From positions 32,001-96,000 of the forward strand of contig JALSOH010000009.1 of assembly GCA_026986575.1 (NCBI GenBank): a DNA stretch of 64,000 bases, written 5' to 3'. This document shows positions 1 through 64,000 of this stretch, one piece after another (within the stretch, counting starts at the first letter, position 1; every line of letters starts with the position of its first letter). The stretch is from Thermoproteota archaeon. Lineage in GTDB: Archaea > Korarchaeota > Korarchaeia > Korarchaeales > Korarchaeaceae. Under the pieces are notes generated by a model. That model saw only the letters and a list, made by a program, of their open reading frames with translations. It made no database searches and was not told the origin of the DNA. A program made the translations under genes and the position numbers.

Positions 1-1776
1 ATCCTGAAAAGCGTGGACGGAGCTTATCACTCCTCCAAGGGCAAGTACCTAGCTGTGCTGGAGGATTACGTTCTGACGGTGTTCAACACCACCACAGGTG
101 AGAGGGACCCTCACTTCAAGGAGGTTTTCACCATGGAGCCCCTAGTGGACGACGAGGGATACTACGCGATCATAGAAATGAACACGGTGACCCTTTACTC
201 CCCCTCAGGAGACGAGATCTGGTCCCAGAGCTTCCACGGCATAATATTCGGGGGAACCTTCCTCCCTGATCACAGGAGAATGGCCATCACGATACCCATG
301 GGGAACGGTACTCAGGTTCTGATACTGAATGAAACTGGAAACACGGTTGAGGAGTTCAGAAAGCCGTTTTTCGTCAGGGGAATAAAGACATCGCCGGACG
401 GGAGCCACATGATCCTATGGGGAGATTCCAGGGCCATGTACATTCTCGACAAGACGGTCAGGATGCTTGGAGACGAGGGAATGCTGATGGACCCTGGGAC
501 TCAGGTCGATGATCTCCCCCACGACGAGGGGATCACGGTAGCTGTTGGCTCCGTTGGGAGAATTTCCGTCTACGACACCAGTGGGAGAAAGTGGTCCGTC
601 CTCTTGCCCTACGGGCTCTTCGACTTTCCCGGATCGATTCGATTCTCATATTTGGGCGAGGTGGTGACGGCTTCCCTTATCAACGGTACCGTTCTGGTCC
701 TTAACTCGACGGATGGATCAGTCGTCTGGAGGGTAGATAGGGAGGTCGCGTTCCCCGAGCGCGCATTCTCATCGGACGATGCTAGGTACCTCCTAGCCGT
801 CTTCGACGATGACACGATTTTTGTCTACGAGAACTCGAACGGGAGCGCTGAAGCCCTCTTCGCTAAGTCATGCGACGAACCCTTGGCCCTTCCCTCACCC
901 GACTGGCGGACGATAATCTTCACCTCCGGGAAGGAGGTATTTCTAACATCCCTGAGGGGCGAGATTAAGTGGAGGCTCGATCTGGACTCCTATCCGAACA
1001 TATTGGTCACCTTGCGCGATCGATACCTCCTGTCAACCGGTGAGAGGACAGCTTACCTGCTCTCCACAGGCGGCACCATTGTGAGGTCGCTCCGGATCGA
1101 TGGGAACCTCTCAAACTTCATCCCCATTGGGGAGAACGACGCACTACTACACATTTACAGGAGCGGTGGAACTGCCTTCGAGTTGATGCGAATGAACTTG
1201 TCGACGGGGGAGATCACTTGGTCCAAGAATTTCGATCTAAATCAGTACCCGGTTTGGTGGCGTGGACTGTGCGCGGGCAGGGAGGGAATATTGTTGGGAG
1301 ACATCACGGGCAGGGTGTACATGCTCGCTGATGACGGCTCCCTGAAGCAGGTCAGGGAGCTGGAAGGAGGCGTAGATGGCCTGTTCTGTGGACCGAAGGG
1401 ACCCGCTCTGGTCCTCCTGACGGTAGGGGAGATCGAGGTACGAGGAACAGGAGTGAAAGCTGAAGAGAGGGGAGTGTCCGGAGCAGTACCTCCAGGTTCA
1501 GGCACCGCGGTGCGGTCCACGCGGGTATCTGCGTCGGTGTCGGGGGAGCGGATATCTGCCGCTTTTGGGATCGTGGGTATCGTGCTACTGGTTTTCCTGC
1601 TGGGTACATGGCTGCGTCTGAGGTCAGCCTCCAAGTGGGGAGAGTTCCTGAGAGGAGTATCAGAGGCGGGTGGAAGGGCTGGCGATAGTAGAAGGGGGGT
1701 CAGTAGGAGGGGAACTCCACCCCCTTCTCCCTCAAGACCGCGTGAGCAGCGGCAAGCCTGGCCACGGGCACCCTGA
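1..1776 (+). CDS. Membrane-anchored beta-propeller (PQQ-like/WD40-like) surface protein, 5' truncated
   Basis: Frame open from base 1; repeated 'xxGxxxW' propeller-blade motifs (SPSGDEIW, STDGSVVW, LRGEIKW, STGEITW); hydrophobic C-terminal TM (AAFGIVGIVLLVFLLGTWL) followed by a basic tail; 3' end overlaps ppdK. Confidence 0.7.
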   Translation: MLKSVDGAYHSSKGKYLAVLEDYVLTVFNTTTGERDPHFKEVFTMEPLVDDEGYYAIIEMNTVTLYSPSGDEIWSQSFHGIIFGGTFLPDHRRMAITIPMGNGTQVLILNETGNTVEEFRKPFFVRGIKTSPDGSHMILWGDSRAMYILDKTVRMLGDEGMLMDPGTQVDDLPHDEGITVAVGSVGRISVYDTSGRKWSVLLPYGLFDFPGSIRFSYLGEVVTASLINGTVLVLNSTDGSVVWRVDREVAFPERAFSSDDARYLLAVFDDDTIFVYENSNGSAEALFAKSCDEPLALPSPDWRTIIFTSGKEVFLTSLRGEIKWRLDLDSYPNILVTLRDRYLLSTGERTAYLLSTGGTIVRSLRIDGNLSNFIPIGENDALLHIYRSGGTAFELMRMNLSTGEITWSKNFDLNQYPVWWRGLCAGREGILLGDITGRVYMLADDGSLKQVRELEGGVDGLFCGPKGPALVLLTVGEIEVRGTGVKAEERGVSGAVPPGSGTAVRSTRVSASVSGERISAAFGIVGIVLLVFLLGTWLRLRSASKWGEFLRGVSEAGGRAGDSRRGVSRRGTPPPSPSRPREQRQAWPRAP

Positions 1777-4357
1777 AGGGGGAGGCGCTCACGTAGTCGA
1801 GGCCTATGCGGTGGCAGAACTCTATGCTCCTAGGATCTCCACCGTGCTCCCCGCATATGCCTATCTCCAAGTCGGGGTTGGCGGTCCTACCCTTCCCAAC
1901 GGCAATCCTCATAAGCTCGCCCACCCCGTCGAAATCGAGGGACTGGAAGACGTCGAAGTCCAGTATTCCCTTCTCCAAGTAGTCGTGCATGAACTTGTTC
2001 TCCACGTCGTCCCTGCTGAAGGTGAAGGTGCCTTGGGTCAGATCGTTGGTCCCGAAGCTGAAGAACTCGGCCTCCCTCGCTATCTTGTCAGCGGTGAGGC
2101 ACGCCCTGACAACCTCTATCATGGTGCCTATCGCGGCCTTAACACCCAACTCCTCCAGCACGGGCTCGATAGCGTGCTCCTTGACGTACCCTATCTCCCT
2201 GTAGTCACACACCTGAGGTATCATTATCTGAAGATGGAGGTCCTTGCCCTCCCTCCTCAGCTCTAGGTAAGCCTCAGCTATGGCTCTGGTCTGAGCCTCG
2301 TATATCTCGGGATTGGTTACGCCGAGCCTCACGCCCCTGTGTCCCATCATGGGGTTGGCCTCCTTCAGCTCCCTGACCCGCTTAAGCACGGCCTCCAGCC
2401 TCTCCACCTCGGCCTCATTCCCTCTGAGTTTAGCATCGCATATCCTCTCGAGGAGCTCCTCCGGGCTGGGAAGGAACTCGTGCAGTGGTGGGTCGAAGAG
2501 CCTCACAGTTACTTTCAACCCCTCCATCACCCTGAATATCTCTAGAAAGTCCCTCTTCAGGTGAGGGATGAGCTCTCTCAGGGCTTCCCTCCTCTCCCCC
2601 TCGTCCCTAGCCATTATCACGCGCTGGAATATCTCAAGTCTCTCCGGCTGTCTGAACATCCTCTCCGTCCTCAGCAGTCCAATGCCCTCGGCCCCGAACT
2701 CCCTAGCTATTTTCGCGTCCTCGGGCGTGTCGGCATTTGCCCTCACGCCCAGCCTCCTCACCTCATCAGCCCATCTGAGCAGCTCGAAGAACTCCTCGGG
2801 CAATTCACTCTTTGCAGTGGGTATCTCGCCCAAGTAGACGTTCCCAGTGAAGCCATCTATGGTTATGACATCCCCCTCCCTGACCACTAGATCGCCGACG
2901 CGGAACTCCCTCCTCTCCAGATCTATCTTTATGTCCTCAGCGCCCACCACAGCTGGCTTCCCTATCGCCCTAGCAACGACTGAGGCGTGACTGGTCATGC
3001 CTCCCCTGCTGGTGAGTATGCCCTGAGCCGCGTAGAAGCCGTGCACATCATCGGGCTTGGTCTCCTCCCTGACCAGTATCACCTTTTCGCCCCTCTCCGC
3101 CCATTCCACGGCCGTGTCGGCGTCAAAGACAACCCTTCCAGTGGCCGCTCCGGGCGAGGCGTTCAATCCCCTGGCTATTGGCTCGATACCCCTCTCCCTC
3201 ACGTACTTCTCATCTATTCTCGGGTATAGGAGTCCCATGATGTGTTCCGGTTTTACCCTAGCCAATGCCTCCTCCTTGGTGAGCAGGCCCTCCCTGACCA
3301 TAGCTACTGCGGTCCTCACCCTAGCGAGGGGCGTCATCTTGCCGTTCCTCGTCTGCAACAGGTACACCTTCCCCCTCTCGATGGTGAACTCTATGTCTTG
3401 GACCTCCTTCTTCACCCTCTCGAGCTTCTTCGCCATCTCGTACAGCTGCTGGTAGAGGTCCGGCCTTTCCCTCTTCAAGTCATCTATGCTCTTGGGGGTC
3501 CTAATGCCAGCGACGACGTCCTCGCCCTGGGCGTTGGGCAGGAACTCTCCGTACAGCACATCCTCACCGGTGGCCGGATCCCTGGTGAAGAGCACCCCCG
3601 TTCCTGAGTCCCAGCCCATGTTCCCGTACACCATGGCCACCACGTTCACGGCCGTTCCATCGGCTATATCCGGGGTGATCTTGTTGGCTTTCCTGTAGTA
3701 AACAGCCCTAGGGGAGTTCCATGACCTGAATACCGCCTCTATGGCCAGTTCGAGCTGCTTCCACGGGTCTTGGGGGAACCTATCGCCCAGCACTTCCTTG
3801 TATCTCCTCACCACCTCCTTCAGGTCCTCCGCCGTGAGTTCGGCATCTGTCTTTGCCCCTCTGAGGGCCTTCACCTCCTCCAAAATGTCGTCGAATACCT
3901 TGCGATCTATGCCGAGGACGGTCGTGCCGAACATCTGAAGGAAGCGCCTATACACGTCGTAGGCAAACCTCACATCCCCAGTCATCCTAGCCAAGGACTC
4001 CACTATCTCGTCATTGATTCCCAGGTTGAGTATGGTGTCCATCATCCCCGGCATCGACACGGGAGCGCCGCTCCTCACCGACACTAGGAGAGGGTTCGAG
4101 GGGTCGCCGAACCTCTTTCCCGTCTTGGACTCCAGCCACCTCATGGCCTCCCTTACCTGATCCATCAGGCCCTCCGGAAGCCTCTCGCCCCTTCTGTAGA
4201 ACTCCCTGCATGCCTCCGTTGTTATTGTGAATCCCGGAGGCACGGGGAGCCCTTGCTTGTACATGAGAACTAGTCCGGCGCCCTTACCACCCAGCAGCTT
4301 CCGGTTCTTGGGATCCGCCTCATCATACGTGTATACCAGCTTCTTCACAACATCCAC
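1700..4357 (-). CDS. ppdK: Pyruvate, phosphate dikinase
   Basis: 885 aa; GGKGAGL, LLVSVRSGAPVSMPGMMDTILNLG, phospho-His motif GGMTSHASVVAR, FSFGTNDLTQ, GICGEHGGDP. Confidence 0.97.
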   Translation of the reverse strand: MDVVKKLVYTYDEADPKNRKLLGGKGAGLVLMYKQGLPVPPGFTITTEACREFYRRGERLPEGLMDQVREAMRWLESKTGKRFGDPSNPLLVSVRSGAPVSMPGMMDTILNLGINDEIVESLARMTGDVRFAYDVYRRFLQMFGTTVLGIDRKVFDDILEEVKALRGAKTDAELTAEDLKEVVRRYKEVLGDRFPQDPWKQLELAIEAVFRSWNSPRAVYYRKANKITPDIADGTAVNVVAMVYGNMGWDSGTGVLFTRDPATGEDVLYGEFLPNAQGEDVVAGIRTPKSIDDLKRERPDLYQQLYEMAKKLERVKKEVQDIEFTIERGKVYLLQTRNGKMTPLARVRTAVAMVREGLLTKEEALARVKPEHIMGLLYPRIDEKYVRERGIEPIARGLNASPGAATGRVVFDADTAVEWAERGEKVILVREETKPDDVHGFYAAQGILTSRGGMTSHASVVARAIGKPAVVGAEDIKIDLERREFRVGDLVVREGDVITIDGFTGNVYLGEIPTAKSELPEEFFELLRWADEVRRLGVRANADTPEDAKIAREFGAEGIGLLRTERMFRQPERLEIFQRVIMARDEGERREALRELIPHLKRDFLEIFRVMEGLKVTVRLFDPPLHEFLPSPEELLERICDAKLRGNEAEVERLEAVLKRVRELKEANPMMGHRGVRLGVTNPEIYEAQTRAIAEAYLELRREGKDLHLQIMIPQVCDYREIGYVKEHAIEPVLEELGVKAAIGTMIEVVRACLTADKIAREAEFFSFGTNDLTQGTFTFSRDDVENKFMHDYLEKGILDFDVFQSLDFDGVGELMRIAVGKGRTANPDLEIGICGEHGGDPRSIEFCHRIGLDYVSASPFRVPVARLAAAHAVLREKGVEFPSY

Positions 4358-4403
4358 CGGTAAATGGAGGGAAGAAGGAACTTTTATTCGTTCATGATGG
4401 GGG

Positions 4404-4679
4404 TCAGAACTTCTCTATCTTTGAGTAGAGCTCATCACCCTCGAGCGAGAGTGTCACGTAGTTCTTGGCACCCTTTACTATCTCCACGGGAACCCTCCCC
4501 TTGGCCCTAAACCCAAACTTGGAGCCGAGTTTCTTGGCGACGCTCCTCTCAAGACTGACTATCAGCCACCCGACCCTCCAATCATCGTCCAGCTCCAAGT
4601 CCTCTACCTCACCTATGAACTCGCCGTCTAGGGCCACGACCTTCTCTCCTATTATCTCCTTGGCCCTCATCTCCTTCAC
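4404..4679 (-). CDS. PRC-barrel domain protein
   Basis: 91 aa; 'IIGEKVVALDGEFIGEVEDLELD...WRVGWLIV' PRC-barrel pattern. Confidence 0.8.
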   Translation of the reverse strand: MKEMRAKEIIGEKVVALDGEFIGEVEDLELDDDWRVGWLIVSLERSVAKKLGSKFGFRAKGRVPVEIVKGAKNYVTLSLEGDELYSKIEKF

Positions 4680-4708
4680 CCGGTTCTGATCCCCTTAGAG
4701 GATATAAA

Positions 4709-5515
4709 TCATCCTTCTAGGAGACTGGGAGGTTTCAGGTCCTCCACTTTCCAGGCGTCTCGGGGCCTCATCCCCATTATTATTCCAGCGCTCTGATCCG
4801 ATAGGATGGGGAAGTACTCCACATCCTCGAAGAAGGCCCAGACCAAGGCGGACATGAGCGAGAGGTTCCACTGGTATACCCCGTACTCCACTGCCTCGCC
4901 CGTCTTGGGGGAGACCATGACCCTCCTCATGGATCCTCCCCTCGTGTCGTATCCCCTAAAGAGGCTCAGGGTGAGGTCACCGTCGAAGAAGAAAGGATAT
5001 ACTTCCCCGGAGGGATGCAGGTAGCCCTCCCAATACACCTGATCCAAGTGGTGTATCAGGATCGCCCCCTCCGGTTTCGTGATCTCCCTGATCGAGTTAA
5101 GGAGGAGGATCGTTCTCCAAGGATCGAAGTGAGGCATCGTCAACCCATAGACTAGGACCACATCCGCTCGCTCCACCAGCTCGTGGGCGAGGAAGGCATC
5201 CCCCTCTATCAGCTCCGGGATCTGCCCCAGCTCTTCCAGAACGAAATCCTTGGCCTTAGAGAGAGCATCCTCCCTCAAATCCAGTATAACAAGTTCAATC
5301 CCCTTTCCAGCCTCTTTAAGCACTTTACAAAGTGCCACCCCGCCTATCCCGACCCCTCCCATCAGATCTAGCACTTTGAATGAATCCCCTGAGAAGTAGG
5401 GATGCTTCACGACCTCCCTGAAGTACCCTATCGCCCTCTCGTATCTCTCCCTTCCAGGTCCCTCCGGATCTTCGGGCCATGGGAAGAGCGAGTAGAACCT
5501 CTTCATGTCCCCCAA
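4709..5515 (-). CDS. Class I SAM-dependent methyltransferase
   Basis: Motif I VLDLMGGVGIGG, acidic motif II ILDLR, GDA; paralog of the adjacent gene (shared PHFDPWR). Confidence 0.85.
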   Translation of the reverse strand: MGDMKRFYSLFPWPEDPEGPGRERYERAIGYFREVVKHPYFSGDSFKVLDLMGGVGIGGVALCKVLKEAGKGIELVILDLREDALSKAKDFVLEELGQIPELIEGDAFLAHELVERADVVLVYGLTMPHFDPWRTILLLNSIREITKPEGAILIHHLDQVYWEGYLHPSGEVYPFFFDGDLTLSLFRGYDTRGGSMRRVMVSPKTGEAVEYGVYQWNLSLMSALVWAFFEDVEYFPILSDQSAGIIMGMRPRDAWKVEDLKPPSLLEG

Positions 5516-5519
5516 GGTA

Positions 5520-6323
5520 TCACCTCAGCATTGATGGGAGCTCCAAGTCCTCGGGTCTGAGCTTCCTCCTCGGTCGCCTCGCCAGCAGGATGAACCTCCT
5601 ATAATCTAGGGAATGTAAGTCCACCTCCTTGAAGAAGAGCCACATCAGGGACAGGAAGTCCGCGACTCCCCAGAAGTAGACCTCGAGCTCGGCAATCTCT
5701 CCTCTAAGTAGAGAGAAGTGAGCCCGCCTGAATGTCCCCCTCTTGAAGTCGTATCCCTTGTGCATGCTCAGGATGGGCTCATCTCCCTTGAACTCAGCCA
5801 TTACATCCTTGTATCCGGTCATGTAGAACACCCAGTACCTCCTGTCCGCCTCCTCGACCAACAGGACCCCATCGTCCTTCAGTGACTCGCTTATGGAAGC
5901 TAGGAGGAGACTCGCCCTCCAGGGATCGAAATGTGGGGTAGAGAGCCCGTACATCAGGACCAGATCAAGGTCCTTCAACACCTCGTGGACTCTCGTGGCG
6001 TCGTGGACTAGGATCTCGCCCTCCTCGCCCAGCTCCTCCCTTGAGAACCGTCTAGCTACCTCCAGCGCCTTCTCCCTCAGGTCCAATAGGTACAGCCTCA
6101 CCCTCCTATCCAGAGACTTGGAAAGGGCCACCCCTCCTATCCCCTCACCGCTCAGTATGTCCAGTATGCGGGGCTCTTCAGGTAGCTCGCTCAGGAATGG
6201 ATGATTCTTGAGCTCTGAGAACTCTTTCAAAGCCCTCTCGTACCTCTCCCTCCCCTCAGGCGTATACGGATCCCCGTGCCATGGTAGGAGGGAATATACA
6301 CCGTCAAGTTCCGATCCCTTCAG
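5520..6323 (-). CDS. Class I SAM-dependent methyltransferase paralog (probable CTG start at 6323)
   Basis: ILDILSGEGIGG, LLDLR, PHFDPWR; homology to the neighbour's N-terminus extends upstream of the called TTG (6230) towards a CTG preceded by GGTGAT. Confidence 0.8.
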   Translation of the reverse strand: MKGSELDGVYSLLPWHGDPYTPEGRERYERALKEFSELKNHPFLSELPEEPRILDILSGEGIGGVALSKSLDRRVRLYLLDLREKALEVARRFSREELGEEGEILVHDATRVHEVLKDLDLVLMYGLSTPHFDPWRASLLLASISESLKDDGVLLVEEADRRYWVFYMTGYKDVMAEFKGDEPILSMHKGYDFKRGTFRRAHFSLLRGEIAELEVYFWGVADFLSLMWLFFKEVDLHSLDYRRFILLARRPRRKLRPEDLELPSMLR

Positions 6324-6409
6324 GAGATCACCCTTACAACCCGACCGTCACAGACTAAAACTTTCTTCATGGAGGGTGGACGCAGGCACAGAAAAATAGG
6401 GAGATGAGC

Positions 6410-6967
6410 TCAACCCTTTAACATCTTGATGAACTCTCTCATCCAAGCAGGCAGGTCCGGCCACGCTCTGGCGGTTACGAGGTTCTCGTGGACGACCACC
6501 TCCTGATCGACGTACTCAGCCCCATGGGCCTTGACGTCGGGGCTCACGGCCACATATGATGTCATCTTCATACCCGGACTTATCAACTTGTATCCAGTTA
6601 GGAGGAGTGGGCCGTGGCATATCGCAGCGATAGGCTTCTTGGCCTCCATGAAGTGCCTGACGATCCTCTCCAAGTCAGGATTCAGCCTGATGTACTCAGG
6701 CGCCCTGCCTCCAGGTATGACAAGCCCGTCGTACTCCTCTGGGTTCACCTCCTTGAACTCCTTGTCCACCCATCCGAACCTGTATCCGGGCTTCTCGGTG
6801 TAGGTCTCCCAGCCGGGCTCGAAGTCATGAACGACGGTCATCAGGGTTTTCTTGGTTGGGGCCGCAACGTGGACCTCGAATCCCTCCTCCTTGAGGCGCC
6901 AGTATGGGTAAAAAAGCTCTTGGGCCTCCACAGCATCCCCGGCTACAATAAGGACCTTCTTGGTCAT
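6410..6967 (-). CDS. pfpI: DJ-1/PfpI family protease/deglycase
   Basis: E residue in GDAVEAQEL, PGGRAPE, nucleophile elbow AICHG, RAWPDLP. Confidence 0.92.
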   Translation of the reverse strand: MTKKVLIVAGDAVEAQELFYPYWRLKEEGFEVHVAAPTKKTLMTVVHDFEPGWETYTEKPGYRFGWVDKEFKEVNPEEYDGLVIPGGRAPEYIRLNPDLERIVRHFMEAKKPIAAICHGPLLLTGYKLISPGMKMTSYVAVSPDVKAHGAEYVDQEVVVHENLVTARAWPDLPAWMREFIKMLKG

Positions 6968-7060
6968 GTGGTCACCTAATTATCAAGGAATCGAGGGAGA
7001 GATAACGATTTCCCCACTATAGTAAAAATTTTGAGGGAAAGCTCTGAAATACTGCGACTA

Positions 7061-7975
7061 CTAAGTTCCCTCATTTCCCCTCTTGGATGTGAGGAAAGCC
7101 CAAGCGAGTATGACCAGTATCAGCACTAGGGACAGTCCAGTAGGCAGGTGAATACCGAAGGCAGTGAGCAGGAAGGCCACTCCTAGATAGAGCAAGTATA
7201 CGGCTAGCCCCTTGCCCAAATTCTCTAGGCGCTTGACTCCATGTTCCAAAACGAAGTAGAGGGATCTTAGACCCAGAACCGCGAGTATGTTGGACGTGTA
7301 GGCCGTGAAGAACTCCCTAGTTATCGCGAGAACTGCGGGCACGGAATCGAAGGCGAACATTATATCGGTAGTCTCTATAGCTAGGAGCACGAGCACCAAG
7401 GGGGTGAACACCCTCCTGCCGCTCCTGACTACGATGAACCGGTCTCCCTCATACTCGTGGGTCAGGGGGAGGAACCTCTTAGCCAGCTGAACGACCTTAT
7501 TCTTACCCGGATCTACGCTCTCTGCGCCGCTCTTAGCCATCTTGTATCCGGAGTATATCAGTATGGCGCCGAACACGTACACCATCCAGTGGTACCTCTC
7601 CAGAAGCGCAACGCCTACGATTATGAATAACCCCCTGAAGAGGGCGGCGAATATTATACCTAACAGGAGGACGAAGGGCCTTGAGTGATACGGCACGGAG
7701 AAGTAGGTGAATATTGCTAGGAAGACGAACACGTTGTCCATTGACAGCGTGTACTCGGTTACATAGGCTGTTATGTACTTGATGAACTCCTCCAGACCGT
7801 AAATGTCCAGAATAAAAACGGAAAAAGCTAGTCCGATTGATATCCAGATAGCCACCCATTTTAAACTATCCTTCAACGTGACCTCTGTCTTCTTGTAGTG
7901 TCTGAGGTCCAAGTAGAGGAAGACCACGATCATCGCGTGGAATGCTATCCAGAAGGTGGGAGAGGTCACCTCCAT
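7061..7975 (-). CDS. terC: TerC/Alx family metal (Mn) homeostasis membrane protein
   Basis: EYTLSMDNVFVF, ETTDIMFAFDSVPA, TSNILAVLGLRSLYF signatures. Confidence 0.9.
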   Translation of the reverse strand: MEVTSPTFWIAFHAMIVVFLYLDLRHYKKTEVTLKDSLKWVAIWISIGLAFSVFILDIYGLEEFIKYITAYVTEYTLSMDNVFVFLAIFTYFSVPYHSRPFVLLLGIIFAALFRGLFIIVGVALLERYHWMVYVFGAILIYSGYKMAKSGAESVDPGKNKVVQLAKRFLPLTHEYEGDRFIVVRSGRRVFTPLVLVLLAIETTDIMFAFDSVPAVLAITREFFTAYTSNILAVLGLRSLYFVLEHGVKRLENLGKGLAVYLLYLGVAFLLTAFGIHLPTGLSLVLILVILAWAFLTSKRGNEGT

Positions 7976-8159
7976 TTCAATCCATTAGCCCGAATGAGGC
8001 TCTATTAAAAAGTTAATTGGGGAAAGGGGAGAATGAGCCGCGGAAATTGGTTGAGACGTTGAGAGGGGCTGTCCAGTCGCTTCGGAAAGGCTTTCACTTC
8101 TAATATGAAAATTTATTCATCCATAATTAGCTCGAAGGAAAAAATAGGGAGGGTATGTC

Positions 8160-9662
8160 TCAGCCACCTAGGAACTGGACGTTGAGGTAGAGAGCGAAGG
8201 CGTAGGTAAACATTATGGCGCTTATGAGCATGAAGATGAATGGTATCCACGAGGGCCTGACCACCTTGCCGGCCGGGTGTATCTTAGGCAGCATGTACCA
8301 GTTCTGGTAGAGGAAGAGCCAAGTGTAGATCACCATTATGAACATGTTGGTGACACCGGTGAGTATTATCAGGAAGCCCGGCCTCTGGAGCAGCACAGTT
8401 ATCGCTCCTATCACCGTATATATGGTTATCAGGTAGTAGTAGATCTTCCTGTACTCTATCTTCTCGGGCACGCCCGGTAAGGTGTAGGCGTTGCTGGCGA
8501 ATATCCTACCGACTCCGTCCAAAGCGGTTATGTAGGCATCGACCAAGAAGAAGAACCCTATCAGGTAGAGAGCAGCCCTTCCTGCATCTCCCCAGAGGTG
8601 ACCGAACCACTCGGCCTGCACGACCACCAATTTAAAGCCCTTAGGCAGCGCTTCAGCTCCCTTCTGGAGGTATTCTGGTCTGAGGACGGCATAGGTCAGC
8701 AGGGTCGTGAGCACTATCGTGAGGGTGTTCAACGCGACTCCGAATAGGTTGTCAACCCAGAGCCAAGTCATCCAATCCTTCCATCTCTTCCTGTTCTCTG
8801 GCGTGTCAGGGAAAGCTACTCCGACTCCGGGTATGGGCTCTGGCTCACCAGTTATGGGGCTGGTCACCCTGCCTATGTGGGCAGACATACCGGCGTTCTT
8901 GTCTCTAACCCAGAAGCTGTACAGGAGGTTCCATATACCTCCAGCTCCCGTGTAGGCTATCAGCGTTATGAAGATGCCCATGTCAGCCTTGTCGAAGTTG
9001 GAAGGAAGTAGGTTGAATCCTTGGCTGAAGGGTATCAGGGCGGGGAAGTACTCGCCAACGACCTTACCTACGGCAGGCGAGAAGAGCACGACGAGAAGCA
9101 TGCCGCCGAATGACACTATAGCAGCTAAGCTCTCTATGTACTCCACTATCTTGTAGGCCACGGGACCTATCATGAACATGACCCAAATGAGGAAGATCGC
9201 CACTTCGGACCAGAACCTGGTCTGGCCTGCAGCATCCCATCCCGGTGGGAACTTTGTGAGCGCAGCTAATGCGGTCGCACCGCCTGATACATAGCCTCCT
9301 ACCCACAGATAGACCACGAGAGCCACGAAGAAGGCGAACCATCCGTAGAGCCTATTAACCCTGTGGAATCCCTCGAATATGGACTCACCAGTGGCCATGG
9401 TATACCTAGCAATCTCTAGGTTGACCCAGTACTGGAGGGAGGCGTAGAAGAGGAGCCATCCGAGGAAGAAGAGGCCGTACTTGGCCACCATGTAGGGCCA
9501 CCATATGAGCTCTCCGCTTCCTTGGGAGAGCCCTGCCCACACCAAGCCCGGTCCGAACATCGCAGCCCATCCTGGGAAGTCTGGGAGATCCTTCACGTCA
9601 AAGGGCTTAGTGAATCTCCCAAAAATGAGGCTTCCACCTTCCTCCTTAGCCATAGATAGCAC
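8160..9662 (-). CDS. NRAMP-like/APC-superfamily secondary transporter, substrate unknown
   Basis: 500 aa, ~11 TM; GPGLVWAGLSQGSGELIWWP and EIARYTMATGESIFEGF motifs typical of NRAMP-related permeases. Confidence 0.7.
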   Translation of the reverse strand: MLSMAKEEGGSLIFGRFTKPFDVKDLPDFPGWAAMFGPGLVWAGLSQGSGELIWWPYMVAKYGLFFLGWLLFYASLQYWVNLEIARYTMATGESIFEGFHRVNRLYGWFAFFVALVVYLWVGGYVSGGATALAALTKFPPGWDAAGQTRFWSEVAIFLIWVMFMIGPVAYKIVEYIESLAAIVSFGGMLLVVLFSPAVGKVVGEYFPALIPFSQGFNLLPSNFDKADMGIFITLIAYTGAGGIWNLLYSFWVRDKNAGMSAHIGRVTSPITGEPEPIPGVGVAFPDTPENRKRWKDWMTWLWVDNLFGVALNTLTIVLTTLLTYAVLRPEYLQKGAEALPKGFKLVVVQAEWFGHLWGDAGRAALYLIGFFFLVDAYITALDGVGRIFASNAYTLPGVPEKIEYRKIYYYLITIYTVIGAITVLLQRPGFLIILTGVTNMFIMVIYTWLFLYQNWYMLPKIHPAGKVVRPSWIPFIFMLISAIMFTYAFALYLNVQFLGG

Positions 9663-9942
9663 CCTGTCTGTTGTCTAACATTCCTTAGGCAATTAATATA
9701 AAGATGGCTCTCCGGTCCCCGCTGAGCCCAAGGCCAAGCTTCAGGAACCGTTGCTCGAAATGGCCATCTTTTTAACGTTAAGTTTCAGCATTAACTCCTC
9801 CTAAATCTTATCAATATATGTTGTAATATCTGGGGTATGATGATTATTAAAATGAAAAGACGCCCTAATAGAAACATATATGTTTCATGGAGTATCCGAG
9901 CAAAGATTAATATCGTTTCCGGCCCTTATCCGCGGTGATGAT

Positions 9943-10290
9943 ATGTATAAGATGGTTAGGAGGGTCGAGGCCAAGCCATATGAGACCTGGCCGGGCGTCA
10001 CTCGGAGAGCCCTCGCGCTGGGTGAGAAAATACTCCTCTTGGAGATTTCACTGGGGAAAGGGGCAGTAGCGCCTGCTCACTCCCATCCTAACGAGCAGTC
10101 AGGTTACATCGTGAGAGGAAGGCTCAGGATAAGGATAGGAAGCGAGACGCATGAGCTTAATCCAGGTGATGCCTACATAATCCCCCCTTATGTTGAGCAC
10201 GAGGCGGAGGCTATGGAGGACACGGTAGTGGTTGAGGTGTTCTCTCCCCCTCACGAGCTCCTGAAGAAAGATCTAACGGGTGAGGTGTGA
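9943..10290 (+). CDS. Cupin domain protein (KdgF-like)
   Basis: HSHPNEQ...G...PGD..IPPYVEH cupin metal motifs, EVFSPP; SD GGTGAT before ATG 9943. Confidence 0.85.
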   Translation: MYKMVRRVEAKPYETWPGVTRRALALGEKILLLEISLGKGAVAPAHSHPNEQSGYIVRGRLRIRIGSETHELNPGDAYIIPPYVEHEAEAMEDTVVVEVFSPPHELLKKDLTGEV

Positions 10291-10709
10291 TTATGCCTAA
10301 GTATGTGGTTAGCCCTGAGGAGATTACTGGTGGCGCTCCCATGGAGAAGGGGGCTGGTGAGAGGAAACCCGTGAGGGACCTGAAGATAATATATCCGGAG
10401 AACGTGGATCCGGATCCCAAGACCCTCATTCTGGGAGTGGTGGAGGTAGATCCGGGCCATCACACCCCCTTGCACAGGCATAGGTGCGAGGAGGTTTACT
10501 ACATCCTGCAAGGGGAGGGAGAAGTGGAAATAGAAGGCCAGAAGTATCCGGTGAAGGCCGGTTACGGAGTTTTCCTGCCTGAGGGTGTGAGGCACAGGAT
10601 TCACAACACCGGGAAGGAGGTGCTCAGGTATGTGGCAGTTGGCGGTATAATGATGGTCCCCTTAGTACCTAAATGGCCTACAGAGTCTCCCTACGAGATA
10701 CTGGAGTGA
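10287..10709 (+). CDS. Cupin domain protein
   Basis: HRHRCEEVYYILQGEG...PEGVRH cupin motifs; coupled to the upstream cupin. Confidence 0.85.
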   Translation: MIMPKYVVSPEEITGGAPMEKGAGERKPVRDLKIIYPENVDPDPKTLILGVVEVDPGHHTPLHRHRCEEVYYILQGEGEVEIEGQKYPVKAGYGVFLPEGVRHRIHNTGKEVLRYVAVGGIMMVPLVPKWPTESPYEILE

Positions 10710-10754
10710 TTAGTCACCATCTACCTTTTTATGTGTGGTGGGGAGGTCCGCTGG

Positions 10755-11228
10755 ATGTACAAGGCTCCCCCGAAATTCATCTACGTAAGGTGGATAGGTC
10801 TGCTCTGTACCCTAGTACCGATGATCGCCTTTCTCGTGGTTACTGTACTATCGAGCGGATACCACGGGGTTCCCTATACCTTGGCTAGCTTCCTACCCCT
10901 GCTCGTCCTCTCATACTACCTCGATAGGATAGTAGGGGCTCTTCCCCTTCCGGAGAGGCTCAGGCACCCCTATTTATTGATTGCACTAGCTTGGCTCTTG
11001 GCTTATCCCTTGGCTAGGCTAATGATCACTGAGCCCATGCTGATAGTCCTAGGATATCCCACCTTGGCCTTCAACGGATTGATGGGCGCCCTACTGATAC
11101 TTCTGGGATTGGCTTTCTTAGGGTTCGCGTACGGGACCTTCTTCTACACAGCATACATAACAATCTTCAGGATCTATCTCAAGAGGAAGCTGAAAAAAGG
11201 AGAGGTACCTAAGGAGCTCACCGAGTGA
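10755..11228 (+). CDS. Hypothetical membrane protein (4 TM)
   Basis: Four hydrophobic segments, basic C-tail; SD GGAGGT before ATG 10755. Confidence 0.65.
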   Translation: MYKAPPKFIYVRWIGLLCTLVPMIAFLVVTVLSSGYHGVPYTLASFLPLLVLSYYLDRIVGALPLPERLRHPYLLIALAWLLAYPLARLMITEPMLIVLGYPTLAFNGLMGALLILLGLAFLGFAYGTFFYTAYITIFRIYLKRKLKKGEVPKELTE

Positions 11229-12873
11229 TGCTCAGATCAGGTCTCATCACGGCCCCGACATCAGCTGAGGCTGCCAGCATGGAGTAAATTGCTAGGAACC
11301 CACTCTCTTTTTGAGGAGGTGGCGTCCACCTCTTTCTCCTCTCCTCCAGCTCGTCTTCGTCCACCAAGAGGTCGAGCCTCCTGTTCGGTACATCTATGAG
11401 GATTTCGTCACCCTCCTCTACTAAAGCTATTGGCCCACCCTCAGCAGCTTCTGGTGAGACATGTCCTATAGCTGGACCCCTCGTGGCCCCCGAGAACCTC
11501 CCATCTGTTATGAGGGCAACCCTCTTGAGTCCCATGCCCATTATAGTTGCGGTAGCCGTGAGCATCTCCCTCATCCCGGGACCCCCCTTCGGTCCCTCGT
11601 ACCTTATCACCACCACATCGCCCTCTGCTATCCTCCCGTCGAATATTGCCTGAACAGCATCCTCTTCCGAGTCAAAGGGCTTGGCTCTTCCCCTGAAGAC
11701 TAGCATCTCCGGGTCGACGGCGGTCTGCTTTATCACAGCTCCTCTCGGGGCCAATGATCCCCAGAGGATCGCTAGACCACCCTGCTCATGGTAAGGATCG
11801 CTCTTAGGCCTTATCACGTTCCTATTTCTTATCTCGGCCCTCTTCACTATTTCCGACCAAGTCTCCCCTGCGACAGTGAGCTGATCGAGGTGCATCAGCT
11901 CGGCCAGCTCCTTGAAGACAGCTGGCACACCGCCAGCGTAGTGGAGGTCCCGGACGTAGTGCGGGCCTGCAGGATTGAGGTTGGTGATGTGGGGCGTCTC
12001 TCTACTTATCTCGTCGAAGAGCTCTAAGGGGAGATCTACTCCTGCCTCCTTGGCTATCGCCATCAGGTGGAGCACCGCGTTAGTGGATCCACCTAGGGCC
12101 ACATCGACCCTTATGGCATTCTCGAAGGCCTTCCTCGTCATCAGATCCCTTGGCTTTATGCTCCTCCTCAACAGATCCATCACGGCCCTTCCAGCTGCTC
12201 TCCCAGCCCTGATCCTCTCCGCCGAGACGGCTGGTATGGTGGATGTCCACGGAAGAGCCATACCCAGAGCCTCGGCTGCTATGGCCATGGTGTTGGCCGT
12301 GTAAAGGCCCGCACAGGATCCGGGGCCAGGGACGGCCATGGATTCAATCCTCCTCAGTTCTTCCTCACTTATCTTCCCAGCTTTGTACTGACCAACGGCC
12401 TCGAACACGTGGCTGACCGCCATTTCCCTCCCATCCACCACTCCAGGCAACATGCACCCGCCATTGACTAGGACAGCAGGGATGTTGAGCCTAGCTGCCG
12501 CCATGAGCATTCCCGGGGTTATCTTGTCACACGAGGTTACCAGCACTAGGGCGTCGAAAGCGTGAGCCTTTGCCATCAGCTCAACACTACCGGCTATCAA
12601 CTCGCGGCTGGGAAGTGGAGCCTTCATGCCCTCGTGTCCCATAGCTATACCGTCGCATATCGCAATGGTGTTGAACTCCAGAGGAGTCCCACCAGCTTCC
12701 CTCACACCCTGCTTCACGGCCTCAGCCACTCTATCTAAATGAACGTGGCCAGGAACTATCTCATTCCACGAGTTAGCTATACCTATGAGGGGCTTACTGA
12801 GGTCCTCATCATCAAGACCTGCAGCCTTAAACAAGGATCTCTGGGGGGCCCTCTCTGGCCCCTCCGTTACCAT
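11218..12873 (-). CDS. ilvD: Dihydroxy-acid dehydratase (IlvD/Edd family)
   Basis: ICDGIAMGH, SCDKITPG, GSCAGLYTANTM, GGSTN, GPKGGPGMREM, TDGRFSG, GHVSPEA. Confidence 0.95.
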   Translation of the reverse strand: MVTEGPERAPQRSLFKAAGLDDEDLSKPLIGIANSWNEIVPGHVHLDRVAEAVKQGVREAGGTPLEFNTIAICDGIAMGHEGMKAPLPSRELIAGSVELMAKAHAFDALVLVTSCDKITPGMLMAAARLNIPAVLVNGGCMLPGVVDGREMAVSHVFEAVGQYKAGKISEEELRRIESMAVPGPGSCAGLYTANTMAIAAEALGMALPWTSTIPAVSAERIRAGRAAGRAVMDLLRRSIKPRDLMTRKAFENAIRVDVALGGSTNAVLHLMAIAKEAGVDLPLELFDEISRETPHITNLNPAGPHYVRDLHYAGGVPAVFKELAELMHLDQLTVAGETWSEIVKRAEIRNRNVIRPKSDPYHEQGGLAILWGSLAPRGAVIKQTAVDPEMLVFRGRAKPFDSEEDAVQAIFDGRIAEGDVVVIRYEGPKGGPGMREMLTATATIMGMGLKRVALITDGRFSGATRGPAIGHVSPEAAEGGPIALVEEGDEILIDVPNRRLDLLVDEDELEERRKRWTPPPQKESGFLAIYSMLAASADVGAVMRPDLSITR

Positions 12874-13204
12874 CCGGCTTCTCCACTTGAGATCCAGGGA
12901 AACACCCTAGGAGAGAGACCGGAGTTAGATATAGCTTTTTTGTGCGGGCTAGAAGCTACTTTTCAGCGAACTGATCTCTCAGAGGTCGAGCAAATATATG
13001 ACAGCTACAGTGGCTAATCGGCGTAATACTCTCATCGATTTTTAATTGGTATGTAACATTAATCCCGAACTGTCGAGCGGATATTTCAATCTATGTTTGT
13101 GAAAAAGCGTGATTTTCACGCCGGTTTTATATTTAACTGCCTTGGATGAGCAAATTATTTATTTAGCTTGTCTCGATAATTTTTTTCAGGAGGTGGGAAG
13201 TAAA

Positions 13205-14209
13205 GTGAAGTTAAGTAGGATCACTGTCTTCCTCGCCGCTGCGCTACTGGTGTCGAGCTACGCTCTGGCATCGGCTTCTCCCGTTAAACCTCCCACTGCG
13301 ACCATACTTCCTCCCCCAATACAGCTGCCGACCCCCGTACCGATACCGATAATCACTGTAACCAAGACGGAGCCTACCGTGACCATACCCAAGCCTCCAA
13401 TCACGATAATACCTATACCAACCGTCACTATTCAGCCGACCACCGCGACCTTCAGGAAGTTACATGAGGTGATCATCGAAGTGGATCCTCCCTATGCGGG
13501 GGAGGTGAAGCCCCTCGGCCAAGGAAAGCACTCCATGAAAGAGGGTAAGAGGATAGTCCTGAGGGCCGTTCCCAACGCCGGATATAAGTTCGACCACTGG
13601 ACGCTAGATGGTCATCGCAAAGTATACAGCAGGGTACTCAGGTTGCAGGTCAAGAAGGATCATGTGATCGTTGCTCACTTCGTCAAGGCCTCAAGTAGTA
13701 CTAGGAGCCCCCCTAAAATACCCACTGGATCACCATCTCCCGCAAGGGAAAGTTCCCCGGCCGGGTGCATCCTACCCAGCGACTTTCCGAAGTCTATGGC
13801 TTACTCCGGTATGTACGCTGATCTGCTGTACAACGAGGACCTGCTAGCGGGATTCGGAGAGGGAGTTGCGGGCAAGGTCATAATAGGGAGGGAGGCAGTG
13901 AGACCGCAACCCTGGCACAGTTACGGTGTGGAGATGGGCGACCTGATCCTGCGGGTTAATGGGACTAGGTACAGGGCGAGCTTCGGCTCTGAGGACTACG
14001 GCATAATATACCTTAAGTGTGAGGGCGGCCAACTCACCATAAGAGTCGCCGGATTGACTAGGTACGGCACCAGAGCGGCGCTGCTTTACCTCCTCAACCA
14101 TCCGGAGGTTGTGAACGGCAAGGTGCTTATCGTCCTAGAGTGGAAGGACTCTAACTCCAACAGAAAAGTTGAGTTGGAGGAGGTACTCCCCTTGGTATCG
14201 GTACCCTGA
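13205..14209 (+). CDS. Secreted surface protein: Pro/Thr-rich stalk, divergent InlB-B-type repeat, S-layer-like C-terminal domain
   Basis: Signal peptide (AAALLVSSYALA), P/T/I-rich linker, 'LRAVPNAGYKFDHW' repeat motif, 'VAGLTRYGTRAA' S-layer-like C-terminal motif; SD GGAGGTG. Confidence 0.6.
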   Translation: MKLSRITVFLAAALLVSSYALASASPVKPPTATILPPPIQLPTPVPIPIITVTKTEPTVTIPKPPITIIPIPTVTIQPTTATFRKLHEVIIEVDPPYAGEVKPLGQGKHSMKEGKRIVLRAVPNAGYKFDHWTLDGHRKVYSRVLRLQVKKDHVIVAHFVKASSSTRSPPKIPTGSPSPARESSPAGCILPSDFPKSMAYSGMYADLLYNEDLLAGFGEGVAGKVIIGREAVRPQPWHSYGVEMGDLILRVNGTRYRASFGSEDYGIIYLKCEGGQLTIRVAGLTRYGTRAALLYLLNHPEVVNGKVLIVLEWKDSNSNRKVELEEVLPLVSVP

Positions 14210-14213
14210 TCCC

Positions 14214-15032
14214 TCATACCTCCTCCATCATCTTCTCTATCCACGATTTTTCTCTCCTAACTCTCAGACCCCTGAACCTAGCGAGAGCGTCAAGTATCTT
14301 GGTCTGGCCCAAGAGCAAGACTAAGGAGACAGCCATGTAGAGGAGGTTCAAGGCCCATCCTTTCATGAGGGAGAGGTAGGTTTCATAGATCCCTAGGGGC
14401 TCCTCTATTAACGCCATTGGAACCAGCTCAAGGAGGAACTCGCCTGCCAAGTTAATGAATCCTATGATGGCCGTCCCTATTATGAAGCTCAGGACCCTCA
14501 GACTCTTCGTTCTCCTATATATCATGGCAAATAGTACCTCACCAGCTAGGGCTATGACGAAGAGTATGGAGATTCCAAAGGTTACAGACACTCTCATAAT
14601 ATCAATAGACCTTACATATTCCAAGAAGACGGCCCTGAAGAGGTAATACGTGTAGAAGAGCACGTAGAAGACGAAGAGGAATATCATCGTTGGAACTAGG
14701 TAGAAAACCCTGAACTCCATTAGGTATACCGCAAGCGTAGCTACTGCTGCGGATGATAGGAGGAGGAAGCTCAGAGCTAGGAACCAGCTGAATATCTTCA
14801 CTGTGGTCTCGGCGTAAACCAGAAAGACGCTCCTGTTTAACCAGTAGTAAAATACCAAGGAGAACTCTGAGAGGGCAAAGACTAGGAATGTGCTCAGAGA
14901 GAGGAGTAACCTCCTTTCTCTTGTCCGGAGTATCTCCGCGAATATGTAAAGAGAGATCGCTATCTCGGATACCAATCCCACCAAATGGGCTAGGGGATAG
15001 GGACTCATCAGGATGGACAACAGGGGAGCCAA
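14214..15032 (-). CDS. Seven-transmembrane protein (putative receptor/sensor)
   Basis: 272 aa with seven ~20-25-aa hydrophobic segments and a basic amphipathic C-tail; TTG start with SD GGAGGTGA overlapping the upstream stop. Confidence 0.7.
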   Translation of the reverse strand: MAPLLSILMSPYPLAHLVGLVSEIAISLYIFAEILRTRERRLLLSLSTFLVFALSEFSLVFYYWLNRSVFLVYAETTVKIFSWFLALSFLLLSSAAVATLAVYLMEFRVFYLVPTMIFLFVFYVLFYTYYLFRAVFLEYVRSIDIMRVSVTFGISILFVIALAGEVLFAMIYRRTKSLRVLSFIIGTAIIGFINLAGEFLLELVPMALIEEPLGIYETYLSLMKGWALNLLYMAVSLVLLLGQTKILDALARFRGLRVRREKSWIEKMMEEV

Positions 15033-15043
15033 AGTATCACCTC

Positions 15044-15502
15044 CTACATGAAGAAGAGGCCCCTAGATCTCTCAAGGGCCTTATCTACTATTCCCCGATC
15101 GTATCTCTTCTCCTCTCCCGAGGCCTCATAGCTCTCAAGCGTCCTGAATATGTCTGGGAGTATACTCTTCAGGAGTTCCTTAGTCAGCGCCTTGTTCTCG
15201 CTCAACTGCCTGTAGACTTGAATCAGCCCACCTTCCAGCCTCGAGACATCACCCTGATTCTTAGAAACTGCTAGGAGGGACGCTATCCCCGCTCGCGGCC
15301 TCTCTCCTTCCAGCCTCATGGTTATACCAACGAAGTAGAACCCTCCATGGACAAACTTGACGATCTCCCCTCCCTTAGCTGAGAATGGGAAGGACCTAAG
15401 GGGGACCGTTCCCATCTCATCTGAGAAGCTCTTTGGATAGCCAGCAATGATCTCTAGACCTCCCGGCTCGAGCGAGGCGAGCAGTAGATACTCAAGCCCC
15501 AT
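15044..15502 (-). CDS. uDENN/longin-like small protein
   Basis: Pattern 'LLLASLEPGGLEIIAGYP...LRSFP...F...FYFVG...RPRAGIASLLAVS' resembles the uDENN beta1-G-YP / FP / R-x-x-SLV pattern. Confidence 0.5.
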   Translation of the reverse strand: MGLEYLLLASLEPGGLEIIAGYPKSFSDEMGTVPLRSFPFSAKGGEIVKFVHGGFYFVGITMRLEGERPRAGIASLLAVSKNQGDVSRLEGGLIQVYRQLSENKALTKELLKSILPDIFRTLESYEASGEEKRYDRGIVDKALERSRGLFFM

Positions 15503-15599
15503 AATCCTCCACTCTCAACTACTCTGGAATAATAAAAGGATACCAGCGTGTCAGATCACAGATGTTTCAGGAGAGCGAGGGCTTAGAAATACTCGTTGG

Positions 15600-16490
15600 T
15601 CACTCGGCGTACCTGGCCATCATGTCAATAAGAATGTCCTTCACTTTACTGTAGTCCTTGGTCTTCGATATGCTGTTGATCACATCCATTAAAAGGGCCC
15701 TGACTTTGCTCTCTGGGGACCTCTTTGGTATCAAGGCAGCTGCAAGCAGCCCCTTCTTGTAGGCTATCACGATCTTCCTGTCCTTCATTTCTATGGACTG
15801 GGGGATGTCCCTCAAGGCATCCTCCGTGTAGTTCTTAGTGAGGGATAGAAACGCGCTCAGAGTGAGGCTCCTAGATGAAGATGTCGACACCAGAGGGTTG
15901 CCATGCTCGTCGAGGATCACGAGCTCCTCGATCCTCATTGGATGAATGACTTCTCCACCGGTGAGCTGCTCGTAGAGCCAAGCGAACGCCTCAAACAATC
16001 CAAAGCCCGTAAGGGCGCTGGTCCATACCACCTGCCAAGGTATCCCTTCCAGCTTGGTCAGGTCGAAGTAGTCTATCACCTCCATGACCGTGGCAGCATC
16101 CTCCAGATCCGCCTTGTTGGCCAGCACTAGAAGGGGGATGTTCCTCTTCATCATCGAGATAACGTTCCAGAGCTCCGCCTTTGCCTCATCAAATCTCTCT
16201 CTATCGGCGGAGTCGATGACGAATATTATGGCATCTGCCTTCTCTGCGTACTCAGCCCAGATCCTTCGGAGGGACCTCTGTCCTCCAAGATCCCATACAT
16301 TAAATTCGAGGTTCCTGACTCTGAGCCTCTCGTAGTTCGCTCCCACCGTCGGTATCGTCGATCCAGGCTCTCCCTTCCTTAAGTAGTTCAGTAGGGTGGT
16401 CTTACCGGCCCCATCAAGTCCCAGAATGACCAGAGTTGCTGACCTCCTGAAGAGGCCCAGCAGATTTGAGATGAGTCTTCCGAAGGGCAT
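15600..16490 (-). CDS. Arf-family small GTPase fused to a C-terminal longin/roadblock-like domain
   Basis: N-terminal amphipathic helix; G1 GLDGAGKTT, G2 PTVG, G3 WDLGGQ-x3-RRIW-x2-Y, G4 NKAD, G5 SAL; C-terminal 'IEELVILDEHGNPLV...LSAFLSL...F/Y...QSIEM..RKIVI' longin-like pattern. Confidence 0.85.
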   Translation of the reverse strand: MPFGRLISNLLGLFRRSATLVILGLDGAGKTTLLNYLRKGEPGSTIPTVGANYERLRVRNLEFNVWDLGGQRSLRRIWAEYAEKADAIIFVIDSADRERFDEAKAELWNVISMMKRNIPLLVLANKADLEDAATVMEVIDYFDLTKLEGIPWQVVWTSALTGFGLFEAFAWLYEQLTGGEVIHPMRIEELVILDEHGNPLVSTSSSRSLTLSAFLSLTKNYTEDALRDIPQSIEMKDRKIVIAYKKGLLAAALIPKRSPESKVRALLMDVINSISKTKDYSKVKDILIDMMARYAE

Positions 16491-16558
16491 CGGGATACTG
16501 TGGAGTGATATTCTAAAATAGTTTTTCTAGGGTAGGCAGCTCTTTTTGTAAAATATTT

Positions 16559-16948
16559 TTAATTAATCTCCGACCCATCGCCTCCAAGGTACGACCTGAG
16601 CTCCGATATCAGGTAGTCTATCTTCTCCTTCATGTCATTGTAATCCCTCACTCCAAGCCCCAGGTAGACATCCTTCCCTACTGTGGCAAGCACCATGCAA
16701 CCGTTCTCAGATCTCAGAAGGCACATATTGAAGCTTCCCAAGCCAGCGTGTTCTGAGAGAGACCGGGATATCTCGACTATGGCTGCGCTTGAGGCAAGGA
16801 AGAAATCCTTAACCATCTCCTCGGAGAGGGAATCGTAGAGAGATATCCCGTCGGGAGTGAACAGCCCTATAAAGAGCAAGTCCTCCCCCGCATCGTCCGC
16901 GAACCTCTCAAGTATGGCCCTGAATTCCTTAGTCAGCTCGGGCATCAT
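16559..16948 (-). CDS. Roadblock/LC7 (MglB-like) protein
   Basis: 129 aa; helix-'FIGLFTPDGISL'-helix 'FLASSAAIVEISRSL..AGLG'-three strands-helix roadblock pattern. Confidence 0.8.
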   Translation of the reverse strand: MMPELTKEFRAILERFADDAGEDLLFIGLFTPDGISLYDSLSEEMVKDFFLASSAAIVEISRSLSEHAGLGSFNMCLLRSENGCMVLATVGKDVYLGLGVRDYNDMKEKIDYLISELRSYLGGDGSEIN

Positions 16949-17688
16949 TCACCACCGCGCGGGAAGATGACTGAGCTGCTCCTCAGCTCATCAAGGTACC
17001 TAGCCACTCCAGGAGCCAACTGCCTGTACTTCCCCACCAAGAACCTGAGGTATCCGAGGATCTCCATGAGGTCCTTGATCTTGTTAGCGATCTCCCTCTC
17101 CTCGAAGTCGCTGTAGACCTCCCTAAGTACCTCACCTATCTCATCGAGCTTGTCGGCTATGGACTCAACATCCCCGTCGTAGGGAGGAAGCATGTCCCTC
17201 ATCAGGTCCACCAGCATCTCCAAATAGTTGCTTGGCATGTAACTGAGCTTGGCTGGTGCCTCGTTTACCCTCGCTGCTAGGAACCTTATCTCGGCTCCTG
17301 CATCCGGCATCCTCCTGAGCACCTCTCCTAAAACGGACGTCGCAAGCTCTATCTCTCGCTCTATCTGGGTGAGTAGGTCGCCTATCCTATTCCTCATCCT
17401 CCTGATATCTTCCCTGAGCCTTCTCATCTCCTCCCTCTTCGGAAGTTCCCCCTCGGCTCGATCGAGAACTCTGCTCATTCCATTTATCAGGAGGGACACC
17501 TCCCTCTCTAGTTCATTGAGCTCTCTGTCGAAGCTCCTCCTGAGAAGGGGGCTCGAGGCCTTGAGGAGGCTGTCAGCTCTCCTGAGGTCATTCACCACAT
17601 AATAAACGTCCTCATAGAGTGAGAGAATGAGTAACTTCATTTCCAACCTTTTCGCTTCATCTTCCTCCAAATATCTTTCCAACATCAT
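16945..17688 (-). CDS. All-helical coiled-coil protein
   Basis: 247 aa, E/R/L-rich heptads; ATGA overlap with the roadblock gene. Confidence 0.7.
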   Translation of the reverse strand: MMLERYLEEDEAKRLEMKLLILSLYEDVYYVVNDLRRADSLLKASSPLLRRSFDRELNELEREVSLLINGMSRVLDRAEGELPKREEMRRLREDIRRMRNRIGDLLTQIEREIELATSVLGEVLRRMPDAGAEIRFLAARVNEAPAKLSYMPSNYLEMLVDLMRDMLPPYDGDVESIADKLDEIGEVLREVYSDFEEREIANKIKDLMEILGYLRFLVGKYRQLAPGVARYLDELRSSSVIFPRGGE

Positions 17689-17747
17689 GCGTAAGGGACA
17701 CTAGGATGCATTTATATTTTGGGTGGACCACGACTCCCTGATAATGG

Positions 17748-19436
17748 ATGGAACCGAAGACCTTGGAGGAGATACTCAATCACCTGAGGAATTCTGGCCT
17801 TCCCCCCGAGAGGATAAATAAGTTCGTTAACCTGTTGAGGAAGGACGGAGTTCTAGATGTGATTGTGAGGGTCCTCAGCAGGTGCCGATCCTTGGAGGAT
17901 GCGCTTAAGGAGATCTCCAGCCTAGGAGGAATGGCCGATGTCTCTAAGGAGATCTCCCACAAGGTCAGTATAGTCAGGAACTTCGTCCTCACGTCCCTAG
18001 TGAATCTTTCCGTTGACAAGTCCTACATGAGGAGTTTCTTCAGGAAGAAGTCTAAGGCTAAGAAGCTAAGAGAGATACTTGTATCTACCGAGGAGGAGCT
18101 TAAGGAGACAGAGGCTCGTCTCTTAGAAGCCGTGAGGGGTGTACTCCTCAAGACCCTAGAATCCCTTGAGATCAGGGATGGAACACTCAAGGCTGAGATA
18201 GAAGGAATAAAAAGCCTTCAGGATCTAGAGATAGCCAAGAAAATTTGGAATAAGATTAAGCCCGAGTTAGAAAGGGCTGTGGATGGGACCAAGTCTCAAG
18301 GCCAAGTGAGAAGGGGCGAGGAGGCCGTGCTGATAACAGACGATTTACTCAACGAGATACTCGAAGCCTTGGCGAGGATGGAAGACAACAGGAAGGAGCT
18401 AGAGCTGAGAGGGTGCACCTTCCTCCTCCTCTCTGAGGTATCATCCCTCAAGGATCAGATCCTAAGCTGGCTCTCTTCTAACTTCGGGAAGGAGTCTTAC
18501 GGGGTAACTAGTCTCCTTAAGATAATAAGAAGGCTATCCGACGACTCGGAAACCCTCCTCTCTACTTCCATTAGACTGCTGAACTTGAGGTCCGAGCTTG
18601 AGGCGGTCAAGAGGGAGGTCTTGGATAAGATCAGCCGGAAGATGCCCCATCTCACGGAGGCCATATCGATGATAGGACTGAGCTCACCGAGGCTCCCCTG
18701 CATCATCTCCATGCCCGAGGAGATAGCCAGCCTGAGGTACGAGGTTTCAAGGCTTGGAGACACGGTGAATGCCCTCAAAGAGCTCAGCAGCGAGCTGGAT
18801 CACTTCACTGACGAGATCAAGTTCCAGCCGGAGAAGCTGTCCTACAGAACAGAGTCCGACTTCCTGAAGAGCCTAATAGAGACTCTCAGGGCCTTCAGAC
18901 TCTCTAGAGGACTCCCAAGCACGGCTTACTCTCTACCAGGTCTAATGGAGGAGCTGCTCTCCCTCTATCCGAGATGGAGGGAGTACGTGAAAGAACAACT
19001 GGAGGAAAAGGGCTACCTTGAGATAGGGGAACTCTCATTCATACCGGAGATGTGGAGAGAGTGGTTCCTTTCTAACTTGGAGGAGGAGGGGCTTACCACA
19101 ATCTCCGATGGGAAGATACTCCCCAGAGCTCCCAGTTCCGAACTAAGAAAGCTCAGAATGAAATTCGAGTTCCTGAAGGACACCTACGAGGACATGAAAC
19201 CCATATTCCAGAAGGCGGGGATAAGCGAGCAATACTTAAACTCCTTGGAGAGGAAGCTAGCCCTCCTGATGGATCCCAACTATGGGGGTGAAGATAGAGA
19301 GAAGCTGCAAAGGGAGGTTGAGGAAGGCATAGAAAGGGCCCTGAACGTTCTCAAGGGTGGTGGGGTGCCCGATGAGAAAGATGAGACTGGTGGTGATGGG
19401 CCCGCACCAAGCTGGCAAGTCCACCTTGATTCATAG
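17748..19436 (+). CDS. Long coiled-coil protein with probable C-terminal winged-helix domain
   Basis: 562 aa helical; 'YPRWREYVKEQLEEKGYLEIGELSFIPEMWREWFLSNLEEEGLTTISDGKI' resembles a wH module; overlaps the GTPase start. Confidence 0.65.
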   Translation: MEPKTLEEILNHLRNSGLPPERINKFVNLLRKDGVLDVIVRVLSRCRSLEDALKEISSLGGMADVSKEISHKVSIVRNFVLTSLVNLSVDKSYMRSFFRKKSKAKKLREILVSTEEELKETEARLLEAVRGVLLKTLESLEIRDGTLKAEIEGIKSLQDLEIAKKIWNKIKPELERAVDGTKSQGQVRRGEEAVLITDDLLNEILEALARMEDNRKELELRGCTFLLLSEVSSLKDQILSWLSSNFGKESYGVTSLLKIIRRLSDDSETLLSTSIRLLNLRSELEAVKREVLDKISRKMPHLTEAISMIGLSSPRLPCIISMPEEIASLRYEVSRLGDTVNALKELSSELDHFTDEIKFQPEKLSYRTESDFLKSLIETLRAFRLSRGLPSTAYSLPGLMEELLSLYPRWREYVKEQLEEKGYLEIGELSFIPEMWREWFLSNLEEEGLTTISDGKILPRAPSSELRKLRMKFEFLKDTYEDMKPIFQKAGISEQYLNSLERKLALLMDPNYGGEDREKLQREVEEGIERALNVLKGGGVPDEKDETGGDGPAPSWQVHLDS

Positions 19437-20016
19437 GCTCGATCCTTGGGCCGTCAGGATGGACTACTCCAAGGGCACCTTCTCAACCACCGTTGGCTTC
19501 GACTACGGCATAGTCCTCTGGGACGCTACTGAGGACAGGATATACAGGAGGGATCAGATAGATCTCGTGGACCCCTCGAACGAGATATGGAAGGTCACCA
19601 TAACCGGAACTCCGGGACAGATAGCCTTCGCCCCTGTGAGGAAGGTGCTGGCTAAGGGTAAGGATGGGGTGATGCTCGTGATCGACAGCGCACGTCCAGT
19701 TCAGATGGTCTACGCGTTGAGCCAGTATCAGGAGGCGAGGGAGTCTGCTGGTTCCGTGCCTCTCATAATACTCGCTAATAAGCAAGACCTTCCACATGCT
19801 AAGAGTGCCGAGACGATAGCCTCCCTCTTGGGCATAAGGTGCAGAGTCGTCCCGATATCCGCGCTGAAGGGGACCAATGTGGAGGAAAGCTTTCTCCAGT
19901 TTCTCAAGGAGGTAAGGAGAAGCATCCTCGCTAAGTCCATATCGGAGAGATTGGCCGAGAGAAAGGAGTCAAGGTGGATATCTTGGATGAGAAGAAAGCT
20001 AGCATCATCCGTTTGA
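19372..20016 (+). CDS. MglA/CvnD-type small GTPase (copy A)
   Basis: G1 GPHQAGKST, G2 TTVGFDYG, G3 GTPGQ (no Asp, as in MglA-type GTPases), G4 NKQD, G5 SALKG. Confidence 0.85.
   Translation: MRKMRLVVMGPHQAGKSTLIHRLDPWAVRMDYSKGTFSTTVGFDYGIVLWDATEDRIYRRDQIDLVDPSNEIWKVTITGTPGQIAFAPVRKVLAKGKDGVMLVIDSARPVQMVYALSQYQEARESAGSVPLIILANKQDLPHAKSAETIASLLGIRCRVVPISALKGTNVEESFLQFLKEVRRSILAKSISERLAERKESRWISWMRRKLASSV
19435..19628 (+). repeat. 194-bp perfect direct repeat, copy 1 (inside GTPase A)
   Basis: Base-by-base identical to 32021-32214 (aggctcgatccttggg...ggacagatagcctt). Confidence 0.95.
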
Positions 20017-20546
20017 GGGCTGACCTTTCTTTTAGACCCAAACCCAAATGCACGCTTACCTCCTCGGGTTACCGCGTCGAGGTGCTACCGATGGGATGTT
20101 CCTCTACCTGCGCCTCAATAATGATGGTCTCCTCCCTACCTACCCTCCGTCCCGAGGTCAGATTGATCGTCTGCGAAGAGGCGATCTCCATCAAATTGAG
20201 TGGTGTCCCGATACCCAAATCAAACCCTATCCTCATAGTACACAACAGATGCGACTTGGAGCTCGGCGGGAGGACGCTCGTGCTTCCCTGTGGGGAGGGG
20301 GCCCTCCCCACCTACTTGGAGGTCAGTAGCGTTAGAGAGGAGATGCAGGAAATAGGTCTCAATTTAAGGGGAAAGGTACTCTACAAAGGCGATCTCTCGA
20401 TATACCTCCTTCAACTGCCCACCGGAGGAGAGTTAATAGCAGGAGCAGGAGGTTCGATCATATTCAACCCTGGCAGCTACCTACTGATCACTGAGGCAGG
20501 AAGATCTAGACTCAAAGTAGATGGGGAAGAACTGATCCTCCCCTGA
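19974..20546 (+). CDS. Hypothetical beta-rich protein
   Basis: 190-aa ORF overlapping the GTPase A end and converging on the pilin operon; no family recognised. Confidence 0.55.
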   Translation: MDILDEKKASIIRLRADLSFRPKPKCTLTSSGYRVEVLPMGCSSTCASIMMVSSLPTLRPEVRLIVCEEAISIKLSGVPIPKSNPILIVHNRCDLELGGRTLVLPCGEGALPTYLEVSSVREEMQEIGLNLRGKVLYKGDLSIYLLQLPTGGELIAGAGGSIIFNPGSYLLITEAGRSRLKVDGEELILP

Positions 20547-20548
20547 AA

Positions 20549-21061
20549 TCAAGGAACTTCAACGCTTTTGGAGACAATTTTCCCATTATCTAGGGTACCC
20601 CCTACCACCAGGATCTTACCGCTGGGTACGTACTCGGAAGGAATGAAAAGGGAGAGCTCCAAGCTTTCCTTAGGGTCAAGAGGGGCATCTAGTTGATAAC
20701 CACCCGTCACATTCTCTCCTGTGATGAGGTACACCTCTCCCCGCCCGAAGCCTAGGGTCTTGAATTGAAGCTTAACTATGGGGGAGCTACCTGCGTTACT
20801 AATCCTGAGATCTATGGCGTATCCACCCGTTGGATCCCTTAGGTAGCCGTATAGAGATGTAGGATATGAAAAGCTATAGATAGCATCGCTCGCGAGGTTA
20901 AAGGGTGGCTCAGGGAGATACTCAGATCTCAGTATCCTCACGTAAATGTCCTCTTCCAGCTCTCTAGCGGAAATAGTGGTCTGATACGCTATGAAGAGAC
21001 CTACAACGATCGAAATAGCGAGGACAATCGCTATCCAGCTCACATTCTCCGCGGTCTCCAT
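20549..21061 (-). CDS. Type IV pilin-like protein (no leader peptide)
   Basis: N-term METAE + hydrophobic helix, beta domain 'LRISNAG'; SD GGAGGT right before the ATG. Confidence 0.7.
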   Translation of the reverse strand: METAENVSWIAIVLAISIVVGLFIAYQTTISARELEEDIYVRILRSEYLPEPPFNLASDAIYSFSYPTSLYGYLRDPTGGYAIDLRISNAGSSPIVKLQFKTLGFGRGEVYLITGENVTGGYQLDAPLDPKESLELSLFIPSEYVPSGKILVVGGTLDNGKIVSKSVEVP

Positions 21062-21081
21062 TTTGAACCTCCCATTGGAGA

Positions 21082-22677
21082 TCAGCGATAGAGCGCGAAG
21101 AGTGCCGGGGAGACCAGCGAATGAATAACCACTATCATTATCATCGAGACTATCGCGTATAATATACTCTGAATGTTTCCATGCCTAGTACCATCTGAGA
21201 CGCTGCTTGTGAAGATCCCGAATATGAAGATGAACATAACGGCGAATAGAAAGTAAACATCGATTATCCACGTCTTCGCCTTGAGGAAGGAGAGCAGCAT
21301 CAACATACCCTGCATCCCCGTGGCTATCTGGGTTCCCGCGTGTTGGACCTGAGCCATGGATTCGGACACCTTCTCACCTAGGAAGGCCATGAGGTCAACG
21401 AAGAGCATGCTGAAAGAGAGACTAACTGCCATCAGAAAGCTGTTCATGGAGAGAGTACCCCTTATCTTTTCGTAAACGGTGGACATGAGAGCTATTATCG
21501 TTCTGACGTTAAGAAGCGCTTCGTATCCGTAGATTCCCTTCTGGAGATCCGTTATCAGCTTCTTATATATCTTGTAAACGTAAATCCTCTCGAAGTCCTT
21601 CTTCTCAGGTATCTCCCCCACATTAACTAGGTTACCTAGGCTGAATTTGAGGACCTTCGAGAACCTCCCGTAAATGTCTAGGGGCATCGAGGTCACAGCC
21701 TCGGTGAATGTCTGCCCTATACTTATCCTCCCTCCCAAATCGGCTAGGAAAACCGGAAGGAACGTGTAGGTGTCCTTTCTCAGCCCAATGTACTCCTTAG
21801 TAGCTAGATATCCTACGATGAAAAAGGTCAGGACCCCCAAGAACAGGGAGTAAGTGCCGATTATGAAGTAACCAGCTACAGAGACCAGAGCGGCGAAAAT
21901 CAGCTGGATGAAGAACAACTTCCCACTGAACATTATTTGCTCGGGGTAGTACAGGAACTTGTTCTCTGAGAACAGGAGTATGAGCCCGACACCAAGCCCT
22001 AGGGCGAGGTTGATGAATAAGTACTCGACGAAGGGCATGTTGGCCACTCCACCGAGGAGAACCAGCATGAGGGGGGTCATTATGATGAAGGGCATGAGAC
22101 CGCTCAGGAAGGAGTTTATGAACCGTTCGAATGTCTCAATATTCCTCTGACTGTCTATGATCTCCTGCTGTATAACCATACTGAAAATCCCCTTGGTATC
22201 AATTCCCGTTGTCATCCCGTTGTATATGCTCGTCAGGAAGCTCTTGAAGCTCACTCCCAGTCTCTTTTCCTCTTGGAGAACCCTATTGATAGCTTCCCTC
22301 AGGTCCATGCCCATAAAGTAGAAGTAACCCATGATCTTCCTGAAGACATAGCTCCCCTCATATTCCCTCATTCGGGCGAACTGGTCAAATATGCCCGTGA
22401 CATCGAAACCTGCGTTGGCTAGTATGAAGCCATGCAACGCGAAGAGCACAGTCTCTCTGTTCACGAGCCCGTAATCCCTCCCCGTGGTGAAGAGACCGTA
22501 AAGGAGCATGATGGCGAAGAGAGGGATGAGGACGAGCACAACGTAATAGCCCGTTACGTAAGCGAGCACTCCGAGTAGCAGTGAGGAGGCGATTACCTTC
22601 TTTATGGCCCCCTCGAGCCTCTCCTTAGCGTTATATACTCCCCTCTTTTCAAGCTCAAGGGCTATAGCATCTAACAA
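21082..22677 (-). CDS. Type IV pilus platform membrane protein (TadC/ArlJ/T2SS-F family)
   Basis: 531 aa with two cytoplasmic T2SS-F-like domains ('G..LREAI', 'LPVFLADLGGRISIGQTFTEAV....YGRFS') alternating with TM bundles; in an operon with the ATPase. Confidence 0.8.
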   Translation of the reverse strand: MLDAIALELEKRGVYNAKERLEGAIKKVIASSLLLGVLAYVTGYYVVLVLIPLFAIMLLYGLFTTGRDYGLVNRETVLFALHGFILANAGFDVTGIFDQFARMREYEGSYVFRKIMGYFYFMGMDLREAINRVLQEEKRLGVSFKSFLTSIYNGMTTGIDTKGIFSMVIQQEIIDSQRNIETFERFINSFLSGLMPFIIMTPLMLVLLGGVANMPFVEYLFINLALGLGVGLILLFSENKFLYYPEQIMFSGKLFFIQLIFAALVSVAGYFIIGTYSLFLGVLTFFIVGYLATKEYIGLRKDTYTFLPVFLADLGGRISIGQTFTEAVTSMPLDIYGRFSKVLKFSLGNLVNVGEIPEKKDFERIYVYKIYKKLITDLQKGIYGYEALLNVRTIIALMSTVYEKIRGTLSMNSFLMAVSLSFSMLFVDLMAFLGEKVSESMAQVQHAGTQIATGMQGMLMLLSFLKAKTWIIDVYFLFAVMFIFIFGIFTSSVSDGTRHGNIQSILYAIVSMIMIVVIHSLVSPALFALYR

Positions 22678-23161
22678 CTTCTACATCACCAGACTCCAAC
22701 CACATTATCACGAGGTAGTAGTCCTCTGATGGGTAGGAGGATATGGAGGGGAGATCTGTTAGGTTGACATCCACTTCAACCAATTCCTTCGCTGGGAACG
22801 ATATGACAGTTCCGTTCACCTCTGAGTACTTGGTTCCATTGTAGTAGATCGTGAGGTTCTCCCCGGTTTCACTGTAGAACACGGATATCCTGTCGGTGTA
22901 AACCCAGTCTCCGTAGTTGTAGAAGTGTATGGCAGTGTAATTGTGATCGGGGACGAGGCTTCCCCCGCTCAAGCGGTAGGTGGTGTTGGTATAGCAGGCC
23001 ACGACCGCTATGGATTTGCTGGAAGCCTTGGATGAGAGCCTGCTTATGTATGTGTGGGCCTCGGAATACTGGCTGTATGCCTTGATAAAAGCAGTAGAGA
23101 CTATAGCTAAGGCAACCAAAACTATACCTACCATAGCGAGCTTGGAAAAAGAGAGTTCCAA
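22655..23161 (-). CDS. Type IV pilin-like protein (no leader peptide)
   Basis: MELSFSK + hydrophobic helix, 'FYNYG'; the upstream gene's stop is in frame 4 codons before the TTG. Confidence 0.7.
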   Translation of the reverse strand: MELSFSKLAMVGIVLVALAIVSTAFIKAYSQYSEAHTYISRLSSKASSKSIAVVACYTNTTYRLSGGSLVPDHNYTAIHFYNYGDWVYTDRISVFYSETGENLTIYYNGTKYSEVNGTVISFPAKELVEVDVNLTDLPSISSYPSEDYYLVIMWLESGDVEVVRCYSP

Positions 23162-23173
23162 GGGGAGGTCCCC

Positions 23174-23605
23174 TTACGGAATCTCTATAGTCTGGGCAGC
23201 GGTCGTTCCATCACTGAAAGTAGCAGTTATCACCAAGGATTTGCTTCCAGAGACGTACCCTCCAGAGACCTTCACAGTGATATCCATTGTACCCTTCGGC
23301 GGTATGTTCAGAGTGGTGAGGTCAGCGGGACTTATTGGAGTCACGGAAGCGCCAGAGCCGAACCCGACGGGAGAGAGGTCTATACCAGTCAGCGTGTTTC
23401 CTCCTTCACCGGTGTTCACTATTCTGAAGCTGATGACGTAGGAGGAGTCAGCATCGGAGTACTGGCTGTTTATCAGCCTAACATAGAACCTCTGCCCGAC
23501 CTGCTGAGCTCCAGTGAGCACCTGACCCATCAGGAAGAGACCCACGACTGCCACAACCACCAGTACCAAGGCGATCCACACGACCTTTTCCACGGTTATC
23601 TGCAA
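23174..23605 (-). CDS. Type IV pilin, candidate major pilin (no leader peptide)
   Basis: M-QITVE + hydrophobic helix (QxS/TxE archaeal pilin motif), 'FRIVNTG', 'IPPKG', 'ITATFSDG'; SD GGAGGGTG; AT-rich upstream region. Confidence 0.8.
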   Translation of the reverse strand: MQITVEKVVWIALVLVVVAVVGLFLMGQVLTGAQQVGQRFYVRLINSQYSDADSSYVISFRIVNTGEGGNTLTGIDLSPVGFGSGASVTPISPADLTTLNIPPKGTMDITVKVSGGYVSGSKSLVITATFSDGTTAAQTIEIP

Positions 23606-23860
23606 GGACTATACACCCTCCTTTATCATCTGCCATCCAAATAAAAAGATAGCCTTTCTTTTCCTAGAGCAATCGCCGACGTCCCTTATTTTTCTTTAAA
23701 GACAGTTTAGATCTGGAAAATTTGTAGGAAAAAAGAGAACAGAGGCTCTCCACGCAATCATGTCTTTATGGTAAACCCAATTATATAGATTAATTAGTGA
23801 CTGGTTGAATGCACAATATAATCAGTTCTAATGGCTAAGATTCAAAAATTTCAGGGATGT
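23606..23860 (-). promoter_or_regulatory. AT-rich internal intergenic region, probable promoter for the pilin sub-operon
   Basis: 255-bp AT-rich gap in an otherwise tightly coupled operon; contains TATA-like stretches (e.g. CTATATAA, TTTAAA on the minus strand). Confidence 0.45.
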
Positions 23861-24232
23861 TCAAAGGCCCACGTTGTACTGGAACACGTGCTTTCCAACA
23901 TTCACGGCTATGATTACAACATCTCCTCTGAGATTCCCGTCACAGTAGCCGAACAACTTGACGGTCCTCTCTGTGTATGAGATCTCGCTCACATTGCATG
24001 GAGATCCATTAGTTTTCATAACCGTAATATTCTGAATTTCGCTATCTGATGTAATAGAAATGATGAACCAAGTTCTATTCTGTGAGAATTCAGAGTCCTC
24101 GACTCTAACCATTATACCCGGCTCCATGATCTTCATTTGGGTGGGGAGGACCTCAAACACTATGGATCCCACTACGATGATTGACGTAAGAGCTATCACG
24201 ATGAGGGATATGGTCTCTAGTGTTATCTCCAA
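23861..24232 (-). CDS. Type IV pilin-like protein (no leader peptide)
   Basis: M-EITLE + hydrophobic helix; TTG start 4 nt after the ATPase stop with SD GGAGGTGA. Confidence 0.72.
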   Translation of the reverse strand: MEITLETISLIVIALTSIIVVGSIVFEVLPTQMKIMEPGIMVRVEDSEFSQNRTWFIISITSDSEIQNITVMKTNGSPCNVSEISYTERTVKLFGYCDGNLRGDVVIIAVNVGKHVFQYNVGL

Positions 24233-24236
24233 GGGC

Positions 24237-25814
24237 TCACCTCCTGTAATACCACCTGACCAGCTCCCTGTAGAAGTCCTCCAGCTCTAAGTCCATGTGA
24301 GTGAGTAGGAAGTCCAGCCTGTCCTCGAACTCATCCCTGAGATCGCTGACGGGTACGTTGGTTCTGGAGTGCAGCTGCCACAGGAACCTGTCCAGATCGA
24401 AGTCGGTGGGGTGCTGGTACACACGTATCATATCACCCGTGCTTATGTCTACCATGTAGATCTGGTCCAAGACCCTCCTGTCCTCCTTTATATTCAGGAA
24501 GAGGAGGGACCAGAGCTCCCTCATCACCGAATTGATCAGCTCCTCACTGGCGTTCTCTCCGTAGTACATCCTGAGGAGCATCCTGACCCTCAGCTTGAAT
24601 TCCTCCACCGTGTTGGCGTGTATGGTGAAGGCCAGCCCGTGACCGGTCTGAGAAGCGATCACATCCCCCAGCTCCCTTCCCAAGACCTCAGCCAGTATCA
24701 GGAGGTCGGGGGTGATTCTGAGGGCGAACTTCACTATCTCGTAGAATTCCCCTCCCCTAGCGTAGTAGGGGACCCAACTGTTACCCTTGAACCTCAGAGC
24801 GAGCTCCTCAATGTCCTCTATTGTTACCAGCTTCTTTCTCGGATCGAACATGGCCAGGGCGGCGTTGAGGAGGGTGGTCTTGCCCGTACCCACTGGGCCC
24901 GAGTAGGCGACCTTGCCCTTGTGGTCGACCATCATCCATATGGCCACGGCTGCCTCGGGTGAGAGGGACCCGAACTTTATCAGGTCATTGAATAGGAACG
25001 GTTTAGCGGGGAACTTCCTTATCTGCACAGTGGTCTGCTCGCTCTTAACCCCGCCGAAGCTCGCAGCCACTCTGAATCTGAGGCTCCCGTCCTTGCTCTT
25101 GTACATGAAGGAGACGAGCGGGGTGGCCTCGCTTATACCCCTCCCGTAGAGCGAGGCGATCCTAGAGGTGAACCTCCTAAGAGCTATCTCCGTCGGGAAC
25201 CTGACGTTGGTGTTTATCCACCTGCCCGCGAAGCGCCTCATCTTCACCCTGACAGGCTCCGTTCCCTTAACATCGATGTCAGTTATGTTCCAATCGTATA
25301 TGAGGGGCTGGATCATGCCGAAGCCTATGGTGTCCCTCAGCACGTAGTACATGACCACATCTTTCCTCAGGTTGAACTCGGTCTCAAGCCTGTACTTCCT
25401 GACTATGTCCTGTATAACCTCCTCAAGCCTACCAGCCACGAGTTTGTCGTAGTACTGCTCTTGGAACATCATCACGTCCGAAAGTATGAGGTTGATCAGT
25501 TTCTTGTCGTTCTTGGTGAGCATCCACTCGTTGACCACGTACCTGTAGCTTCCATCAGACTCCCTCACTAGGACGTTGGTGAAGCCCGTCCCCTCGGCCC
25601 TCATCAGTTCCCTACCAGGAGGAACTTCCTCCCTGGTTACGTAGATCTCCTTACCTATGATTGGTATCTTAAGCTCTTCCTGTTCCTTTCTCCTTCTTTC
25701 CTTCTTGCTCTCCAGATCGACCGATTCCAACCCCTCTATGACGCTGACCATATTCAGATTCAGGGAAATTCCCCTGAGAGGAAACCTCAACTTCCCGATC
25801 CCTAACATAAGCAC
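24237..25814 (-). CDS. Type IV pilus assembly ATPase (TadA/ArlI/VirB11 family)
   Basis: Walker A GPVGTGKTT, Asp box TIEDIEEL, Walker B LRITPDLLILAEV, His box TGH...TIHA; archaeal N-domain 'YYVLRDTIGFG.I.PL..D'. Confidence 0.92.
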   Translation of the reverse strand: MLMLGIGKLRFPLRGISLNLNMVSVIEGLESVDLESKKERRRKEQEELKIPIIGKEIYVTREEVPPGRELMRAEGTGFTNVLVRESDGSYRYVVNEWMLTKNDKKLINLILSDVMMFQEQYYDKLVAGRLEEVIQDIVRKYRLETEFNLRKDVVMYYVLRDTIGFGMIQPLIYDWNITDIDVKGTEPVRVKMRRFAGRWINTNVRFPTEIALRRFTSRIASLYGRGISEATPLVSFMYKSKDGSLRFRVAASFGGVKSEQTTVQIRKFPAKPFLFNDLIKFGSLSPEAAVAIWMMVDHKGKVAYSGPVGTGKTTLLNAALAMFDPRKKLVTIEDIEELALRFKGNSWVPYYARGGEFYEIVKFALRITPDLLILAEVLGRELGDVIASQTGHGLAFTIHANTVEEFKLRVRMLLRMYYGENASEELINSVMRELWSLLFLNIKEDRRVLDQIYMVDISTGDMIRVYQHPTDFDLDRFLWQLHSRTNVPVSDLRDEFEDRLDFLLTHMDLELEDFYRELVRWYYRR

Positions 25815-25821
25815 ACCCCCC

Positions 25822-26970
25822 TCACGGTAAACCGGGAGATCCCTCCATGAACTCGGACGAGAAGACCCTGCCGAGATCAGTAACTATCTCCACAGCCGTT
25901 ATCTTGTTCCTCGCATCCTCGAAGGAAAACCTAGAGTAAGTGGCAGGGCTCAGACCCTCAGGCAGATCCCCGAAGGAGAGCTTCCTCACCTGAGGGGGAG
26001 TGAGATACGTGGGTGCAGCGAATATCTCATCAAACCAAGCATCATCGGCCATGCTGGTGCTCTGAGGAAGATTTATCTGGTTCAGATTGGGCTGGAAGCC
26101 GCTATCTATCTCGGATTCGAAGTCCACAATTCGCCCGTTGACGAGGAAGTAGAACTCACTGATCCAGTTAGTGCCATTCCAGTACCTCCTCGTGGTCACG
26201 CAGTAGTGGTTCCATTCATCCGGAGCCGCTACTCTCTCATCGGGCTGATCCAGTTCCATCCCGTTGGTTATCTTCGCGATGATTCTGGGACTACCTGAGT
26301 GCGGGTCCACCCAAAACTCGAAATCCTGAAGCTTCAGCAGGAGCCAAGGAGATCCCGATCCCTTGGGATTCCTGACCATGATCCAGGAGCATCCGGTGTA
26401 GTTGTAACTCGAGGGGAGCTGGAAGTGACCCACTCCCCAGTTATCGTAATTTAGATCCACGTGCAGAGAGAAGCCCCTCAGCCCCGCCTCCAGCCTAGCT
26501 GCGATGGGGTTGTTCCCCCACCTGAGATCCCCCACACCCCTATCATCATAAATGGTGACGAACCCTGTGCAATCGGGCTGATCACACTCTAGATGGGGCC
26601 TTACGTACTCCAAGAGGCTCACCTTCACGGATTCACCTTCCCCGAGCGGAACCCCCGGACCGGTCCATGTGCCAGCGGGAAGGTTAGTGTCGTTTATCGA
26701 GAGTTCCTTGAAGAAGGTGGGTGTCCTTGATCCGTTGATGTGGACGTAGAGATACCTTAACACCGTAGATCTTCCCCTATTAACTACCAGGAGGCTATAC
26801 CTGTCTAACCATCTTATGAGAACGCTCTCTTTGGATCTCTCCCTCTCCATCTCCAGTTTCTTCCTCATCTTGACCACTGACTGACTCGCGGAAGTCTGCG
26901 CGCTAAGGAAGAAGGAGAGAGCTATCACTGTCAAAAAAACAAAGAAGATGAGGCCGATGGCGCTGTCCAC
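25822..26970 (-). CDS. Minor pilin-like protein with inserted LamG/ConA-like domain
   Basis: N-term (V/M)DSAIG + TM helix, 'ERERSKE', LamG motifs WNHYC...F.VNG...WFDE, C-term VTDLGRVF. Confidence 0.7.
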   Translation of the reverse strand: MDSAIGLIFFVFLTVIALSFFLSAQTSASQSVVKMRKKLEMERERSKESVLIRWLDRYSLLVVNRGRSTVLRYLYVHINGSRTPTFFKELSINDTNLPAGTWTGPGVPLGEGESVKVSLLEYVRPHLECDQPDCTGFVTIYDDRGVGDLRWGNNPIAARLEAGLRGFSLHVDLNYDNWGVGHFQLPSSYNYTGCSWIMVRNPKGSGSPWLLLKLQDFEFWVDPHSGSPRIIAKITNGMELDQPDERVAAPDEWNHYCVTTRRYWNGTNWISEFYFLVNGRIVDFESEIDSGFQPNLNQINLPQSTSMADDAWFDEIFAAPTYLTPPQVRKLSFGDLPEGLSPATYSRFSFEDARNKITAVEIVTDLGRVFSSEFMEGSPGLP

Positions 26971-26979
26971 CTAAGTCCC

Positions 26980-35301: not shown

Positions 35302-36053
35302 GAAGGACTGGAGGGAAGCGATGAGGGGGACATGGATAATCGCTCCCTCAGTCTTCCTCGTCGCTTACTTCGGTGTCGTGCTGCCAGCCATCCTGATATA
35401 CGCGGCCAAGGCGACCGGCGAGGTGTTCATCCCCGTCAACATACCCTTCCCGATAAGGGTGGAGGGGGACCTGGCCAGATCCCTATACTTCGCCTTCCAG
35501 GCCGTCATACCCCTCATCTTCCTAGTGATTCCTTTAGCGGTATCCACCATACTCGCCGCTGACGGATTCGCAGGGGAGAGGGAGAGGGGGACCTTGGAAC
35601 TGCTGCTTGCTGCCCCTCTAGACGAGAGGGAGCTCCTCCTCGGGAAGGTACTGGCAGCTCTCGTTCCCGGAGTGGTATCCTCATGGGCGACCTTCCTGCT
35701 GATGGTGCCGACGGTGAACCTCCTGTCCTCCGACATATTCAACGGTCCTTGGTTCCCCCTGGGGCCGGAGTGGATCATTGTCATATTCCTCATATCTCCC
35801 CTGTACTCCTTCTTGGCCGTCGCGATAACGTGTGCCCTTTCATCCAAGGTAAGGAATGTGAAGGAGGCCCAGCAAGGCGCTGGCATCCTCATAGTCCCCT
35901 TACTGATCGTGGTGCTGGCTCAAGTCTTCTGGGGGGGTGGCAGTGGACGCTAAGGCGCTGATCTTGGCATCGCTCCTGATAGGGGGCGTGGATGCGACCA
36001 TGGTGCTCGTACTGCCGAGACTGTTCCACGGCATCAGATACATGCTGGAGTGA
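35270..36053 (+). pseudogene. ABC-2 type permease, frameshifted in a G7 tract (ORF stops at 35953; last TM in the shifted frame to 36053)
   Basis: AGERERGTLELLLAAP...LLLGK motif; removing one G from 35931-35937 restores FWGVAVDAKALILASLLIGGVDATMVLVLPRLF... Confidence 0.75.
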
Positions 36054-36155
36054 CGCCAGACCTCCAGTGGGATCGGGAGTAGAGGAAGGGAAAGGTGCTG
36101 TTACTGCACGCAGGGATTGGATACCAATCTCGCGCGTGAGACACCCCGATCCCCG

Positions 36156-36533
36156 CTACTTGGAGGTATCAGATCTATCTACACTCCTAGTCGCCACCAC
36201 TCTCGTCTCCAAGCCCAAAGGGCGATCCTCCAAGACCTGACCTATGGAGACTGGGGCCTCAACCTCCAAAGTGGCTAGGTAATTCATCAACTCACGGATC
36301 CTCTCCTTAGGTATGGGAGAATCGGTCTTCACGCTGACGACGGGCTCTTTCCCCCCTCTCACCCGTATCACGGTCATTACCACCCTTTTCGGGGATAGGA
36401 CTTCTTCCACGGCCCACTCCCTTCCCCGGGAGCAGTTGAATCCCCTCACATCCCTGACCTCGCTCCCCTCGACCTCCACCTCCACCGAGCAGCTGAGCGG
36501 GCAGATCACGCAGGTGAACCTGTAGACCGTCAT
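36156..36533 (-). CDS. DUF1667 / CxxC Fe-S accessory subunit of the G3P dehydrogenase complex
   Basis: CVICPLSC...G.NC.RG...E...PKR; VSVKT..PIPK. Confidence 0.85.
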   Translation of the reverse strand: MTVYRFTCVICPLSCSVEVEVEGSEVRDVRGFNCSRGREWAVEEVLSPKRVVMTVIRVRGGKEPVVSVKTDSPIPKERIRELMNYLATLEVEAPVSIGQVLEDRPLGLETRVVATRSVDRSDTSK

Positions 36534-37747
36534 CTGATCACCAGCGTGACCTTTCCTCCCCCTACTCCAGCTTTGATCCTGAGTCTGAGCATCTCAGACG
36601 GCTTGAGCACTGGCACCTTCCTCTTCAATCCGACCTCGGGCACTTCCACCAGCGCGTCCTCCACAGGCTTCGACACCCTCGCGTAGAGCCAGATTTCCCT
36701 GTCCCCTCCCAGCATGTGGGGGACGACGAACCTGACGTTTCCCTCCCTCCTGACCCTGATCCATCTCCTCGTGGGAATCCCACCACCTCTGATGAATTCC
36801 TCGGCGCCTCTCGCTGCGGTTCTGCCCTGCTCAACGGCGTAATCCACTAAGTCGTTTATGATCAGGGAGTTACCTGCAGCGAACACCCCGGGCAATGTGG
36901 TTTCGAGCCTGTCGTTGACCACTGGTCCACCAGTGGCGGGATCCATGACTGCTCCGGCTTTCCTGAGGACCTTAACCCTGGGAACCAGACCAGCAGATAT
37001 GAGGAGGGTGTCGCACTCCATCCAGAAACCCTCGCCAGCCCCCTCCAGCTCTTCATCTACCTTCACCACTTTAACCCGCTCGACCCTGCCCCTCCCCCTG
37101 ACCTCCGTCACCTTCTGGCTCAGATAAAGGGGTATGTCGAAGTCCCTGAGGATCATGAGGTTCCTCGCTAACCCGCCGGGGTAGGGCAGCATCTCCACGA
37201 CGGCAACCACCTCTGCCCCCTCGAGGGCGAACCTCCTCGCCATTATCAGGCCCACGTCCCCAGAGCCTACGATGACGACTTTCCTCCCAGGCATGACCCC
37301 GTAGAGGTCCATCATAGCTTGGGCCTCTCCTGCGGTGTAGATGCCGGCCACCCTATCGCCTGCTATTCCCACCTCAAACCTGTGCCTCTCCCTCGCCCCC
37401 GCAGCGTAAATCACCGCCTTGGCCTGCACAGTTTCGTTCCCTCGGGGTGATGCGTAGGTAACCTCCTTGACTAGGTCGGATCTCATCGCTATGGAGGTGA
37501 CATGGGCTTGGGTCCTAACCTCCACATCGCTCCTCCTCACCTCCTCAATCAGGCGGTGCGCGAACTCGGGTCCGGTCAGGTCCTCCCCGAGGCATTGGAG
37601 ACCGAATCCGGGATGGATGCACTGCGGTAGTATGCCGCCCAGTCTGGAGTTCTCGTCTAGGAGGAGGGTCCTTAATCCCAGCTTAGATGACTCAGAAGCT
37701 GCGGCCAGCCCAGCTGGGCCTCCACCCACGATCACCACGTCATACAT
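36530..37747 (-). CDS. NAD(P)/FAD-dependent oxidoreductase (G3P dehydrogenase partner)
   Basis: GGGPAG, GGILPQCIHPGFG, LTGPEF, GSGDVGLIMARR, FAAGN. Confidence 0.88.
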   Translation of the reverse strand: MYDVVIVGGGPAGLAAASESSKLGLRTLLLDENSRLGGILPQCIHPGFGLQCLGEDLTGPEFAHRLIEEVRRSDVEVRTQAHVTSIAMRSDLVKEVTYASPRGNETVQAKAVIYAAGARERHRFEVGIAGDRVAGIYTAGEAQAMMDLYGVMPGRKVVIVGSGDVGLIMARRFALEGAEVVAVVEMLPYPGGLARNLMILRDFDIPLYLSQKVTEVRGRGRVERVKVVKVDEELEGAGEGFWMECDTLLISAGLVPRVKVLRKAGAVMDPATGGPVVNDRLETTLPGVFAAGNSLIINDLVDYAVEQGRTAARGAEEFIRGGGIPTRRWIRVRREGNVRFVVPHMLGGDREIWLYARVSKPVEDALVEVPEVGLKRKVPVLKPSEMLRLRIKAGVGGGKVTLVIR

Positions 37748-37748
37748 G

Positions 37749-39170
37749 CTATCGCCTCAGGAGGACCTTCACATCACCCACTCCCAGCTCGCTCCCCCTT
37801 CCCTTCAAGGTGACCTCCCACAGTGGAACTCTAAACTCCTCGGCCAGTATCCTAGCTATTTCTATCCTGCAGAAGGATCCTTGGCACGTGCCCGTGGTTG
37901 CAGAGGTCCTGAACTTGACGGAGTCCACGCTCGGGATCTTCACCCCAATGCGCTTCATCCTCCTGATCGCCTCCCTTATCTCGGACTCCCTGACTAGGTT
38001 ACACCGGCAGATCACCCTTCCTCTAGCGGTTCCATCCCTGTGGATACCCCTCCTCTCGGCCTTCCACTTCGCCTTCTCCTTCAGATCGATGCCCATTCCC
38101 TCAAGTATCCTGACTACCTCCTTGGCGACAGCCGGGGCCGCCGTCAGTCCCGGAGACCTCATGCCAGCCACGTTCACGAATCCCCAAACATCCTCAGCCC
38201 TGATCACGAAGTCCCCTCCTGTTGGCTCCGGCCTCAGACCGGAGAATGTCCTTATCACTCTGCTAAGGGGAGGGAGGGGCCACATCTCTGATGCTCTCTC
38301 GTAGACCTCCCTCAGTCCCTTTGGAGTGGTGCTCCTATCATCCTTCTCCTCCTTCGGGAGGTCCTGAGCGTTCGGCCCCACCATGAGATGGCCCTGAACC
38401 TCTGTGGTGACCACGATCCCCTTACTCTTCTCGCTAGGGGTGGGGAAGAGCACCCTAGACGGCTTGGGACCGGCATCCTCGTCAAATATGAGGTATTCGC
38501 CCTTTCTAGGTCTTATCTCGAAGTAGTCGATCCCCGCCATCCTAGAAATCTCGTCGGCATGCAGTCCAGCGGCGTTTATCACGACATCGGCCTCCAAGAA
38601 TCCCGTATTGGTCCTTAACCCTTTCACCCTATCCCCGCTCACCTCCACCCCCCTGACCTCCGTATCAAGGTGCACCTTCACCCCGTTGTCGACCGCGTTC
38701 TCCACCAACGCAATCACCGCTTGAGGCGGCGAGATCTGACCGACGGTGGGAGCGTAGAGGGCGGCCTCCACCTTCATTAGGTTCGGTTCCATCGAGAGCG
38801 CTTCATCCCTCTCCAATATCCTCAGCTCCGGGACCCCGTTCCTCTCGCCCCTCCTCAAGAGCTCCTCTAACACCTTCACCTCCGACTCCTCCTTAGCTAT
38901 TACGAGGGCGCCGCTCCAGGCGTGAGGGATGTCCAGCTCCTCCACCCATCGATGCCAGATCCTGTTTCCTTCGACACAGAGCCTAGCCCTATTGGGAAAT
39001 CTGTCTGGGTCATCGTCGTATCCTGCGTGGATGAGGCCGGTATTCGCCTTACTCACTCCCCAACCGACGTCAGCTTTCCTCTCCACTAGATGGACTTCAA
39101 CCTCGTATCGACTCAGCTCCCTAGCTATGCTGGTCCCCACGATTCCAGCGCCTATGATAGCGACCCTCAT
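37749..39170 (-). CDS. glpA: FAD-dependent glycerol-3-phosphate dehydrogenase-like subunit with C-terminal BFD-like [2Fe-2S] domain
   Basis: GAGIVG, SKANTGLIHAG, RKGEY, SGLRP, SPGLTAAPA; CRC...GTCQGSFC; next to glpQ. Confidence 0.8.
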   Translation of the reverse strand: MRVAIIGAGIVGTSIARELSRYEVEVHLVERKADVGWGVSKANTGLIHAGYDDDPDRFPNRARLCVEGNRIWHRWVEELDIPHAWSGALVIAKEESEVKVLEELLRRGERNGVPELRILERDEALSMEPNLMKVEAALYAPTVGQISPPQAVIALVENAVDNGVKVHLDTEVRGVEVSGDRVKGLRTNTGFLEADVVINAAGLHADEISRMAGIDYFEIRPRKGEYLIFDEDAGPKPSRVLFPTPSEKSKGIVVTTEVQGHLMVGPNAQDLPKEEKDDRSTTPKGLREVYERASEMWPLPPLSRVIRTFSGLRPEPTGGDFVIRAEDVWGFVNVAGMRSPGLTAAPAVAKEVVRILEGMGIDLKEKAKWKAERRGIHRDGTARGRVICRCNLVRESEIREAIRRMKRIGVKIPSVDSVKFRTSATTGTCQGSFCRIEIARILAEEFRVPLWEVTLKGRGSELGVGDVKVLLRR

Positions 39171-39195
39171 GGGATCTAACCCGACCTAACCTAAC

Positions 39196-39936
39196 CTACC
39201 TAAGGCCCATGCTCCTCAGTAGCTTCAGTGCTTTGGGCGGATCGTCGGTGATGACCGCGTCGAAAGTGCCAGCCAGCTCGGGCAGCAGCTGATGGAGGTG
39301 ATCATCGTTAGCGGCCCACAATATCAGCCTGAGCCCCATACTCCTGAGCATCTCCGATGCCGCGGCGAAGCCCTCAATGCCAAGGAGGTCAACTCCCTCC
39401 ACAGGTGCGTTCACGGAGAAAAGCCTCAATTCCCTAGTGAGGGAGGGGATCTTGGCGAGCATCTCCTCGCTATCTATCAGGAGACCTAGCCTCGCTTCAG
39501 GGTCGAGGGACCTCACCCTCCTCAAGGCATTAACGTCGAAGGATGAGTAGAGGACACGATCCGAGGAGCCAGTCTCCCTCACCACCTGGACACATCTCTC
39601 AGCAGCCCTCTCCTCCTTTATCTCCACGTTCACTAGCCTCTCAACTCTGGAGAGGACCTCCCTCAGGGTGGGAACGTGCTGACCCATCCCCAAGTCGGCC
39701 CTCCTTATCTCCGCCAGCGTGAGCTCACCTACCAGCCCGGACATGCTCGATGTCCTGTCCAAGGATTCATCGTGGATCACCACCACCTCTCCGTCGCCTG
39801 TTAGCCTCACGTCTAACTCTACCCCATCGGCTCCGGCCTTCACAGCCTCCTCGAAGGCCAATAACGAGTTCTCGGGATATAGAGCGCTGTATCCTCTATG
39901 GCCGAGCACAAGCACGCTACCAGCTTCCCAGCTCAT
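39196..39936 (-). CDS. glpQ: Glycerophosphodiester phosphodiesterase
   Basis: GHRG, PENSL, ELDV, IHD, NVEIK, SSF, ITDDP. Confidence 0.92.
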
Positions 39937-40022
39937 CGAGGTAGGGAGGTGAATGGAGCTTTTAAACTGGGTGTCAGTTGACGCCTTTTAAGGAACCGGT
40001 CCTTAGGGCCGCGGAGGTCAAC

Positions 40023-41299
40023 ATGCCCTCGGACCCGGACTTCAGCTATGGGCGTATATTTGTGCTGGGTTGGGTTTCTTCGGGATAAGCATAATATGGT
40101 CGCTCTACAATGCTTATGTTCCCATTTTCCTGAAGGACTTCGCCCTCTCTTCATTCATCATAGGGATCGTGATGGTCATAGACAACGTGTTCGCGATACT
40201 CCTTCTACCCTACCTCGGCGCCCTCAGCGACAGGACTAGGACCAGATGGGGGAGGAGAAAGCCCTACATAATGGTGGGCGCTCCCCTAGCCGCTCTCATG
40301 TTCGCGCTCATTCCCCTAGCTAGGGAGAGCGCTGACCTGGCGTTGATGATGGGGACCATAATCACGATGAACTTCTTCATGGCCCTCTTCCGTTCCCCTG
40401 TAATAGCTTTCATGCCCGACATCACTCCCTCCCAGTACAGAAGCCAAGCTAACGGGATAATCAACTTCATGGGCGGTGTGGGATCCCTCCTCGTGTACTT
40501 CGCCGGTAAGGTGCTCTACGACATCCATTACTCACTCCCCTTCCTCATCGGAGCTGCCCTCATGCTTCTAGCTAACCTCGTGGTAGTTCTCTTTGTCCCT
40601 GAACCCGAGGAATACAAGCATAAGGGGCAGAAACTCTATCTAAGGGAATTCTTTAGGAAGACGACGGAGGAGAGCTTCGGAGAGCTCAAGGAGAACCTCA
40701 AAGACGTGTTTTCCAGTGGTGAGAGGAGCCTGTTCTTCATGCTCCTCTCAATACTGCTGTGGTTCATAGCCTTCAACTCGCTGGAGACATTCTTCACCAG
40801 CTACGCCAAGTTCAGGCTTGGGATAGGCGAATCCACAGGAGCCCTCATACTGGGATTCGTGGCCCTCGGCTTTATACTCTTCTCACTACCAGCCGGGTTC
40901 ATAGGCGCGAGGTTCGGCAGGAGAAGGACTATTTCGCTGGGTCTCATACTGATCACGGTCATAATGCTGCTCGCCATCCAAGCGAGCGACTCCCCCAACG
41001 TCCTACCACTCTTCTCGGGCCTCTTCTTCTTGGGAGGATTGGGATGGGCTCTGGTGAACGTGAACTCCCTTCCCATGATCGTGGACATGACCGTGGATGA
41101 GAAACTGGGCGGGTATACGGGACTCTACTATTTCTTCTCCCAGGCGGCCAACATATTCGCTCCTCCCCTAGCTGGGCTCTTCATAGACGCTCTGGGATAC
41201 GATTCCCTCCTCCCATTCGCAATAGTTTTCTTCGCGGCCTCCCTACTGACCATGCAGTTCGTTAGGAGGGGTGAGATTAAGGTACTCGATCAACTGTAG
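40023..41299 (+). pseudogene. MFS transporter (GPH/sucrose-type) with a 1-bp frameshift near the 5' end
   Basis: SD GGAGGT + ATG 40023 gives MPSDPDFSYGRIFVLG, then the frame shifts near 40069 to GFFGISIIW...SDRTRTRWGRRKPY. Confidence 0.7.
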
Positions 41300-41476
41300 G
41301 CTTCCTTCCACATCACGCCTTCCTCCTTTCAACCCAACTAACCAATTCAAACAAACAAATTTATATTCACTTTACCACAATTCAACTTATTTTTTACGAA
41401 CAAAGTCGCTTATATCTTATTGACTGAGTCGCTGGTAAACAAGATTGTTTGTATCTAAGTAGTTTACCTTAGACTC

Positions 41477-42731
41477 GTGAGCGTCAGGGAGAGATTAAGG
41501 CTGGTGCTCAGGGAATGGGAGGTCCTAGGCCCTCCCCCCTCCAGCCAAGCCGAGGCGAGTCGATCACTGAGTCCTCAAGCTACCCCACATCGTGGATGTC
41601 GTCGGGGTCAGGAGGGCATGGAAGACGTACCTCCTCTATTACTGGGCTAAGCGACTCATGGACGAGGGAGAGAACGTCATCTACCTGAACTTTGAGGACA
41701 GGAGGCTTCACCCCTTGGACTGGGATTTAATCGAGGAGGTGGAGAGACAGGCCCTACTTAAGGGCAGGACGTATTTGATGCTCGATGAGGTGCAAGAGTT
41801 TCCTGAATGGGGAAGATGGGCTAGGAGCCTGTACGACAGGCGGAGGGAGGTGAAGCTCATCGTGAGATCTACCTCTAGGATCCTCCAGCCCGAGATCTCG
41901 TCCCTGCTGACGGGGAGGCATGTTACCCTCAAGTTGTTCCCACTAAACTTCCTTGAATTCATAACATCCAAGGATATACACCTGAAGGGGTTGCCCGAGG
42001 AAGAGAGCCTGTTAATGAACCTCTTCGACGAGTACTTGCGGTGGGGCGCCTTCCCTGAGGTGACCCTCCTCGAGGAGAAGGGCTTGCTGCTCAGGTCTTA
42101 CTACGAGGACATTCTCTACAGGGATCTAGTGGGCAGGTTCGGAATCAGGGAGGTCCAGACAATGGAAAGCTTCCTCAAGTACCTGCTGACCAAAGTTGGC
42201 AGGCCGTTCAGCATAAGGAGGGCCAAGAACTTCTTGGCTTCCTATGGTATAAGCGCCGGCACTAGGACTATATTTAGATCCACGGGAATGTTGGAGGAAA
42301 TATTCCTTTTCTTCTTCGTTCAAGCGTACGGCAAGGTGAAAGATGCTCTAAGGCATCCCAGAAAGGCCTACACGGTTGACTTGGGGCTGAAGAGGTTAGC
42401 TACCACCAAGGAGGACAGGGGGGCTGAACTCGAAAATCTGATTTTCCTGCACTTCAAGAGGAACGGCGAGGAGATCAGGTACTGGAAGGGAGATAAGGGA
42501 GAGGTAGATTTGCTCATCATGGGAAAGTACACGGTTCAGGTCGCTTGGGAGCTCACTTCGGATAACGAGAGGAGGGAGTTGGCTCCTCTGGTGGAGTGTG
42601 CTAAGAGGGATAGAGTGAAACCTTTACTGGTTACTTACGAACAAGAGGACGTGATAGAGAGGGAGGGCATGAAAATAAGGGTTATTCCAGCCTACAAGCT
42701 GTTATTAGAGAGTAGAGTAATGATTTCTTAA
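41477..42731 (+). pseudogene. Decayed AAA+ ATPase (AAA_14 + DUF4143 family)
   Basis: Walker A GVRRAWKT (G to W), YLNFED, LDEVQ, LTGR, GAFPE, RD, K.Y.VDLG, EN, EVD; N-terminal part out of frame with an in-frame TGA. Confidence 0.75.
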
Positions 42732-42943
42732 AAGGAGCGTAGCAGCTTAGACACATATCACAAAAATCTCACTAAAGATCTAACGAACCTAGGGACGGTC
42801 ATTAGGTGGATCCATGGCATAAAGGTGAGCTACCTCCTCAACTCGGTAAAGATGACTCATCGGCTTCTTACCGAGGGTTCTAGTGGGATTTCCCCTCCAC
42901 CGGGAAATACATTATCGTAATCACAATCATGAAGAGCGACCGA

Positions 42944-43339
42944 TCACCTTATGGGCCTTACTCCTTCGGCCCACGCTACTTTCGCTTGGTCTGAATCTAA
43001 GGTCAGAAGAGGTGAAGCTTCCTCGATGGACAGGGCGACGTATATGGAGTCGTAGACCGTTATCCTATGTTTTAGTGCGATCTCGAAGGCTTTATCCAAA
43101 TACCGGGCCTGAGGCTTCAAAATCACGTTGTGCTCGATGAATTCCCTCAACAGAGAGAACGCCTCCTTAGCATTCTCCTCAGAGATCCTACCCGAAAGAG
43201 AAGCAGCCCAGATGGCATTGGCTGTCTCCTTCTGGAGCAGATCGACCGACAGGAACAGGTCCGAGACATCGAGTAGGCTCTCCCATCCCTCCTCCTTCAG
43301 GATTATGGCAGTCAGGGCCGATGCGTCAATGACTATCAC
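42944..43339 (-). CDS. vapC: VapC/PIN toxin
   Basis: IVIDASA, E.ANAIW, ITVYDSIYVAL, LLTLD. Confidence 0.92.
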   Translation of the reverse strand: MIVIDASALTAIILKEEGWESLLDVSDLFLSVDLLQKETANAIWAASLSGRISEENAKEAFSLLREFIEHNVILKPQARYLDKAFEIALKHRITVYDSIYVALSIEEASPLLTLDSDQAKVAWAEGVRPIR

Positions 43340-43559
43340 GGTCCTCCCTCACTAGCTTAGCGGAAGACCCCTTCTGGAGGGACCAAGGGGCTTTTCTCAA
43401 CTTTTCCCTTATTCTTTCCTTGCTCTCTTTAGCCTCCATCTCCCTTATCTTCAGTTCAACGAACTTCCTCAGCTCCTCAGACCAATTCACCCTTTCCTTA
43501 AACGCCTCCATCTTTCTCTTCAAATCCCTTTTTACCTTGAATGACACTACCTCGGACAC
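43326..43559 (-). CDS. vapB: VapB-type (RHH) antitoxin
   Basis: 77 aa; VVSFKV...LKRKM...VNWSEELRKF; ends LVREDRD; overlaps vapC. Confidence 0.85.
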   Translation of the reverse strand: MSEVVSFKVKRDLKRKMEAFKERVNWSEELRKFVELKIREMEAKESKERIREKLRKAPWSLQKGSSAKLVREDRDSH

Positions 43560-43828
43560 ATGCGTTATACCCTAGCGTTATATTTAGGGTTTACTATTAG
43601 TATTACACAGCTAAGGCCTTGGTGAAGCCGAGAACATCACTCGCCGTCGATGTCCGTAGAGGATTCTCCCATTCTCGAGCAACTTCCTTTCCCTGATGAA
43701 CCATACGAATATAGAGAAGAGCAACATTATCCATCTATTTTTGGCGCGCGATCTATTTTTCTCACATCAAGAATACGGGCAAGGGAGTCGTTCACGCTCA
43801 TACACGGGGGGCTCAGTTCAGTTAATTC

Positions 43829-44170
43829 TCACATCACCTCTATCCTCTTCTTAACGAATTTGAGGTACCAATCCTCCTCCTCAGGCCTCAACAGGTGTAT
43901 CTCGACGGGAGCGTCCACACCTACTGCCTCTAATATCTTTGCCACAAGCTTAGATCTCTCTCCGACCGATTTGGGGACTCTACGCGATACCACCATGATG
44001 TCCACATCGCTAGACGGCGTGTCCATGCCTTCAGCAACCGAGCCGAACAGGTAGACTCTAACTTCCCCAAATATCTCCTCTGCAATCTCCTTGACGACCT
44101 TAGCTATCCTGACAGGATCTCTCCTGTACCTCTCCTCCTCCCTCACGAGGTCTATCAGGTGCTCAAACAT
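43829..44170 (-). CDS. Minimal nucleotidyltransferase (MNT) antitoxin
   Basis: YLFGSVAEG...SDVDIMVV. Confidence 0.9.
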   Translation of the reverse strand: MFEHLIDLVREEERYRRDPVRIAKVVKEIAEEIFGEVRVYLFGSVAEGMDTPSSDVDIMVVSRRVPKSVGERSKLVAKILEAVGVDAPVEIHLLRPEEEDWYLKFVKKRIEVM

Positions 44171-44549
44171 ACCTCCTCACCAGCTCGAATATGGAGAGAG
44201 CGACCTCCATCATACTCACCACTTCTTCCTCGTAAAACTCGGCTGGTAGATATCTGGAGGTCATGTAAGCGTTTTCCAAGTTCGACAAGCTGTTTATATT
44301 CTCTCTCAGGAATTCCATTATCTCCTCATCGCCTAAGGACTTGGAGAGGAGCTTGAGCAGCCTCCTTATCGAGTGAGTCCTCGGGTAGTCACCGGTCCTC
44401 CGGAAGAGTGCATACTTGAGGATCAGCTCGGAGGCTTGGTGGAAGTGGAAAGCTGCTAGGTCAAGAACTCCCTCTTCTAAGAGCCTCTTGCCTACCTCGA
44501 GGAACTTTTCAGCCCTCTCCCTTAGGAACTCCCCCTCCTCTCTCCTCAT
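44163..44549 (-). CDS. HEPN domain protein (MNT-HEPN pair)
   Basis: AAFHFHQASELILK, PRTHSIRRL, Y..SRYLP. Confidence 0.9.
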   Translation of the reverse strand: MRREEGEFLRERAEKFLEVGKRLLEEGVLDLAAFHFHQASELILKYALFRRTGDYPRTHSIRRLLKLLSKSLGDEEIMEFLRENINSLSNLENAYMTSRYLPAEFYEEEVVSMMEVALSIFELVRRYV

Positions 44550-44736
44550 TCAATGTACCTGAGATGTCTTCCTAAATATCCTTTCCTACTGAGAATGTCA
44601 CGAACATGCTTTCAGGGATGAGACTTGCGGAGGCGGGAGCGACCTTCCCTCTAGGTCCATGAGAATACGCTCCGGAAATCAAGGACTATTACCCCCGAGG
44701 ATTCGGCTAGTTCAACCGCACCAGACCCGCCACAGG

Positions 44737-45603
44737 TCATGATGCTCCTAGATGAGCCCTCAGGAAGGTGAGCACCTTCTTCCCGTACTCATCGGGCTCC
44801 GCCTCCATCACCCTAACGTGAGCCCCCTCACCGATCCACAGCTCCACGTGGGGATTGACCCTTCTATTCAGGGCGACGAATTCCTCCGCCTCCTCTACCT
44901 TGACCAGGGGATCCTGCCTTCCCACGATTATGAGGAGGGGCCTCACCACCCTCCCAGCGTATCCCATGACGTTGACATTCTCCACTCCTGTCAGCGTCTT
45001 GGCGAAGACCCTGACGAGGGGATAGAGGAAGGAGGGCAGATTAGCGAAGTACTTCAGCCCCCTAGCTGCGCTCCTGTCCGCGTAAAATGGAGGACTGTCA
45101 GCCACCCCCACATCGGCCATATCATCAGCTAACGCCCCTATGGTCACGATCCCTCCCATGGAGTAGCCGATCAGCGCAACTTTCACATTCTCTCCCCTTC
45201 TGGAGCGGATCCATTCTAGGGCTGCCTTGAGATCGAGCAGTTCCATGTTGCCGAATGTGGTGTATCTCCCACCGCTCCTCCCGTGGGCCCTGAAGTCGAA
45301 GGTCAATATGTTGTAATCCTCATCAGCCAAGTACTCCATCATCCTCCTTATGTAAAAAGCCCACCTGCTCACCGTGTAACCGTGGAGGAGCACCACCGTC
45401 TTATCGCTCCCCCTGTCTATCCACCACCCCTCAAGCCTGAGGCCGTTATCTGTGGTCAAAGTTACCTCCTCGTAATCGAGGTCCAGGTCGGAGGGAGTCC
45501 ACTCTCCAACGTACCTGGGAGGCCTCACCAGCCTATAGCTCACGTAAAAAACGAAGAGGAGGAAAGCGCCTAGGGCAGCGAGGATGGCTACTAGGTAGAT
45601 CAT
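44737..45603 (-). CDS. Membrane-anchored alpha/beta hydrolase (lipase/lysophospholipase-like)
   Basis: N-terminal TM, LLHGY, DFRAHGRSGG, GYSMGG nucleophile, D and H (GAH) triad. Confidence 0.88.
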   Translation of the reverse strand: MIYLVAILAALGAFLLFVFYVSYRLVRPPRYVGEWTPSDLDLDYEEVTLTTDNGLRLEGWWIDRGSDKTVVLLHGYTVSRWAFYIRRMMEYLADEDYNILTFDFRAHGRSGGRYTTFGNMELLDLKAALEWIRSRRGENVKVALIGYSMGGIVTIGALADDMADVGVADSPPFYADRSAARGLKYFANLPSFLYPLVRVFAKTLTGVENVNVMGYAGRVVRPLLIIVGRQDPLVKVEEAEEFVALNRRVNPHVELWIGEGAHVRVMEAEPDEYGKKVLTFLRAHLGAS

Positions 45604-46883
45604 CTCTCCAGCCTCCTCATACTCCATATCAGTGGTATAGAAGCCAAGACCAGTATTGCCCCTATCGGGAAGAGGATCCTGTAGTTCCCTCCAGCTAGGT
45701 CGACGATCGCTCCTCCTATCACGCCAGCGAGGAGTATTGGTAGAGACCTAGTAGCCTCGAAGAACCCGTAATAGCGGCCGGTCAGCTCCTCCCTCTCATA
45801 GCTGGTCAGCAGATCCCCTATGACCGGGAAGGAGGAGGCCATGAGCATCCCCCAGCCTATCCCGGCTACGGCCAGCGCTGCCGCTACCTCCATCTTAGTG
45901 CTTATGGTCCAGGCCCACAGCTGGGGTAGGGCGAACACCACGCTCCCCGCAACGATGCTTATCCTCCTCCCGATCCTGTCGTAGATGATCCCTCCGGGAA
46001 TGGAACCGACTAGGACCGTGATGTTGAACAGTGCCATGAGGAGGAGTCCCAGCGAGGTGACAGCCTTCACATCCAGCTCACTGGCAGCTCCTCTGAGGAT
46101 GTAAGCCAGTATGCCGAAGAGAAAGATGGCTACGAACTCGAAGCTCAGCCACCACATGACCTGGGCCGTGTAGAACCTGAGGAAGTCCCGGTTGGAGAAT
46201 ATGCTCCTCACGTACTCCCAGATACCCTCCTCCCTATCTGCATGGATTTCAGGCTCCTTCACCACGAAGTAGACCACGAGAGCGCTCACCAGCAGGAAAG
46301 CTGCCGTTATGAGGAAGGGGATCTGCAAGTAGGGCGTGCTCGCGAGGGCCTTGATTCCCGATCCGCCGGTCGACTCGACGGCCATGGCCATGAGCACCCC
46401 GGCGAGTCCGAAGAGGAAGAGGTTACCCGCCCACTCGAAGAGGGTGATGATGCCGCTGGCTTTTCCTCTCTGACCGCTCTCCACGGTGTCGGGCATCAAG
46501 GCCCTGTATTGAGCGGTGTACACGTGCAGGGAAAGGTACAGGAAGGCGAGCGTGAGCGAAAAGCCCAGCAAACCCACACCGGAAAAGTAAGCGAGATAAA
46601 TGGAGATGGATGCTAGGGCGGCTAGGATCCCCCCAACCGCGACGAACGGCTTCCTTCGACCGTGCTTCGACCTCATGATATCGCTGTAATAGCCGAGGAT
46701 GGGAGGGATGACCATCCCTATCAGCCCCTCTAAGGCTAGGACGCTCCCCTTAATGAAGGCGGATTCCGTGTAACTGGATAGAAGGGGGAAGGATAAGCCC
46801 TTGTTAAGTGCCCATCCAGTGCTCCTAGCGAATCCGAGGAAGGCCAGGCTCAGGACAGTGATCCACTTGAACCTCGTCCTCAT
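45600..46883 (-). CDS. MFS transporter (GPH-type)
   Basis: GYYSD..RSKHGRRKPF, YRALMPD, YDRIGRR; 12 TM; ATGA overlap with the hydrolase. Confidence 0.88.
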   Translation of the reverse strand: MRTRFKWITVLSLAFLGFARSTGWALNKGLSFPLLSSYTESAFIKGSVLALEGLIGMVIPPILGYYSDIMRSKHGRRKPFVAVGGILAALASISIYLAYFSGVGLLGFSLTLAFLYLSLHVYTAQYRALMPDTVESGQRGKASGIITLFEWAGNLFLFGLAGVLMAMAVESTGGSGIKALASTPYLQIPFLITAAFLLVSALVVYFVVKEPEIHADREEGIWEYVRSIFSNRDFLRFYTAQVMWWLSFEFVAIFLFGILAYILRGAASELDVKAVTSLGLLLMALFNITVLVGSIPGGIIYDRIGRRISIVAGSVVFALPQLWAWTISTKMEVAAALAVAGIGWGMLMASSFPVIGDLLTSYEREELTGRYYGFFEATRSLPILLAGVIGGAIVDLAGGNYRILFPIGAILVLASIPLIWSMRRLER

Positions 46884-47022
46884 CGCGTCATGCAACAGCC
46901 AAATCAATTAAAACTGAAGTTCTAAACACAATCAGTTCTAAGGGATCGCGCGGAGGAGGTGATCCCCTACCAACACCACCTCTAACGGTTAAACTATTTA
47001 GTGCCTCCTTCTATACAATACG

Positions 47023-47736
47023 ATGATCGCACTGAAACTCGATGAGGTGCTTCGCCGGCTCAGGGAGGAGTTATCCAGCATTCCGGGGGCTAGGCTAATC
47101 TTGATATTCGGCTCCGTGGCTAGGGGGAGCTACAGACCTGACAGTGATGTTGACGTGATGTTAGTGGCCGAAAATGTAAGTGAAGCTAGGACGATGGCTA
47201 GGGAAATTTCCTCAAATATCTTCGCCGATACGGGAGTTCCGGTAACGGTGATAGTCGTATCACCAGAGGATTATTCGAAGAGGGAGCATCTCCCTGATAA
47301 GAAGGGCGAGAGAGGAGGGGTTCCTACTTTGGAAGGCCGAGGAGAGTCTATAGCTCTGATGAAAAAGGCTGAATCTAAATCGAGGTCAGCTAAATTACTT
47401 CTCATTGAGGGGGAGCTGGAAGATGCAGTAAGCAGGGCCTACTACGCTGCCTACAATGCGGCTAGGGCAATCTTACTCCTTCTCGGGGAGGAAGCATCCA
47501 CCCACAGAGGGGTAGCTTTCAAACTCTGGACCAGACCCGTGGAACTTGGTCTCCTTGATAGGAAGTACGCCAGAATACTCAGCAAGCTGAGGGAGGCCTG
47601 AGAAGAGGGGGATTGCACACTTGTTTTCGCTCTCTCTACCGAGGAGGTTCAGGTTCTGGTGAAGGACGCCGCGAGGCTCGTCGCGAGGATGAAGGAGTTA
47701 ATGGATGAGATGGAAAAAGGTATGGAAAAAAGGTAA
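47023..47736 (+). pseudogene. Decayed MNT-HEPN pair: frameshift fuses MNT to HEPN; HEPN has a nonsense codon at 47599
   Basis: IFGSVARG...SDVDV; AVSRAYYAAY..ARA, THRGV; frame continues after TGA with EEGDC...EEVQ...A to TAA 47736. Confidence 0.75.
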
Positions 47737-47804
47737 TTGCCCCCGGCGCCTAATCCCATTCTACGATTCACCTGATATAACTCCCTTGTCCCCTTTGTAG
47801 CTCA

Positions 47805-48092
47805 TCAACGGTTGTTATTCGTGCCACGCTCCCTCGGCTTGTAGACAACACAGGCATCGTATCCTCCTTCCTTGCCCAGATGCTCGAAGCCCAGCCCCAT
47901 CTTCCTGACCAGCGCCTCAACCGCTCTGTAGGGGAACCTGCTGTCCGTCAATACTTTGATACCCTCGCCCTCTCGGAGTTCCCTCAGGAACCTCAACAGC
48001 TTTGCTACCGGCGACTCCATGCATCCTCTCCGTCTGGGGTGCATCTCGAGCTCTGCCACTAAGGTGTACTCACTCCCCTCCAATCCTACCAC
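47805..48092 (-). CDS. SirA/TusA-like sulfur-carrier protein
   Basis: 95 aa; 'RRGCMESPVAKL...L..L.EGE.I.V.TD'; downstream of iscS/iscU. Confidence 0.6.
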   Translation of the reverse strand: MVGLEGSEYTLVAELEMHPRRRGCMESPVAKLLRFLRELREGEGIKVLTDSRFPYRAVEALVRKMGLGFEHLGKEGGYDACVVYKPRERGTNNNR

Positions 48093-48576
48093 CGTAAAAC
48101 CTATCTATCATCTCTTCCTCCTCTAGCGCCTGTTTCTCGACCGCTGTGAGGTCCTCAGGGAGCCATTCAGGTCTACTTCCCTCATAGTAGTGGCGGATCG
48201 CTCTCCTCAGGCCACCGACCGCTAGGATGCTGCAATGCCTCTTTACTGGAGGCAGACCGCCCAACCTCTCCGCGACATCCTCCCAGCCTATTTCCCATGC
48301 ATCTCTTAGGCTCCTCCCCTTGACCATCTCGGTCAGTATGCTCGCAGCCGCAATGTTCGCCGCGCAACCGTAACTCTCGAATTTAGCCTCCTCTATCACG
48401 TCCTCATCTCCCTCCCTAGCTATACGCAGGTATATGCTGATCACGTCACCGCAAGCCGGACTGCCAGCTTGGGCTGAGGCGTCAGGATTCTCCATCTTCC
48501 CCATGTTCTTGGGATTCCTGAAGAGCTCAAGAACCGTGGGGGTGTACGGGAGGGGCACTCTGGTACTCATATGCAC
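48070..48576 (-). CDS. iscU: Fe-S cluster scaffold protein
   Basis: NPKNMG, GSPACGD, FESYGCAANIAAAS, LGGLPPVKRHCS. Confidence 0.92.
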   Translation of the reverse strand: MHMSTRVPLPYTPTVLELFRNPKNMGKMENPDASAQAGSPACGDVISIYLRIAREGDEDVIEEAKFESYGCAANIAAASILTEMVKGRSLRDAWEIGWEDVAERLGGLPPVKRHCSILAVGGLRRAIRHYYEGSRPEWLPEDLTAVEKQALEEEEMIDRFYGGRIGGE

Positions 48577-48607
48577 ACCTTCTCATATAACCATAGTCAT
48601 GGACATA

Positions 48608-49816
48608 TTAACCTTTCCCCAACGGGCTTATCTCCCTCAACCTGCCGACGGACTCTATCACCTGATCCACGACGTAATCGACATCTCCCTCACTGTGATA
48701 CCTCGTGAGCTTGAAAAGCAGACTTCCATGGGCTGCCTCGTAATCCTTGCCGATCGCAAGCATCACGTGACTGGGTTCCAGCACCCTAGAGGTGCAGGCG
48801 CTTCCACTAGAGACGTAAACACCCCTAAGACTGAGCTCGACGGTCAGGGCTTCTCCTTCAACATGTAGGAAGCTTATGTTGACGTTGTCTGGCGCTCTCA
48901 TCTCACCAGACGGCCCGTTGAGCTGGGTGTCAGGTACCCCATCTAAGATTCCATTAATGAGCCTGTCTCTGAGCGAAGACACCCTCGATAACCCGTCCTG
49001 AAAGGCTAGCTCTACTGCCTTCCTGAACCCTGCCAATGCCGGGACGTTCTCCACCCCCGGCCAGAGGGACTGGGAGCTCAACGCTCCCTTCAAGATGGGC
49101 TCAACCCTAACCCCCTCTGATACCCAGAGAACTCCAACACCCTTGGGTCCGAGGATCTTGTGGGAGCTGAGGGTCATCAGATCCACTCCAATCTCCTCCG
49201 CTTTCAGGGGGACCTTCCCGTAGGCATCGCAGGCATCTGTATGGAAGATGACATCAGGATTCCTGTCCTTCACGACCTCGACTATCTCCTTCAACCTCTG
49301 TACAGTACCTATCTCGTGATTCACGGCCTGAACACTCACCAAAACCGTCTCACTATCGACAAGTTCCCTGATGACGTCGATGTCAACGAACCCCTCCTCA
49401 TCCACGGGTGCCCTCACGACCCTGAACCCCGCATCTTCCAAGGATAGAGCTGGAAGCAGTACGCTGTAATGCTCTATATCCGAGACAATGATCTTCCCCT
49501 TCCTCTTAAGGGCCATCATGGATCCGAGGATCGCCAAGTTATTGGCCTCCGTGCCACTGTGGACGAAGTGGATCTGGGAAGGATCGACGCTGAGGGTAGC
49601 AGCCACCGTCTCTGCCGTCGACTCGACGACCTCTAGGGCTTCCCAGCCCGGCTTATTAGTTATTGAAGGATGTCCGTACCCCCTCTCATTGAAGTAGGGT
49701 AGCATGGCCTCAACCACTTCGGGCGGGACCCATCCCGAGTTCTCGTGATCGAGATAGACCTCCTTGGGTGGCGTCCCGTGGGCCTTCAGGAGGGCCGAAA
49801 CACTCGGCATGAACAT
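48608..49816 (-). CDS. iscS: Cysteine desulfurase
   Basis: SGTEANN, IEH, NHEIGTVQ, HTDA, SSHKILGPKG (PLP Lys), SSGSACTS. Confidence 0.93.
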   Translation of the reverse strand: MFMPSVSALLKAHGTPPKEVYLDHENSGWVPPEVVEAMLPYFNERGYGHPSITNKPGWEALEVVESTAETVAATLSVDPSQIHFVHSGTEANNLAILGSMMALKRKGKIIVSDIEHYSVLLPALSLEDAGFRVVRAPVDEEGFVDIDVIRELVDSETVLVSVQAVNHEIGTVQRLKEIVEVVKDRNPDVIFHTDACDAYGKVPLKAEEIGVDLMTLSSHKILGPKGVGVLWVSEGVRVEPILKGALSSQSLWPGVENVPALAGFRKAVELAFQDGLSRVSSLRDRLINGILDGVPDTQLNGPSGEMRAPDNVNISFLHVEGEALTVELSLRGVYVSSGSACTSRVLEPSHVMLAIGKDYEAAHGSLLFKLTRYHSEGDVDYVVDQVIESVGRLREISPLGKG

Positions 49817-49921
49817 ACTAGAGGATGTTAGAATAAAAACTTTGAGATATTCTCGGAAAGAAGATTAATAAATAAAATTAACAATAGTTTTAAATTTAAT
49901 GAAAATTCATAAAGGGAGAGG

Positions 49922-50290
49922 TCAATGTCGGTGCCACTTTTCCCTCGGTTCGTAAGGTAGTGATTCCAGTTCCCCAGAGAGGTAGGCCTCGAGGACGTCT
50001 CTCACCTTCCCCTGAGCTCCCGTGATGACTTCTATCCCCAACTGCTGAAAGAACAGGCGAGCCCTACCGCCCATCCCCCTGCATATCAGTACGTCCACGT
50101 CCAATTTAGCAAGAAAGGAGGGAACTACGCCAGGTCCATGCTCTGCGGAATGGGGGTTCTCTACTGTTTCGTAGGATCTTACAGTTCCATCTTCAACCTC
50201 CACCAGCAGGAAGGCAGGAGCATGCCCAAAATGTTCGAAAATCTCCTCATCCAGCCCTTTGTGATCGTAGACAGGGAAGGCGACTCTCAT
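49922..50290 (-). CDS. NifB/NifX (FeMo-co binding) domain protein
   Basis: HFGHAPAF...ENP...G.G...DVLICRGMG.RA. Confidence 0.88.
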   Translation of the reverse strand: MRVAFPVYDHKGLDEEIFEHFGHAPAFLLVEVEDGTVRSYETVENPHSAEHGPGVVPSFLAKLDVDVLICRGMGGRARLFFQQLGIEVITGAQGKVRDVLEAYLSGELESLPYEPREKWHRH

Positions 50291-50349
50291 TTTCCCTCCC
50301 GGAGGATCACTAAGATCAGAAAATATAAGAGATAGGGTGCGGTCGCTGG

Positions 50350-51102
50350 TCAGCCCTTCCTCCCATATCCCGGCCCTCTACCCATTCCTGTCTCCATCTC
50401 GCCGCCGACTATGGACTCGTATTCCTCCAAGCTGAGGATCTGCGGCTGATATGTCACTCCGTACTGTCTCAATATGGAAGTGAAGGCTCTCAGGTGGTTC
50501 CTACTCCCGCTCATCAGGTTCTCGTAGACCTGAGTTATGTCGGTGTTGTCCACCTTGCTCAACCACTCCTTCAGGTCCTCGATGTCAACCTCCTCTATAA
50601 GAGCACCAACCTTCAGAGCCTCCTCGGGGGACTGGCTTCCTTTCTGGATCAGTTCATTGTATAGCGACTGTAGGTCTGGATTCGTGAAGACTCCCCTGTC
50701 CTTAGCTGGATCCTCCAGCCCATACCTGTCAATGAGGGCCTTTACCATGCCTATATGCTGCTGCTCGCTCCTTGCTATGTTCTGGAATATCTGGAGTCCC
50801 CACTTCTCGTACAGGTATAGGTATACATCCCTGGCTAGCTTCTCCTTCTCTCTCATGTAAAGGATGCTCTTCTCCTCGTCCCCACTGAGTTCTCCAAGGG
50901 GAATATTGGACAGCGGCTGCTTACCGACCTCAGATGGCCCCTCTCCTCCCCTATACCCGTAACCCCTCCCAGCGTCAGTGGTGAGGGGCTGCCCTATAGT
51001 GGGTGTGCCCGTTGGGTTGTAAGCGGTATTCAGAATAGTATATCCGGCCAGTCCCAACACTATAATGGCTAGGACTCCTGAGACTATTTTGACAGAGGAC
51101 AT
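50350..51102 (-). CDS. DUF2202 ferritin-like membrane/secreted protein
   Basis: YMREKEKLARDVY, IARSEQQH, GALIEE.DI.DL, GSRNHLRAF. Confidence 0.85.
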   Translation of the reverse strand: MSSVKIVSGVLAIIVLGLAGYTILNTAYNPTGTPTIGQPLTTDAGRGYGYRGGEGPSEVGKQPLSNIPLGELSGDEEKSILYMREKEKLARDVYLYLYEKWGLQIFQNIARSEQQHIGMVKALIDRYGLEDPAKDRGVFTNPDLQSLYNELIQKGSQSPEEALKVGALIEEVDIEDLKEWLSKVDNTDITQVYENLMSGSRNHLRAFTSILRQYGVTYQPQILSLEEYESIVGGEMETGMGRGPGYGRKG

Positions 51103-51318
51103 GCGCTCACCGAGGCCAAGTCCAATATGAGTTTATAAGAGATACAGACAAATTGTCCATGAGTAAATTAAAAATATTGTGAGAAGAGATTTCTACACAG
51201 TAACATTAGGGTTGACCCCTAAAAATACAGCTTATTAACCAATGAAACTATCGTCAGCTGACCCATCAATAACTGGGTTACCCCTCAGTTTATTAACAGT
51301 CCAGCTAGATGGGACATC

Positions 51319-52113
51319 ATGCTACCCGGACTACCTACAGTAGCAAGGCCAACGTTGAGCGAGATGATCTCACTTGCGGGGAAAACTGCTATGATCACTG
51401 GAGCTGCGTCAGGAATAGGTAAGGCAACTGCGTTAAGGTTTGCAGAGGCGGGAGCTGATATAATAGCTGTAGATGTGGATGGGGAGGGATTGCAGAAGCT
51501 GGCTAGGGAGATCTCGGAGGTCAGGATTCAAGCCAAGCTGGTGGATCTCTCCAATAAGAGCGAGATAGACAGGCTCTGGGACGAGATAGAGGAGGCCCCG
51601 GATATCCTCGTGAATAACGCTGGGATCTACCCTTTCAAGGGATTCACGGAGGTGGATGAGGGTTTCCTAGATTGGGTGATGAGGGTGAATGCCCTCTCAG
51701 TGTTCTGGATGAGCCAGCACATGATAAGGAGGAGAGAAAAGCGCGGCGGAGTGATCGTGAATGTGGGCTCAATAGAGGCGATACTCCCGTTTAAGGAGGA
51801 TCTCGCCCATTACACCATGAGCAAGGCCGCGGTGATAGCACTAACTAGGTCGCTCGCGAGGGACTACGGCAAGAAGTTCAGGGTGAATGTCGTCATCCCC
51901 GGTGGGATATACACGGAAGGAGTCAAGAAGATCGCTAAGAAGCTCGGGATAAAGGCGGTTGGGGAGGCTAAGGAGTTCATGAAACGCCTTCCTATGGGGA
52001 GGATGGGGGATCCCGATGAGGTGGCTAGGGTGATACTGTTCTTGGCCAGCGACATGGCTAGCTACGTCAACGGGGCTGTGATACCGGTGGATGGGGGATT
52101 CCTATCCACCTAA
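51319..52113 (+). CDS. Short-chain dehydrogenase/reductase
   Basis: TGAASGIG, NNAG, YTMSK (YxxxK), VDGG. Confidence 0.93.
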   Translation: MLPGLPTVARPTLSEMISLAGKTAMITGAASGIGKATALRFAEAGADIIAVDVDGEGLQKLAREISEVRIQAKLVDLSNKSEIDRLWDEIEEAPDILVNNAGIYPFKGFTEVDEGFLDWVMRVNALSVFWMSQHMIRRREKRGGVIVNVGSIEAILPFKEDLAHYTMSKAAVIALTRSLARDYGKKFRVNVVIPGGIYTEGVKKIAKKLGIKAVGEAKEFMKRLPMGRMGDPDEVARVILFLASDMASYVNGAVIPVDGGFLST

Positions 52114-52299
52114 CCCCCGATCTACTGCCATCCAGCCTCAGTATCGGTGGGCCCATCAGTGATTCAAGACTAGAAGATCGGTCCTTTTCTTTGGATTTTT
52201 CTAAAAATTCCCATAGCCCTAGACCGAAGAAGGCTATTGTCGGAAGAAGCCAAAATATCCTGTATCTCGCGCGGCCCTTTCCCCTACTCCCTGTAATAG

Positions 52300-52870
52300 G
52301 CCAGAGACTACTCTGCCGGAACAAGTTTCCTTTCTAAACCCCTAGCCGTTCTCAGAGATCTTTTCCCATGTACAGCAGCTCATAATACAACACAAGACCC
52401 CTTTTCAGCCCCTTCTGCTTGATGTACTCCGTGGTCATCCCAATACCCTTGGGGCAGGAAACAAAGTTCCTCAACCTGTTCTTCCTGAAGAACGTGTGAA
52501 GCAGACCAGCTGGTACATCCAATAGGATGGCTTTATCTTGCATTCCTCAGACCCCACTGTGTAGCCTTATCCTGCCGCATCTCCACTTGAGCAAAGGATC
52601 TTTGTTCCCGGCATCTCCCTCATAATCTCGAGGATCTCATACCCCATTTCTTCCTCGACATATCTCTCACCCACATGTATTTTGCTCAGCTGGATGTTGA
52701 AACAGGCCTCTTCGCCCACCACCTTTCCCTTAGGAGATTGAATCCCCACAACTTTGACTTCTTTATCTCAAACTCTTCGGACCTCTCCAGCTGTCTATGA
52801 ATCCGACCACGAGGGTGTTCAGACCATGTACTTCCTCAACTCCTCCACCGACGAGGGTTACGTGATCATG
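52300..52870 (-). pseudogene. Degraded gene remnant, possibly a GNAT acetyltransferase
   Basis: Short broken ORFs; 'EYIKQKGLKRGLV...KDL*ERLGFRK' resembles GNAT motifs A/B. Confidence 0.35.
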
Positions 52871-52938
52871 TAGAAGGGGAGAATGTTCGAGATCCGGAGT
52901 CGCGTTAAACTCATCAAAGTTGCACCCCCCATTATCTT

Positions 52939-53508
52939 ATGAGGAGGATTTCAATCAACGCGTTCTTCAGGGTAGCGGGTCCTAGACTGGTAGCCCTGAT
53001 ATCTTCCGGTCCGCTGTACGACGCCAACGCGATGGCCGCCACCTGGCACTCACCGATTTCCTTCGAACCCCCACTATACGGAGTATCTGTGTCACCAAAG
53101 AGGACAACACACTCCATCATAAGGGAGATGAAATCTTTCGGGGTGAATCTCATGCCCTACGAGATGGTAGATTCGGTTCACACTTGCGGTCGGATCTCGA
53201 GATCGGAGTTAAGGGATAAGCTGGAAATCGCTGGTATAAAGGTATTCGAGGGTCCGGAACTAGGCGTCCCCCTAGTAGAAGGGGCTTACGCGGCCATGGA
53301 GTGCCTCTTGGTGGACCGGATGGAACTAGGGGACCACACCTGGTTCGTAGGTGAGGTAAGATCGGTACTCGCTGGGGCCACTGGGGGAGGGGTAGTGGAT
53401 GTCTCCTCGATAAGGCCCTTGCTATACTTGGGGAACGACCTGTACCTGACTGTGGATCCGGAGACCGTGAGGAGGGGTAGGGTGAAGGGGAGACCCCAAC
53501 GATCATAA
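52939..53508 (+). CDS. Flavin reductase-like (FMN-binding split barrel) protein
   Basis: NAMAATW..PIS.EPP, R.T...I, CG..S, MEC, GDHTWFVGEV. Confidence 0.9.
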   Translation: MRRISINAFFRVAGPRLVALISSGPLYDANAMAATWHSPISFEPPLYGVSVSPKRTTHSIIREMKSFGVNLMPYEMVDSVHTCGRISRSELRDKLEIAGIKVFEGPELGVPLVEGAYAAMECLLVDRMELGDHTWFVGEVRSVLAGATGGGVVDVSSIRPLLYLGNDLYLTVDPETVRRGRVKGRPQRS

Positions 53509-53519
53509 GGGATGTCACG

Positions 53520-54428
53520 ATGGATGGTGCGATGAAGGTACTGGTGACCGGAGCCTCTGGAATGCTGGGATGCAATCTGATCCCCTTGCTCAGGGAGAGG
53601 GGTTACGATATCGTGGCCATGATAAACAGAGGGAGTCTCAAGAAGAGGCCTTGGGCTAGGGAGATTCTTGACGGATTGAAGTTGGTAGAGAGCAGGGTGG
53701 AGGAGTTCAAAGGGCACCTCGAGGTGGATGCGGTCATCCACTTGGCAGCCGTCCTGAGAGGACCTACCATGAGAGTGAACTACAGGGGAACCGTGAATCT
53801 CCTTGAACGAGTGAAAGCGGATTTCTTCGTCCTGATCAGCAGTATACTTGCACTGGGGGATGGTTTGAGGGAGAGAGCGGATGAGGAAGCTCCATGCATA
53901 CCGGTAACTGGTTACGAGAGATCTAAATGCGAGGCAGAGAGGGCGGTCAAGAAATCGGGGATTAAGCACCTTATCCTCAGACCCGGATGGATATACGGTC
54001 CCTACTCAATAAATCCGGACATACTCAGCATCGCTAGGTGGATAAAAAGGGGAATCAGGCCCGTTCTAGTGAGCGAGGATCTGCCCTTGGCCCTCGTTCA
54101 CGCGAGAGACGTGGCTGAATCGATCATTCATTTACTGGAAGCCGGAGAAGAGGGCATCTATAATGTGAGAGGACCGAGGATGTACATGATGGCGGAACTC
54201 CTTGATGCGATCTCCTCCTTCCTCAATAGGGAGGGGATCAGGGTGACTGTGCTTAGGTGGATTCTGAGGCTGGCAAGCAGGTGGTTCGATGTGGTGAGGT
54301 ACTTGGATCTAGCTCCTGATGACATGCCAATCGACAAGCTCTTAAACAGCGGGTTCCGCCCCACTATAGATTTGGACGGGGGTATGAGGGAGAGCCTGAC
54401 TTGGATGAGATCCAGAGGCCTGATCTGA
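53520..54428 (+). CDS. NAD-dependent epimerase/dehydratase family protein
   Basis: VTGASGMLG, HLAA, VN..GT, SS, YERSK, LRPGWIYGP. Confidence 0.9.
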   Translation: MDGAMKVLVTGASGMLGCNLIPLLRERGYDIVAMINRGSLKKRPWAREILDGLKLVESRVEEFKGHLEVDAVIHLAAVLRGPTMRVNYRGTVNLLERVKADFFVLISSILALGDGLRERADEEAPCIPVTGYERSKCEAERAVKKSGIKHLILRPGWIYGPYSINPDILSIARWIKRGIRPVLVSEDLPLALVHARDVAESIIHLLEAGEEGIYNVRGPRMYMMAELLDAISSFLNREGIRVTVLRWILRLASRWFDVVRYLDLAPDDMPIDKLLNSGFRPTIDLDGGMRESLTWMRSRGLI

Positions 54429-54500
54429 TCCGATGAGGCAGCGGAATCAAAGGAGGTAGCGCCAAGCCCCTAGAAGGGGGAGATAAATCGAGACTGGAGA

Positions 54501-54914
54501 TCATTCGAGCATCAAGCCGCTGATGCGGAGCTTGCCCTCTTTCTCCAGCTCGTGAATCCTCTCAACGACCTTGTAGATAGAGAGGTTTGCCTGCTTGGCC
54601 AGCTCGTATGGAGATACGTGCCCTCTTTCCTTGGCCATATTTATTATCATCCTACCCAGATCATCGTCGACGCGCTCATCTAACACATCAATGATCAGCT
54701 TGTATCGGGCCCTCTTAAACCTGGGCTCGGAGATGTATATGGCCAACGAGATCAGCGTCGATGATATGACCGCCGCTGCGATCGCTGAGTAGAATGTAAA
54801 CGTGGACATTATCGACCTGTACATGAGTATCAGGAAGATCTCCGTTGAGAGGACTGTCAAGCCCCAGGCGGCAGCGACCAAGGCCTTCCTCCTAGTCCAT
54901 ACCCATGGGACCAT
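54501..54914 (-). CDS. Two-TM membrane protein with C-terminal winged HTH
   Basis: Two hydrophobic helices, then 'AKERGHVSPYELAKQANLSIYKVVERIHELEKEGKL'; SD GGAGGTGA overlapping the giant gene's stop. Confidence 0.7.
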   Translation of the reverse strand: MVPWVWTRRKALVAAAWGLTVLSTEIFLILMYRSIMSTFTFYSAIAAAVISSTLISLAIYISEPRFKRARYKLIIDVLDERVDDDLGRMIINMAKERGHVSPYELAKQANLSIYKVVERIHELEKEGKLRISGLMLE

Positions 54915-54919
54915 TGCGA

Positions 54920-64000: not shown

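Follow-up and report, generated by a model that had tools for sequence, protein, structure and literature searches.

Eukaryotic vesicle formation is started by Arf GTPases, the archaeal origin of which was settled only recently. The stretch of DNA analyzed here (64,000 nucleotides; hereafter the window) comes from a korarchaeal genome and carries a gene for an Arf-type GTPase that runs on into an additional C-terminal domain, which raises the question of whether the protein is a genuine and native member of the Arf family, what the additional domain may do, and with which neighboring gene products it could act. A korarchaeal ArfR GTPase, and Arf outside Asgard, have already been published, and GTPase-longin fusions are already known in Asgard; the literature passages that we retrieved appear to contain no description of the longin tail of the korarchaeal ArfR or of the partner gene that always accompanies it. 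The gene and its parts are located as follows:

15600..16490, minus strand: ArfR-longin gene, 296 aa plus stop (ORF list, Pfam Arf match of 180 bits)
15960..16442, minus strand: Arf-type G domain, residues 17–177 (G1–G5 motifs, WDLGGQ, RxxWxxY; Foldseek and VIA)
16443..16487, minus strand: basic amphipathic N-terminal segment, residues 2–16, no Gly2 (hydrophobic moment, AF2)
15603..15959, minus strand: linker and predicted longin-fold domain, residues 178–296 (AF2, VIA, Foldseek)

The 296-aa translation begins MPFGRLISNLLGLFRR, with a proline at position 2, and contains GLDGAGKTT (residues 24–32), PTVG (47–50), WDLGGQ (66–71), R75-x-x-W78-x-x-Y81 and NKAD (125–128), i.e., all the motifs listed by the first-pass annotation. 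In the alignment of 17 full-length relatives, G24, D26, G29, K30, T31, T32, T48, G50, D67, G69, G70, R75, W78, N125, K126, and D128 were invariant, while W66, Q71, and Y81 were conserved in at least 90% of the rows. The match to Pfam Arf (PF00025; E 3.8e−53, 180 bits, cut-off 22.3), which spans protein residues 11–175 on positions 8–173 of the 174 in the model, is far beyond chance, and the next-best GTPase profiles were Ras (54.4 bits), Roc (51.8 bits), and SRPRB (44.5 bits). Structural comparison of the G domain by VIA was headed by Arf6 (3lvr_E; Z 27.0, rmsd 1.5, 163 residues aligned), followed by Sar1 (Z 24.3), SRbeta (21.2), Rabs (about 20), MglA (17.5), and Roco (17.1), and in Foldseek the Asgard GerdArfR1 (8oum_B) was matched with E 2.8e−18, a TM (target) of 0.90, and 40% identity. 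Both the bit scores and the Arf6 Z value bear out the proposed membership in the Arf family as opposed to Rup, MglA or Roco. Fifteen full-length relatives were found at 50–95% identity and one more at 37%; beyond its own family, the best sequence matches were eukaryotic Arl1/Arf (40–49% identity). The gene encodes the ArfR of this korarchaeal lineage, ArfR being the Arf family's archaeal branch.

Gly2 had been reported as missing, which the proline at position 2 confirms, and the protein therefore has no myristoylation site; in the relatives, position 2 is Pro, Ala, Gly or Ser, or the N-terminus is shorter. The N-terminal segment has a net charge of +3 and a hydrophobic moment of 0.71 (best 11-residue window, Eisenberg scale), a value matched by 5% of the shuffles of the same window, and both values were alike across the main ArfR clade. 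A helix was modeled by AF2 at residues 4–13, yet with a pLDDT below 50 for residues 1–14, and F14 was conserved in at least 90% of the 17 ArfR rows. By analogy, the G domain would be a GTP/GDP switch in which GTP releases the putative basic amphipathic helix onto a membrane. We infer membrane binding from the conservation of the motifs and from the analogy with Asgard ArfRs and eukaryotic Arfs; the passages retrieved from the preprint on Asgard ArfRs (bioRxiv 10.1101/2024.02.28.582541) describe an N-terminal amphipathic helix that is needed for membrane localization in yeast, as well as an interswitch toggle that is coupled to GTP-dependent membrane binding. The effector surface differs from that of eukaryotic Arfs, as an alanine aligns with the phenylalanine of the Arf GFN.

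Mis-binning or chimeric joining of a eukaryotic or Asgard fragment would also bring such a gene into a korarchaeal assembly, and the eukaryotic identity of the best matches outside the family could be read in this way. However, the same gene order, with ilvD (81–96% identity) and cupin genes nearby, is common to the relatives and recurs in many independent assemblies, including genomes of one and two contigs (G135 and G152); completeness and contamination of the host genome are 99.69% and 2.48%, respectively, the contig around the window measures at least 96 kb, and the GC content of the locus is ordinary. On the grounds of gene order and GC, the gene is native and not chimeric. In a 60-row tree, built with a quick method and with eukaryote rows restricted to Arf-, Arl1-, and Arl5-like sequences, the korarchaeal ArfRs formed one clade (SH-aLRT 88) within a 27-row group with Heimdall ArfRs (SH-aLRT 94), and a eukaryote-plus-bacteria group stood apart (94). 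The tree thus places the gene with Asgard ArfRs and not with eukaryotes, in agreement with the published korarchaeial placement, and an assembly artefact is already contradicted, its probability being practically negligible. The host, which belongs to a single genus of a class whose relatives carry the labels Korarchaeota or Thermoproteota, is not an Asgard archaeon. The expectation that a non-Asgard host would make the gene especially notable did not hold, since a korarchaeial ArfR had already been published and, in the passages retrieved, explained as a transfer from Asgard (bioRxiv 10.1101/2024.02.28.582541).

About 120 residues (177–296) follow the G domain. AF2 modeling of this tail alone (pLDDT 81.6, pTM 0.74) gave the order strand-strand-helix-three strands-two helices without a leading helix (E13–17, E23–25, H30–49, E56–58, E62–69, E72–79, H84–101, H104–119), and the full-length model (pTM 0.82) showed the same order of elements. 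Compared by VIA, the tail was closest to the VAMP7 longin (Z 11.3, rmsd 3.8, 110 aligned) and to Mon1 (Z 11.0, rmsd 3.4, 114 aligned), followed by Fuzzy (Z 10.9) and Sec22 (Z 10.2); solved longins spanned residues 10–120 of the tail model at Z 9.4–11.3, whereas roadblocks reached Z 9–10 but ended near residue 103. Foldseek matched AP sigma/mu, Mon1, and zeta-COP to the tail with E-values of 5e−5 to 1e−3. A longin-like C-domain had been suggested from the letters alone, and the models from AF2 together with both structure comparisons point to a longin-type fold. In sequence, the tail is an orphan: a phmmer search with residues 178–296 against 1.84 billion representatives returned 1 match, to its own family alone, and the tail of the window matched 0 Pfam families. 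Weak Pfam echoes were found in the tails of 11 members (Fuz_longin_1 in 4/11, best E 0.075; Robl_LC7 in 4/11, best E 1.4e−4), and the PDB profile search with the tail gave nothing significant, the best hit being Mon1 (E 0.29). Among the 50 structural matches listed for ArfR, there was no solved two-domain protein that matched the G domain and the tail together, and none extended past model residue 183, and the Foldseek matches to ArfR covered the G domain only.

In Asgard, the tail was matched by a standalone 130-aa protein adjoining a Helarchaeota GTPase (hmmsearch E 8.7e−5, hhalign probability 58%) and by a Heimdall protein of 319 aa that combines a longin-like domain with membrane segments (E 4e−5). 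The tails of two Heimdall ArfR fusions (L095 and L096) resembled the korarchaeal tail at E 5e−4 and 2e−4 (hhalign probability 15%), and the L097 and L099 tails showed no likeness to it. As these matches are too weak, we do not claim that the fusion is older than the transfer. Two further Asgard proteins (L023 and L045), in which a tblastn match seemed to enter the tail, were rejected as carriers because their C-terminal extension was unrelated, and helical by eye.

The SRX chains of SRalpha were also matched by the tail (6frk_y Z 8.9, 2go5_1 Z 8.3, 5ck3_A Z 7.8), SRbeta was among the best matches of the G domain, and the pTM of the full-length model suggests a defined packing of the two domains. 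These observations would suit regulation in cis after the manner of SRbeta and SRX, in which the longin domain would lie against the switch face of the G domain in the same protein, inhibiting it or sensing the nucleotide from within, and come free on activation. VAMP7, Mon1, Fuzzy, and AP subunits match the tail better than SRX, though, and by the structure comparison's own note Z values under 8–9 are common between unrelated chains; we regard such cis-regulation as distinctly unlikely.

The genes around ArfR are located as follows:

15044..15502, minus strand: 152-aa partner gene, no Pfam family (adjacency to ArfR, co-occurrence, complex prediction)
14214..15032, minus strand: 272-aa polytopic membrane protein with a basic C-terminal tail, no Pfam family (hydropathy scan)
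16559..16948, minus strand: 129-aa roadblock-like protein directly upstream of ArfR (Robl_LC7 E 0.0017, 18.5 bits, cut-off 23)
16945..17688, minus strand: 247-aa Glu/Arg/Leu-rich protein, family unassigned (ORF list; conserved in the main clade)

The 152-aa gene adjoins ArfR in 11 of the 12 assessable korarchaeal-type loci, across three ArfR subclades, and in 9 loci it is followed by the gene for the membrane protein (about 7–8 hydrophobic segments, with 8 Lys/Arg in the last 32 residues). Within the class (40 genomes), ArfR was present in 15, the partner in 14, and the membrane protein in 15. Of the seven genera, just one accounts for all of these genomes; the partner was found in 14/15 ArfR-positive and 0/25 ArfR-negative genomes, and all three genes occurred together in 14 of the 15 positives, counts that come from related genomes, i.e., from non-independent samples. 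Two genomes (G141 and G142) have two copies of each of the three genes, and in another (G144) the pair of partner and membrane-protein genes is located on a contig without an ArfR match. The roadblock-like gene was confined to the main clade, where it was conserved in five loci (L003, L005, L006, L008, and L009); the end of the 247-aa gene overlaps it by 4 bases, and this latter gene is duplicated in locus L006. No likeness was detected by hhalign between the longin tail and either the 152-aa family (probability 1.2%) or the roadblock-like neighbor (1.4%). The first-pass annotation had caught the features of the GTPase and missed these conserved downstream partner genes.

The partner family extends into Asgard, with 17 matches in 10 of 121 sampled genomes. 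The 7 strongest are directly upstream of an Arf-like ORF on the same strand (Heimdall ArfR genes), and no Arf-like gene adjoins the ten weaker ones. True Asgard ArfRs were taken from whole-genome searches, because the pattern-based locus scan had mostly given distant Asgard GTPases (23–69 bits). In the tree, korarchaeal ArfRs and six partner-linked Heimdall ArfRs formed a subgroup (support 84). Most likely, a Heimdallarchaeia-like donor passed the GTPase jointly with its small partner to one korarchaeal genus.

In Pfam, no korarchaeal member of the partner family had a match below E 0.1, and four Heimdall members had none that was credible; against PDB profiles, alignment A3 of the family had 0 matches at E up to 10, and alignment A5 matched only designed helical repeats and similar entries (best E 0.014). 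Longin-type GAP subunits (FLCN, NPRL2, SMCR8), with which the partner was compared, have a longin fold, an arginine finger, and a GP motif that lies between strands 1 and 2 (PMC12290439). In the partner, R70 is conserved in at least 90% of 12 rows, and at the GP position of its N-terminal segment, which was taken as the strand 1–2 loop by reading of the alignment alone, Gly is common and Pro follows in 1 of the 11 covering rows (L010). The single hint of a family for the partner, an Atlas cluster (0.88, with 19% of members carrying the NPR2 Pfam family), is rated by the tool as a lead only. Six tags of the Asgard matches had 0 occurrences in two supplementary files of PMC12290439.

In complex predictions with GTP and Mg, ArfR and the partner scored 0.58, 0.52, and 0.52 in three runs, compared to 0.02 for the best of 3 controls, with contacts agreeing to at least 91% and a partner pLDDT of at least 82. 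The mark was reached by 116/157 solved complexes and 2/215 mismatches in the calibration, counts that are only approximate here because we supplied our own alignments and ligands; passes at 0.60 or under comprised only 18 of the 157 solved complexes together with both passing mismatches. Scores of this size fall in a band where, in the tool's own assessment, wrong predictions outnumber right ones if the pairing was not already likely, and the interface is absent from its output; the prediction weakly supports a physical complex.

The longin tail could instead serve mainly for making an obligate dimer of two GTPases, as in Rag proteins (mostly a homodimer, and a heterodimer where there are two paralogues), the neighboring genes then being unrelated clients. 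Longin and roadblock domains often dimerise, according to the passages retrieved from PMC10933270, and the Loki longin dimer 8yqg was matched to the tail at Z 9.9; G141 and G142 each carry two ArfR-longin paralogues, and the Gtr1_RagA profile scored 29.9 bits on ArfR, above its cut-off of 22. Yet 13 of the 15 positive genomes have one ArfR copy only, the tail follows the longin order where Rag tails are helix-first roadblocks, the alignment of the Asgard RagA-like chain 8yl2_A was confined to the G domain, and the strict linkage to the 152-aa gene would be left unexplained. We consider dimerization as the main function of the tail somewhat unlikely, and it is compatible with the explanation that we prefer.

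This preferred explanation combines an ArfR switch, docking through the longin domain, a co-inherited 152-aa partner, and joint transfer from a Heimdallarchaeia-like donor, and taken as a whole we give it about an even chance of being right. The fused longin domain would most likely be a built-in docking platform, as longin and roadblock domains serve small GTPases, and its proposed binding partner is the co-inherited 152-aa protein. Together, the two would act on the nucleotide state in a GAP- or GEF-like way or relay a signal as an effector, possibly at the polytopic membrane protein whose gene comes next in the string. A bolder version, which we hold to be unlikely, is that ArfR, longin, the partner of about 150 aa, and the polytopic membrane protein make up a minimal, horizontally mobile Arf module. 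The partner would then be the first prokaryotic Arf regulator, forming with the fused longin a two-subunit platform like Mon1-Ccz1 or FLCN-FNIP, with Arg70 possibly catalytic and the membrane protein as the receptor that fixes the site of firing. If true, as the same family precedes Heimdallarchaeial ArfR genes, the partner would be an ancestral Arf regulator, older than eukaryotic Sec7 GEFs and zinc-finger ArfGAPs.

The retrieved passages of the papers on Arf origin mention no regulator or effector of any archaeal ArfR, and the question of which GTPases the Asgard longins act on is posed as open in PMC12290439. The small unannotated gene tied to ArfR in two archaeal phyla is a concrete candidate, the longin domain fused to ArfR itself is a further one, and the linkage is a testable lead to the first prokaryotic Arf regulator or effector. 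As the lineage has small genomes, we expect that the proteins can be made and assayed with ease.

Among known systems, the nearest is the korarchaeial ArfR (Kcr_0908 and relatives) of Vargova et al. (bioRxiv 10.1101/2024.02.28.582541; later Nat Microbiol 2025, as cited in PMC12290439), which in the passages retrieved is of the same family and lineage, one of its two reference sequences being the contig of our locus L013. There, ArfR is limited to a shallow korarchaeial branch nested among Asgard homologues; in our survey it occurs in one genus of seven and groups with Asgard ArfRs in the tree. Those passages treat the G domain alone and, supplements aside, make no mention of a korarchaeial C-terminal longin or of gene neighbors, both of which are considered here. 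The Asgard HodArfR1 and GerdArfR1 (PDB 8oul, 8oum, 8oun) share 40–41% identity and a TM (target) of 0.90 on the G domain, but are single-domain proteins of about 180 aa, whereas the present ArfR has the 120-aa longin tail. Eukaryotic Arf1, Arl1, and Arf6 are 41–46% identical to ArfR and have the full set of G motifs, WDxGGQ and RxxWxxY among them; the korarchaeal protein differs from them in having no Gly2, the alanine in place of the phenylalanine of GFN, and the extra longin domain.

Asgard GTPase-longin/roadblock fusions (Tran et al. 2024, PMC10933270; Zhu et al. 2025, PMC11914678) likewise join a small GTPase to a longin or roadblock, and in the passages retrieved they are Rag-like or Arf-annotated Lokiarchaeon proteins, or Asgard Arfs with extra N-terminal domains. 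In the present protein, in contrast, the longin is C-terminal and joined to a bona fide ArfR, which is found outside Asgard and in an operon-like gene string; the retrieved part of Tran et al. (PMC10933270) states that MK-D1 GTPases do not, as a rule, share operons with such genes. Rag/Gtr GTPases are built alike, with a domain of the roadblock/longin superfold C-terminal to the G domain, but ArfR matches Arf at 180 bits against 29.9 for Gtr1_RagA, and its tail has two trailing helices and no leading one. From SRbeta, it differs in its profile scores (SRPRB 44.5 bits against Arf 180) and in its 16-residue basic amphipathic N-terminus in place of a hydrophobic anchor. MglA has a G3 motif without the conserved Asp (PMC4316618), while D67 is invariant in ArfR, and MglA reached Z 17.5 compared to 27.0 for Arf6. 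The first longins of Mon1-Ccz1, Fuzzy-Inturned, and HPS1-HPS4 and the SRX of SRalpha are among the best or near-best structural matches of the tail (including Mon1 at Z 11.0, Fuzzy at 10.9, and SRX at 7.8–8.9) and have weak sequence echoes in it, with no significant sequence relationship. These longins bind a small GTPase in trans, and the tri-longin heterodimers act on Rabs.

ArfR-longin, an Arf-type G domain followed by a C-terminal tail (residues 178–296), is encoded within a string of genes on the reverse strand:

16945–17688, reverse strand: 247-aa Glu/Arg/Leu-rich protein with no assigned family, first in string order
16559–16948, reverse strand: 129-aa roadblock-like protein, second, before ArfR-longin
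15600–16490, reverse strand: ArfR-longin, a single 296-aa ORF
15044–15502, reverse strand: 152-aa partner, directly after ArfR-longin
14214–15032, reverse strand: 272-aa membrane protein, after the partner

All motifs named in the first-pass annotation were found in the translation (GLDGAGKTT at 24–32, PTVG at 47–50, WDLGGQ at 66–71, R75-x-x-W78-x-x-Y81, and NKAD at 125–128), as was the absence of Gly2, position 2 being Pro; judged from these residues, the catalytic and switch motifs of an Arf-type switch are intact. The Pfam Arf family (PF00025) matched with 180 bits (E 3.8e−53) over almost the entire model, against 54 bits for Ras, 52 for Roc, 44.5 for SRPRB, and 30 for Gtr1_RagA, which, together with the position of the korarchaeal clade among Heimdall ArfRs in our tree, bears out the proposed Arf-family assignment. 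The N-terminal segment is basic and has a high hydrophobic moment, the N-helix is a low-quality prediction in the model, and the Phe of Arf's GFN is replaced by Ala in the alignment. Asgard ArfRs are reported to release their N-helix onto the membrane in a GTP-dependent manner (Vargova et al., "Arf family GTPases are present in Asgard archaea", bioRxiv 10.1101/2024.02.28.582541), and by analogy ArfR-longin could do the same with its own helix.

Starting from Korarchaeum Kcr_0908, that preprint defines the ArfR group. Beyond Asgard, it reports, the group is confined to Korarchaeia, where it occupies a shallow terminal branch; the korarchaeial sequences form a single clade nested among Asgard genes, which the authors explain by recent transfer with an Asgard archaeon as donor. 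The contig of our locus L013 serves there as one of two korarchaeial reference sequences. A quick tree of 60 rows, with SH-aLRT support only, was built from 11 korarchaeal-type rows (the window and 10 of 16 full-length protein ids), 19 Asgard rows (Arf-like ORFs scoring at least 77 bits), 20 of 104 eukaryotic matches, 4 bacterial rows, and 6 distant GTPases as outgroup, without eukaryotic Sar1, SRbeta, or Arl2/3/8 rows. Korarchaeal ArfRs were monophyletic (SH-aLRT 88) within a 27-row group that they share with Heimdall ArfRs (94), and eukaryotes and the bacterial copies formed a separate group (94), in agreement with the published placement. The first-pass annotation had considered a non-Asgard host especially notable: the host is indeed non-Asgard, the gene being present in one korarchaeal genus, but its novelty did not stand, since with korarchaeial ArfRs published and the tree agreeing, Arf outside Asgard is true but already known. 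ArfR-longin is a real, well-conserved gene and a further member of the published korarchaeial group.

The host genome (1.91 Mb, 11 contigs, 99.69% complete, 2.48% contamination) has one strong Arf match. The protein search yielded 401 proteins at E ≤ 0.001 among 2414 candidates, and the best 120 of these 401 comprised 15 full-length relatives (288–303 aa, 50–95% identity; those with names are "Arf family protein" of Candidatus Korarchaeota or Korarchaeum), a 310-aa protein labelled Bathyarchaeota (37% identity), and eukaryotic Arl1/Arf proteins (40–49% identity) covering the G domain alone. The contigs of loci L003–L014 (one genome per species) are titled Thermoproteota or Crenarchaeota archaeon. 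Among 40 genomes of the host's class, ArfR was present in 15, confined to one genus of seven, with two copies in two of them (G141 and G142). Chimerism, which the first-pass annotation had wanted excluded, is contradicted by ordinary flanking genes (e.g., dihydroxy-acid dehydratase with 81–96% identity, cupins), a gene order common to relatives, and unremarkable GC at the locus, so a chimeric or contaminant origin is very unlikely. The most distant ArfR-longin (L015, 435–1367, 37% identity) lies on a 4.7-kb contig labelled Bathyarchaeota and is immediately followed by a second GTPase of 329 aa (1339–2328), which bears a C-terminal domain of its own; the two could be a Rag-like pair. Non-Asgard, non-korarchaeial ArfR candidates are regarded as misassigned in bioRxiv 10.1101/2024.02.28.582541.

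Thirteen ArfR-longin loci (L003–L015) were compared, 12 of which were assessable, as L007 terminates within the gene. A partner homologue was located beside ArfR in 11 of the 12: downstream in L003, L004, L005, L008, L009, L011, L012, L013, and L014, downstream with two inserted genes between in L006, and directly upstream in L010; none was present in L015, the Bathyarchaeota-labelled contig. The membrane protein was next in the string in nine loci, the contig ended too soon to judge in L007 and L013, and it was absent from L010 and L015. In the same 40 genomes, ArfR was present in 15, the partner in 14, and the membrane protein likewise in 15, with every occurrence inside that single genus. 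The 14 genomes with all three had them in equal copy numbers (two each in G141 and G142). One genome (G148, 70% complete) had ArfR alone, cut at a contig end, and another (G136) the membrane protein alone, starting at base 2 of its contig. As these genomes are close kin, the co-occurrence represents one history and not 14 independent tests. This linkage of ArfR with its neighbours was not found in the papers searched.

Several details of these loci are recorded separately. The insert in the ArfR-partner gap of L006 (4645–7247) is a diverged second pair of the 247-aa and 562-aa genes (29% and 25% identity). G144, which carries the third ArfR subclade, has a weak partner homologue upstream of ArfR (L010) and a better partner and membrane-protein pair on a separate contig without an ArfR match, which suggests that this pair can exist without the GTPase. 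Just past the membrane protein gene, a 366-aa protein (13109–14209, forward strand) has a hydrophobic stretch at its N-terminus, a region rich in Pro, Thr, and Ile, and an InlB B-repeat domain (Flg_new_2, E 4.4e−8), and is far more variable among relatives (50–89% identity) than its neighbours.

The korarchaeal-only partner profile retrieved 21 clusters, three of them with organism names, all korarchaeal and none Asgard-labelled. The same profile matched four ORFs of a Heimdallarchaeota genome, G002 (E 5e−20 to 2e−9), each directly upstream of a short ArfR gene on the same strand. With Heimdall members included (alignment A5), the profile retrieved 111 clusters, all "hypothetical" and with no Pfam family, whose sources are labelled Heimdall, Thor, or "Asgard group", along with Korarchaeota. 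The family occurred in 10 of 121 sampled genomes of the Asgard phylum (17 matches): the seven strongest matches (at least 110 bits; five in G002, one each in G090 and G101) all have an Arf-like ORF directly downstream, one being a fragment, and the 10 weaker ones (42–68 bits) have none within ~1.5 kb. In the 60-row quick tree, the six partner-linked Heimdall ArfRs group together (SH-aLRT 99) and join the korarchaeal clade in a weakly supported subgroup (84). By language-model features, the partner and the membrane protein are nearest to hypothetical Promethearchaeota clusters (0.93–0.94), and a cluster at 0.88, 19% of whose members match the NPR2 Pfam family, is a lead only. The most economical interpretation is joint movement of ArfR and its small partner as one unit.

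A complex of ArfR (alignment A1), GTP, Mg, and the partner (korarchaeal alignment A3) was predicted with scores of 0.58, 0.52, and 0.52, compared with 0.02 for the best of three controls, with at least 91% of contacts agreeing between runs and a partner pLDDT of at least 82; the verdict was weak support. Of the solved complexes in the calibration, 116 of 157 attained the mark, as did 2 of 215 mismatches; 18 of the 157 and both passing mismatches lay at ≤ 0.60, where a pass carries weight only for a pair already likely on other grounds. These counts are only rough here, as our own alignments and ligands were used. The prediction reported no interface. Adjacency kept up in two phyla gives the pair independent support beforehand, so that binding is taken as reasonably probable.

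A second small GTPase in the window (19357–20016, forward strand, 219 aa as listed) has its first 80 bases within the preceding 562-aa gene (17748–19436, forward strand), so translation may in fact begin further downstream. The G3 motif of this GTPase reads TGTPGQ and misses the usual Asp, a hallmark of MglA, of which one Group 4 member was found in the sole korarchaeal genome then known (PMC4316618); with the nearby 129-aa roadblock-like gene it looks, by sequence, like an MglA/MglB-type pair adjoining the ArfR string. The haloarchaeal vesicle GTPase ArvA has homologues in 8 Korarchaeota (PMC10927574).

Compared by phmmer with 1.84 billion representatives, the ArfR tail matched a single protein, a member of its own family, and nothing beyond: the tail is an orphan at this level. 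AF2 models of the full-length protein (17 sequences; pLDDT 84.2, pTM 0.82) and of the tail alone (11 sequences; pLDDT 81.6, pTM 0.74) both gave two strands, a long helix, three strands, and two helices, without a leading helix. In tail-only fold searches with VIA-align (48,161 chains) the top longin was VAMP7 (Z 11.3, rmsd 3.8, 110 aligned), with Mon1 (11.0), Fuzzy (10.9), the AP-3 mu N-domain (10.4), Sec22 (10.2), and a Lokiarchaeal longin (9.9) also matching; roadblock proteins reached Z 9–10, with alignments ending at about residue 103. Foldseek returned AP sigma/mu, Mon1-Ccz1, and zeta-COP (E 5e−5 to 1e−3), and faint sequence echoes came from Robl_LC7 and Fuz_longin_1 (each in 4 of 11 family members, best E 1.4e−4 and 0.075) and Mon1 (E 0.29). 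We conclude that the tail has a predicted longin-type fold, as had been proposed from the sequence, and it is outside every sequence-defined longin family. Elsewhere, the Heimdall-type genomes G002 (L095–L100) and G003 (L088, L092) have at least 8 Arf-Pfam proteins (309–342 aa, Arf 97–156 bits) with C-terminal extensions of 130–170 aa and no Pfam match there, of which L095 and L096 alone show faint likeness to the korarchaeal tail. A Heimdall 319-aa protein (L059, 3678–4637, reverse strand) has a faintly longin-tail-like N-terminal domain (E 4e−5) followed by several hydrophobic segments, its gene being divergent from that of a 442-aa GTPase.

The longin tail may provide a docking platform, the partner may be an effector subunit or one that works like a GAP or GEF, and the membrane protein would be where ArfR acts. 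One Arg is conserved in at least 90% of 12 partner rows, the "GP" motif of eukaryotic GAP longins is present in 1 of the 11 rows covering that segment, and no sequence likeness was found between partner and tail. That missing likeness weighs against this scheme, as do the weak complex score, the poorly modelled N-helix, the Ala in place of the GFN Phe, the weaker Asgard partner-family members away from Arf genes, and the G144 pair separate from ArfR. By analogy, the tail might instead mediate a Rag-like dimer or, as in the SRX domain of SRalpha (VIA-align Z 7.8–8.9), dock in cis; both would be compatible with the partner model. The main interest of the locus is the partner family, a concrete candidate regulator or effector for Arf GTPases of archaea. 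A longin tail on korarchaeial ArfRs is not mentioned in the accessible part of bioRxiv 10.1101/2024.02.28.582541. Small GTPases fused to longin or roadblock domains have already been described in Asgard archaea (PMC10933270, PMC11914678); the architecture is therefore of a known kind, and ArfR-longin is built like the Asgard GTPase-longin fusions.
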